DNA of 64,000 bases from Moniliella sp. 'wahieum' (Eukaryota). Of this stretch, positions 1 to 64,000 are shown one piece after another. The DNA is taken from NCBI GenBank assembly GCA_003971905.1, contig RSEE01000005.1:744001-808000 (forward strand), read 5' to 3'. Numbering within the stretch: the stretch's first letter is position 1; every line of letters begins with the position of its first letter. The notes below the pieces were generated by a model that had not been told where the DNA came from, did no database searches, and saw nothing but the letters and a program-made list of their open reading frames with translations. The translations under genes and the position numbers were made by a program.

Positions 1-400
1 AACGCCGCGTGACGCACTTGGTCTTGCATTGCACACTTGTGTTGCTCCGGCAGGCGGTGTTGGGCGCAGAATTGGAGCTTGCAGTGCGGGCATTCGCCCA
101 CCAGCCGCACCGCAGCATCCCGGCACTGGGCGTTGGCACCCTCCTGGGTCAGCTGGCCTGCATTGTGTTGGCAGCGCTTCTTGCCTCCGCCGCGGAGGCG
201 GAGAACGAGCGCAGGTCGTCGGACGGGAGCGACTCGGCATCGGCGACCCACGAGTGGGTTGCGGGAGAGAAGAGCCGCTGCTCGTCTACCGCAAAGCCAG
301 CTAGGCCGTGGAGGAGGGCCTTGGCCTGGGCGCCGGTGGCGCCAGCGGGGAGGGAGAGGGGCCAGGCGTGGCCGGACACGGAGCGGACAGTGAGCTGCAT
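1..400 (-). CDS. Ubiquitin-like domain + AN1-type zinc finger protein (Tmc1/ZFAND-like); 3' end runs off the window
   Basis: ATG at 400 gives MQLTVRSVSG...DEQRLF (UBL-like). Another frame near the window edge gives CRDAAVRLVGECPHCKLQFCAQHRLPEQHKC, matching the AN1 C-x2-C...C-x2-H-R-x-P-E-x-H-x-C pattern. The join needs an intron or frameshift. Confidence 0.7.
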
Positions 401-1379
401 GGCGGAGGGGGGGGGGTCAGGAGGGGAGGAGGCAGGACGGCAGGCAGACGAGGGAAGGCAGAGGGGCAGGGGGCGTACGAAAGCGAAGGGCGGGGGAGGA
501 GAGAGAGCGGAGGCGGGAGGCGGAGGTGGAGGTGGAGGAGGAGGAGGAGAAAAAGAGGGGGAGGTGTTATCGGGGCTGCTCAGCGGGGGCGGGGCGCTGG
601 TTCGAGGGGCCAGGCGACCTGCCGTCTGGGCCACAGCCGGCCGGCTGAGGAGAGCCTGCGACTGCGTTGGTGAGTGCCTGGCGGAGGCCGCGTCAGCGCG
701 CCAGCCTCAGCCCGACGCCACACATTAGGTCAGCACCCCCCTCACTCGTCACTTGTCCATGCCACTCGCCGGCTGTTCCTGAGCCCTGCAGCACGGCGCC
801 AGTGTGTCTCCCTGCATGTCCCACATGACATCATCGCCATGGCGATCTTCCGTCTTCGCCATCATTCGTCAGCGTCATGCATCATTCACGCACGCCTCGC
901 CTCAGCGCCTTGCGCTGGCCTCCATCACCGATCCGCCTCGTTCAGCCATTCGGCCCTTTCAGTCGGCGTACTCAGATCCTCAGAATGCACTCCATTCTGA
1001 ACTCGGTCTGAGTCTTGCATATTCCACCGTTTTTCTCCGCAGCTTCACCCGTCACGGCACTATACTGCCTTGGCCAGTTTCGGCCACTTTTTCGGCAGGC
1101 TTCGGCCGTTGCTTCGAGACCATTGAGGTGGTGCGCTCTCTTGCTTGATCTTGTGCGCCTTTTGCCAACTCATGTCCGACATCAACGTTCAACGTTCAAC
1201 CCATACACTGCCATGCTGCGCATGCTATGGGTCCTATCATAGTGGCAATAGCTACTCCGCATAGACCAATCGCATCTCAGATCTCTCACACCCATCCTCT
1301 AGGAGCCCCCCGGCGCGATATAGAAGCACTAAACATTTGGCAGTAGGCCATGGCTCGAATCAGTAGTTACTCGTTGCCA

Positions 1380-2841
1380 CTAGTCGTCGGCAACCCGAGG
1401 GTACACCCTACTCTGGGCCGCCTTGTACTGCTCCCGCACCACCGGCGACGCCACCGGCTGGAGAATGGTGTCTGTCGGCGTCACCCACTTGGGTGCGAGC
1501 CGAGCAGAACCCAAGCCGCCTGCACTGCACCTCCACGGGCCACATACTCCCCTGGGGTAGGCACCTGGATCGGGGCGTCAAACACGTGACGCGCCACCTG
1601 CTGCACGGCCTTGTTCGACGCCGCTCCACCAATCAGGACCATACGACGTGCCTCGACGCCTCTTTGATCAGCGCCGCCACGCCTGCAGCGAACAGAGTAG
1701 ACCCTCGACGTAGGCCCGGGCCAGGTTGGCGCGCGTACAGTTGGTTTGAGTCATCCCCATCAAAGAGGCGGTAGCGTCTGGCAAGTTCGGCGTCCGCTCT
1801 CCGACAAAATAAGGGATAAGTGTCAGTCCCGCCGCGCCCGGCGGCGCTTGCAAGGCGAGATGGGCCAGTTGCTCCACATCCACGCCCAGGAGCTCACACC
1901 CAGCTCGCAAGATCAAGGCGCCATTCAACGTGCAGACCAAGGGAAGCACTCGTCCATCTGCAGCACAGAACCCAGCAACGGTGCCGGTGGCATCAGACGG
2001 AACCTGATCGGTGGGCGCAAAGACTGCGCCGCTCGTCCCGATCGACACCACCACATCGCCCGGCTGCACGCCCAGACCCAATGCGCCGCCCGCATTGTCC
2101 CCCGCACCTGGACCAACCAGGATGCCATCCACTGTTTCTCCAGCCCGCTCATTCGGCGCCAAGACGCGCGGCAAGATAACATGATTGTTCTCTTGGGGGG
2201 AGCCGGCTTGCCTCGCTTTCCGGCCAAAGGCCAGCTCAAACAAGTCAAAATCGTACTGTCCTGTGTGGGAGGACCAGTATGCCGTCCCGCTCACGTCCGA
2301 CCGGTCTGTGACAAGCTTCTCGAGATCCGGTCCACGAGGCGCATCGGCACGGCCTTGGGGACCGTAGCCCATCAGCCGCCAGGTAAGCCAATCATGTGGC
2401 AGGGCAATCGCCGCAACACGACGCGCATTGTCTGGCTCTGCATCGCGCGCCAACGCACCTTGGACGCAGTGAAGCTTGCCACCGGCACTAACCCCGTTCG
2501 CGCCGCATACTTCTCCGCCCCCCCCACTTCGGCAATCAGCGTGCGCGCTGCACCGGCGGAGCGGGTATCGTTCCAAAGCAATGCTTTCCGCACTACCCTA
2601 CCGTCTTTATCAAGGGCCACCATGCCATGCTGCTGCCCGGCAATCGAGATGGCCTTGACGTCGGCAAGCCGCCTGCTTGCTTGATGGCCAGGTGAAGCGC
2701 CTCCCACCAGGCTTCGGGATCGACCTCCGTCCCGCCCGGATGAGATGCGCGACCTTCTCGAACAGGAGTTCCCGTATGGGCATCAAGGATTACTACCTTG
2801 CACCCCTGGGTTGAGGAATCGACTCCTGCGACGAGCGGCAT
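1380..2841 (-). CDS. xylB: Xylulokinase, FGGY family, bacterial (actinobacterial) XylB type; intronless, several apparent 1-nt frameshifts
   Basis: Joined ORFs 2593..3288, 2372..2707, 1668..2576 plus C-terminus read manually: [100 protein letters not shown]...RVADD* (stop 1380-1382). Confidence 0.9.
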
Positions 2842-4371
2842 GGTCGGGGGCGATGGCAAGACGAAGGGGCACCATGCATCCTGGCCAAATCGGGCCAGAG
2901 AAGAAGCGGCTGGCGGGCCGCTGCAAAGGCCTGGTGGCGTGGCAGAGCGTGGCACGTGCGGACCGGGGCAGGCTGGCCGCCGCATTAGGTAACCACCCGA
3001 GCAGATCCTGCAAGTTTCCGTGCCGAAAGTGGAGGCAAGAATATTTCTTTTGCGAGTTTTGCTTCTTAAGAAGCCAAGCCGGCCGCCTTCTCTGCCTTTT
3101 TCCCACCATCCCTCAACCCAGCCCAAGCACAGCGGATCGGGTACCAACGCAGCGACCCTATCCCCCAATGTCCTCTTGTGCTTCGTATCCGCCAGATCAA
3201 CTCCCTCCCGCCAGCATTGAGCGACAGCAACCCTTGCTAATTCAGGACTCCGCGCTATTCGGTGCGCGGATGGATCCGGGAAACGCAAGGAAGACCAACC
3301 GGCAGCCTATACGCATTATGCCGCCCCTGCCCTTTCCAGCGGGGTGGCATAAGAAAGGCGCGCCGACATCTCTTCCCCCCCTCTCATCTCCAATGCATAT
3401 CTTGGGTCAACTCACCTCGTCTGCTGGCAGTTTTTGTTTCGAACATCGTGTGGCCAGCTGTCCGTGTAGGATCCTCCATCCCGGCGAACGCCCTTGGCCC
3501 TTTTCCTTGCCTTGCGGTGTGATGCCCCGCCCCAGGCGGAGGATGGCAGAGCGAACGTTTTTGGGCCCGTATCTACCTGGTTCCGACGTTCCCGTCCGCG
3601 GGCGATTGTCAACTGGGTTCGTAAGGGGTCCTACATTCTTGGCCCAATGCATCGGTTTCTTTTATACTTGTGTGCGCATTTAGTGCCATGACCGACGTAT
3701 TACATGTGTAAGCCAGCATTATTACCGTAGTCACATCCTCGCCCTGCTGCGCCTGAATCGGAAGCAAGATGCAACACCAGCGTTAGGCAGATTCTCTGAT
3801 CCAGTCACTTTATCATATTCTCCTCCCACTGAAGATGTCGGCTTAGGTTATGATACACCAGAAAATGATGAGGAGGCGGTGGCTTGGAGGCCAGAGTTGG
3901 GCCTGGTGAGGTGAGCTGAGCTGGGGCGCATCTGTGTTGATCTAATAGTAGGAAACTGTTGGACTGGAGACAGGGGCAGAAGAGGTCCACAAGAGAAATG
4001 AAGGGAACAGGGGCAGCGTCACAGGCTGTGGACATGCTAGGACGATCTGCTGTGGGGAAACAAGTGGAGTCGAGATGAATCTGGTCTATTGACTGGGGTC
4101 CAGAGGAGTTCCCTTGTCCCTCTGAGTGGGCGGTTACGTGAAAAGGTGGAGAGGATCCATTGACATGGCGAAACGATACAGCCTCGCAGTAGGGTTGCTA
4201 CGGAAGTGCGTCATGTGCTCCCGCAGCAGGGCGGCACGTGGCGCGTATCTTGAGCGTGCGATATATACGTGGGTGGCGCTCCTCTCTCCTCCGCCATCCA
4301 CCCTCCCTTGCCGACGCCTCTGTGTGCTCCACTGCCTTCGTGTGCGCTGACTGCTGCGTCCTGCGCCGGCT

Positions 4372-6369
4372 ATGCCGCCGCCGCCCGCCGCCTCCGCCCA
4401 GCCTTCTGCCCTGTCCTCATGCTCCGCCAGCGCCACCGACAGCCTCCTCGCTCGCCCGAGCCCCCTCGGCGCCAGCGTCTCCATCGCCACCTCCATGTCC
4501 GCCTCCACCTCCACGTCCGCCTCTGCCTCCGCCCCCGCCTCCGCTTCCCCTTCTGTCTCTGCGCCTGCCTCCACCGCCCCCTCCACCGCAGCCTCCATTA
4601 GCCCCTCGTCCTCATCCCTCCAGCTCCCTCGCGGGTCCCACTCCTCTGACTCGGAGCCCTCCGATGCCCCCTCGCCCTGCCCACACCATCTGCCCAGCGC
4701 AGGGCTGGAGCTTGACACTGGCTTTGATCCGGACGAGCTGGATGCTGCATTTGGCTTCGCTATGCCCGCGTACCCGCCTTCCATTTCTCGTCCGCATATC
4801 TCAGCTTCGGCTGCATTCATGGTTCCCACAGCCTCGCTGGAAGACGAGCTGGAGGGGCTGGCGTTGCCCGACGCAACCCCCCTGGCCAATGGCATGGAGC
4901 AAGACTTGGAATGGGACCTGCCGGCCCCTCTCGAGGACCTCGGTGCAGTGATCGCCGTGTCTGGCCTAACGTATCCGATTCACCACCAACCAATAGCCCT
5001 CGATGTCCCTGGTCCAAGCTAAGCAGCGTGCCTGTATCTGACCATACCCGCGCCTCCTCAAGCAAGGAGCCCCTCCCTTCCCCGCCTCCCTCCCTCGCAC
5101 GACTCTTTCCTCCGTCTTTAGCCCTCGGAAGACCCAAATCTTCAAAGAGGGGAGGTAGCTTTCCTCCTACCGCGTTACTACTAATGAAGCTTCGCATCCT
5201 GTCACCTCGCACCAGGAGCTTGAACGTCGTCCGCTCAACGTCGCTGTTGCTACTCTGCGTGGGGCGCGCCTGCGCCAAAACACCCTCCCTGGACTGAGCA
5301 TCGTCACTGCCATGGGCTCTTTCTCCCCCCCAGGACCCACGGGGAGAGCACGGACGCCAATACCCTTTCTTTCCTCCTCACCTAAAGCCTCACCGAATGC
5401 ATCCCCCTGGCCACTCCCCAACTCGGGGGAGGGGGCACACTTACCCGCTCTGACTTCCAACGTGCGTCTCGATCACAAGGCTCGCCTGCCAGGTCGTCTG
5501 GGTCTCATGGCTTGATGGGATGGAGGAAACGACTGTCTCCCGTGCCACATGGCTTCCACGGGGCACACCCCAAGTCCCCATCGAGTACACCTGTGTCCAC
5601 CCCCAAGTTCACCACTGCCTCCACCTTGGGCACAGGGGCAAGTGTGCGTCCCTTGCTTTCCGAATCTGTCAGCTCTACCCCGGAACGCCGAAGCTTAACA
5701 GACGTGGTTCGTTCCCCGCGCCTTTCTGCGTTGGGCCTACGAAGCGAGACCCTACGCCCGCCTCGCCCAAGATCGGCAGGATCTGGCACTCTCGGAAGTC
5801 TCGGTCGCAGTGGGTGGTGGCCTCCTTTTCGGCGCCCTCTTACTCCGGAGGGCACATCGCCCTTGAACCCCGAACCGCAGGAGAAAAGGAGGAAGCGATT
5901 ACCTCTCCTCCTTCCCAAACGAGATCTGGGCGCCGCGATGATGGTGGACCAAATGCGGTTTGACCCGATCCGGCGCACTTGGTTGCGCATCGCACAAGAT
6001 GGGATCCAGGAAGAAGAAGACTTGCTCCGTCCCTTTGGCGAGATGGACGAGGACGAGGCTTGGCTGACAGGCAAAGTAGAGCGGGCCGAGACACCCACCC
6101 CTTCTTCCTTGGCCCCAGGGGAGACCAAGCCGTTAGAGTCGCAACCAGCATCACTGCGAGTGCGGATGCGCAACTCGGGCCCCCTTCTATCTGGGAAAAA
6201 GTCTTCGATCTGGGCCTTGGGCCATTCTCTTCGCCGTCCAACATCCGGCAGCTTCGACCCGGCTCTGGTCCCACTAGGTCTGACGCCGGAGCTGGAACAG
6301 AATTGTGAACAAGCCGAACAGGTCCACCGGGACCAATGCCGGCTGCTGGGGATTGATCGTGGGAGATGA
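4372..6369 (+). CDS. Low-complexity Ser/Pro-rich protein, possibly Byr4/Bfa1-like (SIN/MEN two-component GAP subunit); frameshifted
   Basis: ORFs 4372..5022 and 5512..6369. Motif MMVDQMRFDPIRRTWL followed by an acidic patch (EEEDLLRPF) and a C-terminal LTPELEQNCEQAEQVH resemble fungal Byr4 M-x-F-D-P-x4-W blocks (from memory). Confidence 0.4.
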
Positions 6370-7208
6370 CATGACGCTCTCTCCCCCCACCCCACTCCTT
6401 TTTCCGTCTCACCGCGTTTGGGCGTTGTTTGTCATTTTGGGCGCTGGACGGTGGGCTCCAGGCTTGTCTTTTGGATCGGTTGATCTGTGTGCAGGGCGAT
6501 CCAAGTCTCCCTGCTTTGTACTTTTGACGGCCCGATCGGTTTTTTTTCGCGCGCCAGATATATACCAACCAACACTTGTTCTTTTTCTTGGGCCTGCCTT
6601 TCGGGGCCGTATTTCTACCTTCTTTTCTTTGTTTGCCTTATCCCTCCTCGCCGCCTGCCCAGCCTATCCGCCCTGCCTCCCCTGCGCGGCGGCCATCGAT
6701 GATCTATGCTTCTTCCCTGTTGTACGCTTCGTATCCTACCCCACCCCGGCCATGCTTGACCATAAGCTCTTCGTCCCGTGTCACTCGGGTTCCCAGGCAT
6801 ATCCTCCTTCTTTTTTCACTTCTGACTGGGCAGCATAGACACCTCCACAGGAGCAGCGCATCATGCAGGCGAAGCGAGAGCAGGCGGGGCCGTCCGCCCA
6901 ACCCCCAAGCGTGAGAAGCCCAGGGGCCAAGGGGAGCCAGATGGGCGCTGAGCCTCAGCTGAGGGCGCTCGGCTAGCGACGCGCCCTTCCGCCTGGTTCC
7001 GCCTGCCCGGACAAGCCCGGAAGGCCACCAGCCAGGGGCTGCGGCTGCCTGTTTGGGCAGGCGGCGCGCCCGCACGGGGCCAGTGGCGACGTGGCAGCGC
7101 ACGGCAGCGCAGCTGGGCGCCCCCGGCGCGCCCACTCTAACACCGCACGCGCCGCTGCCCCACCACTGGGTGGTAGCACACGCGCCTCTTCCCTCGGCCG
7201 TTGGCGCC

Positions 7209-10200
7209 ATGCAGGCCGTCGACGACGCGTCCGCTGTGTCCGCCGTGTCCACCAGGACCGCCCCCGACGCCGCCCCCACCACGCTCCGCCAGCTGCGCCA
7301 GGGATACAGCCCCCACATGCCCCACCCGCTCCCCGCCGTGCTCCCCTCGCTCCCCGCCGCGCTCCACCGCGCCACCGCCAGCCAGAGCACCACCCTCAGC
7401 GCCTTCATCGCCAGCCCCACCCGCTCCAGCCCCGGCCTCCCGCCCCTCCCCGTCTCCCCCGCCTCGCCCCCGCCGCCCCGCTCCCGCCACACGCCGCCGC
7501 CGCCGCCCCCGACCACGACGCCCTGCACCGCCTCAGCTCCACTACCACGCCCTCTACCACTTCCTCCACGACCACCTCGACCGGCGTATGTCCCCCCCCT
7601 CCCCCTGCCCTCCCGCGCGCTGACCTCCCACCCGCCAGCCGAACGCGCCGGCCGCTCCAGTGCGCGCGACAAGCTCACACGTCTCAGTCGCCAGCAGTTT
7701 GCCGAGCTCTCCACCGACGTGTACGACGAGCACCAGCGCCGCATCCTGCCCTCGCCCCCCCTCGCGCTCCCGCCGCGCCACGACTTCCATCCCAAGCGCA
7801 ACCATGCTCGCCAAAAGCTAGCCAACCTGCCCATCTCTCGCTTTAGCGACCTGGCCGCAGACGTGTTTGCCGAGCTCGAGCGCCGCTTCCCCGACCTGCG
7901 TTCTCGGCCCGCCTTGTCCCACCTCAGCATCCCCCCCGCGCCCCCCGACCCGCCGCCGACCCGGCCCCTGTCCTCCACCAGTTCCGACGCAAGGAGCTTG
8001 GCCAGCCGCGCAGCCGCACCCACTCCCTTCGCTCCCCGCCCTCAGGCACGACTGCGCCCACCAGCGCAGAAGACGATTCACTCCCCGCTCCTTCCCGCGC
8101 ACCGCCGCCGCCGCCCACGGCTCCTGCTGTCTCTGCTGTCTGCTCCTCCGGCGCCCCAGCGGGCCCCACCACCACCGCCTCTCCTCCTCCACAGCCCCAC
8201 GCACGGAATGGGATCCTTATCTGCCACCGACCGCTCCTTCACCTCCACCCTCGACACTGACTCTCCCGATTCTCTTTCCCCCACTACCGGTGCCTCCGGT
8301 TGGCCGCAAAGTCGGTCCTCGGGCGCACTCGGATCGCCACCGATGGCGTCCCCGGCCGCTGCGCCGCCCTTGTCACCCGCGATTGCCGCACTGCAAGGCG
8401 AAAGCACGCCTCGGGCCGGCGAGTCGCCGCACTTTGACTGGCGCACGCCCTCGGTCTCTCTCCTACGGCGGAGGAGGAGGAAGAGGAAGAGGTCGCGTCG
8501 GATTCCGAAGCGGCGCATGAACGGGCCCGCGCCTCGTTCGCTTCCTCGGTAGGCGGCCTGTTTGGATTCGAGGCGCCCTCGCCGATGCAACCACCTGACC
8601 ATGGTGCGGTGGCCAAGTGGGCCGAGGAAGCGCGTACCCACTTCCCCGCCCCGACGTCCGAACGCGATTCGCTTTCGCCCCGCCTTCCCACCTGTTGGAC
8701 ACGCCTAGGTCCGAGCGCCAAGCGACGCAGATTCCAGCAGACGTGCGGGCCGAGCTCGAAGCCGAGCTGGCTGCGTCGCAGCAAGAGTTGCTCGAGGACC
8801 GTAAGGCGCACAAAGCAACTCGACCGTCTCCTTGCGCAGCACAACCAGGCGATCGAGGCGCTGCAGGTGGCGCATCAAACTGAGCTCGAAGGTATGCGCA
8901 CCGGTCACTTTCGCTTCCTGGACGATGTACGTGTTCAGCACACGGAGGAAATCGAGGCGGCGGTCCAACAGGCTTTGGAGGAGCAAGCCAGCGAACAGGC
9001 CGCGTTGCAGACTGCGTTGAATGAGGCTGTGGCACGGGCAGATGAGCATGAGAGTTTGGCAGCCCAAGCGTCCATCCTCATGGCTCAACTGGAGCAGGAG
9101 ACAGCCCGACCAAGGAGGCGGAGGAAACGTTGGCGGCACAACAGAACGAGTGGGAGGAAGAACGGAGTCTCCTTGTGCAACAACATGAGGCCCAGCTGCA
9201 GCGTCAGCAAGAAGAAGAAGACCAGCGGTTGCTCCTCCTTGAGCAGGAAACGCAGGAGAACCAAGAGCAACTCGGCCGCCTGACAAGGGAAAACGAAGAG
9301 CTCAAGCTCTTGCTGGAGCAGGAAAGGGACCAACACACAACGGCACTCTCTTCCCTCGAGGAGGAGCATCGCGTTGCGTTCGCCTCACTTGAGCAGGACC
9401 ACGCTGCGGCGCTGGCAGCACAAAAAGAAGCACGACGCAGCGCTTGGCTCGATGGAGGAGCAGCATGCCACTTCGCTCGCGGCGGCCCAGGAAGCGCATG
9501 CGCTCGTTAGCCGACAACTTGACGATCTCACACGTACCCACCAGGACCACGTACGTACCGCCGCCGCTCCTTGGATGAAGGGGGCGTGGCCCTCACGTCA
9601 TTACAAGAGCGGGTGACCCAACTGGAAGCCCAGGTGGCCGAGGAACAAGAGGGGAAACAGCGGGTAGAAGCATTGCTTGAGGCGGAACAAGCACGCTCGT
9701 TGGACCTGCAGCCCAGCTCGCGCTTGCTCAGCAGGACCAAGAGGAGCGCCAAGCGCTCGTACACCTCGAACAGCAACGACAAGAACTCGAACGTGCGCTG
9801 CACGACTTGGAGATCCAACGCAACGTGGCGAGCGAAGCGTTGGACCGGCTGCGAAGTCAAATGGCCTCTCTCCGTCGGCATGGACGTACCGTCAGTGGTC
9901 CCACGCATCCAGTCGAACGCGCCTCCTCTTCTGATGCCCCCACCGAGGCCGAAGACAGTTGGCGCGAGAGCGCCCGGTTGCCCCCGCTGTCGCACGTGAA
10001 TGACAAGGGGGAAATCCAATGGGACCATTGGATTTCGTTGCAACGCGCGCTGGACCAGTTGGTGGGCAGGGTGCACGAGCCCTGGACGAGCAAAGGGGCG
10101 GTGCAAGCCGTGGTGTTGGCGCACAGCCTGGTGATGCGCGATGCTCAGTCCTGTCCGGCGCCCGAGACGGAAACCTGCACGGGGCCTTGCAACGTGATGG

Positions 10201-11179
10201 CCATCAGCGATGCCGCCTCGACGCCCGACATGGTACCCAGCAGTCTACTCCTTGCTGCTGTGACCGAGGTGGTGGTAGTGCGGTGGCGGTGGCCAAACGG
10301 GTGGGCGTACGGTCGGGCGCGGACGCAGCCGAGTCCAAGGGACTCCGCCCGCTCCACATCCCCGCCTCGCAGCCCCGACGCCGCAACGTTTCCCTCACCT
10401 TGGCAATGGGGGAACCGCGACGACGAAGAGCAAGTTTGCCCTACAAGACCAAGATGGTGGACTTGCCACCGCCGCCAGTGCCCTCGCTTCCTTCCCACTC
10501 TACCCCGCAGTCGTCCCAGGCCGGTGGCGCCTCGTCTCCTGCCGCCGTGGGACCTGCCTTGGCCTCGCGCGCGGCCGACGAAGTTCCCGGCGCACGAGGC
10601 TCTGCCGTGCGCTTCCCTTCCCGCGAAGGCGGGCAGGAGGAACAACGGGTACCGGAAAGTGTGGTGAGCGAGTACGACACGCCTGCGCAACCCCCCTCGG
10701 TGGGTCCACGGGGTCGGTAACCGAATTTTTTGCCTCAGCCTCCGAGGGCATCTTGTCCTCCTTCTCCTTGGGCACCATCGCCACTTTGCCTTCGCACCCT
10801 TCGCTCGCGCACGATGCGTCCCCCCCACCCCGCCACCGACGCGTCCCATCCCCATTCCCATCCCTATCCCCATTCCCATCCCTATCCCCATTCCCATCCC
10901 CATCCCCATTCCCATCCCCATTCCGAGTCTGAGCCCGAACCCGAGGCGGAGCAAGATCCGGTGCGCAAACGACCCCTGCACCGGCCCGTGCCCCCGGCTG
11001 CGCTGGAACCTCCCGTGCCCGCACAAATACACCAGACCCACGCGCCTCCGTCCCCTGTTGCCGGGCGACGAAGCGGACCGGACCATGGTGCATTTGCCGG
11101 ACGACTGGGACTCAGAGAGCGACTACGGCGAGGACTAAACGCTTGCTACTGGCACGGGCAAGGTGGGAGCGTGACGTGA
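7209..11179 (+). CDS. SPA2: Spa2-like polarisome scaffold (two GIT/Spa2-homology repeats, long coiled coil); frameshifted, end approximate
   Basis: ARDKLTRLSRQQFAELSTDVYDEHQRR and HPKRNHARQKLANLPISRFSDLAADVFAELERRFP at ~7660-7895 are tandem SHD repeats. Gln/Glu-rich coiled-coil ORFs run from 8585 to 9900. Confidence 0.85.
10846..10924 (+). repeat. Hexamer-based microsatellite (CATCCC/CATTCC/TATCCC) encoding an (HP/HS/YP)n tract
   Basis: Directly visible: catcccattcccatccctatccccattcccatccctatcccc... Confidence 0.85.
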
Positions 11180-12304
11180 CCATGCCGTGTCCGAGAGGAG
11201 GGTACCGGGTACAGGGTACCGGGTACCAGTTCTGGAGAGAGGAAAGAGAAGGTGTATTTACTTTGGCTTGCTGGTGCGGTTGCAGGCAGTTTTTCGAGTG
11301 GGGGGGTACTATCGTTACGGTTTCCACGCTTTGTACGAACTACGTTGGCCATCACGATCGTTGTTATCTTTGGTTGGAATCAGCGGTGTGGAGCGGAGGG
11401 GGGAGAGCTAAGATCAATCAAAGGTAGGGGAAGGGAAGTGGAGGCGAGGCGAGATGAGGCGAGAGGTTAGAGGCCTGAGTGGGGAACGGAACGTATGCGC
11501 GGGTCTACAGAAGGGAGCAAAACACAAAGGGAATAGTAAATCCATGAACGTTGAACTGAACGTTGAGCAGGCACAGGTGATCATCAGCACAGTTGAAAAA
11601 GGGGGGAAAGAAACAAGTAGTAGGGCCGGGCCGTAGCAAAGGCAATAAAAACAGAACAGGAATTTGAGCTTCCCGAGGCGCAGGAAAAGTCACCTCCCTG
11701 AAATGGAAATGGAAATGGAAATCGAACAAGATCGAGAGGCGAGGCAAACAGCAAAGGCCAGGACAGAAGAGGGGAAGGTAGAGCAAGGCAGTAGAGCGCG
11801 GTAACCGGTAATCCAACGAGTCAAAACAGTCACAAGGAGAAAGGAGATGCAGAAGAAAGAACACAGATGCAAGGCGGAAGCGGAAGCGGAAGCGAAGGCA
11901 AGCCTGGAGGAAGAGAAGGGTGCAAGCCAGGAAAGAGCAAGTCACGGTCCGATGGGAAACTAGGAGGAAGGATGAAGGAAGACGCCGTCCACGAGGAAAG
12001 GAGTGTTGATGGGTCCGATGCGCCCCGAGAGGCGGGGGAAGTAGGGTAGTGGGGTAAGTCGGCCAAGGGGCAGGCAGCCGAGGTGAACGTGGAGCGATGG
12101 AAAAGAGCACGAAAATGTGTAGAAGATAGCACAAAAAGTAGGGCCCACAAAAAAAACACGGGGGTCTTGGAGACAAACAGGGTTGTTTTTTTTCAATTGT
12201 TGTTTTTTTGAAAAAAAACAGTGGGGCGTCAAGGCAAATGTACAAGGGCGAGCCAGGGTTGGACGTTAAAGCGGGCGAAACAGAACGAGGGGAGGATGTG
12301 GATG

Positions 12305-13291
12305 TTAGGCTAGCCGAGCTGGCCGAGCTAGCCGAGCTGGAGAGCAGGGTGGAAGGTCCTCTTCCTCTCCCGTCTCGGTGCGAGACAGTGGGTGGCGCAG
12401 CAAAGTCAAGACCCCTGTGAGCAGCGGTAATGGCCGCCCAAATCGGGGAGACTGTATGCCACTTGTTCCACTTCGTCCAGGAACAACTGCCATTCCTCAG
12501 GTTGGGGGAGGAGATCGTACTGCAGTACTTGGAGTGCAGTGCGCTCCAGCCGCGCCAGCTCCATCTTCATCCCCACTTCTTCCCACGTCTTGGTGTGGAA
12601 GGGATGGTCTTCCAGGACTTTGTTGGCTAATGCCAAGCCACCAGGAAGAGCCGGTAGGGAGTCATACCAGGCACAATGAACAGCGAGGCAAATTCGTCAT
12701 GGGCAGAAGGCGGGGCGGGGTCGGTGTCGTCGACAGAAGGGTGGGCGAGGTCGGTGTCGTCGGCAGAAGGGTGGGCGAGAGATGAAGGAGCTTTACGTCG
12801 TAGAAGAGGGCGAGGAAAAGGGTATTTGGGGTGATGGCAGGCTGGGCCAGCACCTTGGCGACAAACGAAGTGAAGTGTTGGTGGGCAGCTGCTTGGCCCT
12901 GGTTGTGAATGTGGCCGAGGCTACCGCAGGTGCAGGTGCCGAGGGGGGCGGACAAGGTGGGTCACGCGCAGTCCTGAGCGAGGGGAAGGGGCGGGGGCAC
13001 TTGGGCCACACGCCGACACAGGCGCGGACCGGCGCTCCATCTGCTGGCTGAGGTGGAGGAAGAGGGCACTGACAGGCCAGGCGAGGTGCTGTGTGGGCGA
13101 GGCGGGTGGGGGCGGGACAGGGCCCAGGCCAGGCCAAGCATAGGCCGGGACGCAGGGGTAGGCGTACCCGGGGACAGGGTATGCGTAGGCTGGGCAGTAT
13201 GGGTACGCGGATACCCGATGCCAGGGTAGGCGGGGTAGCCTTGGTAGCCCACGGGGCCTGGGTAGGAGGGGTAGTAGTAACCCACGCTCAT
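12305..13291 (-). CDS. Pho85-type cyclin-fold protein (Clg1/Pcl5-like); frameshifted, end approximate
   Basis: HFTSFVAKVLAQPAITPNTLFLALFY...LFLVALALANKVLEDHPFHTKTW...LARLERTALQVLQYDL matches the PCL cyclin box (LANK-x-L-[DE]-D...W...E...L). Tyr/Pro-rich N-terminus MSVGYYYPSY. Confidence 0.75.
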
Positions 13292-14293
13292 GCCGCGCTT
13301 GGCGATGGCGGTGGCGAAGGCAATGCTGGGCAGAACAGCAGCAGCACTGCCGGGGGAGGGGGGAGGAGGGGGGGGGAGGGAGGAAGGAAGGGGGGGGGGG
13401 TGAGGAAGAGGAGGTGGTGGTGGTGGTGGGGCGGTGGAGGCGGCGGTGGTGGTGGCAACTGCGCGTCGACACGTCATGCGTCGTGCCAGGAGGAAAAAAA
13501 CGCCGAGGCGCATGCGGCGCACTGGGGCGCTGCGTCGTAAAACAGGGGGAGCGTGGGGGAGCAGAGGCGCGCAGTCCTAGTCACGCGTCACGCGTCACCG
13601 CACACGCGGCCCAACAGGCGCCGTGCCTGGCGCAGCGCACTCGCCCCGTTCGCTGCGGCATGTGTGGCAGGCACGCGCCCACACTGCCCCGCCGCCGCCG
13701 CCTGGGCGACATGTGGCATGGATGACCGATGACTTGCTGACGCCCGCTGCGCTGCCGAACGTCGGCCGCAGCAGACGGAACGGATGGCCGCCCCAACGTT
13801 CGCCAACCAACGATGCGTTGCGCGAAGCATGGTGCTGACGTGTCACAGGGACATGCAACCAGCCGACACGCTGGCCTCTCCAGCGCCCCTTCGGCCGGCT
13901 TCCCGTTGGGATTGGCATTGGAAAGCCTCGCGCTTCAACCTTCAAAGCCCAGTTGTCGCGTGACGCGCGATCACTCCCCACCTGCTCACTCTCCAGACGG
14001 GCCCGTGACGCGTGCTATACCCCTCACATGCATCGCCTGTCACATGTCACAATGCCTTCTGTCACATATCACACGTGTCGCACCCCAAGCTCCAAGAGCC
14101 AGTTTCAAATGTTAAGCTTCGAGCTCTTTCAAGATTCTGTGGCTCCGCGCGCCCTCCGTTCAACGCTTCTTGTTGAACTTCATCGTCTAGCTTTCGTCCC
14201 TCCAAGCTTCAAGCTTGGCCTCGGGCTTTGAGGTTTGCCAGATACACCACGAGCAAATACAGCCCTCAGTGCGAGCACCTCGGATATGCTAGC

Positions 14294-14414
14294 TGTAGAA
14301 GACCAGAGAGCAGGCAGTTGATGGTGTATTGCATTGCACATGAGCTACAGAAGCTAGAGAATCTTTCCGCCCTCCAGGACGCAGGACGGAATATTCCAAC
14401 GAATGAACCCCAAG
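14294..14414 (-). repeat. 3' LTR (copy 1), conserved portion
   Basis: TGTAGAAGACCAGAGA...GAATGAACCCCAAG. 9 mismatches over 114 aligned nt plus a 7-nt duplication (GCAGGAC) versus copy 2. Edge is TG on + (CA on -). Confidence 0.85.
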
Positions 14415-14609
14415 GTCAACCGAGACACGCACATTGCCGACGTGATTGCACAGCACATGCTCACCATTTGCCAGCTCCACCTTTTTCCGCGGGAGTGGCA
14501 CGTTCTCCACTGGCCAGCCGAAGGGGGCCAAACGGGGATCCGCTCCCGAGCCCAGAAGCATTGGCGGTAGAGATCCAGGGGTGGGCTGCGGGGCAGCCCC
14601 GCGTTCCTG

Positions 14610-15889
14610 TTAGTTCGCAGGCGACGCCGGCTCCGCGCGAGGGGAAGTAGATGCAGTAGGAGCGTGGTTGCGTGGAGTAATCTTGCCACCGCCATTGCCA
14701 CGACCTGTGCGGAGTGTAGATGCGGTATAGTGTTTGGCTGGATGCGACACGGACGAGCCTCCTTTGCGGCACCTCGCCGGATTATGACCAGAGCCACCGC
14801 ACTTGCCGCACGTGTGTGCAGGCACTTCGCGCACGCGATCCCGAAGAGCACCTCTATTGAGATCAGCCAAGCGGTCTGGGAACGTGACACCACCGAGGTT
14901 CTCGTGACCGAGTCCACTGAGGTACAGGTAGTCCCACATCTTGTCCGACAGCCCGCGTTGAAGCAAATAGTGAAGCGCTCGCGCCATGCATCAAACTGGC
15001 GCGTGTATTCAGCACCACTGCAGTAGCGGCGGCGCGGGGAGGATCGGTCATCGCATAACGGAGGGAATCGGTGCGACGCCGCCGCGAGGAAACGTATTGC
15101 CATATGTCGGAAGCACGCCGAGGTTCCGGGAACTCGCGTTCAATGTCAGCTCTAGGGGAGCCGGGCTTGGCGTGAGAGATGAACGACAAAAGCACATCGC
15201 CCATAGCAACATCCATGGCTGCGTTGTAGTCAGCGTGTTGAGTCGCGTTCGACTCCAACAGACATGACGCCTTCCCTTCAAGTGGTTCCGATTCGAGATC
15301 CATGTACGCGAACACATCTTTGACAAACTGGGCCCACGGGCGATAGGCTGCCGCCTTGTTCGTCAAGGCAATCTGCGCCACCCTAGGGGCCCGCCATTGA
15401 TTCCAATGGCACTTTCAGCGACAGTTCCCCACGTTTTCGTCGGAGCAACGGGTTGCGGTGTAGTGGCCGCAGTAAGACTGCACGCTTCGGCAGAGGATGT
15501 AGTAGCGTTCAGAGCCGCCTGAAGTAGATCATTCCATGCCTCGGGGAGGAGCGCTTGGGCACACGCCATCCCTCCAGGAACCCCACCATGTCGGATGGGA
15601 GGATAATGAGATCGACTTGTCCAGTCCCCCACAAGGGTGGAGTACTTGTCGTAGGTGTCACCTTAGCGGCGACGCCGGCCGAGTCTTGCCCCAGCTGGGG
15701 GGCGGCTGAATCACCATCATGAATTGTGGACGCATCGTCCAATTCATCATGGGCCCCCGCAGAGGCCTGGATGCCCAAAATCGGAGCAGGGACGTCGTGA
15801 CGCCCATGTTCGGTGAGTTGACCGAGAAGTGTGGTACCGCTTACAGCAGCACTCGACATAAACTGCCCAGGATTCTGGTCGGATCCCAT
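14610..15889 (-). pseudogene. gag: Gag-like protein with CCHC zinc knuckle, split over four frames
   Basis: ORFs 15509..15889, 15363..15632, 14863..15381 and 14610..14987. CGKCGGSGHNPARC (C-x2-C-x4-H-x4-C) at 14769-14810. Confidence 0.7.
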
Positions 15890-15996
15890 CGTGCTCTTGG
15901 CAGGACGACGGGGTGGTGAGAAGCAGTAGTTTTCTGACTACTCCGCTGGACTTTGTGCAGGGGTAGTGACCATACACATAGGCTCAGGCAAAAAAC

Positions 15997-16009
15997 GGGC
16001 CCGATAACC
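15997..16009 (-). other. Primer-binding site GGTTAT(C)GGGCCC, half-tRNA-iMet (copia/Ty5) type
   Basis: The minus strand reads ...TCTCCA|GGTTATCGGGCCC immediately after the LTR-terminal CA. Copia and Ty5 PBSs are GGTTATGGGCCC and GGTTATGAGCCC. Confidence 0.75.
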
Positions 16010-16123
16010 TGGAGAAGACCAGAGATCAGGCAGTTGGTGGTGTGTTGCTTCGCACATAAGCTACAGAAGCTAGAGAATCTTTCCGCCCTCCAGGACGGAA
16101 TATTGCAACGAATGAACCCGAAG
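16010..16123 (-). repeat. 5' LTR (copy 2), conserved portion
   Basis: TGGAGAAGACCAGAGA...GAATGAACCCGAAG, a direct repeat of 14294-14414. Confidence 0.85.
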
Positions 16124-16657
16124 TTCCGGGCTTGGGCCACCCCGGGGCCAGTCACCGTGTGTGGCGTCACAGTGTGATAAGATCTAAAAAGATGACCCAT
16201 ATCGATGACCACCGCGCATCATCTCCATCATCTCCATCATCTGCACATCATCCAAGCCCAACGCCCATACAGAAGAGGCACATGCGTAGCCTACAAAACA
16301 GGCAGCCAGCCCATTAGAGCCCCAGTGTATGGATCACTCCAGATTCCACCCAATGAATGATCATGATCGGCGCGATCAGCGCGACCTTTGATCATTTGAT
16401 CGCATGCGCGTTTAGTCCAACCAGTGTCCAGCGCCCAGCCATCATCATGTGCGTCCTGCTTCGCCACCATGCCCTCTTTCCTCCATTTTCCCCTGTCATA
16501 GTCGTAATCAGTCAGCTAGCTCCCTTGTGGCGTGCGATCAACACGGTCAATCCCACACGCCACTCCCTCTGCACACTTTCGGTTCCCATGTAAGCAGACA
16601 CGTCCATAACTCGCGTCCGCCCTACCCATTCATCCCAGGGGGGCAATGCATTCCCTC

Positions 16658-17749
16658 TCACGCCTTTTTGTCGTGTTCTTGTTGATCCTGCATGCTCATC
16701 GCAATGGCCTTGGAGATAGCCTCGTCCTCGTCCATCTCCTCGTCTCCATCCCCATCCTTGGCTTCGGGCATTGCTGCATCCTCTTCGCCAGTCTTGGATA
16801 GCGCCAGCGCCTTTTGCAACATCGCTTCCTCATCCTCCTCGTCCTCGTCCTCTTCCTCCACCAGCGCTGCTGTGGTGGGTGGACCCGGCGTCTGTTCCCG
16901 CCCTGCCAAGCTGGACTGCGCTGGCTCAGCCTGGGCTGCAGCCCGCAGCCGCGCCTCCTCCTCCTCGAGCGACATGCGCAAAGCCTGGTGAAATTGTTAG
17001 GAGTGCACTCATCCCTGGAATGGGGGGAGGACATACCATTGCAAGGTCCGGGTCATTAGCAAAGTCTACCTCTCCAAACGCCGTGCCGCCTGCATCGTTG
17101 GAACCAAACTCTTCAGCCAAGATGGGGGAGGAGCGGAGCACATCCGATACCAGCGACCCTGTACCAGAGGGGATGGAGATGTAGTGTGACGACTCTGATG
17201 CGTTGACCGCCTCGACAAACGCAGCCAACTTGCTCTCGTTCGCCTCTACCTCCCCCACTGATACCACATCCACCGCCACATTGTTCTTCTTTAGCTTTTT
17301 GCCCAGCCGGACCAACTGCTCTTGCGGCTCTGTCAGGGGAGACCCAACAAAGACAAGGATCCGCTGACGTTGGTTCTTGTTTTCCCGGTGCTTAAGGGCC
17401 AGTTGAGCAATGTTGACGGCGGTACTAAAGTTGGTCGTGCCCTCGAGCTTGGCATCGTGCAGCCCCGCAAGAATTTGCCCAATGTCCTTCGTTCGTGTCA
17501 CCAGCACCTCGGGGCTCGAGCCGGCCATGGTCATCACACCCACCTCGTTTTCTGGGTTGGAGTTGACCTTGGCAAAGAACGACGCCAGCAGCGTCGGCTT
17601 GTGCCTCCCAGCGCGTCGGCTGGTAATCCCCATTCCGCATAAACTCGCTGTTGTCCACCCTGGCGACAGAGGATCCCAAGCAGAGCGTCAGCACGCACCC
17701 ACCCGGCAGGAAGCGGTACATACAACATCATCGTTGCTTCGAGCGGCAT
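16658..17749 (-). CDS. RPN10: 26S proteasome ubiquitin receptor Rpn10 (VWA + UIMs); introns ~17660-17723 and ~16985-17036
   Basis: MPLEATMML|VDNSEFMRNGDYQPTRW, NSNPENEVG, AQLALKHRENKNQRQRI, KKLKKNNVAVDVV, DPDLAM|ALRMSLEEE, EDEAISKAIAMSM. Introns have GTATGT...CAG ends. Confidence 0.95.
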
Positions 17750-18100
17750 GTTGGGCAAGCGTAGGCAGAGCCGGTGGAGTCTGTCGGCGGTGTTGGGGGA
17801 GTGGGGTCGTAGCAGCCACGCTGGCTGTTGTTGTACTTTGAGTGTGCGTGATTCATGGGTGCCTATGGTCCTCCAAGGGCCAGGCCGAGTGACGCTGACG
17901 ACGCGTGGGGGGGCTTACGTACGCGTCCTCCCTTCCACCAGCAATTCCGCCAGGCGGCCACCCAGGCGGGCGCTGCGCTCGGCCGAGCCGCCCAAGGCAG
18001 ACGATGGCAGCGGCGCCGCTGGCAACCGCATCCACGCCATCCCTCCTCGGCCGCCACCAGCACCCGTACCACCGCCACCGCGCCGGTCCCTGAGCCCGCC

Positions 18101-19062
18101 ATGTCCTTGTTCCCGCGGACGATCCGCGAGGTGTGGGCCGAGAACTTTGAGGCTGAGATGGAGCTGCTGCGGCACGTGATTGACCGCTACCCATACGTTG
18201 CAATGGACACCGAGTTCCCCGGCATTGTCTCGCGCCCCATTGGCCGCTTCAAGGGCAGCTCCGACTACCACTACCAGACGTTGCGATGCAACGTGGACCT
18301 GCTCAAGATCATCCAGCTCGGCCTGACCGTCTGTGACGAGGACGGCAACGAACCACCGCCGAACGAGCCTAGCATTTGGCAATTCAACTTCCGCTTCAGC
18401 GCAGGCCAAGATATGTGTGCTCCCGATTCGCTCGATATTTTCACAATGCCGGGCTCAATTTTGAGCGGCACGCCACCTCTGGCATTGACCCTAGCCATTT
18501 CGGCGAGCTGCTGATCACCTCGGGCTTAGTCCTATTTGACAATGTCAGATGGGTTTCCTTCCACAGGTACGTTGTATTCCCCTCGATTCTGGCAAGAGAG
18601 GAAACGCTAATCAAGCCACTCCTGCTGAACAGTGGGTACGACTTTGGCTACCTGCTCAAGGTGGTCACTAATGCGCCACTCCCTTTGACCGAGGCTGCGT
18701 TTTTCGATGCGCTCAAGCTCTGGTTCCCCAAGATTTACGACATCAAGTACCTGATGCGGTACTGCAGCAATCTCAAGGGCGGGTTGCAGGACCTCGCTGA
18801 CGAGTTGCAAGTCCAACGAGTCGGGCGGCAACATCAAGCTGGAAGCGATGCCCAGTTGACCGGAAGTGCCTTTTTCCGTTTGCGCGCCCAGTACTTTCAT
18901 GGCGTGATTGACGACAGCAAACTCGGCTGTCTCTATGGCTTTTCGGCAAGTAACGGGCCCGAGGCGGTGCGTGGATACACGCAAGCCCAGGCCCAAGCGA
19001 TGGCCCAAACGCCGCAATCCTTCAACTTTATCTCCGCTGCGCCGCCCAAAGAGGGAAGGTGA
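18101..19062 (+). CDS. CAF1: CCR4-NOT deadenylase Caf1/Pop2 (DEDD); intron 18567-18632, one frameshift
   Basis: IREVWAENFE, YVAMDTEFPG, YQTLRCNVDLLKIIQLG, WQFNF, WVSFH|SGYDFGY, LKGGLQ, HQAGSD. Confidence 0.95.
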
Positions 19063-20394
19063 CCATTTCTTCCCCCAGCCCGGCCCCCCAGGGCAAACAG
19101 GTGTTTAGCCACTAACCCCTTGTACTTCTACCCCTCCCCCTACGAACCGGTAACCGCCCTTGGCTGGTCGCCTGCACATACTGTACACTATGGAGCCAAT
19201 CATTTGTGTCGACTCGAGTTTGCCAACATCCGTAGCACCTAACATATGAAACTCTGGGTGCATCGTACATCAGGTGACAGGTGACATCCAGGCTTGGGCC
19301 ACGTACGTTGCAGTCTTCTTATTAGCCGCCTTTGCGATCAATCCCCATCTGCGGTTGGAGTACTCTCTGTCCTTGGACTGCGATGCGATGTGATGCGCTT
19401 GACAAAGGCGCTGGTCAACACAACGTCTGCCGCGCCAGCCAAAGTGAAGCGATCCGACATGAGAGTATCAGAGGAGATGCTGGGTGAAGAGAGCTCGTTT
19501 TGTCGGGCCCCAGAGGCAAAAATGATCTCGTGGGCTCGGCCTCGGCCGCATACGGAATGTCGGGTTAGATTGCATGGAGCCGCCGTAGCAGAACCAGAGT
19601 TTCTCTTCTCGTACTCTCGCTGCAACCTATATATATCCACCAATTGAGGTCTAACACCGGGGGACGAAACCATCTCCTTCCATCAAGTTCACCAACGACA
19701 GGAGATCAGCCAGCCCTTCATTATGCCCCACAAAAGACACAGGGGCTACCCATCGCAAACACGAATTGATGGGTGCCGAACCAAAGCCATGTCATGTAGA
19801 AAAAGCGCCCCCCCACTGTGTGTATCACAACAAGAGCGGAAATGGTGGGGGAGAGTTACGGTACAGGTCACATGCAGGGATATGAACGGGGGAGAGGGCG
19901 GAAGATCTTCTGGGCAGCCACAATTTCCAAACCCGCCATCAAAGTGGTCACGCAAAGCAAAAGAGGTACTGCGGTCCCAAAGCAAACGAAAGAGATACAC
20001 GTCCAGCGAGCGAAACCGTGAAGGGCTGTTGTTATGGTCAATAGGAGCTTATTGACCCTGGGGGGACCAATGTCATGCCCCGCCAAAAGAGAAAAAGGCG
20101 GTCTAGAAAAGTGCGATGGTATCACAACGCAGGAAAGAGATATGAGATCGGAGACTGTGAGCGGTGGACATGAGAAGTATAAAGTTGATGGTGTGGTGAG
20201 GAAGATCGGAGAGAAGGGAGTTTGTTTTGAAGAGGGTTGAAGCTTGAAGCTTGAAGAGCGACAAAAAACGATACTGACTAATATAGAGAGACGACAAAAG
20301 GTGTGATACACAGGTGTAGAGAGATCAACAGGGCTGAGAACAAACGAGGGAGATCCACTAAAGTATACTTGTATCGAGACAAAAGCTTGCCCCA

Positions 20395-22561
20395 TCAGGG
20401 CCGTCCACCCATTAGCATCCGTTTCAGTCGAAACGAGGAGACGGTGTGAAGGACCCGGGTGGGTGCCAGGGACTTCAAACTGTATCCGCCTACTACAGCT
20501 TCGTCCGCGTTGGAATCAGCGTTTTCGGTACCCAAAGAGTTGAGACGGGAGGAGGATGATTTGCCGTCCAGCTGGTGTTGTGGGGTAGTGTCCAACGCAG
20601 TTTCCCACTCCCGGAGAAGCGACTTGGCTGTGTTGGTAGTCGTATCCTGGGCCGAACCCGTTCCCGAAGTGCGGGTGACAGAGAGGGGAAGAGGAGAAGG
20701 ACGGAGGGTATTGACGGTTGACTGGACGGTAGACACGGAACCAGACTTGTACCGCCCACCATTCGGGAGAGGGGGCTTGGTTGATGGGCAAGCGGTTGAG
20801 GAACGGCGGTGGCCCTTGGGAGCGTCTTCCACCACTTCCCACGTGGAAGTGGAGGGACTGGTCAATACCTCGGTCTTGGACCCATCCCCCGTGGAGGCAC
20901 AGGGCTCCTTTGTCGACAAGGGAACCTGCATGTCGGCTGCAACGGCGGTGGAAAAGAAAAAACGGAGAAAGGGCATACTGTGCCGCTGTGCAACGGAACG
21001 ATTTCCATTCTCCACTGCCGCAGCACTCTTTTCTCCGCCAGAGGGATGGCCATACTGCCCAATCTGAACCGGGGGGGGCATGTTTGGCACTCGAAGCAGC
21101 ACCATAGTGCAACCCCAAAAGAGGGAATGAAGATCGGTGTCGGGCAAGGTGGTGTGGCACACTTGATGACCGCAATGGATTGCCCCCTTCCACCGTTGAC
21201 GCACGCAAGGGAAGGAGGTGAGAAATAAGAGGAGTGCTGGGGTGTGTTGAAATGCAAATCCTGCGTTTCTTCCGCTACCGAATCTGGTAGAGCCAAAGGC
21301 GAATGGATGTGCGTTGACCCGCCCGTAGCGCCTTTGTGGCCATTGTCCCTCGTTGCAGTGGCCACAATGGTCGACCGACGCCGACTCTTGTTCCAATCCG
21401 TCGGAGACGGCGGTGGTTCTCGCTCGGGCGTAGGATGGGAACTGGACAGTTGGGGGGTGAAACTGTTGGGCGGGCCCGAGCTTGGTGCAGTAGAAGTGTT
21501 GTCCCCTGCCGAGCTCTCTGACCCAAACAGAGTAGAAGAAGGTTGGGCAGCTGTAGTGGTGGCCGTCTCCAAAACGCCTTCCGTGGCAAAAATAGAGGTA
21601 TCGTCCCATGAGAGAAAGGAGAGCGGAGACTCCAATGATAGAGGTTGAGGGAGACGGGTGATGGCAGGATTCGATGGACTAGAAGGTAGGTGGTGCGCGT
21701 TACCGGTTAACGGAATCAGGTCCAAGGAAGTGTGTGGAGAATGACTGAGTAAAGTACTGGATGCCACCGACGGAGGAATATGAGCAGAGTCGGTCTCACA
21801 GCTGGAAGGGGAAGTTCCGGGGACAGGACCGGCGTGAATGAAGTTGTTGGAAGACTTGGGTATGATGCTGTAAGCCGTTGGCGAGGAAAGGGTAGAGTGG
21901 GTGGGCGAACGGAAGAGAGTGCGGCGGGTAACGGAACGGGCATAGCGTTCCTGCTCCGCTTCGGCCGCTGGCGTCTTGAGAAATGCATCAGCCGCAAGAC
22001 CCAAATCGACCGCATGAGAAGGGACGAGAAAAGGATGAGCATAGGCGAGCAGCTCCGGCTCGTCAATGCGAAGGTCATAGTCCAGAAGCAGAAGAAACTG
22101 ACGTTCCATCAGATTGACATCCGTCTGGCTGAACAGGCCTCCGTACCTAACCCAGTATTTGTTTTTAAGCGACGAATCATTCAAGTACTTGGCTGCCACA
22201 ATGACACCAGCCAAAAAGATGCGGTGGTGGGTGCACAGTAAGCGCCGTGCCACAAGCGGTAGCCGGGACTTGAGCCGGTAAAGGTACACCATTGTGCACA
22301 ACGCGTCGGTAGCTGAATGTTGCTCTGCTTGACCAACTTGGTAATAAACTGAAAGAGGGTAGGGAGATGCGCCTTTTCTGGTCGGTCTCCGGCCAGTTGG
22401 ATTCCCAACGGTGTTGACTCTGAGGCGCGCTCGCTTTCGCCTCGATTTTGAGCGAGGGTGCGAGAGTCAATGATGGAGGGGATCTCGTTGGCGATATGCT
22501 CTACGAAAGATGCGGAAAAGTATAGGCGAGACATTGTAAGCGGACGGGAAGCTCTATGCAT
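20395..22561 (-). CDS. Pho85 cyclin, Pcl1/Pcl2 subfamily, with long Ser/Thr-rich tail; frameshifted
   Basis: LPTLFQFITKLVKQSNIQLPT...VYLYRLKSRLP...CTHHRIFLAGVIVAAKYLNDSSLKNKYW...FSQTDVNLMERQFLLLLDYDL. Confidence 0.9.
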
Positions 22562-25500
22562 AGACCGAAGAAAGGAGGAAAGGACGGAGAGACGCACCGA
22601 TAAAGTCAGGTCCAACGGGACGTTCCACAAGCTCCATCAGACGGGGGTCGTGAGTTGCGAGGGAGATGAGAGGCGGGATGACGTAGCATCGTTAATGGGG
22701 TGTCAGTCGTGTGGCAGTGGTGTGGGCTGGCTGTGGTCTTTCGTGGTGAGAGTGACGTTGTGTTGCAGCAGTAGATCGAGGTATGAGAGGGCGGGGGTCC
22801 GCGGCCACAGCAGAGAAAAGATGTCAGCAGCGAGAGGTAGAAGGGGGGGTGTAGGAAGGAGAGGTGATGGGTGAAGTGAGGGCAAATGTGTCCGGGTGGA
22901 GGAAACAGAATGGCAGAAGAGGTAGATGGGGTGGGCTCTGCAGTCCATGTGGCGCTGAAAATACTAAAAGATGCAATAGAGCGGCATCCCCGGCGCGCAA
23001 AAGATGCCATTGATACGTGCCTTTCCCTATAGCTCGCATAAACTACGTTTCCTGCATGGCGGGGGCGAAATTGAGCAGTATGTGACACTCGCTGGGGCAC
23101 ACATTTGATATGTGGGGGGGGGCACAGGGAGTAATACTATGACAAGGCAGCGCAACAGAGACCGTGCGCACAAAAACTGAGGAACATATATATTGTGGCA
23201 TCTTTTTGGAGCATATTGGACAAGAGGATGCAGAACAGGGAGGTGGGGAGCTGCGAGGACTATAAGGCTCTGAGCTATATGACCGGTGACCGGTCATCTG
23301 GTGTGTGGGCTCTTCGCATGCAGCATCTTCCCACTGTGTGTCTTCTCCAACCGCGGGGAAGTGGATATGGCTCCCGCTAATCTGGCCCGCATGTCATATG
23401 CGATGGTGGCGCAGTGGAATGGCGGAGAGATGCAATTGTGGCCTCGCTATTCTATACCCCCCCCTGCAGCGGTGCGTGGTGAGCGAAGGGAATTGAGGGC
23501 ATGTCGTTGATCGTGTGCGGAATAGGATGAGCACAGGTTTCAGAGCAATCAAAGGCGCGCTTCAACTGAGAGAGCACTTGCTCTTGGGTAGGGTATCTAG
23601 TAGATGCGCTCTGAAGACATTATGAGATAAGGCACGCGCAGGATGCACAGCCCCTTTTACCCTTGCATTGCGCGGAGGATGAAGAAGAGGAGACAGTCTA
23701 GGGTCGGCGTGGAGGCGACAGTAGGGCAGCACAGAAGATGGATGTGAGCGCAATAATTATATGCGGTGGAGGGAATGCAGAGAGGGCAAAAGTATGATAG
23801 TACGGTACGCATTTCACAGCACACTCTGACCCACCCTTTTCGTTTCCACACCATGCGGGAATCAATCGTGGGCGAAGTAATTATAGGGCTCCCCAATGCG
23901 TGATGCACCAAGGTTAGGGTCCGTCTCTGCTCCACACGCTCCCTGCCATTACTCGGTACACCTGTTGCATGTCCTTGTCATCTAAATCCCGACCCTCTCA
24001 GAGTACATCGTCTCCATTCCCGTCAGGAGTTATTGAATGATGAGATACGACCTGATTCGTGCGTTCGCGGCTGAAAGGTTCCTTCAAAAGCTCCTCCCCA
24101 CAGTGCCTTTCAGTATCGACGCTCAGCGCGCAGCCCTGGCCTCATTAGTATATTGTAGGAGCTCCGACTCTTTCTCGCTTCTACATATCTCCTTTTATTG
24201 CCGCAGACCAAGGGCACCTGGCTGCCTCTTGCTGCGTGTCTGTAATACGTGTTCTTGGTTGGCGGTCACCACCACTGAGGTCACCACATCCCTCTGAAGT
24301 GGTCAGATCTCAGATGTCATGACATGTGGGTCACAGCTCACATAGGCCAAATGCGTACCAAAAGCCAAACGACTGCCGCCCGATGTGTTGCGCAGAGAAG
24401 GTGGAATGGGATAATAGGTACGTACGACGAACTCGGTTTCATCAAGTTCGGGATAAACATGGCCCCCTTCTCGACGTTTGACAGATTCTATTTTGATAAG
24501 TGCCCTATTGATAGCGAGCCCATGAGCCACTCATGTAGGCGAGAGACGTAATCTCAATAGGTTCTCAGGATCCTGGTCGACTCAAAACCACGTTAAGCGT
24601 CAGTTTTAAAGCACAGCTGGCCGCACTCCCCTTATTTTTGACTTTTAGTATCGGGTTTACTATTATGAATGGTTTGTGGGGGGAACGTATAGACGTTGGC
24701 CTTTACCAATGAGTTTTGATTGCCCCGGAAGCTGTTCGTGTTCCTAGGACATTCTCGGGTCGCTATAGAGGATGTAGCTGGTAAACCGGAGAAGCTTTTG
24801 AAGAGAAAAAAATGTTTTCACCTAGGATTAATTATGCCCACACATTGGGCATTCTCGCCCCTGAAACTCCCCCAAAGCCCAATTACTTTTTTCTCTCTCA
24901 CTGCTTCTCAACCTTCTCTCCTCAGGCCTCAATGTCCTCAACATCCTCTGAGGAGGGGCCTTGCTCACAGTGGACACCATATTTAGATAGAAACTAGCGT
25001 TAGGCATACCCCTTTGATGAGTCCTTGAACGACATGAATAATTTTACTTGTGATGAGAGAGAGATACGCGTATCTGTGCAGGCCAGTGTACTCTCAGTAC
25101 TCAACGCCCTACCGAAGAGTACGTACATATGCACATCTCAGCGCCATCAGTACTCAGCACCCAGTGCATCAGCATCACATCAAGCAACTAATTGGTGGTC
25201 TCACCGATACTATATGAGCCTGAGGGGCCTGGGGCATGAGACTCAGGCCAAATGTCAGGGTTCAACGATGAAGTTCATCGATCATCAAGACAGCAGACTC
25301 TCCTTGGCGTGGATGTCAAACCCCCACTGACATACGTGACGGATGTGTGATCGGCTGTTGGTGGGGCTCATAATGCGGGTGTGGCTGAGGCACTGACGCC
25401 CTGAGACTGAGTACTGAGTGAGTACTGAGTACGTCGTCACCCGTGACGTCATGCATGTCCCCCAGGCTCCGCAGCCGTACAGCCGTCCCTCGTCTCCAGC

Positions 25501-26020
25501 GCCCCTCAGGCTGAGGCCTCAGGTCCCTCTAACCTCAGGGTACCGCGAGATACCGGGCTGCTTACGTCACATGTCACACACGTCCGTGCCCCCACACTAG
25601 CGCTGCGCCCCGCCGTGTGTCTGAGCTGGCGCTGCTTGGATCGGCCGGTGCCTGCAGGGCCCTCGGCAGGGCCATCAACGGCTGCGTACTCGCCGTCTCG
25701 CCTGGGTCGCCGTTTCCTCCTCGCCACCGCCATCGCCACCGTCGCACCGTCGCCCGCGTGGCCGCTGCCTACCCGCCTTCCTTTGTGCTGCGTCCGCATC
25801 TCCATCCGCATTCACTTTCGTCCTCGCCGCCGCCCTCCCCGCGCCCGCAGCTGTATCCATGCCACTCAGCGTATCTCCGGGGGTCTTTGCGCCGTCCTCA
25901 GCGGCGCCCCCCCGAGCGCCCCCAGCCCTTCATCCCTTTTCTTCTGCCCACACTCATTCCTCCAGCCCACACCGCATCTCCGATCGCTCCTTAGCGTACG
26001 ACCAGCCCGCGGCCAGCTCT

Positions 26021-29000
26021 ATGTATGAGCCTCAGCTTCCGCCGCCACCGTCTACCGCCGCCGCCTCCCTAGCCGCCTCCGCAGCCATTTGTGCTCGTCC
26101 GCGTGCCTTCAGCGAGGTTCCAGGAGCCGCGTCCACGTCCACGTCCACGTCGCCACCTCCGGTTCCCTACCCGCGCCAGCAGACGTTGGACACCTTCCCC
26201 GCCTATAGCTCTCCGCGCCTTGGGGACCGTTCCCACTCCCCGGCTACACCTTACCCTACCTATGCCCGTCCGGCTCCATCGTCGCCGAGCGTTGTTGAAC
26301 TCCTGCTCCCCTCTTCACCCCCTCGCTTGTTGGCACAACGCCGACTGTGCCCAGTCCGTATCCACAACCTTCCGACAGTGTGGCTTCGTCCAGATCACAA
26401 TCCCAGCCCCTGCTCCCACCTACTCCGTCCTACTCCCACCCCTCTAGCCGGGTCGACAGTCACTCTCCCCGCTCCCGCCTGCGCACTTTGTCCACTGCTG
26501 ATGCTACCCCTCCATCACTTCCATCACCTCTACCTTCACATTCAGCGCTGCATCAAGCGCCCGCGTGTCCACTAGAGGCTCCTTCCTCTCAGTTTTCATG
26601 GAGCTCGCAGGACATCTACGCTTTTGACCCTACTGATGCAATGGACGGAACAGAACATACGTTGGGCCCTACGAATGAACGCTTATCCCTTACCTGGTCG
26701 CATTCTTACCATCCCCCTGAACCCTTCTGTTCTTCCAGCGCGATGGGCATCGGACCGAATCTCATCGCTGTTCCGATGCAAAAACCCAGCGGCAGTTTCA
26801 GCCCCTATCTCCCACGTCCTTCTTCACCCCCATTCGTGACACCTACTTCAATTGTAGCTGCGCCAGGCTCGTCAACTGGTGCAGACCCAGTCTCGAGTAG
26901 CCCAGCGCGCCCCTCATCATCCATGGCCCTTCACTCACACGGTTCCTCGTCCCATGATTTGGCCATTGATACACATCTCCTCCCCTCGCAATACACACCC
27001 CGAAGTCCACCCCTTTATGGCCCTCGGAGCAGCTCGTCGGACGGCCGAGCGGTGGGGGCGATGGTTATCCTTGGATCAATGGGTGGCAATGTCTCCACCT
27101 CAGCCTTGGTCCGACCTCGTTTGCGCCCTCCTTCGCCCAAGCGCTCTTCTGGCTCGTCAACGGGAGGCACACTGGAGAATGCCGCGCCCCTGCCCACCCC
27201 GGCCGGTGGCAGAGCAAGAAAGGGGCTTGATCATGTTTCCAATTTATTCCGGCGCACCCGGGGCTCAGGGCCGAGCCAAGCTCAAATCCAAGCGACGCAA
27301 GTTGCCCATGCGACGTCCCAAACCCAACAGGCCCTAGCTGGGACTCAAACTCGCGTGCAGGGCCACCCGCAGGTAGCTCAGCCTGAGGTTCATGCTGCCC
27401 CGGTCAGTTATACCCACCAAGACACCCGTCCCCCCCTGGACATCCTACTACACCGAATGCCAATGGCGCCAGCAATCGGCACACACTCTCCTCCCATTTC
27501 AATTGGGGTTGGTTGGACGGCAGACGAGACTCCAAGGGCATCCCCTCAGGTGTATCCGTGTCCCCTGGCCGTACGCTTGCCGTGTCCCCAGTGACGGGTG
27601 AGCGGGCGTTGGTTTTCCCGGACGAGGGGGCGCGTCATGGGTCACGAGAGACGGAAGCGTACCCGATTATCTCAAACCGCTCGCCCAACTCACCCCTCAC
27701 TTTTCCTGTGGGATTCGAGGATGGAGGATCACCATCCAATGCGTCACTTCCCTCCGGTACCCGGCGTCCCTTGTCAGCCGGCGAATCTGGCCAAGCATAC
27801 AGTGGCGCACAACCTTACCAGTCTCGTCCGGTATCGGGGTCCTCCGAACAGCATCCTGCCAAGCATCGTCACCGTCCTGGCACGGCTCCGGGAGCGTCTT
27901 CTGCCCACAATGTTGGCATCACAAGTAACTTCCCTCCTTCTCCCGCGCTTGCCGCACCCGATGGTCAGGAGCACGTCAAGATCTATGCGACCACCAACGG
28001 AGAAAATTTTACCGTCGTGGACATTACCGGGCTTCGTGAGGCGGCGGATATTAAGCTGCGGATGATGCATGGATTAGGTATGCTGCCTCGTTCCTTGTCC
28101 GCATTTTTTTGGTGAAAACTGACTCCACGTGTCTCTGAAGGCATCCCTGAGAGTGCCATTGATGATGTGACTGTTCGCCAAACAGGCGTGGGGGTCGATG
28201 CTTTTCGTTCGGATCCTCTGGATGACACACTGCTGATGGTCATGTGCGTCGATAAGGGCGATGCAGATGGGTCTCTCAAATTCTTCATCGCCACGGATGC
28301 GCGCGCCTTGCTGGAGCACAAGGCACAGCAAGAACGCGGCATTGCGGAGCGCAATCGCGCCAAGCTCTACGCTGATGCGCCGCGTCCGGTTCAAGCCACC
28401 CCTCAACCCACTGGGGTAACTGACCAAGTGCAGAAACATCTTGATTCGTCCTCCATGCATCCATCTCGTCTTCGGATAGCGCAGCCATGGGAACACCCAC
28501 CCAGCCTGATGGTGGGCACGCATGGTTTTGCACCCTCTTCCGGGGTCAATTCATCTAGCCGCCCCTCGGTGACATGGCTGGTGCAGTCCCATCGAGATGA
28601 GAAGGCGCGTTCTGCCCCGCCCCTGGCTGGCCACCTGCCGGCTTACAACTCTCCGTATACCTGTGCCACAACGTCTGGCAGAGCAGGGCAGGGCAATTTG
28701 TCTCCTGAACATTCCCCTCCGATGTCGCGCCCAGCGGTACCTTACCCCACAACAACCACTGGGGTAGCCCGTTCCCCCCTCTTTCTATGTCGGGTGCTGC
28801 TCCAGGTTCGGCCTCTAGCGCTGGGGAAGACGTGTCAGTCAACGAAATGGGTGAGATTGTGCTCAAGCGCTCGAACCTGATCACAGATGTAAACGATCAC
28901 CACATATTCCAGAAGCGGGCTACTCTTGACAACAACTTGCACCTCAAAGTGGGGGGGACCGTGCAACAGGTCATTGGCGCCCAGGCTCCCAGAGTAACCG

Positions 29001-32000
29001 ACACTCTGATCCAGTTGTTTCCGCTTTACCGCCTTCATATTTGAAAAATGCCTATCTACCTCTCCCGAATCAGTCGGAGGGAATGCGAACGCAGCCTGGT
29101 TCCCACTCTACTTCGGCGAGAGGGTACGCTGCAGCTCCTATCCCAACCACGTCCCCCGTCACCCCAATTCTAAGGCGTCCCATGAGGAACAAGGACGGAG
29201 ACACTATTCAACGCCTTCCTTACCGATGGAGGCCACCGGGCCGGCCCTTCCTCCGCCACGCAACTTGCCTCCCACACCTGTGACGACGAACGTCTCCTCC
29301 TCGCTTTCCCTTGTGCCTCCGGCGCCGTCGTCATCGACTTCCAACCCACCAATCCTACTCCCCGTCGCCGACCCACCACGGCGCCTCCCGCTTACTCCTG
29401 ATGTTTCTTCTTATTCCACCAGCTCGTATGCAGTTCGTGCCCGCTGCGGCCCCGTTCCCCATCTCAAGCGAGGGGCAGGTGGGCTCGTCCATCTCGTCCG
29501 CCTCGGTTTCGGATGAGTCTGACCTGTTCCACGCCGTGTCCGGTCACAGCTCTGTCTCTGATCGCGATAGTGAGACCAAGCGCAATTCGGGCCCCCTCAG
29601 CCCAGCTTCTCCGACGTCGCCGCCGCCTTCCACCACGCCGTTGCGTACGAGCATGGCCGCAGCGGCCAACACATCCAGTCCCCCCGCTCCGCACCAACAG
29701 TCCTTAATCCCTGCCACTTCAGTCCACTCCAATTCCACAACTTCAATATGGCCTGGGGTGTGCGAGAGCGAGCCTCTCAACGGCGGGGCGAATGTATCAC
29801 CTGACGCTGCTTCCATGACAGTTGCGTCGGATGAGTCAACGTTGACTCTTCGTAACAATCACATCCTGAACGTATTGGGAGAGGCGACGCGGACCCCGAC
29901 GGCATCTAGTCCCGCTGGGGGACAGGAGCAGGACCAGCTTCATTCTGTTCGCACTCTGGCTTCCGCTGGTAGGAAGGAGGAGGTGACCGAAAGAAGGGGG
30001 GAGGACATGGCCCTTGTCCGATCCCAACTGGAACCCGAATCCAATGTGCCGAACGAGGCGGGCTTGGCTGTACCTGGTCACGCACTTGCTCCCCAGGAGG
30101 AAGACGCTTTCACCATTTACTCCCAGTCGGACTTGCCTGAACCGAGTGATCCGACGGTACGCATGACAGATCCGCTCTATGCTTCCCAGGAGGAAGACGC
30201 TTTCACCATTTACTCCCAGTCGGACTTGCCTGAACTGAGTGATCCGACGGTACGCATGACAGATCCGCTCTATGCACCTGTGACAACTCTGTTGAAGGAG
30301 ACCAGGGCTCATGCCGACAAGAAGAAGCTGGACCGGGAACAGATACAGCAGCTCCAAGCGAAAGTGGAGCAACAATCTGTTTTCGAGGGGTTGCCCAGGC
30401 GTTTGCCTGGTCAGGATGGCCAAGTTGATCAGGACGCCTCTTTGGCACAGGTTCGCGATGCGACCTTGGCCAAGCCGACTCTGGACGAGCAGAAACATGG
30501 ACGAATTAGTCAATTGCTTGCGAATCCGGCAGAGGACGCGGATCAATTTACCGTCTATTCTGCCAGCAAATTGCCTGACGTTGATCAAGCAACAGTGCGG
30601 TTTGATGATCCGCGGCAAGCTAGTGTACGCCAAGTGTTGACGGGAAACTCGGTCGTGGCGACCGAGGTCCAAGTCCTGGTTTCAGATTCGTGCACGATCT
30701 CCTCCGGAGCTGATTTGCCTGATGTGAATGACGCAACGGTGCAGGTAAATGACATGCCGCTACCTGTTTCGAAGCAAGAGCTCCCCGGGGCAAGCAGCAA
30801 ATCAATGCCGCCCAAGTCGGAGTCTGCATCGCAAGAATATTGGATGTCCCCGGACCTTGGCTAAGGAGTGCCATCGCCTACGCGACTTGATCCCTACGTA
30901 CGAGGACTCAATCCCCACCCCACGCGCGGCGGTGCAACCTGCCAGCACGGTTCAGTCCCCCTCCCCACTCCGTATTGATACACGCATTGACACGATCTCA
31001 GCCGCCCCAAATTTGGCGCCAATTCCGAGTGCCGACGGTGAGTCGAGTCCCACGATAGCCACGGGCTCATCGACAAGTGCAATGAACTCTCCCGTGGAGC
31101 CAGAGGAAGAACTTGCCTCGAATGATTGGGCCATGCGTCCCACGCAGAAAGCCGTCTACAACCACCTCGACGAAATCTTCCCTGAGCATGACCTGGACAA
31201 ACCTGTGATTGCACCGCCTCCCGCTTACTCGCCCACTTCGGTTGAACCCCCTAGCACCGCTGCCAATTCCTCTGCCAACGACAAGTTCACTTCCCTCGTG
31301 CCCTCTAAGTCGCCGAATGCTGCTACTGAATCGGCACGCAAGGCTGCCACCCCGCCTCCCTCAGCGTGGAATTCTGGGGATGGGCCAGGGTCGACGTCAG
31401 GCTCAGTGTCCAATGGTCCCAAGGGTCGCGCATTGCTCCGTCCAAGCAAGTCAATCCGTGTTGTGGCCCGGGACCGGATGCGGGACATGGACCGTGCTAG
31501 CCGAGCTGGGGCAAAATGGGGGGCGCCGTTATCCGTAGGCGGAGTACCCGGATGTGGGGTGCTCGGACCCGTGAAGTTCGCCCGGGAGCCTCTTTTGCTG
31601 AGATCCAGCGAGGCCAGCAAACTGGCCGGGACGAGAAGTTGACCGACGTGCCTACGTTCGTGTGGGCCAAAGGTGGCTTGATTGGCCGCGGCAGCTTCGG
31701 CCACGTGTATCACGCAATGAACGTGACGACGGGCGATGTGTTGGCGGTGAAGCAAGTCGAGCTTCCATCGACCCGTCAGACTTGGCAAAGTCCGATAGCA
31801 AAATCTTGGTCAATTCCCTCGAGTCGGAGATTGAGACGCTCAAGGTGTTGGAACACCCTAACATCGTGGCCTACCTTGGTTTTGAGCGCTCAAACGGCTT
31901 CCTCTCAATTTTCCTCGAATACGTGCCCGGCGGGTCGATTGGTTCGTGCTTGCGCAACCATGGCATGTTGGAGGAACCAACTGTTGCTTACTTTACACAC

Positions 32001-32709
32001 CAGATCCTTGATGGGCTCAAATATCTTCACCAAAACGGTCTCATTCATCGCGACATCAAAGCTGACAATATCCTGGTCGACTATGACGGCATTTGCAAAA
32101 TTTCTGACTTTGGCACAGTTCACCGTTCGAACAACGGTGCCGGCAGGTCCGTCAAAGGCACTATCCCCTGGATGGCTCCCGAGGCCCTTAGCGTGCCATC
32201 ACAAGGGTACTCGGCCAAAGTTGACATATGGAGCCTCGGGTGCGTGGTGCTTGAGATGCTTGCGGGCAAGCGGCCGTGGCCGGATCATGAGATCCCACAA
32301 GTCCTGTTTCAGGTACGTTGTTTTGTTGGGACCTCGTGAACCTCTTGCTGGCGTACGAATGTTTGACTGACGTGATGCATAGGTTGGTTATTCTCAATCG
32401 CCCCCGCCGGTGCCCGAATGGGTGCAAATGTCCCCGGCGGCCAAGAACTTTTTGGCCAACTGTCATGTCATTGATCCGGAAACGCGGCCGACGGCAGAGC
32501 AACTTTTGACCCACGTGTTTCCGTACAACATTCCACCGGGTTGGACATTCCAGTCGAGCAAACTGTATCGAGCGATCGTCAACAATCCTTGTCGCAAGTC
32601 GACCCGGCGCAGGCCTGCGCCCCGAGACAGCGTTTCCGCCGAGCCATCGGGTCAGCAACGTGAACGCGCGCCTGGCTCAGCAGCTTCCCCCGTCAACGAG
32701 GACAAGTGA
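26021..32709 (+). CDS. BCK1: MAP kinase kinase kinase, Bck1/Mkh1 type; introns ~28078-28140 and 32313-32382, frameshifted
   Basis: C-terminal kinase: WAKGGLIGRGSFGHVY, AVKQVELP, IFLEYVPGGSI, HRDIKADNILVD, KISDFG, WMAPE, YSAKVDIWSLGC. Bck1-type blocks WAMRP...HLDEIFPEHDLDKPVI and ENFTVVDITG. Confidence 0.88.
30088..30275 (+). repeat. 93-bp tandem duplication, in frame (31 aa)
   Basis: Units start at 30088 and 30181 with 2 mismatches: APQEEDAFTIYSQSDLPEPSDPTVRMTDPLY / ASQEEDAFTIYSQSDLPELSDPTVRMTDPLY. Confidence 0.95.
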
Positions 32710-33683
32710 GCCGCTCCGCCATCCCTCACCTTGGCCCCCGTTTGGCCCCACTCCGTTGTCCCTATCCCCTTACACCCCCTTGTTTCCTTCCACCCCCCCC
32801 CCCCTGCCTCCCCCATTGCCCTACTCTTTTATCCTGTTTACTAGTGTGCTTGTCGGTTCCTTTCGTTTTGATGATACCCCTTTTCTCTGTCCTCCCAATG
32901 TTCCCCCATTCTTTTGCCACTTGATTTCGGGGGACAGAATCATGTAGATGATGGGAGCCGCTCACGAGCTATGGCTTTTTGTTGCTTACATCCGAGAGCT
33001 ATGCACTGCCACGGGCCATAGTGATATGGGATAGCAAAAGGACGTGGTTGGGGTTCTGGGTGTCGGAAGCCAACAAGCACCCATTCTACTCCAACACATA
33101 ATAAGCGAGGGGATGACTCAAGCACGAGTTGCTCGCCGCAGGGTGCGTTGCTGGCAAACTGGGCGAACCAAAAGGAGAGGAGCCCACACGACGAGACAAA
33201 ACGGAAGGCCGAGGGGAAAGGGGGCCGGGAGCGGGACGCGGGACGCGGGGACGGGACAGCTAACTGGCGCGGCCGGGACGTCGTTGGAATGAAGCCGGGG
33301 GGTTATCGCGGCTGTGCGGGGGGAGGGCGTGGGGTACGCGAGTCTTTGCGGGTGGTCGCATTGGAAATGTGCGGGGGCAAAGCGGTGATGCGATCCCTAG
33401 AGCGTGGCGCCGAAATCAGCACCAAACCACACTTGATTGGGAAGAGGAAAGGTCGACCTATCTCCGGTGGGCGCCTTGGCCTCGGGTGCAAGGCGGTGGT
33501 TGATAATGTCTTGCTCACTGCAAGATCCACCCTGTGGTTCGATCGAGAGGTCGGGCGGGGGAGATGCGTTGGAAAGCATACGGTAGCTGGCGATGCATAA
33601 CGGGCCAGAAAGGGAACGCGCATCAAGTCACCGAGCAAAGGACACGACGCTGTTGCGGCGGTAGAGAGTGAAGAGAGCGTGTC

Positions 33684-36600
33684 TAGGTCGCGGTAATCTC
33701 CAGGTGATCAGGATCTTGTCGCCAACATGGGACCAGGAAATGTGCTCTTGGTGGAAGGATTGCGTATCGAGCGCATTAGTCGACGTGGCTGCCAGCGACA
33801 AGCTGGTGCGTGTTTCGGCGTCAGAAGATCGGAGGCTGTGGGCCAATGTGTTCGTCCTCAGCCAAGGTGCCAGCGTCGGGGCAGGATCGGCAGACTGGTA
33901 TACCACTTGATTCATCGGCATCCTCTGTCTCTTCCGCGTCGGTCCAAGGGCTGGTTGATATGGGTTGCGATTGAATCCAGTCCAGGGCGAGGGCTAGCGC
34001 CAACAAGGAGCGCCGCAGGCCACCAGTCAAGCATCCCTAGCTTCCAGTCCCATCTCCCGCTCCAACGTTCTCGTCATGCCCGCCCCAGGTCTATTCCAGC
34101 GCGCCAGAGTGCGCCGCCCTCGGCCTAGACACCGCCTCCGCGCGGGTGGAGGCGCTGCGCACTAACCGGCCGTGAGGGCGACGCAGGCACGCCAATCGAC
34201 GAAGGCACCGCCCGCACCGATCCGCGGCGAAGGGGACTGGCTAGGGTGCGCCTTGACCCCCATCCCCACCCCGATACCTGCATAGTTGCCCTGCAGCCCG
34301 TACGGCGCGTTGGCCGTGTACGCGTACGGAGCGGGGGGCGGCGGTCCAACTGGACCGGCGTGGCTCGCACCGCCCGCCATGGGGGAGGCAGCCTGGGCCG
34401 AGCTGACGAGCGCGCCGGGTACAAGGCTGCCCGGCATGAGCACCAGTCCGGCCCCTTGGGCCGGAGCAGGAGCCGGAGTAGGAGAGGTGGGGGCGGTGGA
34501 AGATCTGGGCCAGTACTCGTCCCAATCTCGGCCCCGACAGTCGCAGCGCCCATGCCCGTTGGGGTGGGTGAGATGTGGCCGTGGCCCGAGTGGCCATGCG
34601 AAGAGACGGAGGCGGGACCGGGGGAATGCGTCCGGGCCCCGGCTACAGGGCTGGTGCTGCGTACGCGATACGGTTCAGCGGGGTGAATACGAGGACCTGA
34701 GCCCGACGATCCTTGCCGTGTGGGCCCAGGAGGCAGAGGGGGGAACATGTACGCTGCCCTCCTCGTTCGCCGCTCGGTGCGCTGCCTCCGCTCGCACTCG
34801 CGCCTTGGCTCAGGGTCGTGGCGGAGGACGAAGGGTGCAACTGGCGCACATTGGGCGAGGAGAGGCCAGCCTGGTGCAAGGTCACAATACTAGCTGCCAA
34901 GTTAGCTCCCGCACTTTGCACCGACCCGCCCGGAGACGAGTGGGACGTTGCCATGTCGGCATAGCTGGGCGGGGCCAACGTCTGGCCACTGCTAGAGGGC
35001 TGCAGCCCCGAGTGAGGTTCGGGAGGCAAGGCAGAGGGGACGAAACTGCGTAACCAGTTGGACCCGGTGGTACCAGTGGGGGGTACGATGCCTGTGCATG
35101 GGGTTGGCCAGGCAAGAGCGAGCTGGTGGACTGGTGCCCGACAGAGCGACCTGGATAGCTTGGATTGGACGAAGCGACGGTCTTGCCCCGCATTCGCCCG
35201 AGTTGGATACCGACCTCCTCAGCCCCGCACCAGGGGACGGCAGGACTAAGGTGGTGGTGGAGGAAGTGGAGGAGGTGGAGGTGGGGGCGAGGCCCACACT
35301 AGCTGGGTCAACGGGCACCAGGTACTTTTCCATGCACTTGCGTACCACGTCCCGCGCACTGCCCGTCACGGCTAGGCCCAGTAACTCGGTATCCTCCAGC
35401 GGCGCCTTAAACTCCTTGGGCACAACCCAGAAGAGTTCTTGGTGCTGCAAGATGGCAAGCACCACATCGTTGGCGGGCAGCGCCGTGGACCGGTCTTCGG
35501 GTGCGGTGGTGGTGCGGCGGCATAGAGTAAGTTGGGGCCCAACACGGTGGCCAAATTGATCAAATCCATCCGCGATCCCGACTCGCCATCAATTTTCTCA
35601 AAGTTGGCTACCCACTTGATAAACGTAAACAGTTCCTCCATCGTGTCCCGGTGCGCGGCGGGCAGAAGGAGGCTGATGTACCGCAGGGCACGGATGCGCT
35701 CCTTTTTGTTCTCCATCTCTTGAGCGGCCATGTAGAGGGGATAGAGACGGAAAGTGAGCAGCGGATCGGGCAGTTCGCGCAGGAACCGTTTGAGGAACGC
35801 GGCCAACTGAATCACATTGTCATCCAGCATCCGGGACTCGAACGGACCCCCCCGGTCCACCAGGTCAGCTACTTCCTTGAGTTTGCGAATGTTGCCGTTT
35901 TTGCGGAAGATGCCTTCAATGCTTGGATCTGTTGCACAGCACGCACGGTCAGAAACTCGGATCCAAATCCATCCCAAACACAGCACACACATACCTAGGT
36001 AGCGCATCGCTCTGATAATTCGTTCAGCAAGCTGGGGATCTTAATGTAGACCCCGGTCGATGTCGACATGGTTTCGGTGCCGTGGTTGGTGATCAGGGTC
36101 GGAAGGGGAACGCCAAAGATGGCACCCCGCCGCGCTTGTGGTTGGTCTTGGGCTTTTGGAAAAGTTTGCCCCAAAAGTTGCCCTTGCGTGGTTCGGAGGA
36201 TTCTAGCAAAAAGTCCTCGGACGAGAAGAATTCTTCGAGGTTCACCTGGGCACGGAGCTCGGGCGTAGCCACACCACTTGGCAACGTTCTTCCGCTGCCG
36301 ACTTGTCGTGCTCCCCGGCCAATCCTTACCGTCGGCCGCGTCGGCCGAGAAGGACTTGGTGGGTGGGCGGCGGGGGGGCATGGAAATGCCCAGTTGGTGA
36401 TCAGGCAGGCAAGCGCCATGCACTTGATGACCAAGCGCTGGTCGGCGCAAGCGAAGCAATGAACGGCATGTCGGCATCCTGTTCCGGCCACGTCCAACTG
36501 GTTCGTCACGTCGTCCAAGTTCATCGGCGCCTCGGGGGGTTCGAGGCCCTGGGGGTCGGCTACCGTGTCCTCTTGGATTTGGACTTCGGTATTGGCTCGA

Positions 36601-39600
36601 CGCCAGGTCGGACGTTGAGGCTGCGACGAGTCAGATGGGGGACGAGGAAGGAGCTTGTCCACCCGATCGGCCGAGGTGGAGCGATCGCCAGACAATCCAC
36701 TCCTGCCGCCCAGTCCGGCACCCGGCGAGGGCAGCAGCCTCTCTCGTCCCTGGCCCAACGAAAGCGGGGGCCGGGTCGGGCCCGAAGCGGTCGGCTGGGA
36801 AAAGTAGTCCCCACCGGCCCCCGTCATCTCAATGGCAGGCGGCTGGGGACTGGGAAGGGCATTGGGTGTGCCTGTTGCCACCCCAGTCGTCTTGCCGCTA
36901 GGCCCTCGTACCACTGTCGAAATATGAGGCACCTTTGCCTTGGAGTCGACCTTGCGATCGAGCGACAAGTTGGACCGCGCCGTACGCCGGCGCATGTGGC
37001 CCTCGATTGAATTGGTCGACACTGCGCTGACTACCGTCGACGATCGCGTCAGTGCACCCGCATCTGCACCCGCACCCACACCCGGCGCAAGCAGCTCCCT
37101 TGATGCCTGCTCTTGCGAAGTACCAAGCGTCACGGAACTGGCGGTAGAGCCGGGTCCGGTCAAGGCATCCCGTACGGGCGGCCAGTAGATCATCCCACGC
37201 CGCTTCAGCTGATAAAACAGGCGCATCAAAGCAACCCGAAGCAAAAAGGTGTACTGTTCCAAGCGTGTGATGCGGATCACGCCTCGCGTCGTAGCGTGCC
37301 TGTGATCCGTTCACATTCGGCACACAACGGCACGTAGCTCGTGCCGTGTGCCGGCTTGGACGAAGGCGACGCTCCCTGTCCTGCAGGTGGAGGAGGCAAG
37401 ATGGTATCTTCTTGGGGAAGCGGACTTGGATCGGACGCTGCGGTGGGCTTGGAGGTCCAGCGGCGCGTCTCCACTCCAAACTGGTCGATGGGCCAAGCGT
37501 CTGGGCACCGTCGATCGATTTGGTAAAGGCGTGATGCGCAACTCGGACGCCTGTGCCGCAGTGGGATGGGGTGGCGTAGGACCTGCTGCCGGGGGGCAGG
37601 CCGATCCCCTCGGTCCTTCTTGGGCAGCCAGCCTGTGGTAGGGCGGGTGCACTTGTCACAGCGGAAGCAGCACAAGTGCCAGCGAGTTTTGTTGTTGAGC
37701 GCAAAACACTCTTCCTCCACTGTTTGGTGACAAAAGGCACATAGGTCCGTCGAGGCAGATCCCGAGCGGGATTTGGAGGAAGAGGCAGCCGAACCGGGGG
37801 TAAGACGCCATGGCATGTCGCGCGGAATGGTCGTGTAGCCACAGCCAATGTCCTGTCCCTCCGTCTCTTTGGGGGCACCTCCGTCGTGCGTCCAAACTGT
37901 TCGAGACATACGAGTTGGTTAAGGAACTTGTCAAACACCGCATTGTCCCGCAGATGCACGGCACCCATGAGCGCAAGACGAATCAAGATCTTAAGGCACT
38001 GGGCCATACCCGTTATGTGGGGTACCAGCTCGTGCGCCAAGGTGGAAGAAGGCGGGGTTGTGATGCCCCCCGCAGCAATCGGAGGAGGCGAAGAAGCCGT
38101 TTGCGTGCTGGGGAGGGCGAGAGAGAATGCTGAAAAGTTGACGATTCTTTTGCAGGCATACGAGCATCGCGCAGCGGAACCAGCCACGCAGGCTTGGGCG
38201 GTGCTTGAGCTCGTCCCAGGGGCCGGGAGAGCGCCGGGGCACCGTCACCAGACTGGTACGCAGTCGGATCCTCATCTTGCGAAGGGGGGTTGACCTCGCG
38301 GGAGCGCTCTCTAGCTTATCGATCGCAGCAAAAAGCACCTCGACGTGGAAGACAAATTTGTCCGCCATGTTGATCCCGCCCAGATAATTGCCCGCGGCGA
38401 CCAAACGCTGCATGTTGGCGATGCATGAAGCCGAAGACTCCTCAAAACCCGAGAGCACATTCCACACCCGCAACACTCGCTCCTCCATTGCCTTTTGCTT
38501 GGCCTTGAGAGACTCGGGGGTCTCGAGCGTCTCGAGTTTGAGCGCTCGCTGCAACACAGCCGGATTCATACCGGAATCCGTCGTGTCTTTCGGTTCATCC
38601 TCATTGGACATAATCGCAAGAGCAGATCCCTCTCCCGCCTCCCTTTTCGGTTCGATCTGGCCCGACCCGGGGGAATCCTCATCGTCAGGGGAAAGTTTGA
38701 CGTTCCAAAACTAAGATACAATGCACCTGGGTTAGCTAACCTGTCTGTCCGTGAAAAAAAAAAAGAGATGAAAGAAGGTAACATACTTGTTGATCATGTA
38801 GCACTCGGGGTGCCAAGTCTCGGTGTGGCCGTTGCGGCCAAATTCAACAAACTGGCGCAGGATGGCAGTCTTGCACCCCTCACAGGCGACGGCAAAGCGT
38901 GTCGAGTAGTGAAAGTGGCAGTAGACCTTTTTATCATGCTCATAGTAGGCATCTTGCGGACCAAAAACGACATCACACAACGAGCAGGTAAAGTGCTCAA
39001 TGTGGAACTTTTGGTTGAGCGCAGTAATGTAGGAGCCGCGGAGAGCGTTGCCACACTTGGCGCAGATCAGTTCCAAGCGACGGAAATAATCGCGCTCGCA
39101 CAGCGCATACCGTTCCCCCGTCTTGTTCGGGTCGTTGGGGAAAAATTTGGACGCTACATTCACTCCACAGTCGCGACAGCAAAAACAGTCGTAATGGTAT
39201 ACGGTGCCCAATGCCCGTACAAACTGCCCGCTCATCCGCTTGCCGCAACCGGCACAGTAAGTGACCCGCCCAGCGGATTTGGTGCGAGGCTTGTTGCGGG
39301 AGGGATCGCGACCATTCTCATCGTCTCGGTCCCGGCGTCGCCCTGAGGCGCCTTCCCCGGTCCCATCGGTGGAATCAGAGAGGGAGACGCGGGCCGGAGC
39401 CACTTGGATCGCTAGGCCCGTTGCTTCCTGTGGGAACAAGAGTATCGTTCGAGGAAGGGTGGCCGTTGCTGGTCGAAGCAGCGTAAACATGGGGAGGAAC
39501 GTGCTGGCCAAACGAGGAAGAATCGCCTGGATGGGTGTGAGCATGTCCGTTGGACGACCCTGGGGCTGGATTAACCCAGGGCGCAGATGACTGCAGAGCA

Positions 39601-40212
39601 TCATTTTCTGTCGCTGCACGTCTCTGAACAACAAGATGAGAGGGGGATTCGGGCCTTGGTTTCGGACTGGACTCGGACCGTCTCGCGGACTGGCTGGGCA
39701 ACGAAGGTGCAAGCCAGGAGCCGGTGGGATGGGGAGGAACGGGAGATGGTCTCTCCATCTCGGGCGACGAGGTGGTGAGCATGGGCACCAAAAATGTCGA
39801 AGACCCTGAGGGCAAATCGGTGCGGTAGCTCTGGGCCGACGAACCAGGCCGCAAGCCCGAATTGGGAGGGGTTGAGGAGAAGGATGGCAACGAGTTGGAC
39901 ATGACCATCAAGGAGGAGGGCGAAAGAGGGCGCGAGCGGTTGGGCGTCGCTGGCCGTTGTGGATCCGAGGGAAGTGGGGTAAGCATCGGATGGGTGGCGG
40001 ACGAAGGAAGATAGGGGTCGTGCGGATGCCGAAGATCGCGCGGGGGGTGTGGTACAGGGACGGAGACCGGAGGCTGGTGTCGGACGGAGCCGGGCTGCTC
40101 GGGCGGGGCGGTCTCCGACGCGGCTGTTGCTTCGGGGGGTGGTAGCACGGGGTGCCAGGGCATGGTCCAGGGAAGACAACTCGGACGTGCTGCTGGCCAT
40201 GTCGGGGGCCAT
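33684..40212 (-). CDS. LRG1: LIM-domain Rho GTPase-activating protein, Lrg1 type; introns 38711-38786 and 35929-35994; C-terminal end approximate
   Basis: LIM domains CAGCGKRMSGQFVRALGTVYH, LCERDYFRRLELICAKC, YCHFHYSTRFA, WHPECYMINK. ITRLEQYTFLLRVAL block. RhoGAP EGIFRKNGNIRKLKE, FLRELPDPLLTF, SRMDLINLATVLGPN. Confidence 0.92.
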
Positions 40213-42710
40213 GGCGGGGGGCGGGGTCGGAGGCGGAGGCGGAGGCGGGAGCGGGAGGGGAGGCAGAGACAAAGGCAGAGGCACAGGGTAAAGTATCACG
40301 CATCGCAGAGGCCGAAAGGCGGGGAGGGGCATACGAGGGTCAGGACGCGCCGGCGACGTGGCAGCCGAGGTGGAGGCGGGGGCCGATGCAGGCAGTGGCG
40401 ATGACGGCGGTGGTTGGAAGGCTACGCCCAGGCCACGCTCCAGCTGGAGGATGAGGCGTGCGGTGGAGGACGAGGGCAGGGGGGACGCGGGCGGGGGCGA
40501 GGGCACGGTGGGCCGGCGCGTGAGGGGCCAGCGCGGCGCCCTGCGTGTCGGGGGAAGGCAGGTTGGGCGCGTGCGCCTGCATGGCGAGGGAGGCCGAGGG
40601 GGGTGGAGGGGGGGGCTGGCACGGACGCGGGCAGGCAGAGGAGCAGGCGCAGGAGCAGGCGCAGGAGCAGACACAGGAACAGACGCAGCGCAGACGCAGG
40701 AGCAGCACCAACACCACCGCCAGCAGCAGCGCCGAAGACGACGGCGACGATGTTGGCGACGGCGGCGGGGCAGCGGCAATGACGAATGCTATAGCACGCC
40801 GGGTCGCCGCCTCGCCGGGCGCCCGTGTCCAGCCGCAGGCACCAGACCAGAGCCAGCACACCACGCCCACCCCCCCACGCAGTACGCCGCACTGCTGCCG
40901 ACGCCGCGGCGCGCGGCACCAGGCAGCCACCAGCGACGCGTGACCCGTACCTGGCCGGTGACCTCACCACATCGCCCCTCCGCCCCACCCGTCGCACATC
41001 ACACGACATGTCACAGTGGCACGTCACCTGCATCCACGCGCCCAATGCCACACGCGGCCCCATCACACACACCTGTCACATGTCACACGTCATGTCACAT
41101 CGCTGCCCTCGAGCGGCCACCGTAACGCCCCGCGCCTGGCAGCGGCAAGCGCGTGGCGCTGGCGTGGTGCGATGTGGGAGGCACCATGCATCATGCGTCA
41201 TGCACCAGCCCCACGCTAGTGTGCGCCGCGCTGCAACCCTACTGCCCTCGCCGGTGTCCGGTGTCCCTGTCCGGTGTGCCTCTCCGATCCCCCAATGCGC
41301 CACACCGCACAACGTGCAACGGCGCATGGGGGGGCAGCCCACTGCCTGGCTCTCATCATGCATCATGCATCAGTATCACGCTCCATGCATCAGCCATCCT
41401 GCATGCATGCGCTCCCATTCCGCTGCTGCTGGGCGCCAAGCAAGCGGCCCTGATCGGCACGGGGGGCCTACTGCGCGCTTTTCTACACAGGCTGCCACCT
41501 GCTCCCGCCTGCTCCCGCCTGCTGCCGCTTGCGCGCCGCCACAGCCGTCACGCGACTGTCGCTCGTCACCCGTCAACGCATCACCGCAGTCCTGCGGCCT
41601 CCGGCGCGGCGCTGGCTGAGGGACGAGTGGCTAGTGGGAGCAGCCAAACGCCGCCCACGCAGCCGATTATGTCAGCCCCCCCGTGCAGCTCCCGAGGGCC
41701 TGCGGCGAGCGAGGGCGGCTGGCCAGCGCTTGGGGCATAGCGCAAGTGTCGGATTCCGAGGGTGCCTTGCCACCCAGCCCCGCCTCCCAGCACAGTCACC
41801 GTCACACCCGCCACCCCGAAGCGGCTTGGACTCTGGTGCTGCCCAAATGGCAGAACCTGTGGGCACGTCCGCCTCGCGTCCGCCTCCTTCCCCATCGACC
41901 ATCCCAGCCCGCATTCGGCCCCTCCGGAGCGACCCCCCCCAAATTTCACACCCCAGTCTTTCTTCATCGATTATCCATCTCACCCTGCTCTCTCGGCTTG
42001 GGCGGCGCGCAGTTGCTGGGTTATTCAACGTGGACAGATGTCATGTCAAGTTGACACGTTGACCCATCTCCGGCGTCCGGCCGCAACAACAGCCCACTGC
42101 AGGTTGGTCAGTTGGTCGCATCGCTCGGAATGCGCCGCAGGCGTAGTGGGTTGAGAGGCACCGGGTGGCTCGTGTGTTTGTAGGCCCAGAGTTCCGTTGT
42201 TTTCTCACTTGCGGGTTCCTTGCTCCGCAGCCTATAGAACCCCTGGTGACGAATGTCTTCTTGCATGTTCCTTTGTAGGTCTGGTTGGTTGGTTTTGACC
42301 ACCACTAGTGCGACTGCATCGCCGCCGAGGACCATCACGACTCTTAGGTCTCCTCATAATCGGGCACGCTTCCTGCATCAGCGACCACAATGTAAAAAAC
42401 AATCTTGTTGCCTCCTAACCACCTACCCCTCCAACCATTGTTGCTTGCCGGTTGATGAGCGTCGAGCAGCACCTAAAGATGATCTCTCCGCTCCCCAGAT
42501 GTACGAAACAGCCTATCACCCGTTCCCCAGCTACATAGAGCGGGGCCGCATGTCCTATGCCTATATGCACCCAAGGAAAGAAGAGGGGGTGAGCAGAGGT
42601 GCGTCCGATTAGCAGATGAGTAACGTGTGGGTCCCACACGCATCGAGACTGGGAGGCAAGGCGCCAGCGCCCTTTTTGGGGGGGTCCCAGTATCATTGCA
42701 GCATGCCAGT

Positions 42711-43846
42711 TCAAGGATCCCTAGAGTAGTTGCCCGGAAAGACGCCTTGGATGCCATTTACTTTCCCGGTCCACCAATCTTCTCGTGAATCAGTGCGGGA
42801 GACGAGCTCAATCTTGTCACCGGCGGCAAAAGAAAGGTCGCCTTCGGCCTGGGCTGTAAAGTCAAAGAGGGCAATGACGTAGGGCGGCAAGTCGGCTTCC
42901 AGCCCGGCCTTCTCCTTCTCCTTTTCCGGCTCCTCGGGCCCACCGAAGGCGGGTCAGCCTGCTCTTCGTTTGTCTGGGGCCCGCGACCGGCAGCTTGGAG
43001 AATTTGCGCGCTAGATAAAGGTGGTTTGTGCAGAGTCAAGTCGTCAATCTGCTTGCCCGCATCTCCCAATGCCGCAGTGTAATCCGACTTGACCTGCGCC
43101 AGCTTGATATTGATCACCACCTTATCCTCGGCGAAACGTTGAATGGCCTTGAAGGAGAGGTAAAAAATGTTGAGCTGGAGGTAGTACAAGGTATGCCAGA
43201 GCGGCGCCATCAGCTTGACCGCCAAGACAAAGAACTTGGGCAGCTCATCCTTGAGCGCATTGGTAAAGTATTCATAGTCCGCCTTGGCCACCTCATACTC
43301 CTGCTCCGCCTTGGACAGGTGGGACTCATCGCGGCTGGACTTGACCTCCTTGTCCTTCACCTTGTTATAGGACGCGGTGTGGCGCTCCAAGTCGACCAGC
43401 TTGTGGTTGCGCTTGGTAATGTTTTTGCGGATGGCTTGCACAGCCGCCTTGAGATCCCGGAGCGGGTAGATGATTCGCGTCTCGAGCAATTCCACCTCGG
43501 GCGTCAAGGTCTCCTGCAGCTCAGTCAGGAGGGTCCGGTAGGCAGGCAACTGTTCCAGCGACTTGAGCGCTTGGGGGTAGGCGTCGGCCAAGTCGCCTCC
43601 CTCGCTGCCAAGCGGCGCACACATCGTGGAAAAGCCCTCTCCAAACGCAATCTCGGACGTGAGCATGTTCTGCACACTTTCGTAGTAAGAAGCCGCGTCC
43701 TTGCGCAGACGCAGAGTAGCCCCCTCCAGCTCGCCAAACCGTTTGGCCAGCGCATCAAACTCGGCGTCGGCAGGCTTTTGGGTGCTGCCAAAGCCAGAGG
43801 AGAGCATGTGCGGCGCACGCGCGATGGCCTTGGTGAAGCCACGCAT
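42711..43846 (-). CDS. RVS167: N-BAR + SH3 amphiphysin (Rvs167/Hob1-like)
   Basis: [12 protein letters not shown] amphipathic helix, BAR ([16 protein letters not shown]). After a frameshift, SH3 [17 protein letters not shown]...[18 protein letters not shown]. Confidence 0.88.
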
Positions 43847-44223
43847 GCTGGGCCAGGCGGTGGGGGGAAGGGCAGAGGTGGTGGCAGGGCAGGAGCTGTG
43901 CTGCGCACCCTGGCCAGCGTGGCCCGCGGCGTTCTGCTCAGCCAGCGCAGACGGCGCATATTGAGTACTGACTGCCTCCTGCCAGTACGCCAGCATCCCC
44001 ACCTTGCCTGTTCCACGCGGCACGCGCTTGTTGAACTGTTCATTCCTTCCGCGGTGCCAAATGCTAAAGGCTAATGCACTGATGCCGAACGCACCCTGCT
44101 CAGCATTTCACGTGGGCCAGGTTGCCACGCACTTCTCGCCATGTTGGGGTCATGTACATTCTGCTAACCAACCAACCCACAAAAGACTGTGCTGGCCGCC
44201 TTTCTACTATGTCTAGCACGTCA

Positions 44224-44781
<558 letters not shown>

Positions 44782-45360
44782 TCAGTAGAACGAAGAAAAA
44801 AAGGGGGGAGGAGCTTCAGGCTTTAGAGGGGGGAGATAGTACGCACACTACCTTCTCGCGAACCTAGTGTGGGTCGCTTCCTCAAAGGTTGTGGAGAAAA
44901 GACACAAGAGAACGGGCAAAGCCCGTCAAATAAATACAGCAAAGGCTCCCATGTGGGCGGAGGAAAATGAAAAAGCACACCGATCCAAACTGCCCCTATG
45001 CTGAAGCCGGCGGCAACAACCCTATGATTATCTAGGGTTGCATCCCTGCGATGACAGTCGGCTGGTGCTGCCCACGCCCATCTGGCCCCCTCGCGGCACG
45101 GCTGGGGCGTCTCGACAAGCCTAGTTGGACGCGGCAGCTTGGCCTGGGCATCCCTCTTCTCCATCCCCACCCTCTTCGAAAGAGCCTGTAAGTACTCGAA
45201 TCTTGCTGGGCAACCCTGTCTATCGTCTCTCCCGTGTTCCAGACCAACTGACCTGCTTGGATGCGCTCAGTAAACGTCCCCTGATTCTCCGAAATCATCG
45301 GTGGCTCTTTTCCCTTGCTCCTAGTATCTTGATTTCTTCCTCGCAACAACAACCGTAAAC

Positions 45361-46300
45361 ATGGGCGCTACTCGTGGTCAGAAGGAAGCTTGGTTTACCA
45401 AGCTCAACGAGCTGCTTGAGGCTTACCAATCGATCTTCTTTGTCAACGTGGACAATGTCGGTTCGCAGCAGATGCACCAGATTCGTGCTGCTCTCCGCGG
45501 CAAGGCGGTCGTGCTGATGGGCAAGAACACCATGGCCCGCCGTGCCATTCGCCAGATTCTTGGCGAGAAGCCGCAGTACGAGAAGATCCTGCCCGCTGTC
45601 CGCGGCAACATTGGGTTTGTCTTCACCAACGACGACCTGAAGGAGGTTCGCGACCTGATCCTGGAGAACCGTGTCGCTGCCCCCGCTCGTGCTGGTGCCT
45701 TTGCGCCCGCCGATGTGGTTGTCAAGGCCGGCAACACTGGTATGGAGCCCGGCAAGACCTCGTTCTTCCAGGCGCTTAACATCCCCACCAAGATTGCCCG
45801 TGGTACCATTGAGATTGTGTCGGACGTGCGTGTGGTTGAGGGTGGCACGCGTGTCGGCACTTCGGAGGCGACGCTGCTCAACATGCTTAACATCTCGCCC
45901 TTCACCTACGGTATGAGCGTCACCTCGATCTACGACAACGGCAACGTGTTTGACAACTCGGTGCTGACGTCAAGGAGGAGGACCTTGTGGCCTCGTTCCT
46001 GGCTGGTGTGCGCCAGATCGCTTCCATCTCGCTCGCGATCAACTACCCTACGATCGTCTCGGTTACCCACTCGCTCGTCAACACCTACAAGGACCTCATC
46101 GCCATTGCTTTGGCGACCGAGATTGACTTTGAGGGCGCCGCTCAGGCCAAGGAGTACCTCGCCAACCCGGAGGCGTTCGCCGTCGCGGCCCCCCGGCTGC
46201 TGCTGCTGGCGGCGCCGCCGAGGCTGCTGCCCCTGCCGAGGAGAAGAAGGAGGAGGAGGAGGAGTCTGACGACGACATGGGCTTTGGTCTGTTCGACTAA
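45361..46300 (+). CDS. RPP0: 60S acidic ribosomal protein P0 (uL10); two frameshifts
   Basis: [49 protein letters not shown]-terminal [15 protein letters not shown]. Confidence 0.97.
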
Positions 46301-46763
46301 ACGCCTATCTTGTGCGGCTGGCTGGGTTGTTCCTTGACGAGAAACAGCATTGTTGTGGGAAGCCAGACTGGGTTGTGCCTTGCTTGGACATGGTGTGGAG
46401 GGGCAGGAAATAGGAGCAAGTAGCGGGCAACATGTAATGTAACGCCGGCGCGGTGGATGGCAGACGAATGAAAGTTTGCAGCTCGTGCACGCCCAGGCCG
46501 GCGAGGGCAGAGATAGGGTCAGACTGAGTGCGCGAGATCGCCGCGCGTGCTCTTCCGGCCCGGGCCCCCGCCTCGCGCTCGCCTCCCCCACCACCTCTCT
46601 CTTGGCGGAGGCGGTCGTGGCGAACACCAAAAGCCAGGCCAGGCGCCGAGCATGGACGCTAGTCTGGCGCGTCTGGGCACCATCCTCTGGCCCTGGGGCG
46701 CTGCTCCGCCGAGCAGCAGCACCCGCCCCACCCCCACCCCCACCAGCCCCCGCCCGTCCAGCC

Positions 46764-49494
46764 ATGGCATCCCCCCGTCTCCGCAGCCCCCACCGCCCGG
46801 AACAGTTCGTCCTGCCCGCCTTGCCTGGATGGCCATCTACCGCATCCGCCCCGCCCCCGTTGCCCCACCCCGCCATCCCCTGCTGCGCATCTCCCGAACG
46901 ATCGCCGCCTGAGTCGCCGCAAGCGCTTGCGGCCGAACCTGCCTCGGCATCACTGGAGGACGGGGACGAGGAGAACGAGAACGAGGACGAGGCAGCCGAT
47001 GAGTCGCCAGTTGACGTTCTGTTTTATTACCGCCATCCATCGGGCTCGGAAGATGGGCTTGCAATGCCCGTTGCTGCCTCTATGGCCCAGATCCGTGCCC
47101 AGATCGGCGTGCTGCGTGGTTCGGCCGACCTGCTGATCGAGCTGCTGCGCCTGCCGCACCCCGACACGTCTGTCGGTGCATCGGACCACTCTTGTTTTAG
47201 CGAGCACCCGGTCTACTCGACCCATTCCTCCTGCCAGCGCGCCTTTAGCTTGTGGCTTGCCCCGCGCACCTGGATGGCCGTTGCGATCGATGTGCCGCGC
47301 TGGGTCAAACCATCGCCCACGTCTGGTACAGGCCAAGTGAAGTGGGTGCACGACACCTGTTGGCGTCCGGATGCCTGGCTCGCTGCCCAATTTGCCTCGG
47401 CATGGGACAGGTGGGTTCTGTTGCACGGGCCCTTGACAGATGATGCGCCTAGTAGCGTGCTCGATGGGTTCTTTGCGCCCTGGGCGGCCAATTTTGACCC
47501 CTACAGCCCTCCCTCGCCCGACCTCCCACCCGCAACGACGGGCACGGGTCACGTCTCAGCACTGGAACTTGCCTTGCAACACCCGGGTCTCTCTCCTGTT
47601 TCCCCTTTTACCACGCATCGCGTTCGCCCCCGCGCTCAGCATGGCTTCCCCCCACCCTACTCCCTTGTTGGAACGGATCCCAGGAGCGGCACCGAGTCCT
47701 CATCCCCCGAACCGGACTCGGACTCGGACACCAACGTGCTCGCCCCCTTGCGGGACACTCTGGCTACGTCGTCTTGGGGCAGACATTTGCCTTGGATTCC
47801 GGCAACCGCCGCTCCGCCTCGTCGGCGCACTAGCGTTTGATAAGGACACGCTCGTCTACCTTGGCTCAGCAAGTGACCTTTCAAGCCGGGATGAGGCATA
47901 CGTGGCGAGCCTGTTGATTGCGCAGGTCCGCGAAAAGTATTGGTATCTTCTTGTGGCCGCCGATGCGGCCCCAGCTGATCGGGCGGCACGGGAGCAGGCG
48001 TTGCGCGAGTACCGCGCGCGCCACCAAGCGTGGGAGACGCGCCAAGCCGAGTTGGCAGCAGCCTCCGCCGCGGACGCTGACGCTGCCGCTGCCGCCGCCG
48101 CCGCCCGGGCCGCGCTTTCCCAGCCCCGTTCGACGCGCAGTACCACTGCGACAGCCTTTGCCAGGCGCCTGTGGCCGTTGACGATGAACCTTCCTGGCGG
48201 TCCGGCTCCCTCGTCCAGTCGGCCTTCGAGCACTGCCATTTCCCTTTCTGGGGCTGCCGAGGACTCGGGTCGCTCAGCCAGTTCGTCCGTCTCGCCGCAC
48301 CCTGCACCAACGCTGACGACCGCCGTGGCGGATGCAGCCACCACCGCGTCGGCTCGGTCGCTGGACGCTGTGAAAGGCACTGCCTCAGCAGCCTTACGCT
48401 TGTGGCCTGCCTGGACGGCACCGCCAGTGCCGCCGGCAAACGAGGGGCATCCGTCCCCTTCCGATCGAGCCGGGAGCCGTGCTTGCCCAAACACCCAAGA
48501 GACGCCGGATCCGCCCCTGACCTCTCTTGGGTGCGCACCGGCACTACCAAGCACAGCCCTGGCCCGTTCGGCCGAGCCGCCCGGCAGCAGTCCGAATGGG
48601 AGCACCCCCTGGCTCCCGCCCACGCACCAGCATCCTCCTCGACCAGGACTTATCTGAACTCCCCCCCGTTTCGATGGATTCCACCATGGCAGTGCCCGAG
48701 GTCGAAGCCGAGCCCTCGCTCCAGCTTCCGGCCCCGAGCGCTGCGCCGCCGTTTACTTGCTTCTCCTTGAGCGGTTGGCCTACGGGTTCGCATCATCAGC
48801 CCGGCCGGGCCAAGGCGCATGTGATTCTGGTACGTGTCCGATTTGGAGTGACCACCGAGCGAGAGCGAGCTAACGAACTAACCGCCCTACCTTCCTCCAG
48901 TACGCTCAAACCGCCGTGGTGCTCGTGTCTCAAGAAGCCGACGGCTCCAAGGACGACGTGCACTACGAGTCCTTCGACAACCTTCGGACCACAGTGTACC
49001 AACACTTGCGCGACCTGGAAAGTTGTGCCCAGGCCTTGGTGCACGCCCCTCGCCCCGCTGCGCCTCCTCGACGACCTGCACGCCGCCAGCCAAGCAAGGC
49101 GGACAGCGAGATGGCCGCCACGGCCCAGGCCATGGGCAGCTTGACTTGTGGCGTGGTGCACACTCCTGCCACGAACCAAGTATGGAACGTGCGCCTGCGC
49201 CAGCCGGCGCCACCACACGTGGACGAAGCTGTAGCGACGACGGCTCGGCGGGTGCTCGATACCCGCTCGGCCGTCGAGGGCGTCGCTGCGCGCCATGCCC
49301 AGTTGCTGGCACTCAGTCCTAGTGTGCTGGAGGTAACCTCGCGCACGTTTGCCCCCCTTGCCTGGATTCGTTCCTCCCGAACTGGCGACCAGGCCGAGCA
49401 GGGCGCGCCCACGGTGCACACCCTCGTTCCCAATGCCCACTTGGGCATGTCGGCTGCCGAGGAGGCGATGCAAACCGCACTGGCGTTGCCCTGA
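46764..49494 (+). CDS. Ccz1-like (Mon1-Ccz1 GEF) longin-domain protein; intron ~48830-48900
   Basis: VLFYY...QIGVLRG...HSS...TWMAVAIDVP...AWDRWVLLHGPL...FFAPWAANFD resembles the Ccz1 first longin domain (from memory). The rest is low complexity. Confidence 0.5.
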
Positions 49495-49776
49495 GCCTTG
49501 AGCGTGAGCGCCTGGGCAATTTGTTCTATCCAATGTTGGCCTTTCTACCGCTGTGCCTACGTGCCACCAGATACCCTGTCCTGGTCCATTTCCGTACGAT
49601 CATTCAGTTGGACAAGAGCGCATGCTCCGTTCATAACATGGCTCGATGCTCGTCGCCTAGGGAGCTGTGGGATAAGGGAGGGACGATCAGGTGAAACGAC
49701 GATCCTATAGGGGGAAAGAGGAGGGGGGGGGGGGAAATGACACCAGCCGTATGAGACTTTCACCAAAGCGCTCCGC

Positions 49777-52700
49777 TTAGCGTCCACCACTGCGACGCTT
49801 GGAAAAGTAGTAGAGGATCAAGTCTTGCTGGCTCTGCGTAAGCGGATCGAGAACCCGGAACAACTCGGTCGTCGACTGCAACTCCCGTGCAGCGCTGAGC
49901 ACAGTTGCGTTAGCCACCGCACGAACATCGGCCGCCTTGTGCAGCAGCCCAGCACGCAGGGGTCCGCGCAGACGTGGCAGCTCATCCTCAATCACTCGGC
50001 TGGCATCTGCTCCAGCAGCTTGGCAAAGACTTGGAGGACCAGCTTCAGTACCGCCGCTCCGCTCACCGAATCGTCCTCCTCTGATGGGCAGTGGCTCACC
50101 AGGGTGCGCAAGCACAGCACCGAGTCGGTCTGGCTCGCCCAGGCACTGAGGATGCCCTCACAGGGTGCACCGTACCGTAACGGTTCTTGTGCCAGCGTCG
50201 AATCAAGCGCTAGCTGAACCAGTTGTTCTTGCTGCCCCGACAGGGTGATCGCATCAATCGTGTGGTGCACAGCCAGTCGATGGAGAACAATCAGCGTAGC
50301 TAGCGCCGGCTCAGCCGCGTTGGCCTAGAAACAAAAGGAAGAATGTTAGCACGCACCTCGACAACACAAGAAAGCCGCCACGTACGTTAGCCTTGGCCCG
50401 GACCAAGTCAAACAAACACTGCAGTAGTTCGGCTGTAGCCGCGGGGTGCTGAGCAAGCGGGTGCGAATGGCCCATATCGTCCTGTGCAGGGTAGGATGCC
50501 CAACGGCTCAGCTTGCGGAACAACCTGAGGTCCGGCTCGCCTTCGCGCAGCCGGTGCAGCCAATGTTCGACAGACTCCAGTTCATTCAGAGCGCGACGGT
50601 GCGACCTCGCTTTGTCCTGTACCGGTGGCTGTGGCGACGGCTGCAAATGCTGGTCCCCAGTCCCCGCCGCAAAGCTGACCCTCGGGCAAGGCGCCACCTA
50701 AATCTGTTTCCGCCAGCACGGGCACAGGAGGTAGAGCCTCATTCCTTGGTGCGGTTGCGGAAGTAAGTGTCGTGGCCGGCATCTGGCCACGATTAGTGTG
50801 GTCGTCCCCATCCGAGCTGACAAAACTCACTGGCCTTGCAGGGGGGTCCCCTTCAGGAGCGGGGGGGGCAGGCTCAATGCCAAGTGTCACACCAGGAGCC
50901 GCGACCAATTCCTTGGGAACGGGCGCAGGTGGGGATGCAGCCTCCTCCATCGACACATCGGCCGAGGGCGCTAAAAGGGGGCTGGATGGCATCTCTCTTT
51001 GCCATTGCTCCACCTTGGATTCGGGACTCACCATCTCATGGTGTCCCGAGGGTGAAGGAGGCACTGCGTCCCATTGGATCACTGGTTCCGCAGGGGCAGC
51101 CTCCGAGACTGGCTTGCCCGAGCGCTCCTGGGCCATACGGGCCGAGGCAGCCCCTTGGCCCGAAGCAAAGCGAGACTTGCGCCGCCGGGGGCACGTCGAA
51201 TGGTACTGCCTGCGGAGGTGACAGATGGGGCGCGCTTCCCTGGGGTTGTCTCGTCCTCTGCTTCCTCGCGAGCCGAAAGATCATTCATCAATATCCCCTT
51301 GGTTTTGGGGTCAAGCTTGTTCAACAGCGCTTCGGCATCGCTGCGTGCGGGAGGCAAGGCATGGAACAGCCAGAATGATTTGCGGGCTTCAGCTCGAACG
51401 TCCTTGTTGGAGTCTACCAGTTCATTCCCAATCACTTGAGCCATGGATTCAAGGTTGGCCCGGGCCAAGAACCTGGCCCGTCCCGCGCCATTGGCAGCAG
51501 TGGCGGCCAGCGCTGTTGATCCGGGGCGATATGTGGAAAGGAGCAGCTTGGTGTACCTAGCCAATGCGATGCGGAGTTGAACGTTCTTGTCATTGACCAG
51601 GAATTGTAACGTATGGTAGTAGCCTGGGCGGAACGGGACACATTGCAAAAGTGCGCCAATGGCTGTTTGGGCAGCATTGGCCGTCATCTTCTTGGTACCT
51701 CCACTGACCCGCAGCATTGCCGCAAGGAACACATCGGCCACTCCATTCTGGCCCAACTCGTCATTCAGGCTACCAGAAGTTCCTCAACGAGGGCAATGGA
51801 CTGGATCGCTAGAGTCGTCCGCAAGGTAGACGCCTAAGTAACGCGCAAGGTCAGCCATCTGCATGGAAAGGCAAGTGCTGCAAAAGGGTACTTACTGTCT
51901 TTGCAATTCCGTCTTGAATTAGGCGAATGTTGGCCGGTAAAGCACGCCGTACATCAGGTGGAAGCTCATGGCTGAGCAATCCGCGCAGCTTGAGAATGTC
52001 AGCCTGGCGTGGACCCCAGTTCTTTTCCGTCTCAACCCTTCGAAATGAGGTTCCATGACCAAGAACATCCGATCCAACTCGCCCATACTAGAGATGTAAG
52101 TGTGACTTTCCACACGGGGACCGATCGTCGGCGTATACTCCTTTGACGCCAGAGCGCGATCAGTGGCACCGAGACGGGCTTGGACGCAGCCCGGTCCCCC
52201 GGGCCCGAGGCGGATGCCCCAGAGGCAAGGTCAACCATAAGCGACTCCACCAATGGCTTCCTAATTCCCTGCTTCTCCATTTCGCGGTGCAGCTCAGCAC
52301 GAGCCAAGGGGGCAGTGCGAGAGAAAATAGGCACAATGGCGGCCTTGGCAGCCTCGCGCACCTTAGCGTCGGCATCGGCGAGCGCAGTGACGAGGGGGGC
52401 GTAAAGGGGCGGATGGGGAAGGAGGAATTAGCCTGTTTAATGGATAGAAGAAGAGCCACGCTGGTTTCACGGATACGGGGGTTTTTGGCGTGCAAAGCCT
52501 GGTCGATGTAGGTAGCAACAAACACATCCAGCGGAGTGTCCTGTGCACTTGCCCGAGGGCCGGTGGGAGGGTGAGGAAGAGCGACGACGAGCGCTGCCAG
52601 GGCCTGGACAGCCTCGGAAGCGGCTGTTTTGGTCTTGACCTTGGCATCGCCCAGCCGTTCAACAGCAAGCGAGGCGGCGTGGTGGGTGAAGAAGCGGGCG

Positions 52701-53044
52701 AGGCGGAGGGCATGGGCAACGAGGCCCGGCTCGTCGGCTACAGCTGCAGTCTCGATGCGCAGACGGGTGGCATAGGTGGCCACGAGCGCAAACGCGGTGG
52801 CAGCCACGTCCTGGTGTGCGGCGCGAAGCGAGGTGCGTAGCGCGTCGAGAAGCGCCTGGGCGTCAGGGAGGGGCGCGGACACGCGCAGCGCGACGCCAGC
52901 AGCGTCGAGGGCAGCGACCTTGGTGGCAGGGTCGATGCTGTCGGCGCGGGCGAGGGCGGCAAGGACATCGGCGTCGGTGACGGCGGGAGGCTGGACGCCA
53001 GCGTCGACATCGGCGTCGGTGTCGACATCCATGGCAGCATGCAT
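49777..53044 (-). CDS. STU1: CLASP/Stu1 microtubule-associated TOG/HEAT protein; introns and frameshifts
   Basis: AVERLGDAKVK, ALHAKNPRIRE, DAKVREAAK, EPHFEG..ETEKNW, SLRTTL, DKNVQLR, DSNKDVRAEAR; C-terminal LTQSQQDLILYYF. Confidence 0.85.
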
Positions 53045-53982
53045 GGCGAGGGCGATGGTGGGAGGAGGCAGCGAGCCGAGCAGGCGATGGCCGCCTGTCG
53101 CCCCAGCCGAGCCTCCAGCCGATGAGCCCAGCAGGACGCGCCACCCTCAACATTTCAATTGGGCCGGACCGTGGCCGTCGACCAGCCAGCAGGGCACGCT
53201 TGCTCGCCATCGCATGCTTCCTCTTCCGCGCCGCTTGGACCGCCTCGTGGACCGCGCCGCCCCATCCATTTCTCCTGGGACGAACCAGCAGGATGCATTC
53301 TGCAGCAGCGCCCCCAGCCAGCGGTGCGCCGCTGCCGCCTCGCTCGAGGACGGCCTGTGGCACGCAGCCACCGCCCGGACATAATAGACCCGGTCAGCGT
53401 GCCAGCGTGGAGCGGACGGTGCGGCGGGGCAAGGGCCACGCTGCCGCATTGGCTACCAGCGTCAGGCGGACATCGCATACCTCTCACCTCTGCTATGTGA
53501 GAGCAGACGGCCTGGGGCTTTGCTTGCGCCGACCGGACTATAAGCTTTGACGCCGCAATCATATAACATCCCTGCCAGCCGCCCGCCCCACACGTCCAAA
53601 CTCCCATCGACCCAGCGCCGTCAGTCGCGCACGGGACCCCGGCGGAGTCGCTGGAAGCAACCCCGACCGCAGCGAGGACAGCAACCATGCCGTCGGTGTT
53701 GGCGGTGGTGTCGGTCGTGGCGGCGCTGGCCAGTGTCGTGGCCAGCGGGCAGAAGCAGCCGTCGCCCACGCCCACGCAGCTGCACCTCACCCACGCTGGG
53801 CGGCGGAACGTACGTAAGCAGCCTGCCTCCCCGCTCCGGCCGGCGCGGTATCAGCGCTGCCCCCCCCGCCCCGCCCCGCCTGGCCCGGCCACGAAGCAGA
53901 CAAGCACCCGACGCCGCCCAGCACCACGACGCGGACGACGACGATGGCGCGTGCGGCGCGCGATCCAACGGCCGCGCTGGCC

Positions 53983-55314
53983 ATGGCGTGGCGCAAACAG
54001 CCTGACCGCAAGCCCAGCGAGCGCGATATGCTCTCCATGTGGCCCGTCAGTAGCTGGCAGCTGTGCCGCAACTTTGTTCTCTCCCAGCTCGCCCTCCGCC
54101 CGCCCGGCGCGCGTACCCACCCCCTCGTTGTCGGTGTCCAAGGCCCGCAAGGTAGTGGTGCGTCCGTTTCGTTCCTGTTCTTCTCCCCGATTCTGCCGTG
54201 CGCAACCGATCCTTGTCTGTCGGACTAGCTGATGGGCTGGCGGGGCTGACCCAGCTGTACCACTTCTTCCAGGCAAGAGCACCCTCGTCCACCGTCTTGC
54301 TGCCGAACTGAGTTCGGGCGGATACCGTCTGCGCGTCGCGGTGCTGAGCATTGATGATCTGTACCTCCCCGCCGACATACTCGCACGCATGCGGGCAGCC
54401 GAACCGGACAACGCATTGCTGGCCGGGCGGGGGCTGCCGGGCACACATGACGTGGCGCTCGGCGAGAGAATCCTGCGCAATGTGCGCAACCTACCTCCGC
54501 TACCCCATGACGCCGCTGAGGATGAGGCGTACGACCCAGTCTACATCCAATCCGCCGAGGAGGCGCGCTTGCCCATGTACGACAAGGGAGCTTTAGACGG
54601 TCGGGGCGATCGATCGTCAATGCCGCACATCGTGCCCCGTCCCCGTCAATTGGACGTGTTCCTCATTGAGGGGTGGTGTCTCGGCTATGCACCGCTGGGT
54701 CCTGCGGGGGTGGCAAAGTGGTACGAAGAAGCGCAACGCAAAGCCGACGCGGGCGGAGTACGGCGCGCGTGCTGGACCACACGTTGGAACAACTGCAGGC
54801 AGTGGATGAGGCACTGGCCACGTATGCGCGACGCTGGTGCGTGTACCTTGATGCCCTAGTCCAGCTCTGGCCTGTGGTGGGGGAGCGGGCGGCACGGAGG
54901 CAGGCAATGAAGCAGATGCTTCGCAGGCGGCCTGGAGCCATGTACATGATTGGCGGTTGGAGGGCGAACGCAAGCTGCGGAATGAGACGGGGCGAGGCAT
55001 GGATGACGCCCAGACAGAGGCGTTCCTAGCACGATATATGCCCGCTTATGAGTTGTGGGGGCGGAAGGCACGGTGGTGCCATTGGCGGAGCACTCAATGC
55101 TGGGCCCGAGCCCTGAAACGGACCGAACAAGCATGTCGGGGGCGGACACAACATCTGACGGACCAGCTGTTGTTTCACGATCACCATCGCGATCCGACTC
55201 CCAATCGGCGGATGAGGCGGAGGACGTGGAACCCTTGCCGCACATGCCCCCCGCGCGCATTCTCGGATCGACCTCAACGCGGAACGTTCAGTGGAAGAAT
55301 GCTCGCTGCGCTAG
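53983..55314 (+). CDS. TDA10: P-loop small-molecule kinase, Tda10/glycerate-kinase-like; intron 54158-54272
   Basis: Walker A GVQGPQGSG|KST split by a GTGCGT..CAG intron. SIDDLYL, RGLPGTHD, PMYDK..GRGDR, IEGWCLG, FLARYMPAYE. Confidence 0.85.
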
Positions 55315-57777
55315 AGGCTTGTTTGTTATACGCATGTGTGGTGCACATGGAAGATGTCGTAGCGAGGACCCTTCCTTGTTTGACTGTCATCGGTGCGCCT
55401 CCACACCCCAGTCTCACATGTCACAGAAGATTCTGAACCAACGAAGAACACTGTTGAAAGCTGCTCTGGCGAGCGTTACTAGCGTATAGAGGCAGATTAT
55501 AGTCTCAGGAGTTGACCTTTGACACAGCCTTCGCACCTGTGTTGTGATAAAGGAGAGACAGCTTCCTTCGACCGTCCCTGTACCGTGAGCAGGCAAAACA
55601 ACTAGAAGTACTATCAGCCTCCCCTGTGCCTTGTCCTTTCTCCAGTGCCTCTTTTGCCATCCTGTCGGTGTTGAGCCATCGGGTGGCTCGTGCTTTGGCC
55701 AATAATGTCCCTTCAGTTCCTCCTCAAGCCTGGGAGTTTCGTTGTTTTAACTCTCTTGTTTTTACTTGTTCCGCAGCTTAGCCCCTGGTGGCAACTCGCT
55801 GCTTGTTGTTCCTCTGCATGCGTTGCTGGTTGGCTTAGACCACCACCACCACCAGTGATATTGCATCACCCTCGAGGACCATCAGGACTCCAGGTCTCAT
55901 CATCCTGTGTTTGCCCCACCCCACCGCTATCTCTTCACGACTGATATCGCTTTCAGTGGATACTTCAATCACTTAGTTATTGTGCTCGTGACCAGCTCCA
56001 CTATCTTTGGCCATCTGGAGCGTGGTCACTGTTGTGGTCACGGCGCAACACACCACAACTCGTTGGGGGCTAAAAAAAGTCGGGGGTAGCTTTTTTCCCC
56101 TGTGGCTGTAAATCCGGGGCCTCTAACCACCACGTTGTCACAGGCCTAGCTAGCGATGCTGGCGATGAGGGATGGAGATGGCATTCAAGAGCTAAGGAGA
56201 GCTAGAGCTATGGGCCTTGATAGGCTCCTGGGCTGGAGGCCAATGGAAGCTCGTGGAAGGTCCGGAACTCACTGCCCCGAGGTGCACTGTGTGCATCGGG
56301 CCACGTGTCACTGAAGGCCGATGGGCTCTAGACCACTGGTGGTCAACACACGTTCAGGTCCAATGTCGCTCATCGCCGCCTTCATGCAATGCCTCAGGCC
56401 CTCAGGTCGCTGTCCTGTCTTTTCCCGGTTCCTTCATGAAGGAGGTCTGTAGATTCCTGAGTCAATCAACTAAAAGGATGTTTGAAGCTTAAAGGCTGCC
56501 GTGCGTATCGATTGTCCAAAATGGGGTGACGAGCGTGACGTGTGATGCGTGACATGTGACACCGTGTGATACTCACCTCTGACAATTGAAACCGATGATG
56601 TATGTGATGCATGACAATCATCTTACGTAGGTGGATGATCGCCTGGTTAGGGTTACAGGTGGAGGCCAGCACCTGCTCATTTCAAATTGCAAAAGGAACA
56701 AATTTTCTCACTATTTATTCTGCTCTCTTCGTCGCCTCCGTCTGTTGCGTCTCCACCACCACCACTACCGACCTTTCCGCTTTGTTCGATGTGTGAACAC
56801 TACTGGTAATGGTAAGCCTCCTTCCTCCTTCCCATCCTCCTTAAGGATGAATCATTTTCACAGACCTGAACCGATCGCTTCGGCGAGGTGCGGCCAACCT
56901 ATATTGCCTTTTCTGATCTTTCGTCTCCTCACCTTCCGGTGTGGGTCATGGATGTGCATGTGAAACCTTGTGCTGACGTTTCTTTCTTGTGTTCGTCTGC
57001 TCTAGTATCTCTCTGTCCTGCCTTGGCTATGCATGCGTACTCTGAACAACTGTGTGTGTGTTTGTATGTAGTGGTTATATATACGTGCTCTTGATCGCAC
57101 TGGCGCTACAAGATGATATCGTGTGAGTTCTGTGTAGCATCCTTGTATGCGCGCTACAGCATCCCAGGCGCGCACCGCAAGCATGCGAAAAAGGACGATA
57201 GCAAAAGCGCGCACTTACGACGCCTGGTCTGCCCCCGCCGCTCATTCGTGGTAGGTGTGCGTCCGCCTGACCGCTCGGCGGCGAGTGGCGGCGCCAACAA
57301 CTGGCCAGCTCGGGCGCGCGTGAGGCGAGGGCCGCGCGCAGGCAACGAATGGGTGGGCAGCGCGGTGGGGGTGGCCCGAGTACGTGAGTGGCAGCGCGGC
57401 CGGTGTGGTTCACGTCAGCACGTGCGCGCGCCGGCACAGGGCCAGTGTGCGGCCGGGTCCGCCCGCTGAGGCGGTGGCTGGTGGGGCGGGCAACGGGGGG
57501 GGCCGGGTGCTAGTGGCTAGTGCCTACTGGCTACTGCCCACGGCGATTTGCCAGCTGCTATCCCCTTGCTAATCCCCAGTTTGCTCTCCGCGCAGCCCAG
57601 CGGCAGCCAGACGGCCGCCAGCACACCCGCCTTCAGGCTCCCCCGCCGCCACTGCCTTACTGGTGCGCATGTCGCCGTTCCTCCGCCCGTGTCGGACGCC
57701 CCCCCAGCATCCGCGTCCGGCGCAACGGCCGCTCCGAGCCCTTCCACCCAAACACCCCCCCCCGCGCCCCATCGACC

Positions 57778-59658
57778 ATGGCCACTCGCCGACGCCCGCC
57801 CACCTCGCCCCGCTCTGCTCAGCTCGCGCCGCCATCGCTCCCCTGCGCTACAGCTCACCAGCCCCTCCCTCCGCCCTCCCCCGGCCACGGCGCCGCCCCA
57901 CCGCGCCCCGCGCCATCGGCCCCCTCTTCCACACTCCCTCGCCAGCCAGCGCGCGCACCGCCCCAAAGCGCCTGCCCCGCGCCAACGTCGCTGCCCAGAC
58001 CCCGTCGCGTGCGCGCGTCGACATGTCGGCCCTGTTCCCGGACGCCGGGCCCGCCCCCCCTCGCGCCGCGACCCGGCGCTTCCACCCGCCCCGCCTATGG
58101 CCTCGCAGCCCCCCCGGGAGCGTCGTCAGCGCCGGCCCGACCCCCGCGCGACCGGCCGTGCGCAAGGTGCAGAGCACCAACAACGTTGCCCATCCCCCTC
58201 CCACCTGGACCGGCTCTCGCCGAGGCCTCTCTCCCACTCCCAGCGCTGGCCCGCCCATTGCCCAAGCGCACGTCCACCCCTCGCTCATCGCCGTCTCCCC
58301 ACCGCTGGCTGCGATCTCCACCAGCCCCTTGGGCCCGGCCTCACGCACCGACGCAAACCACATCACCTTCTCTCGTGGCGGACAGGGACATGCCCGCAGC
58401 ATCAGCAGCATTAGCGGCTCCAATGGCCATCCAGCTGCTCCGCGCGTGCCACGAAGCAGGAGCAACAGCGCGGCCAGCACCCCCTCCGCGGCAGGCGGGG
58501 AGCCTGTAGTGCCCCCTCCAGCCCCGTAAGCAGCATATATAATGCCCAACCGGGCGCAGCATGCAGACCCTGACCCTGAGCTGTGATGGGGCGCAGGCAC
58601 TGGAAGCCGTCTCCGAGGTGGGCGAGCCGACGCTCAATTCTACTCTCCCAGACCGGGGTGGTCATCGAGCAGGAGCCAAGCCGAGGCTGCAACGCTCAAG
58701 CTCGAGGAAGAAGCCAAGAAAGATCGCAAGATCCTGACCTCGAAATCTCTAACCGCAGTCTCTTGACCATCAACGAAGCACTCGAGGTGACCAAGTTGCA
58801 GCAGGCACAGGAGATTCGTGAGCTCAAGCGCCGCTTGCGCCAGTTCAAGCTCGATGGCCCCTTGGGGGAAGAGATGTCATGGGAAGAATCAAGCGAGGAA
58901 GCCTCTGCCTCTGATGAATCGGGGAGTGAATGGGACGAGGAACATGGCTCTGGGACCAAGGATCCACCGCTCAATTTACGGAGGACCCAGTGTTGGCCAC
59001 ACTGAATCTTCGATGCCGCAAGTTGGTAGAGGAGATGACAACGCGCGCCAGAGCAGCGTTGGCCTTTGAGCCATCCAAGGGCCATGTGGGCACGGCGGCA
59101 AAGTCCTTCACCCTGCCAAGTCGCTGCTTTGCGGGCCAACACGACCCTGGAGGAATCGATCGACTTGACCGAAGACGCCTCCCTATCTTTGGATGTTACC
59201 GGGGAAGAGAATGGGTCCCCTTCCCGGCCCATCAGTCCCAGTGGGGCCCGCGTCACCTCCCACCCCAGTGCGATGGAGAGTGATGGATCGCGCGGCACCA
59301 TCGCCAGCGATACGGATGCAACGGACGATTCGATTAGTGCCTCCATTCCGCTGCCCAGATCGTGGCGCGCGTGCCATCGCATACCATTCTTCCCCCCAAA
59401 GTGTCCCTTCGCCACTCCACCCCGCCCGCCGGCGAGTTCCATGGGCATGACCTGCTGAACGGAGGCATTGTCGTCCTCGGCTCGGACGATGCGACGAGAT
59501 GGAATGACTGTCAATGGTGCAGTGTCCCCGTTCTGCCTGCCGCTTCCCTAGGCACCGTTGCGTCCACCTTGCGTCCCCCAAGGCCGGCGCAGCCACGGAG
59601 ATCGAATGTAGTCAGATCTTTCGATCGATTGATCTCTTTTCCTGAGAAAAGGGACTAA
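57778..59658 (+). CDS. Conserved fungal protein of unknown function with a short coiled coil; boundaries approximate
   Basis: Pro/Ser-rich N-terminus and motif DLEISNRSLLTINEALEVTKLQQAQEIRELKRRLR, which I recall as a conserved fungal block. Confidence 0.55.
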
Positions 59659-61141
59659 GACAGCCCGGCATCATGCTTGCTCCGTCACCTCCTTCTTCAT
59701 TTGGGTTCTCTTGGTTCCCTTCGTCCTCGTATGCCTGCCACCTCTACCTCACCCGGTTGTCTTCGAATTGCCCGCGCCGTATGTCGCCTTCTGGGCTGTT
59801 CGCATGTACATTCTGCACTCTATCATCATTCACTTGTCATTCCCAGCGGAGTCTCACCCCTACTGAGTGTCGGACGACCCTGCCAAAGCGCGCCAATAAT
59901 ATTTGCGTCCTGAAGGGGAAGGGCTTGATGCTCTCGTGCGGCTGTTTGGAAGCGATACAGGGTCAGAAAAGTGACTTGCTGTCTTAGCTCTAGAGTCGAC
60001 CCTCCAGAAGAGATATATGGCTCTCGAGGACGATCTTCCCACAATTAGCATATCCGCTGGTATTACCCAGTCATGAGTGCTACAATTTGCCAAGGCGTTT
60101 CTGCCTCTCGGCTTGGGACAGCCAGTGAGGCGCGGAGATTGTGCATTGGCTGTGACGCGCCTGAGAGGGTGGGGGAAGGGAAGAGGAGCCAAAGAAGAAA
60201 GTTGTCAGCAGGCTATCCCTTCCCATGATCAATAACGCACAGCCCCTCTGGTGTTCCTCTTCTATCATTCAAGCAGTGGGCCCACCGATGGGGTCGAGGC
60301 GCGGCCTCCTCACCGTATTAACACCGGCAGGCGAGGTACCAGGGAGGTAACTACAGTCATGATACCACATCTCGCATTTGTCGAATGCGGTTAACGAAAA
60401 GGCGTAGCGAAATGCAGCTGAGCACAACATCTAGAGGCACCTGCGGCGCTTATGCAAATGCTGTGACTAGTACTAGCTTCTAACTTCTCGTCTTTGCGAA
60501 CGACGTGTTGGATAGGATGTTGCCGCAATAGCCCCAGATTCGTCCCAGCTGCGCCAAGTTTGTGCAGCCTATACAAAAACATCGAAGGAAGGGTGATAGC
60601 CAGTACGTATACCTCTATGGACGCAATCCGCCCGTTGATCTGGCTTATGATCTCTTCTGCCGTCCCTCGGTCTGTGTGCTGGAGAAGGGAGCGGGGCTTG
60701 GAAAGGATGTGTATACTGGTTCCAAATGCGGCCACTGGTACTTAGTAAAGGACAGGTTCTGTGATGGCTCGCTACAGGCGCTGGATGCCGGTAACGGCGA
60801 GTGCCCATTTGGAGATGGGTCTTGGGCCCAGCATGGTGCCTGAGGAAGGTCTGAGAGCGCCACTGGGAGTAGGGGCCTGTACAATCCTGAAATGAGGGAG
60901 TCATGACGGGGCCCAGGTGGCGGACGAAGTATAGGCACTAATTAGTGGTCGGGCACAAGGAAGAGCTGGTCTTAGTCACCTAAAATAAGGTGGAGCGCAT
61001 ACCATGCTATGGGCGATTACGATGGCGATATTGGCCCCGGTCCATCCAGGATCTGTGGCCAGTGGACTGCCCTGGAGTCGGCAAGCAGGCACCACATTCA
61101 CCTAACACCATCAGCCGTCTTGAGCTCGAAATAAAAAAGGT

Positions 61142-61237
61142 TCTCCCCTCTGGGAGTCGAACCCAGGACATTCAGAGCGGAAGCGATTCCACGTGACCAA
61201 TTACAATCTGACGCTCTTCCAACTGAGCTAAGGAGAG
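61142..61237 (-). tRNA. tRNA-Tyr(GTA) with ~23-nt intron
   Basis: Acceptor CTCTCCT/AGGGGAG with C1:G72 and discriminator A. D-arm TAGCTCAGTTGGAAGAGC. Anticodon stem TCAGA/TCTGA with loop TTGTAA[intron]C. T-loop GGTTCGACTCC. Oligo-T terminator at 61133-61138. Confidence 0.95.
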
Positions 61238-61941
61238 GGCTTGGCAAGTCGGAACACATTGGGACTATAGGGTGTCTTCGTTTGTATTGCTCTATCGGTT
61301 CTCTTTTTGCTATTTATTTCTCGGTGGTCATCTACTTGCTACTGTTGGAGCGATACCCCAATCACGCCATCCTGCATGATAGGCTTCACCAGCATCCCCC
61401 ATCTTGCCCGCCGAATGCTCTCTCTGTTCCCCATCAGAACCCTGGGCTTATAGGGCCCTATATATACCCTTCTCATACCCTCCTGTGCCTCTACTCAGAA
61501 CAACATCCTCCATCATTCTCCTCCTTAAGTGCTTACATCCTTGCATATGAGCTGAATATTGAGAATGCTGACCCCATTACCCAGATTCGACTCGTACATC
61601 CCCAAAGATCTGAATATGATAGAAGCTAATATAAAGGGGAATGGGCTAACGATCATTTAGGGAGTGGTTCCCGCACGCAACAGCACCACGCGTATTATAC
61701 CAAGATATCGCACGCGAGCACCGTGGGGAGAGGGAAACATAAACGGAAGGTATCAACAGCGTACACACACGCAGAAAGAAGAAACCCAAGCGGCCAATAG
61801 GGCGCGGGACGTAACAAACAGGCCAGCAACAGCGTACAAAAACGGTAACCGTGAAAACGCGCGCGGAGGGGAGGGAAGGGGAGGTGTAGGGGGGAGGCGA
61901 GGTGGCAGTGACAACGGAACGAAAGGCAAAGTATAGGTCAT

Positions 61942-63826
61942 TCAAGCACTCGCATGCGTCGTCTCGAGCTGAACTTCCTCCTGCTTCTCTTCCGGTGAAG
62001 CCAGGGCGCCATCGTGCCAATCGCCCTCCGTCTTTCCCTTTCCCGCTTCACCGACGATCGCCTGAGCAGCGACGGCGGCGCGCTGTTGCCGATCAATCTC
62101 GGCCTGCACATCGTCGCGAGAGGACATGCCCTTGGGGAGCCAGGAGCGCGATGTCCACGCGCGGCAGTTGGGGTCGCAATACATAGCGTTGACCTGCTCC
62201 AGGTTCAAGTCCTTTGTCTCATACACAAAGAAGTAGGCAATCACCGCATTGGCCAGGTTGCAACCGGCAAAGATGTACCCGTATGCGAACCCAATGTCGG
62301 CGGTGATGGGAGTAGTGAACAAGGCCAAGAGGAAGTTCCAGATCCAGTTGGAAAGAGTAGCGAGCGAGGCTTGGCGGGCCCGTGTACGCGAGTCAAATAC
62401 TTCGCCGGTAAAGAGCCAAATGCCGGGAGCCCAGGTACTTGCGTATCCCAAGATAAAGAAGCAGCCCGAGCAAATCATCAGTTTGCCGATACCCGAACTG
62501 AGATGCGGGTCGCCAAGTTTCTTAATGCCGGTCTGCGGATTCGCCTTGTTTCCTGCCACACCCGCAGTGGCAAATACGATGAGCCAAGCGCTGCACCACA
62601 CTCCGCCCCAGATGAGTGGCAAGCGTCGCCCCACCGCTTCCAGCATCCACAACCCAAACAATGTGCAAACAAAATTGACCGCGCCAAAGATAATTTGGGT
62701 GACAAAGGGGTCGGTTACGCCAACGGGAACCATGATCTGGGTTCCATAGTAAAAGAAGTAGTTGGCGCCTGTCAGCTGCTGCCCCATCTGCAAAACCATG
62801 CCCAGTAAAGTACGGTAAAGCGTCTTGTTCTCACCCGGAACGTCTCGGCCCAGGTAACCTTGTTGTCGCGCTCTTCTTGGGCCATAGTGAGGATCTCGTA
62901 AACTCTGCCTCGACATACGGGTCCTTGTCGGCTGCCGTTTTGCCACGTACGATGGCGACCGATTCGCGCGCCTCGTCGTATCTCCCATGAAGTGCAAGCC
63001 AACGAGGTGACTCGGGGCAAAACTGAATAGTGACCGCAAGGAAAGCACCAAAAACATGCCCAGACCAACGGGGACGCGCCACTGGGTTGCATGAGAAGTA
63101 TGCCGAGGGACAGTGCCCGGGGTGGTGCCATAAATGTCTTTCCAGTTGCAGCTGCCAGCACAGCGTGAGGCAATCGCAAAGCAATACGCAATCAGAATCC
63201 CGGCCGTGATAGCCCATTGGTAGGTAGCCACCAGCGTGCCGCGCAGCTGGCGCGGAAGACACTCGGCCTGGTACACAGGCACGCACAGGACAGAGCGCCA
63301 ATGGCCAAACCAGTGATCAGACGCCCCACGGCAAATTGAGCCCAGGCCCAAAACGTGCAGAGTTGGATGATGATACCAATAAAGAAGACCACCACCTCGT
63401 ACTGCATCGCACGACGACGGCCAAAGTAGTCAGCCAAGTAAGCACCAATCAGGGCACCAAACATCGTTCCGATCGACATGAAGGAAACAATTAGACCGTC
63501 GAGCCAGGGGTTTGAGGCCTTGCACTGGATGGCACCCTCACAGACATCAGAGGCGAGGTTGCTGGGGTCCTTCTGGTGTTCAGTGACAGTGCCAAACCGG
63601 TAGAGAAAGTCTTTTGTGTTCGAGATGCCCGAGATCTGAATGAATGAAGCGGGGGGGGTCAGCTCTACAGCTTGTACGCACAGGCAGGAATAAGAAGAAA
63701 AAAAGGGGGCACATATACCTGACCAGTGTCATAGCCAAACAGAAAGCCTCCCATACTGCTGATGAGGCCGACAACCGATCGCGGTGTAGTCAACAGTGGT
63801 GTTGCGCACAGTAATGTGCGTGGCAT
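61942..63826 (-). CDS. MFS sugar porter (hexose transporter family); intron 63636-63718, frameshifts
   Basis: SMGGFLFGYDTGQ|ISG, ADYFGRR, GRLITG, PRQLRG, PESPRWL, QQLTGANYFFYYG, VGRR, ETKDLNLEQV. Confidence 0.93.
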
Positions 63827-64000
63827 GGTAGTGGCGGGGGGTGGTTAAGAGGCGGGGATAGTTGCGAAGAAATCCAAAAAAGCACAGCGTATGTGGAACT
63901 GATGTGTGGTGGGAACGTGGACAAGAGGGTAACGTGCTTTTTTCTGTGTGTGAGGAGAGGGGAATATATATATATACAAAAAGCCCGGCGCCGGAGGTGG

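Follow-up and report, generated by a model that had tools for sequence, protein, structure and literature searches.

The xylB-like locus and its surroundings

The window, by which we mean the whole 64-kb stretch of DNA analyzed here, carries on its minus strand a whole XylB-like gene (FGGY xylulokinase) at positions 1380–2841. The start codon occupies 2841–2839 with GACC directly 5′ of it, placing the ATG in an ACCATG context, and the gene ends with a TAG at 1382–1380. Between these points the coding sequence is read in six pieces, all on the minus strand. The first (2665–2841, 59 aa, ending in QAGGL) corresponds to positions 2–57 of the XylB profile, and the second (2450–2662, 71 aa, ending in KVRW) to positions 67–134, with a one-base break upstream of it at about 2663–2664. 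Beyond a further break at about 2448–2449 lies the third piece, which runs for 255 aa from RDAEPDN to LLCSLQ (1683–2447) and carries the GAGDNAG and IGTSG motifs. The eight residues GVAALIKE (1660–1683) sit between two breaks, at about 1683–1685 and 1658–1660. The fifth piece (1496–1660, 55 aa, ending in LLGS) was delimited by the XylB profile together with direct reading of the frames, and the sixth (1383–1493, 37 aa), separated from it by a break at about 1494–1495, supplies the C-terminus, PKWVTPTD...VADD.

A frameshift-aware alignment to the intact protein P0001 (495 aa) was collinear from the first residue to the last, with 366 of 495 residues identical. As it required no intron-sized insertion, the gene is intronless. 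The preliminary description of this DNA, made from the letters alone, had reported an intronless FGGY gene with an ACCATG start; its coordinates proved exact, and the motifs that it quoted were all found in the translations of the gene, spread over three frames.

Profile searches assigned the pieces to the FGGY family. FGGY_N (PF00370, cut-off 28.8 bits) matched the second piece with 51.6 bits over profile positions 69–136, and the third piece added positions 141–220. FGGY_C (PF02782, cut-off 27 bits), a domain that the frame breaks split, matched the third piece with 29.5 bits (positions 2–133) and the next piece with 26.6 bits (positions 151–196); intact relatives carry both domains on record. 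The NCBIfam model for XylB, TIGR01312, was matched collinearly over positions 2–57, 67–134, 138–376 and 393–439 with 32.2, 81.4, 190.2 and 31.0 bits, respectively. The summed score of the broken pieces is thus about 335 bits, against a curated equivalog cut-off of 380.25, which the intact relatives P0002 (387.4 bits) and P0007 (384 bits) exceed; P0001 (377.1 bits) and a bona fide XylB from Leifsonia (374.9 bits) both fall just below it. All eight motif stretches that we checked are kept in the window gene, and nearly every position in them matches named bacterial XylB. The gene contains DSSTQ, GAGDNA, GTSG and GGAASN, which we take to be the nucleotide-binding and catalytic motifs of ASKHA/FGGY proteins. 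No second FGGY gene was found within the 64-kb window.

The surroundings of the gene are eukaryotic. To its left lies an ORF with an AN1-type zinc finger (zf-AN1; 3–416, minus strand; PF01428, E = 1.8e-10), and the nearest recognizable neighbor to its right encodes a Spa2-homology-domain (SHD) protein (6963–8549, plus strand; PF08518, E = 4e-23). ORFs of at least 150 aa in the window gave, besides Spa2 SHD, the families VWA, CAF1, cyclin, protein kinase, RhoGAP with LIM, BAR, ubiquitin-S27a, ribosomal P0 (RPP0), CLASP and MFS sugar transporter. No bacterial-type gene was found adjoining xylB, and the best tblastn match of a Microbacterium XylA in the 64-kb window had an E-value of 1.6, in line with the earlier placement of the gene between fungal genes with no xylA beside it. 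A search for flanking repeats that might hint at an insertion mechanism returned low-complexity matches only around the gene.

Several other features of the region were recorded. The interval that separates xylB from the Spa2-like gene (2842–6960, about 4 kb) contains GGA/CCT-type low-complexity repeats and long Pro/Ala/Ser/Gly-rich ORFs on both strands (among them 4137–4979, 4351–5019 and 5386–6366), the ORFs there having no Pfam match. GC content rises to 0.70–0.78 at 6750–8500, in and around the Spa2-homology-domain ORF, while most of the first 12 kb lies at 0.55–0.65. The TrAA12-like match of a 203-aa ORF at 10503–11111 (minus strand) is weak (E = 1.2e-5; 24.2 bits against a cut-off of 30.9); the ORF may represent part of a gene for an AA12-type oxidoreductase. 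The CAF1 ribonuclease domain at 17852–19059 (plus strand) is split over two frames, which recover profile positions 1–76 and 213–320 and leave out the middle part; the frame change, somewhere in 18373–18511, may reflect either an intron or one more break in the assembly.

At the other end of the window, the MFS sugar transporter gene (61945–63728, minus strand) gave some indication of where the genome belongs. Among the 120 matches listed for it, the closest were three unnamed proteins at 65–71% identity, and the named relatives, at most 50% identical, are all, as we understand their taxonomy, Basidiomycota. The relatives of the transporter suggest that the collection lacks an annotated genome close to the lineage of the organism.

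Relationship to actinobacterial xylulokinases

To place the kinase among known proteins, we used a 258-aa middle piece as the query against a collection of 5.8 billion proteins, in which 7859 of 8000 scored candidates reached E ≤ 0.001 and the best 120 were listed. Among these best 120 of 7859, the top two were intact unnamed proteins, P0001 (495 aa, 79% identity) and P0002 (493 aa, 77%), followed, at up to 66%, by XylB of Leifsonia, Agromyces, Mycetocola, Paramicrobacterium, Microcella, Leucobacter and Brevibacterium. All named relatives among the matches listed were Micrococcales XylB, with identities of 62–66%. These proteins have the same length as the window gene product, and with Leifsonia sp. 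LS1 XylB the identity extends over the full length (319 of 477 residues). A 14-residue region is common to the window gene and the Microbacteriaceae/Brevibacteriaceae XylB proteins. Clade-specific substitutions set the window gene apart from these proteins.

A search of the PDB with P0001 retrieved the xylulose kinase 3i8b with 435.4 bits (E = 2.6e-129, P0001 residues 3–467), the E. coli-type enzyme 2itm with 140.8 bits, and human xylulose kinase 4bc2 with 43.5 bits in a partial match (residues 238–450). The best solved relative of the clade, 3i8b, which we take to be the Bifidobacterium adolescentis enzyme, comes from a different actinobacterial lineage, and the comparison was made through P0001 rather than through the broken window gene. 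Judged by these scores, the window gene is not of the eukaryotic Xks1/XYLB branch, with which it shares the FGGY superfamily and presumably the reaction. The preliminary description had likewise set it apart from eukaryotic Xks1.

Searches for a closer source returned nothing nearer. When 1.84 billion cluster representatives were searched exhaustively, no cluster was closer than P0001 and P0002, the best reaching 59%. No close relative of P0001 was found in a collection of 185,579 prokaryotic species, which held one Microbacterium locus at 61%; a metagenome match on a single 511-kb contig stood at 63% and is not a close relative either. When P0007 was searched against 401 sampled Microbacteriaceae genomes, 302 had matches, with listed identities of 54–63%, so that none of the 401 is the source of the AT-richer group to which P0007 belongs (see below).

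For phylogenetic analysis, the window protein was entered with an X at each break. Two trees were built, both containing P0001, P0002, 17 named hits and the bacterial sequence L001. A quick tree of 64 rows additionally held 11 unnamed hits and 32 full-length cluster representatives, and a careful IQ-TREE analysis of 40 rows held 3 unnamed hits, 14 representatives, P0391 and the bacterial sequence L002; the remaining hits and representatives were omitted for size. Two distant unnamed representatives served as the root. The trees have no fungal Xks1 row, and the PDB scores stand in for it.

In the careful tree, the window protein grouped with P0001 (support 99/87) and then with P0002 (100/99), two proteins to which it is 75–77% identical. 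This trio was joined at 98/97 by a sister group of the form (P0006, (P0073, (P0007, P0391))), and the resulting seven-row clade was nested within a 27-row clade (95/86). Of the named rows from Microbacteriaceae and Brevibacterium, this larger clade holds all except Microbacterium, which is placed just outside. The quick tree agreed with this arrangement. The four members of the sister group are intact, XylB-like and markedly AT-richer in amino-acid composition (FYMINK 0.19, versus 0.07–0.11 in the named actinobacterial rows). This group raises the possibility that the transfer predates the basidiomycete lineage and reaches beyond it.

Base composition separates the window gene from its bacterial relatives. 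Its GC3 is 0.672–0.674, compared with 0.708 for host coding sequence (5118 nt; 0.57–0.85 in single host genes) and with 0.93 and 0.91 for the bacterial xylB genes L001 and L002. Being near the host genes and far from bacterial xylB, the gene has taken on the base composition of its host, which means long residence in the fungus and not contamination. The argument from composition rests on GC3, since RSCU correlations discriminate weakly (gene–host 0.65, gene–bacteria 0.54–0.56, host–bacteria 0.69–0.79).

Taken together, sequence similarity, the ML tree, the host-adjusted composition and the eukaryotic genes on both sides support a bacterial, Micrococcales-type ancestry of the gene and its residence in a fungal chromosome. 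The preliminary description had proposed exactly such a bacterium-to-fungus transfer and had named an ML tree as a check on it. All these lines agree with the proposal, the tree by nesting the gene within bacterial XylB, with fungal Xks1 not among its rows.

Frame breaks in xylB and in neighboring genes

The five breaks in the window gene lie near 2663, 2448, 1684, 1659 and 1494, and each amounts to a net loss of one base. Those near 1684 and 1659 were merged into one by the alignment and were split by direct reading of the frames (...LLCSLQ / GVAALIKE / GVEARRMV...). Once the frames are corrected, no stop codon interrupts them.

We then used other genes in the window as controls. The ubiquitin-S27a fusion gene (44285–44757, minus strand) has a one-base break at about 44371–44374 (CPSPTCGP / GIFMSYH): positions 1–25 of the S27a Pfam profile end at nt 44371 and positions 25–44 resume at nt 44374 in another frame, leaving no room for an intron between them. 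In the MFS sugar transporter gene the frame shifts by a net −1 at four points (63280, about 63050, about 62900 and 62833), and these breaks were reproduced with all five homologues used, two of them from named species; three of the four cancel out and are thereby hidden within one long ORF. In a MAPKKK-like kinase gene (31669–32520, plus strand), one break lies near 31775. There the frame change falls in a variable insert and is probably a one-base break, the alternative being an unusually short intron. RPP0, over 942 nt, has no break.

All 11 breaks, five in xylB and six in its neighbors, are net −1. Their density is 3.4 per kb in xylB (5 in 1459 nt) and 1.6 per kb in the neighbors (6 in about 3.8 kb), and the two densities do not differ significantly (conditional binomial P = 0.16, Poisson P = 0.08; against the transporter alone, P = 0.44). 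At columns conserved in at least 90% of sequences, the window gene is changed in 1 of 77, P0001 in 2 and P0002 in none, and the terminal branch of the window gene is 0.14 long, compared with 0.27–0.28 for the intact P0001 and P0002. Neither measure points to relaxed constraint on the conceptual protein.

Because the neighboring genes carry the same net −1 defect, we read the breaks in xylB as quite probably errors of sequencing or assembly. The assembly appears to carry frequent one-base deletions in coding regions, and, given such errors, apparent pseudogenes elsewhere in it are suspect.

Origin and possible role of the gene

The reading that we favor, at a probability of roughly 0.7, is that a Micrococcales-type xylB was acquired by an ancestor of the basidiomycete and kept without xylA, that it is intact in the living organism, and that the breaks are artifacts. 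It has to be weighed against an unlikely reading in which the transfer is real and the gene is a decaying pseudogene in this strain, its five frameshifts being genuine mutations. The density of breaks, nominally twice the average of the neighbors, speaks for gene decay. Against it, net −1 breaks are also seen in the transporter, which has four, and in ubiquitin-S27a, an essential gene. All 11 breaks are of one type, the corrected frames are free of stops, a single conserved column is changed, and neither P0001 nor P0002 has a terminal branch as short as that of the window gene.

Two further explanations dispute the transfer itself. Bacterial contamination or a chimeric assembly join, which would put the gene outside the fungal genome, draws some plausibility from the position of the gene just 1.4 kb from the left edge of the window, but it is very improbable in view of the host-like GC3, of the eukaryotic ORFs flanking the gene within a single contig, with neither xylA nor another bacterial gene adjoining, and of the distance to bacterial sequences: at most 66% identity to named bacteria among the best 120 of 7859 matches, at most 63% for P0007 among the matches listed in the 401 Microbacteriaceae genomes, and a single relative of P0001, at 61%, in the prokaryote species collection. 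Under vertical inheritance the gene would be an ancient FGGY paralogue of eukaryotes that most fungi have lost; alternatively, the bacterial genes would derive from a fungus-to-bacteria transfer. The seven-row clade does hold unnamed sequences only, but nothing specific favors this account, and we regard it as extremely improbable: the clade is nested, at the support values given above, in a large and diverse bacterial radiation (7859 hits, and the gene in 302 of 401 Microbacteriaceae genomes), every named match among the best 120 of 7859 is bacterial, and the human enzyme scores 43.5 bits where 3i8b scores 435.

Under the favored reading of a transfer followed by retention, an ancestor of the basidiomycete would have acquired a D-xylulose 5-kinase gene (xylB, FGGY family) from a Micrococcales-type actinobacterium. 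The gene would have arrived without its partner xylA and been kept as a single, intronless gene for a cytosolic-type enzyme. A cytosolic location is expected because, in the alignment, the N-terminus is not extended beyond that of the bacterial proteins. In the living organism the gene would most likely be intact, the five breaks being single-base deletions introduced by sequencing or assembly. The enzyme would phosphorylate D-xylulose with ATP to xylulose-5-phosphate, which would enter the pentose-phosphate pathway. From the sequence we infer the activity and substrate of the enzyme as well as the expression and intact frame of the gene, which may thus supply or replace xylulose phosphorylation. 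By analogy with the fungal transporter, whose closest listed relatives (65–71%) are likewise unnamed, the gene would presumably be conserved in related fungi.

A broader reading, which we consider quite unlikely, is that one ancient Micrococcales-to-eukaryote transfer founded the whole seven-row clade, which would then be eukaryotic throughout, and that the kinase became the working and perhaps the only xylulokinase, replacing the native XKS1.

The acquisition of individual bacterial metabolic genes by fungi is well documented. At four of the five distinct bacterial loci examined (L001 and L003 being the same place and counted once), xylA is the gene directly upstream of xylB, an arrangement in keeping with a xylulokinase function of the donor-type gene; L002 has no xylA within 6 kb. 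Such linkage is no prerequisite for the identity of the enzyme. The window gene differs from bacterial XylB in being a lone gene in a eukaryotic chromosome, with a GC3 of 0.67 instead of 0.91–0.93. In the anaerobic gut fungi (Neocallimastigomycota), a xylulokinase of bacterial origin has already been described, listed with xylose isomerase among the horizontally acquired genes (10.1101/487215). There the kinase occurs together with the isomerase in an early-diverging anaerobic lineage, whereas here it occurs alone in a basidiomycete-like genome. Searches of the open-access full-text literature turned up no actinobacterial-type xylB described from a basidiomycete.

The locus adds a clean case of bacterium-to-fungus transfer and no new principle. 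Actinobacterial XylB variants adapted to the eukaryotic cytosol would be candidates for the engineering of pentose utilization in yeasts. Should the gene prove to be the main xylulokinase of its host, a core step of the pentose pathway would be replaceable by a bacterial enzyme in a basidiomycete.
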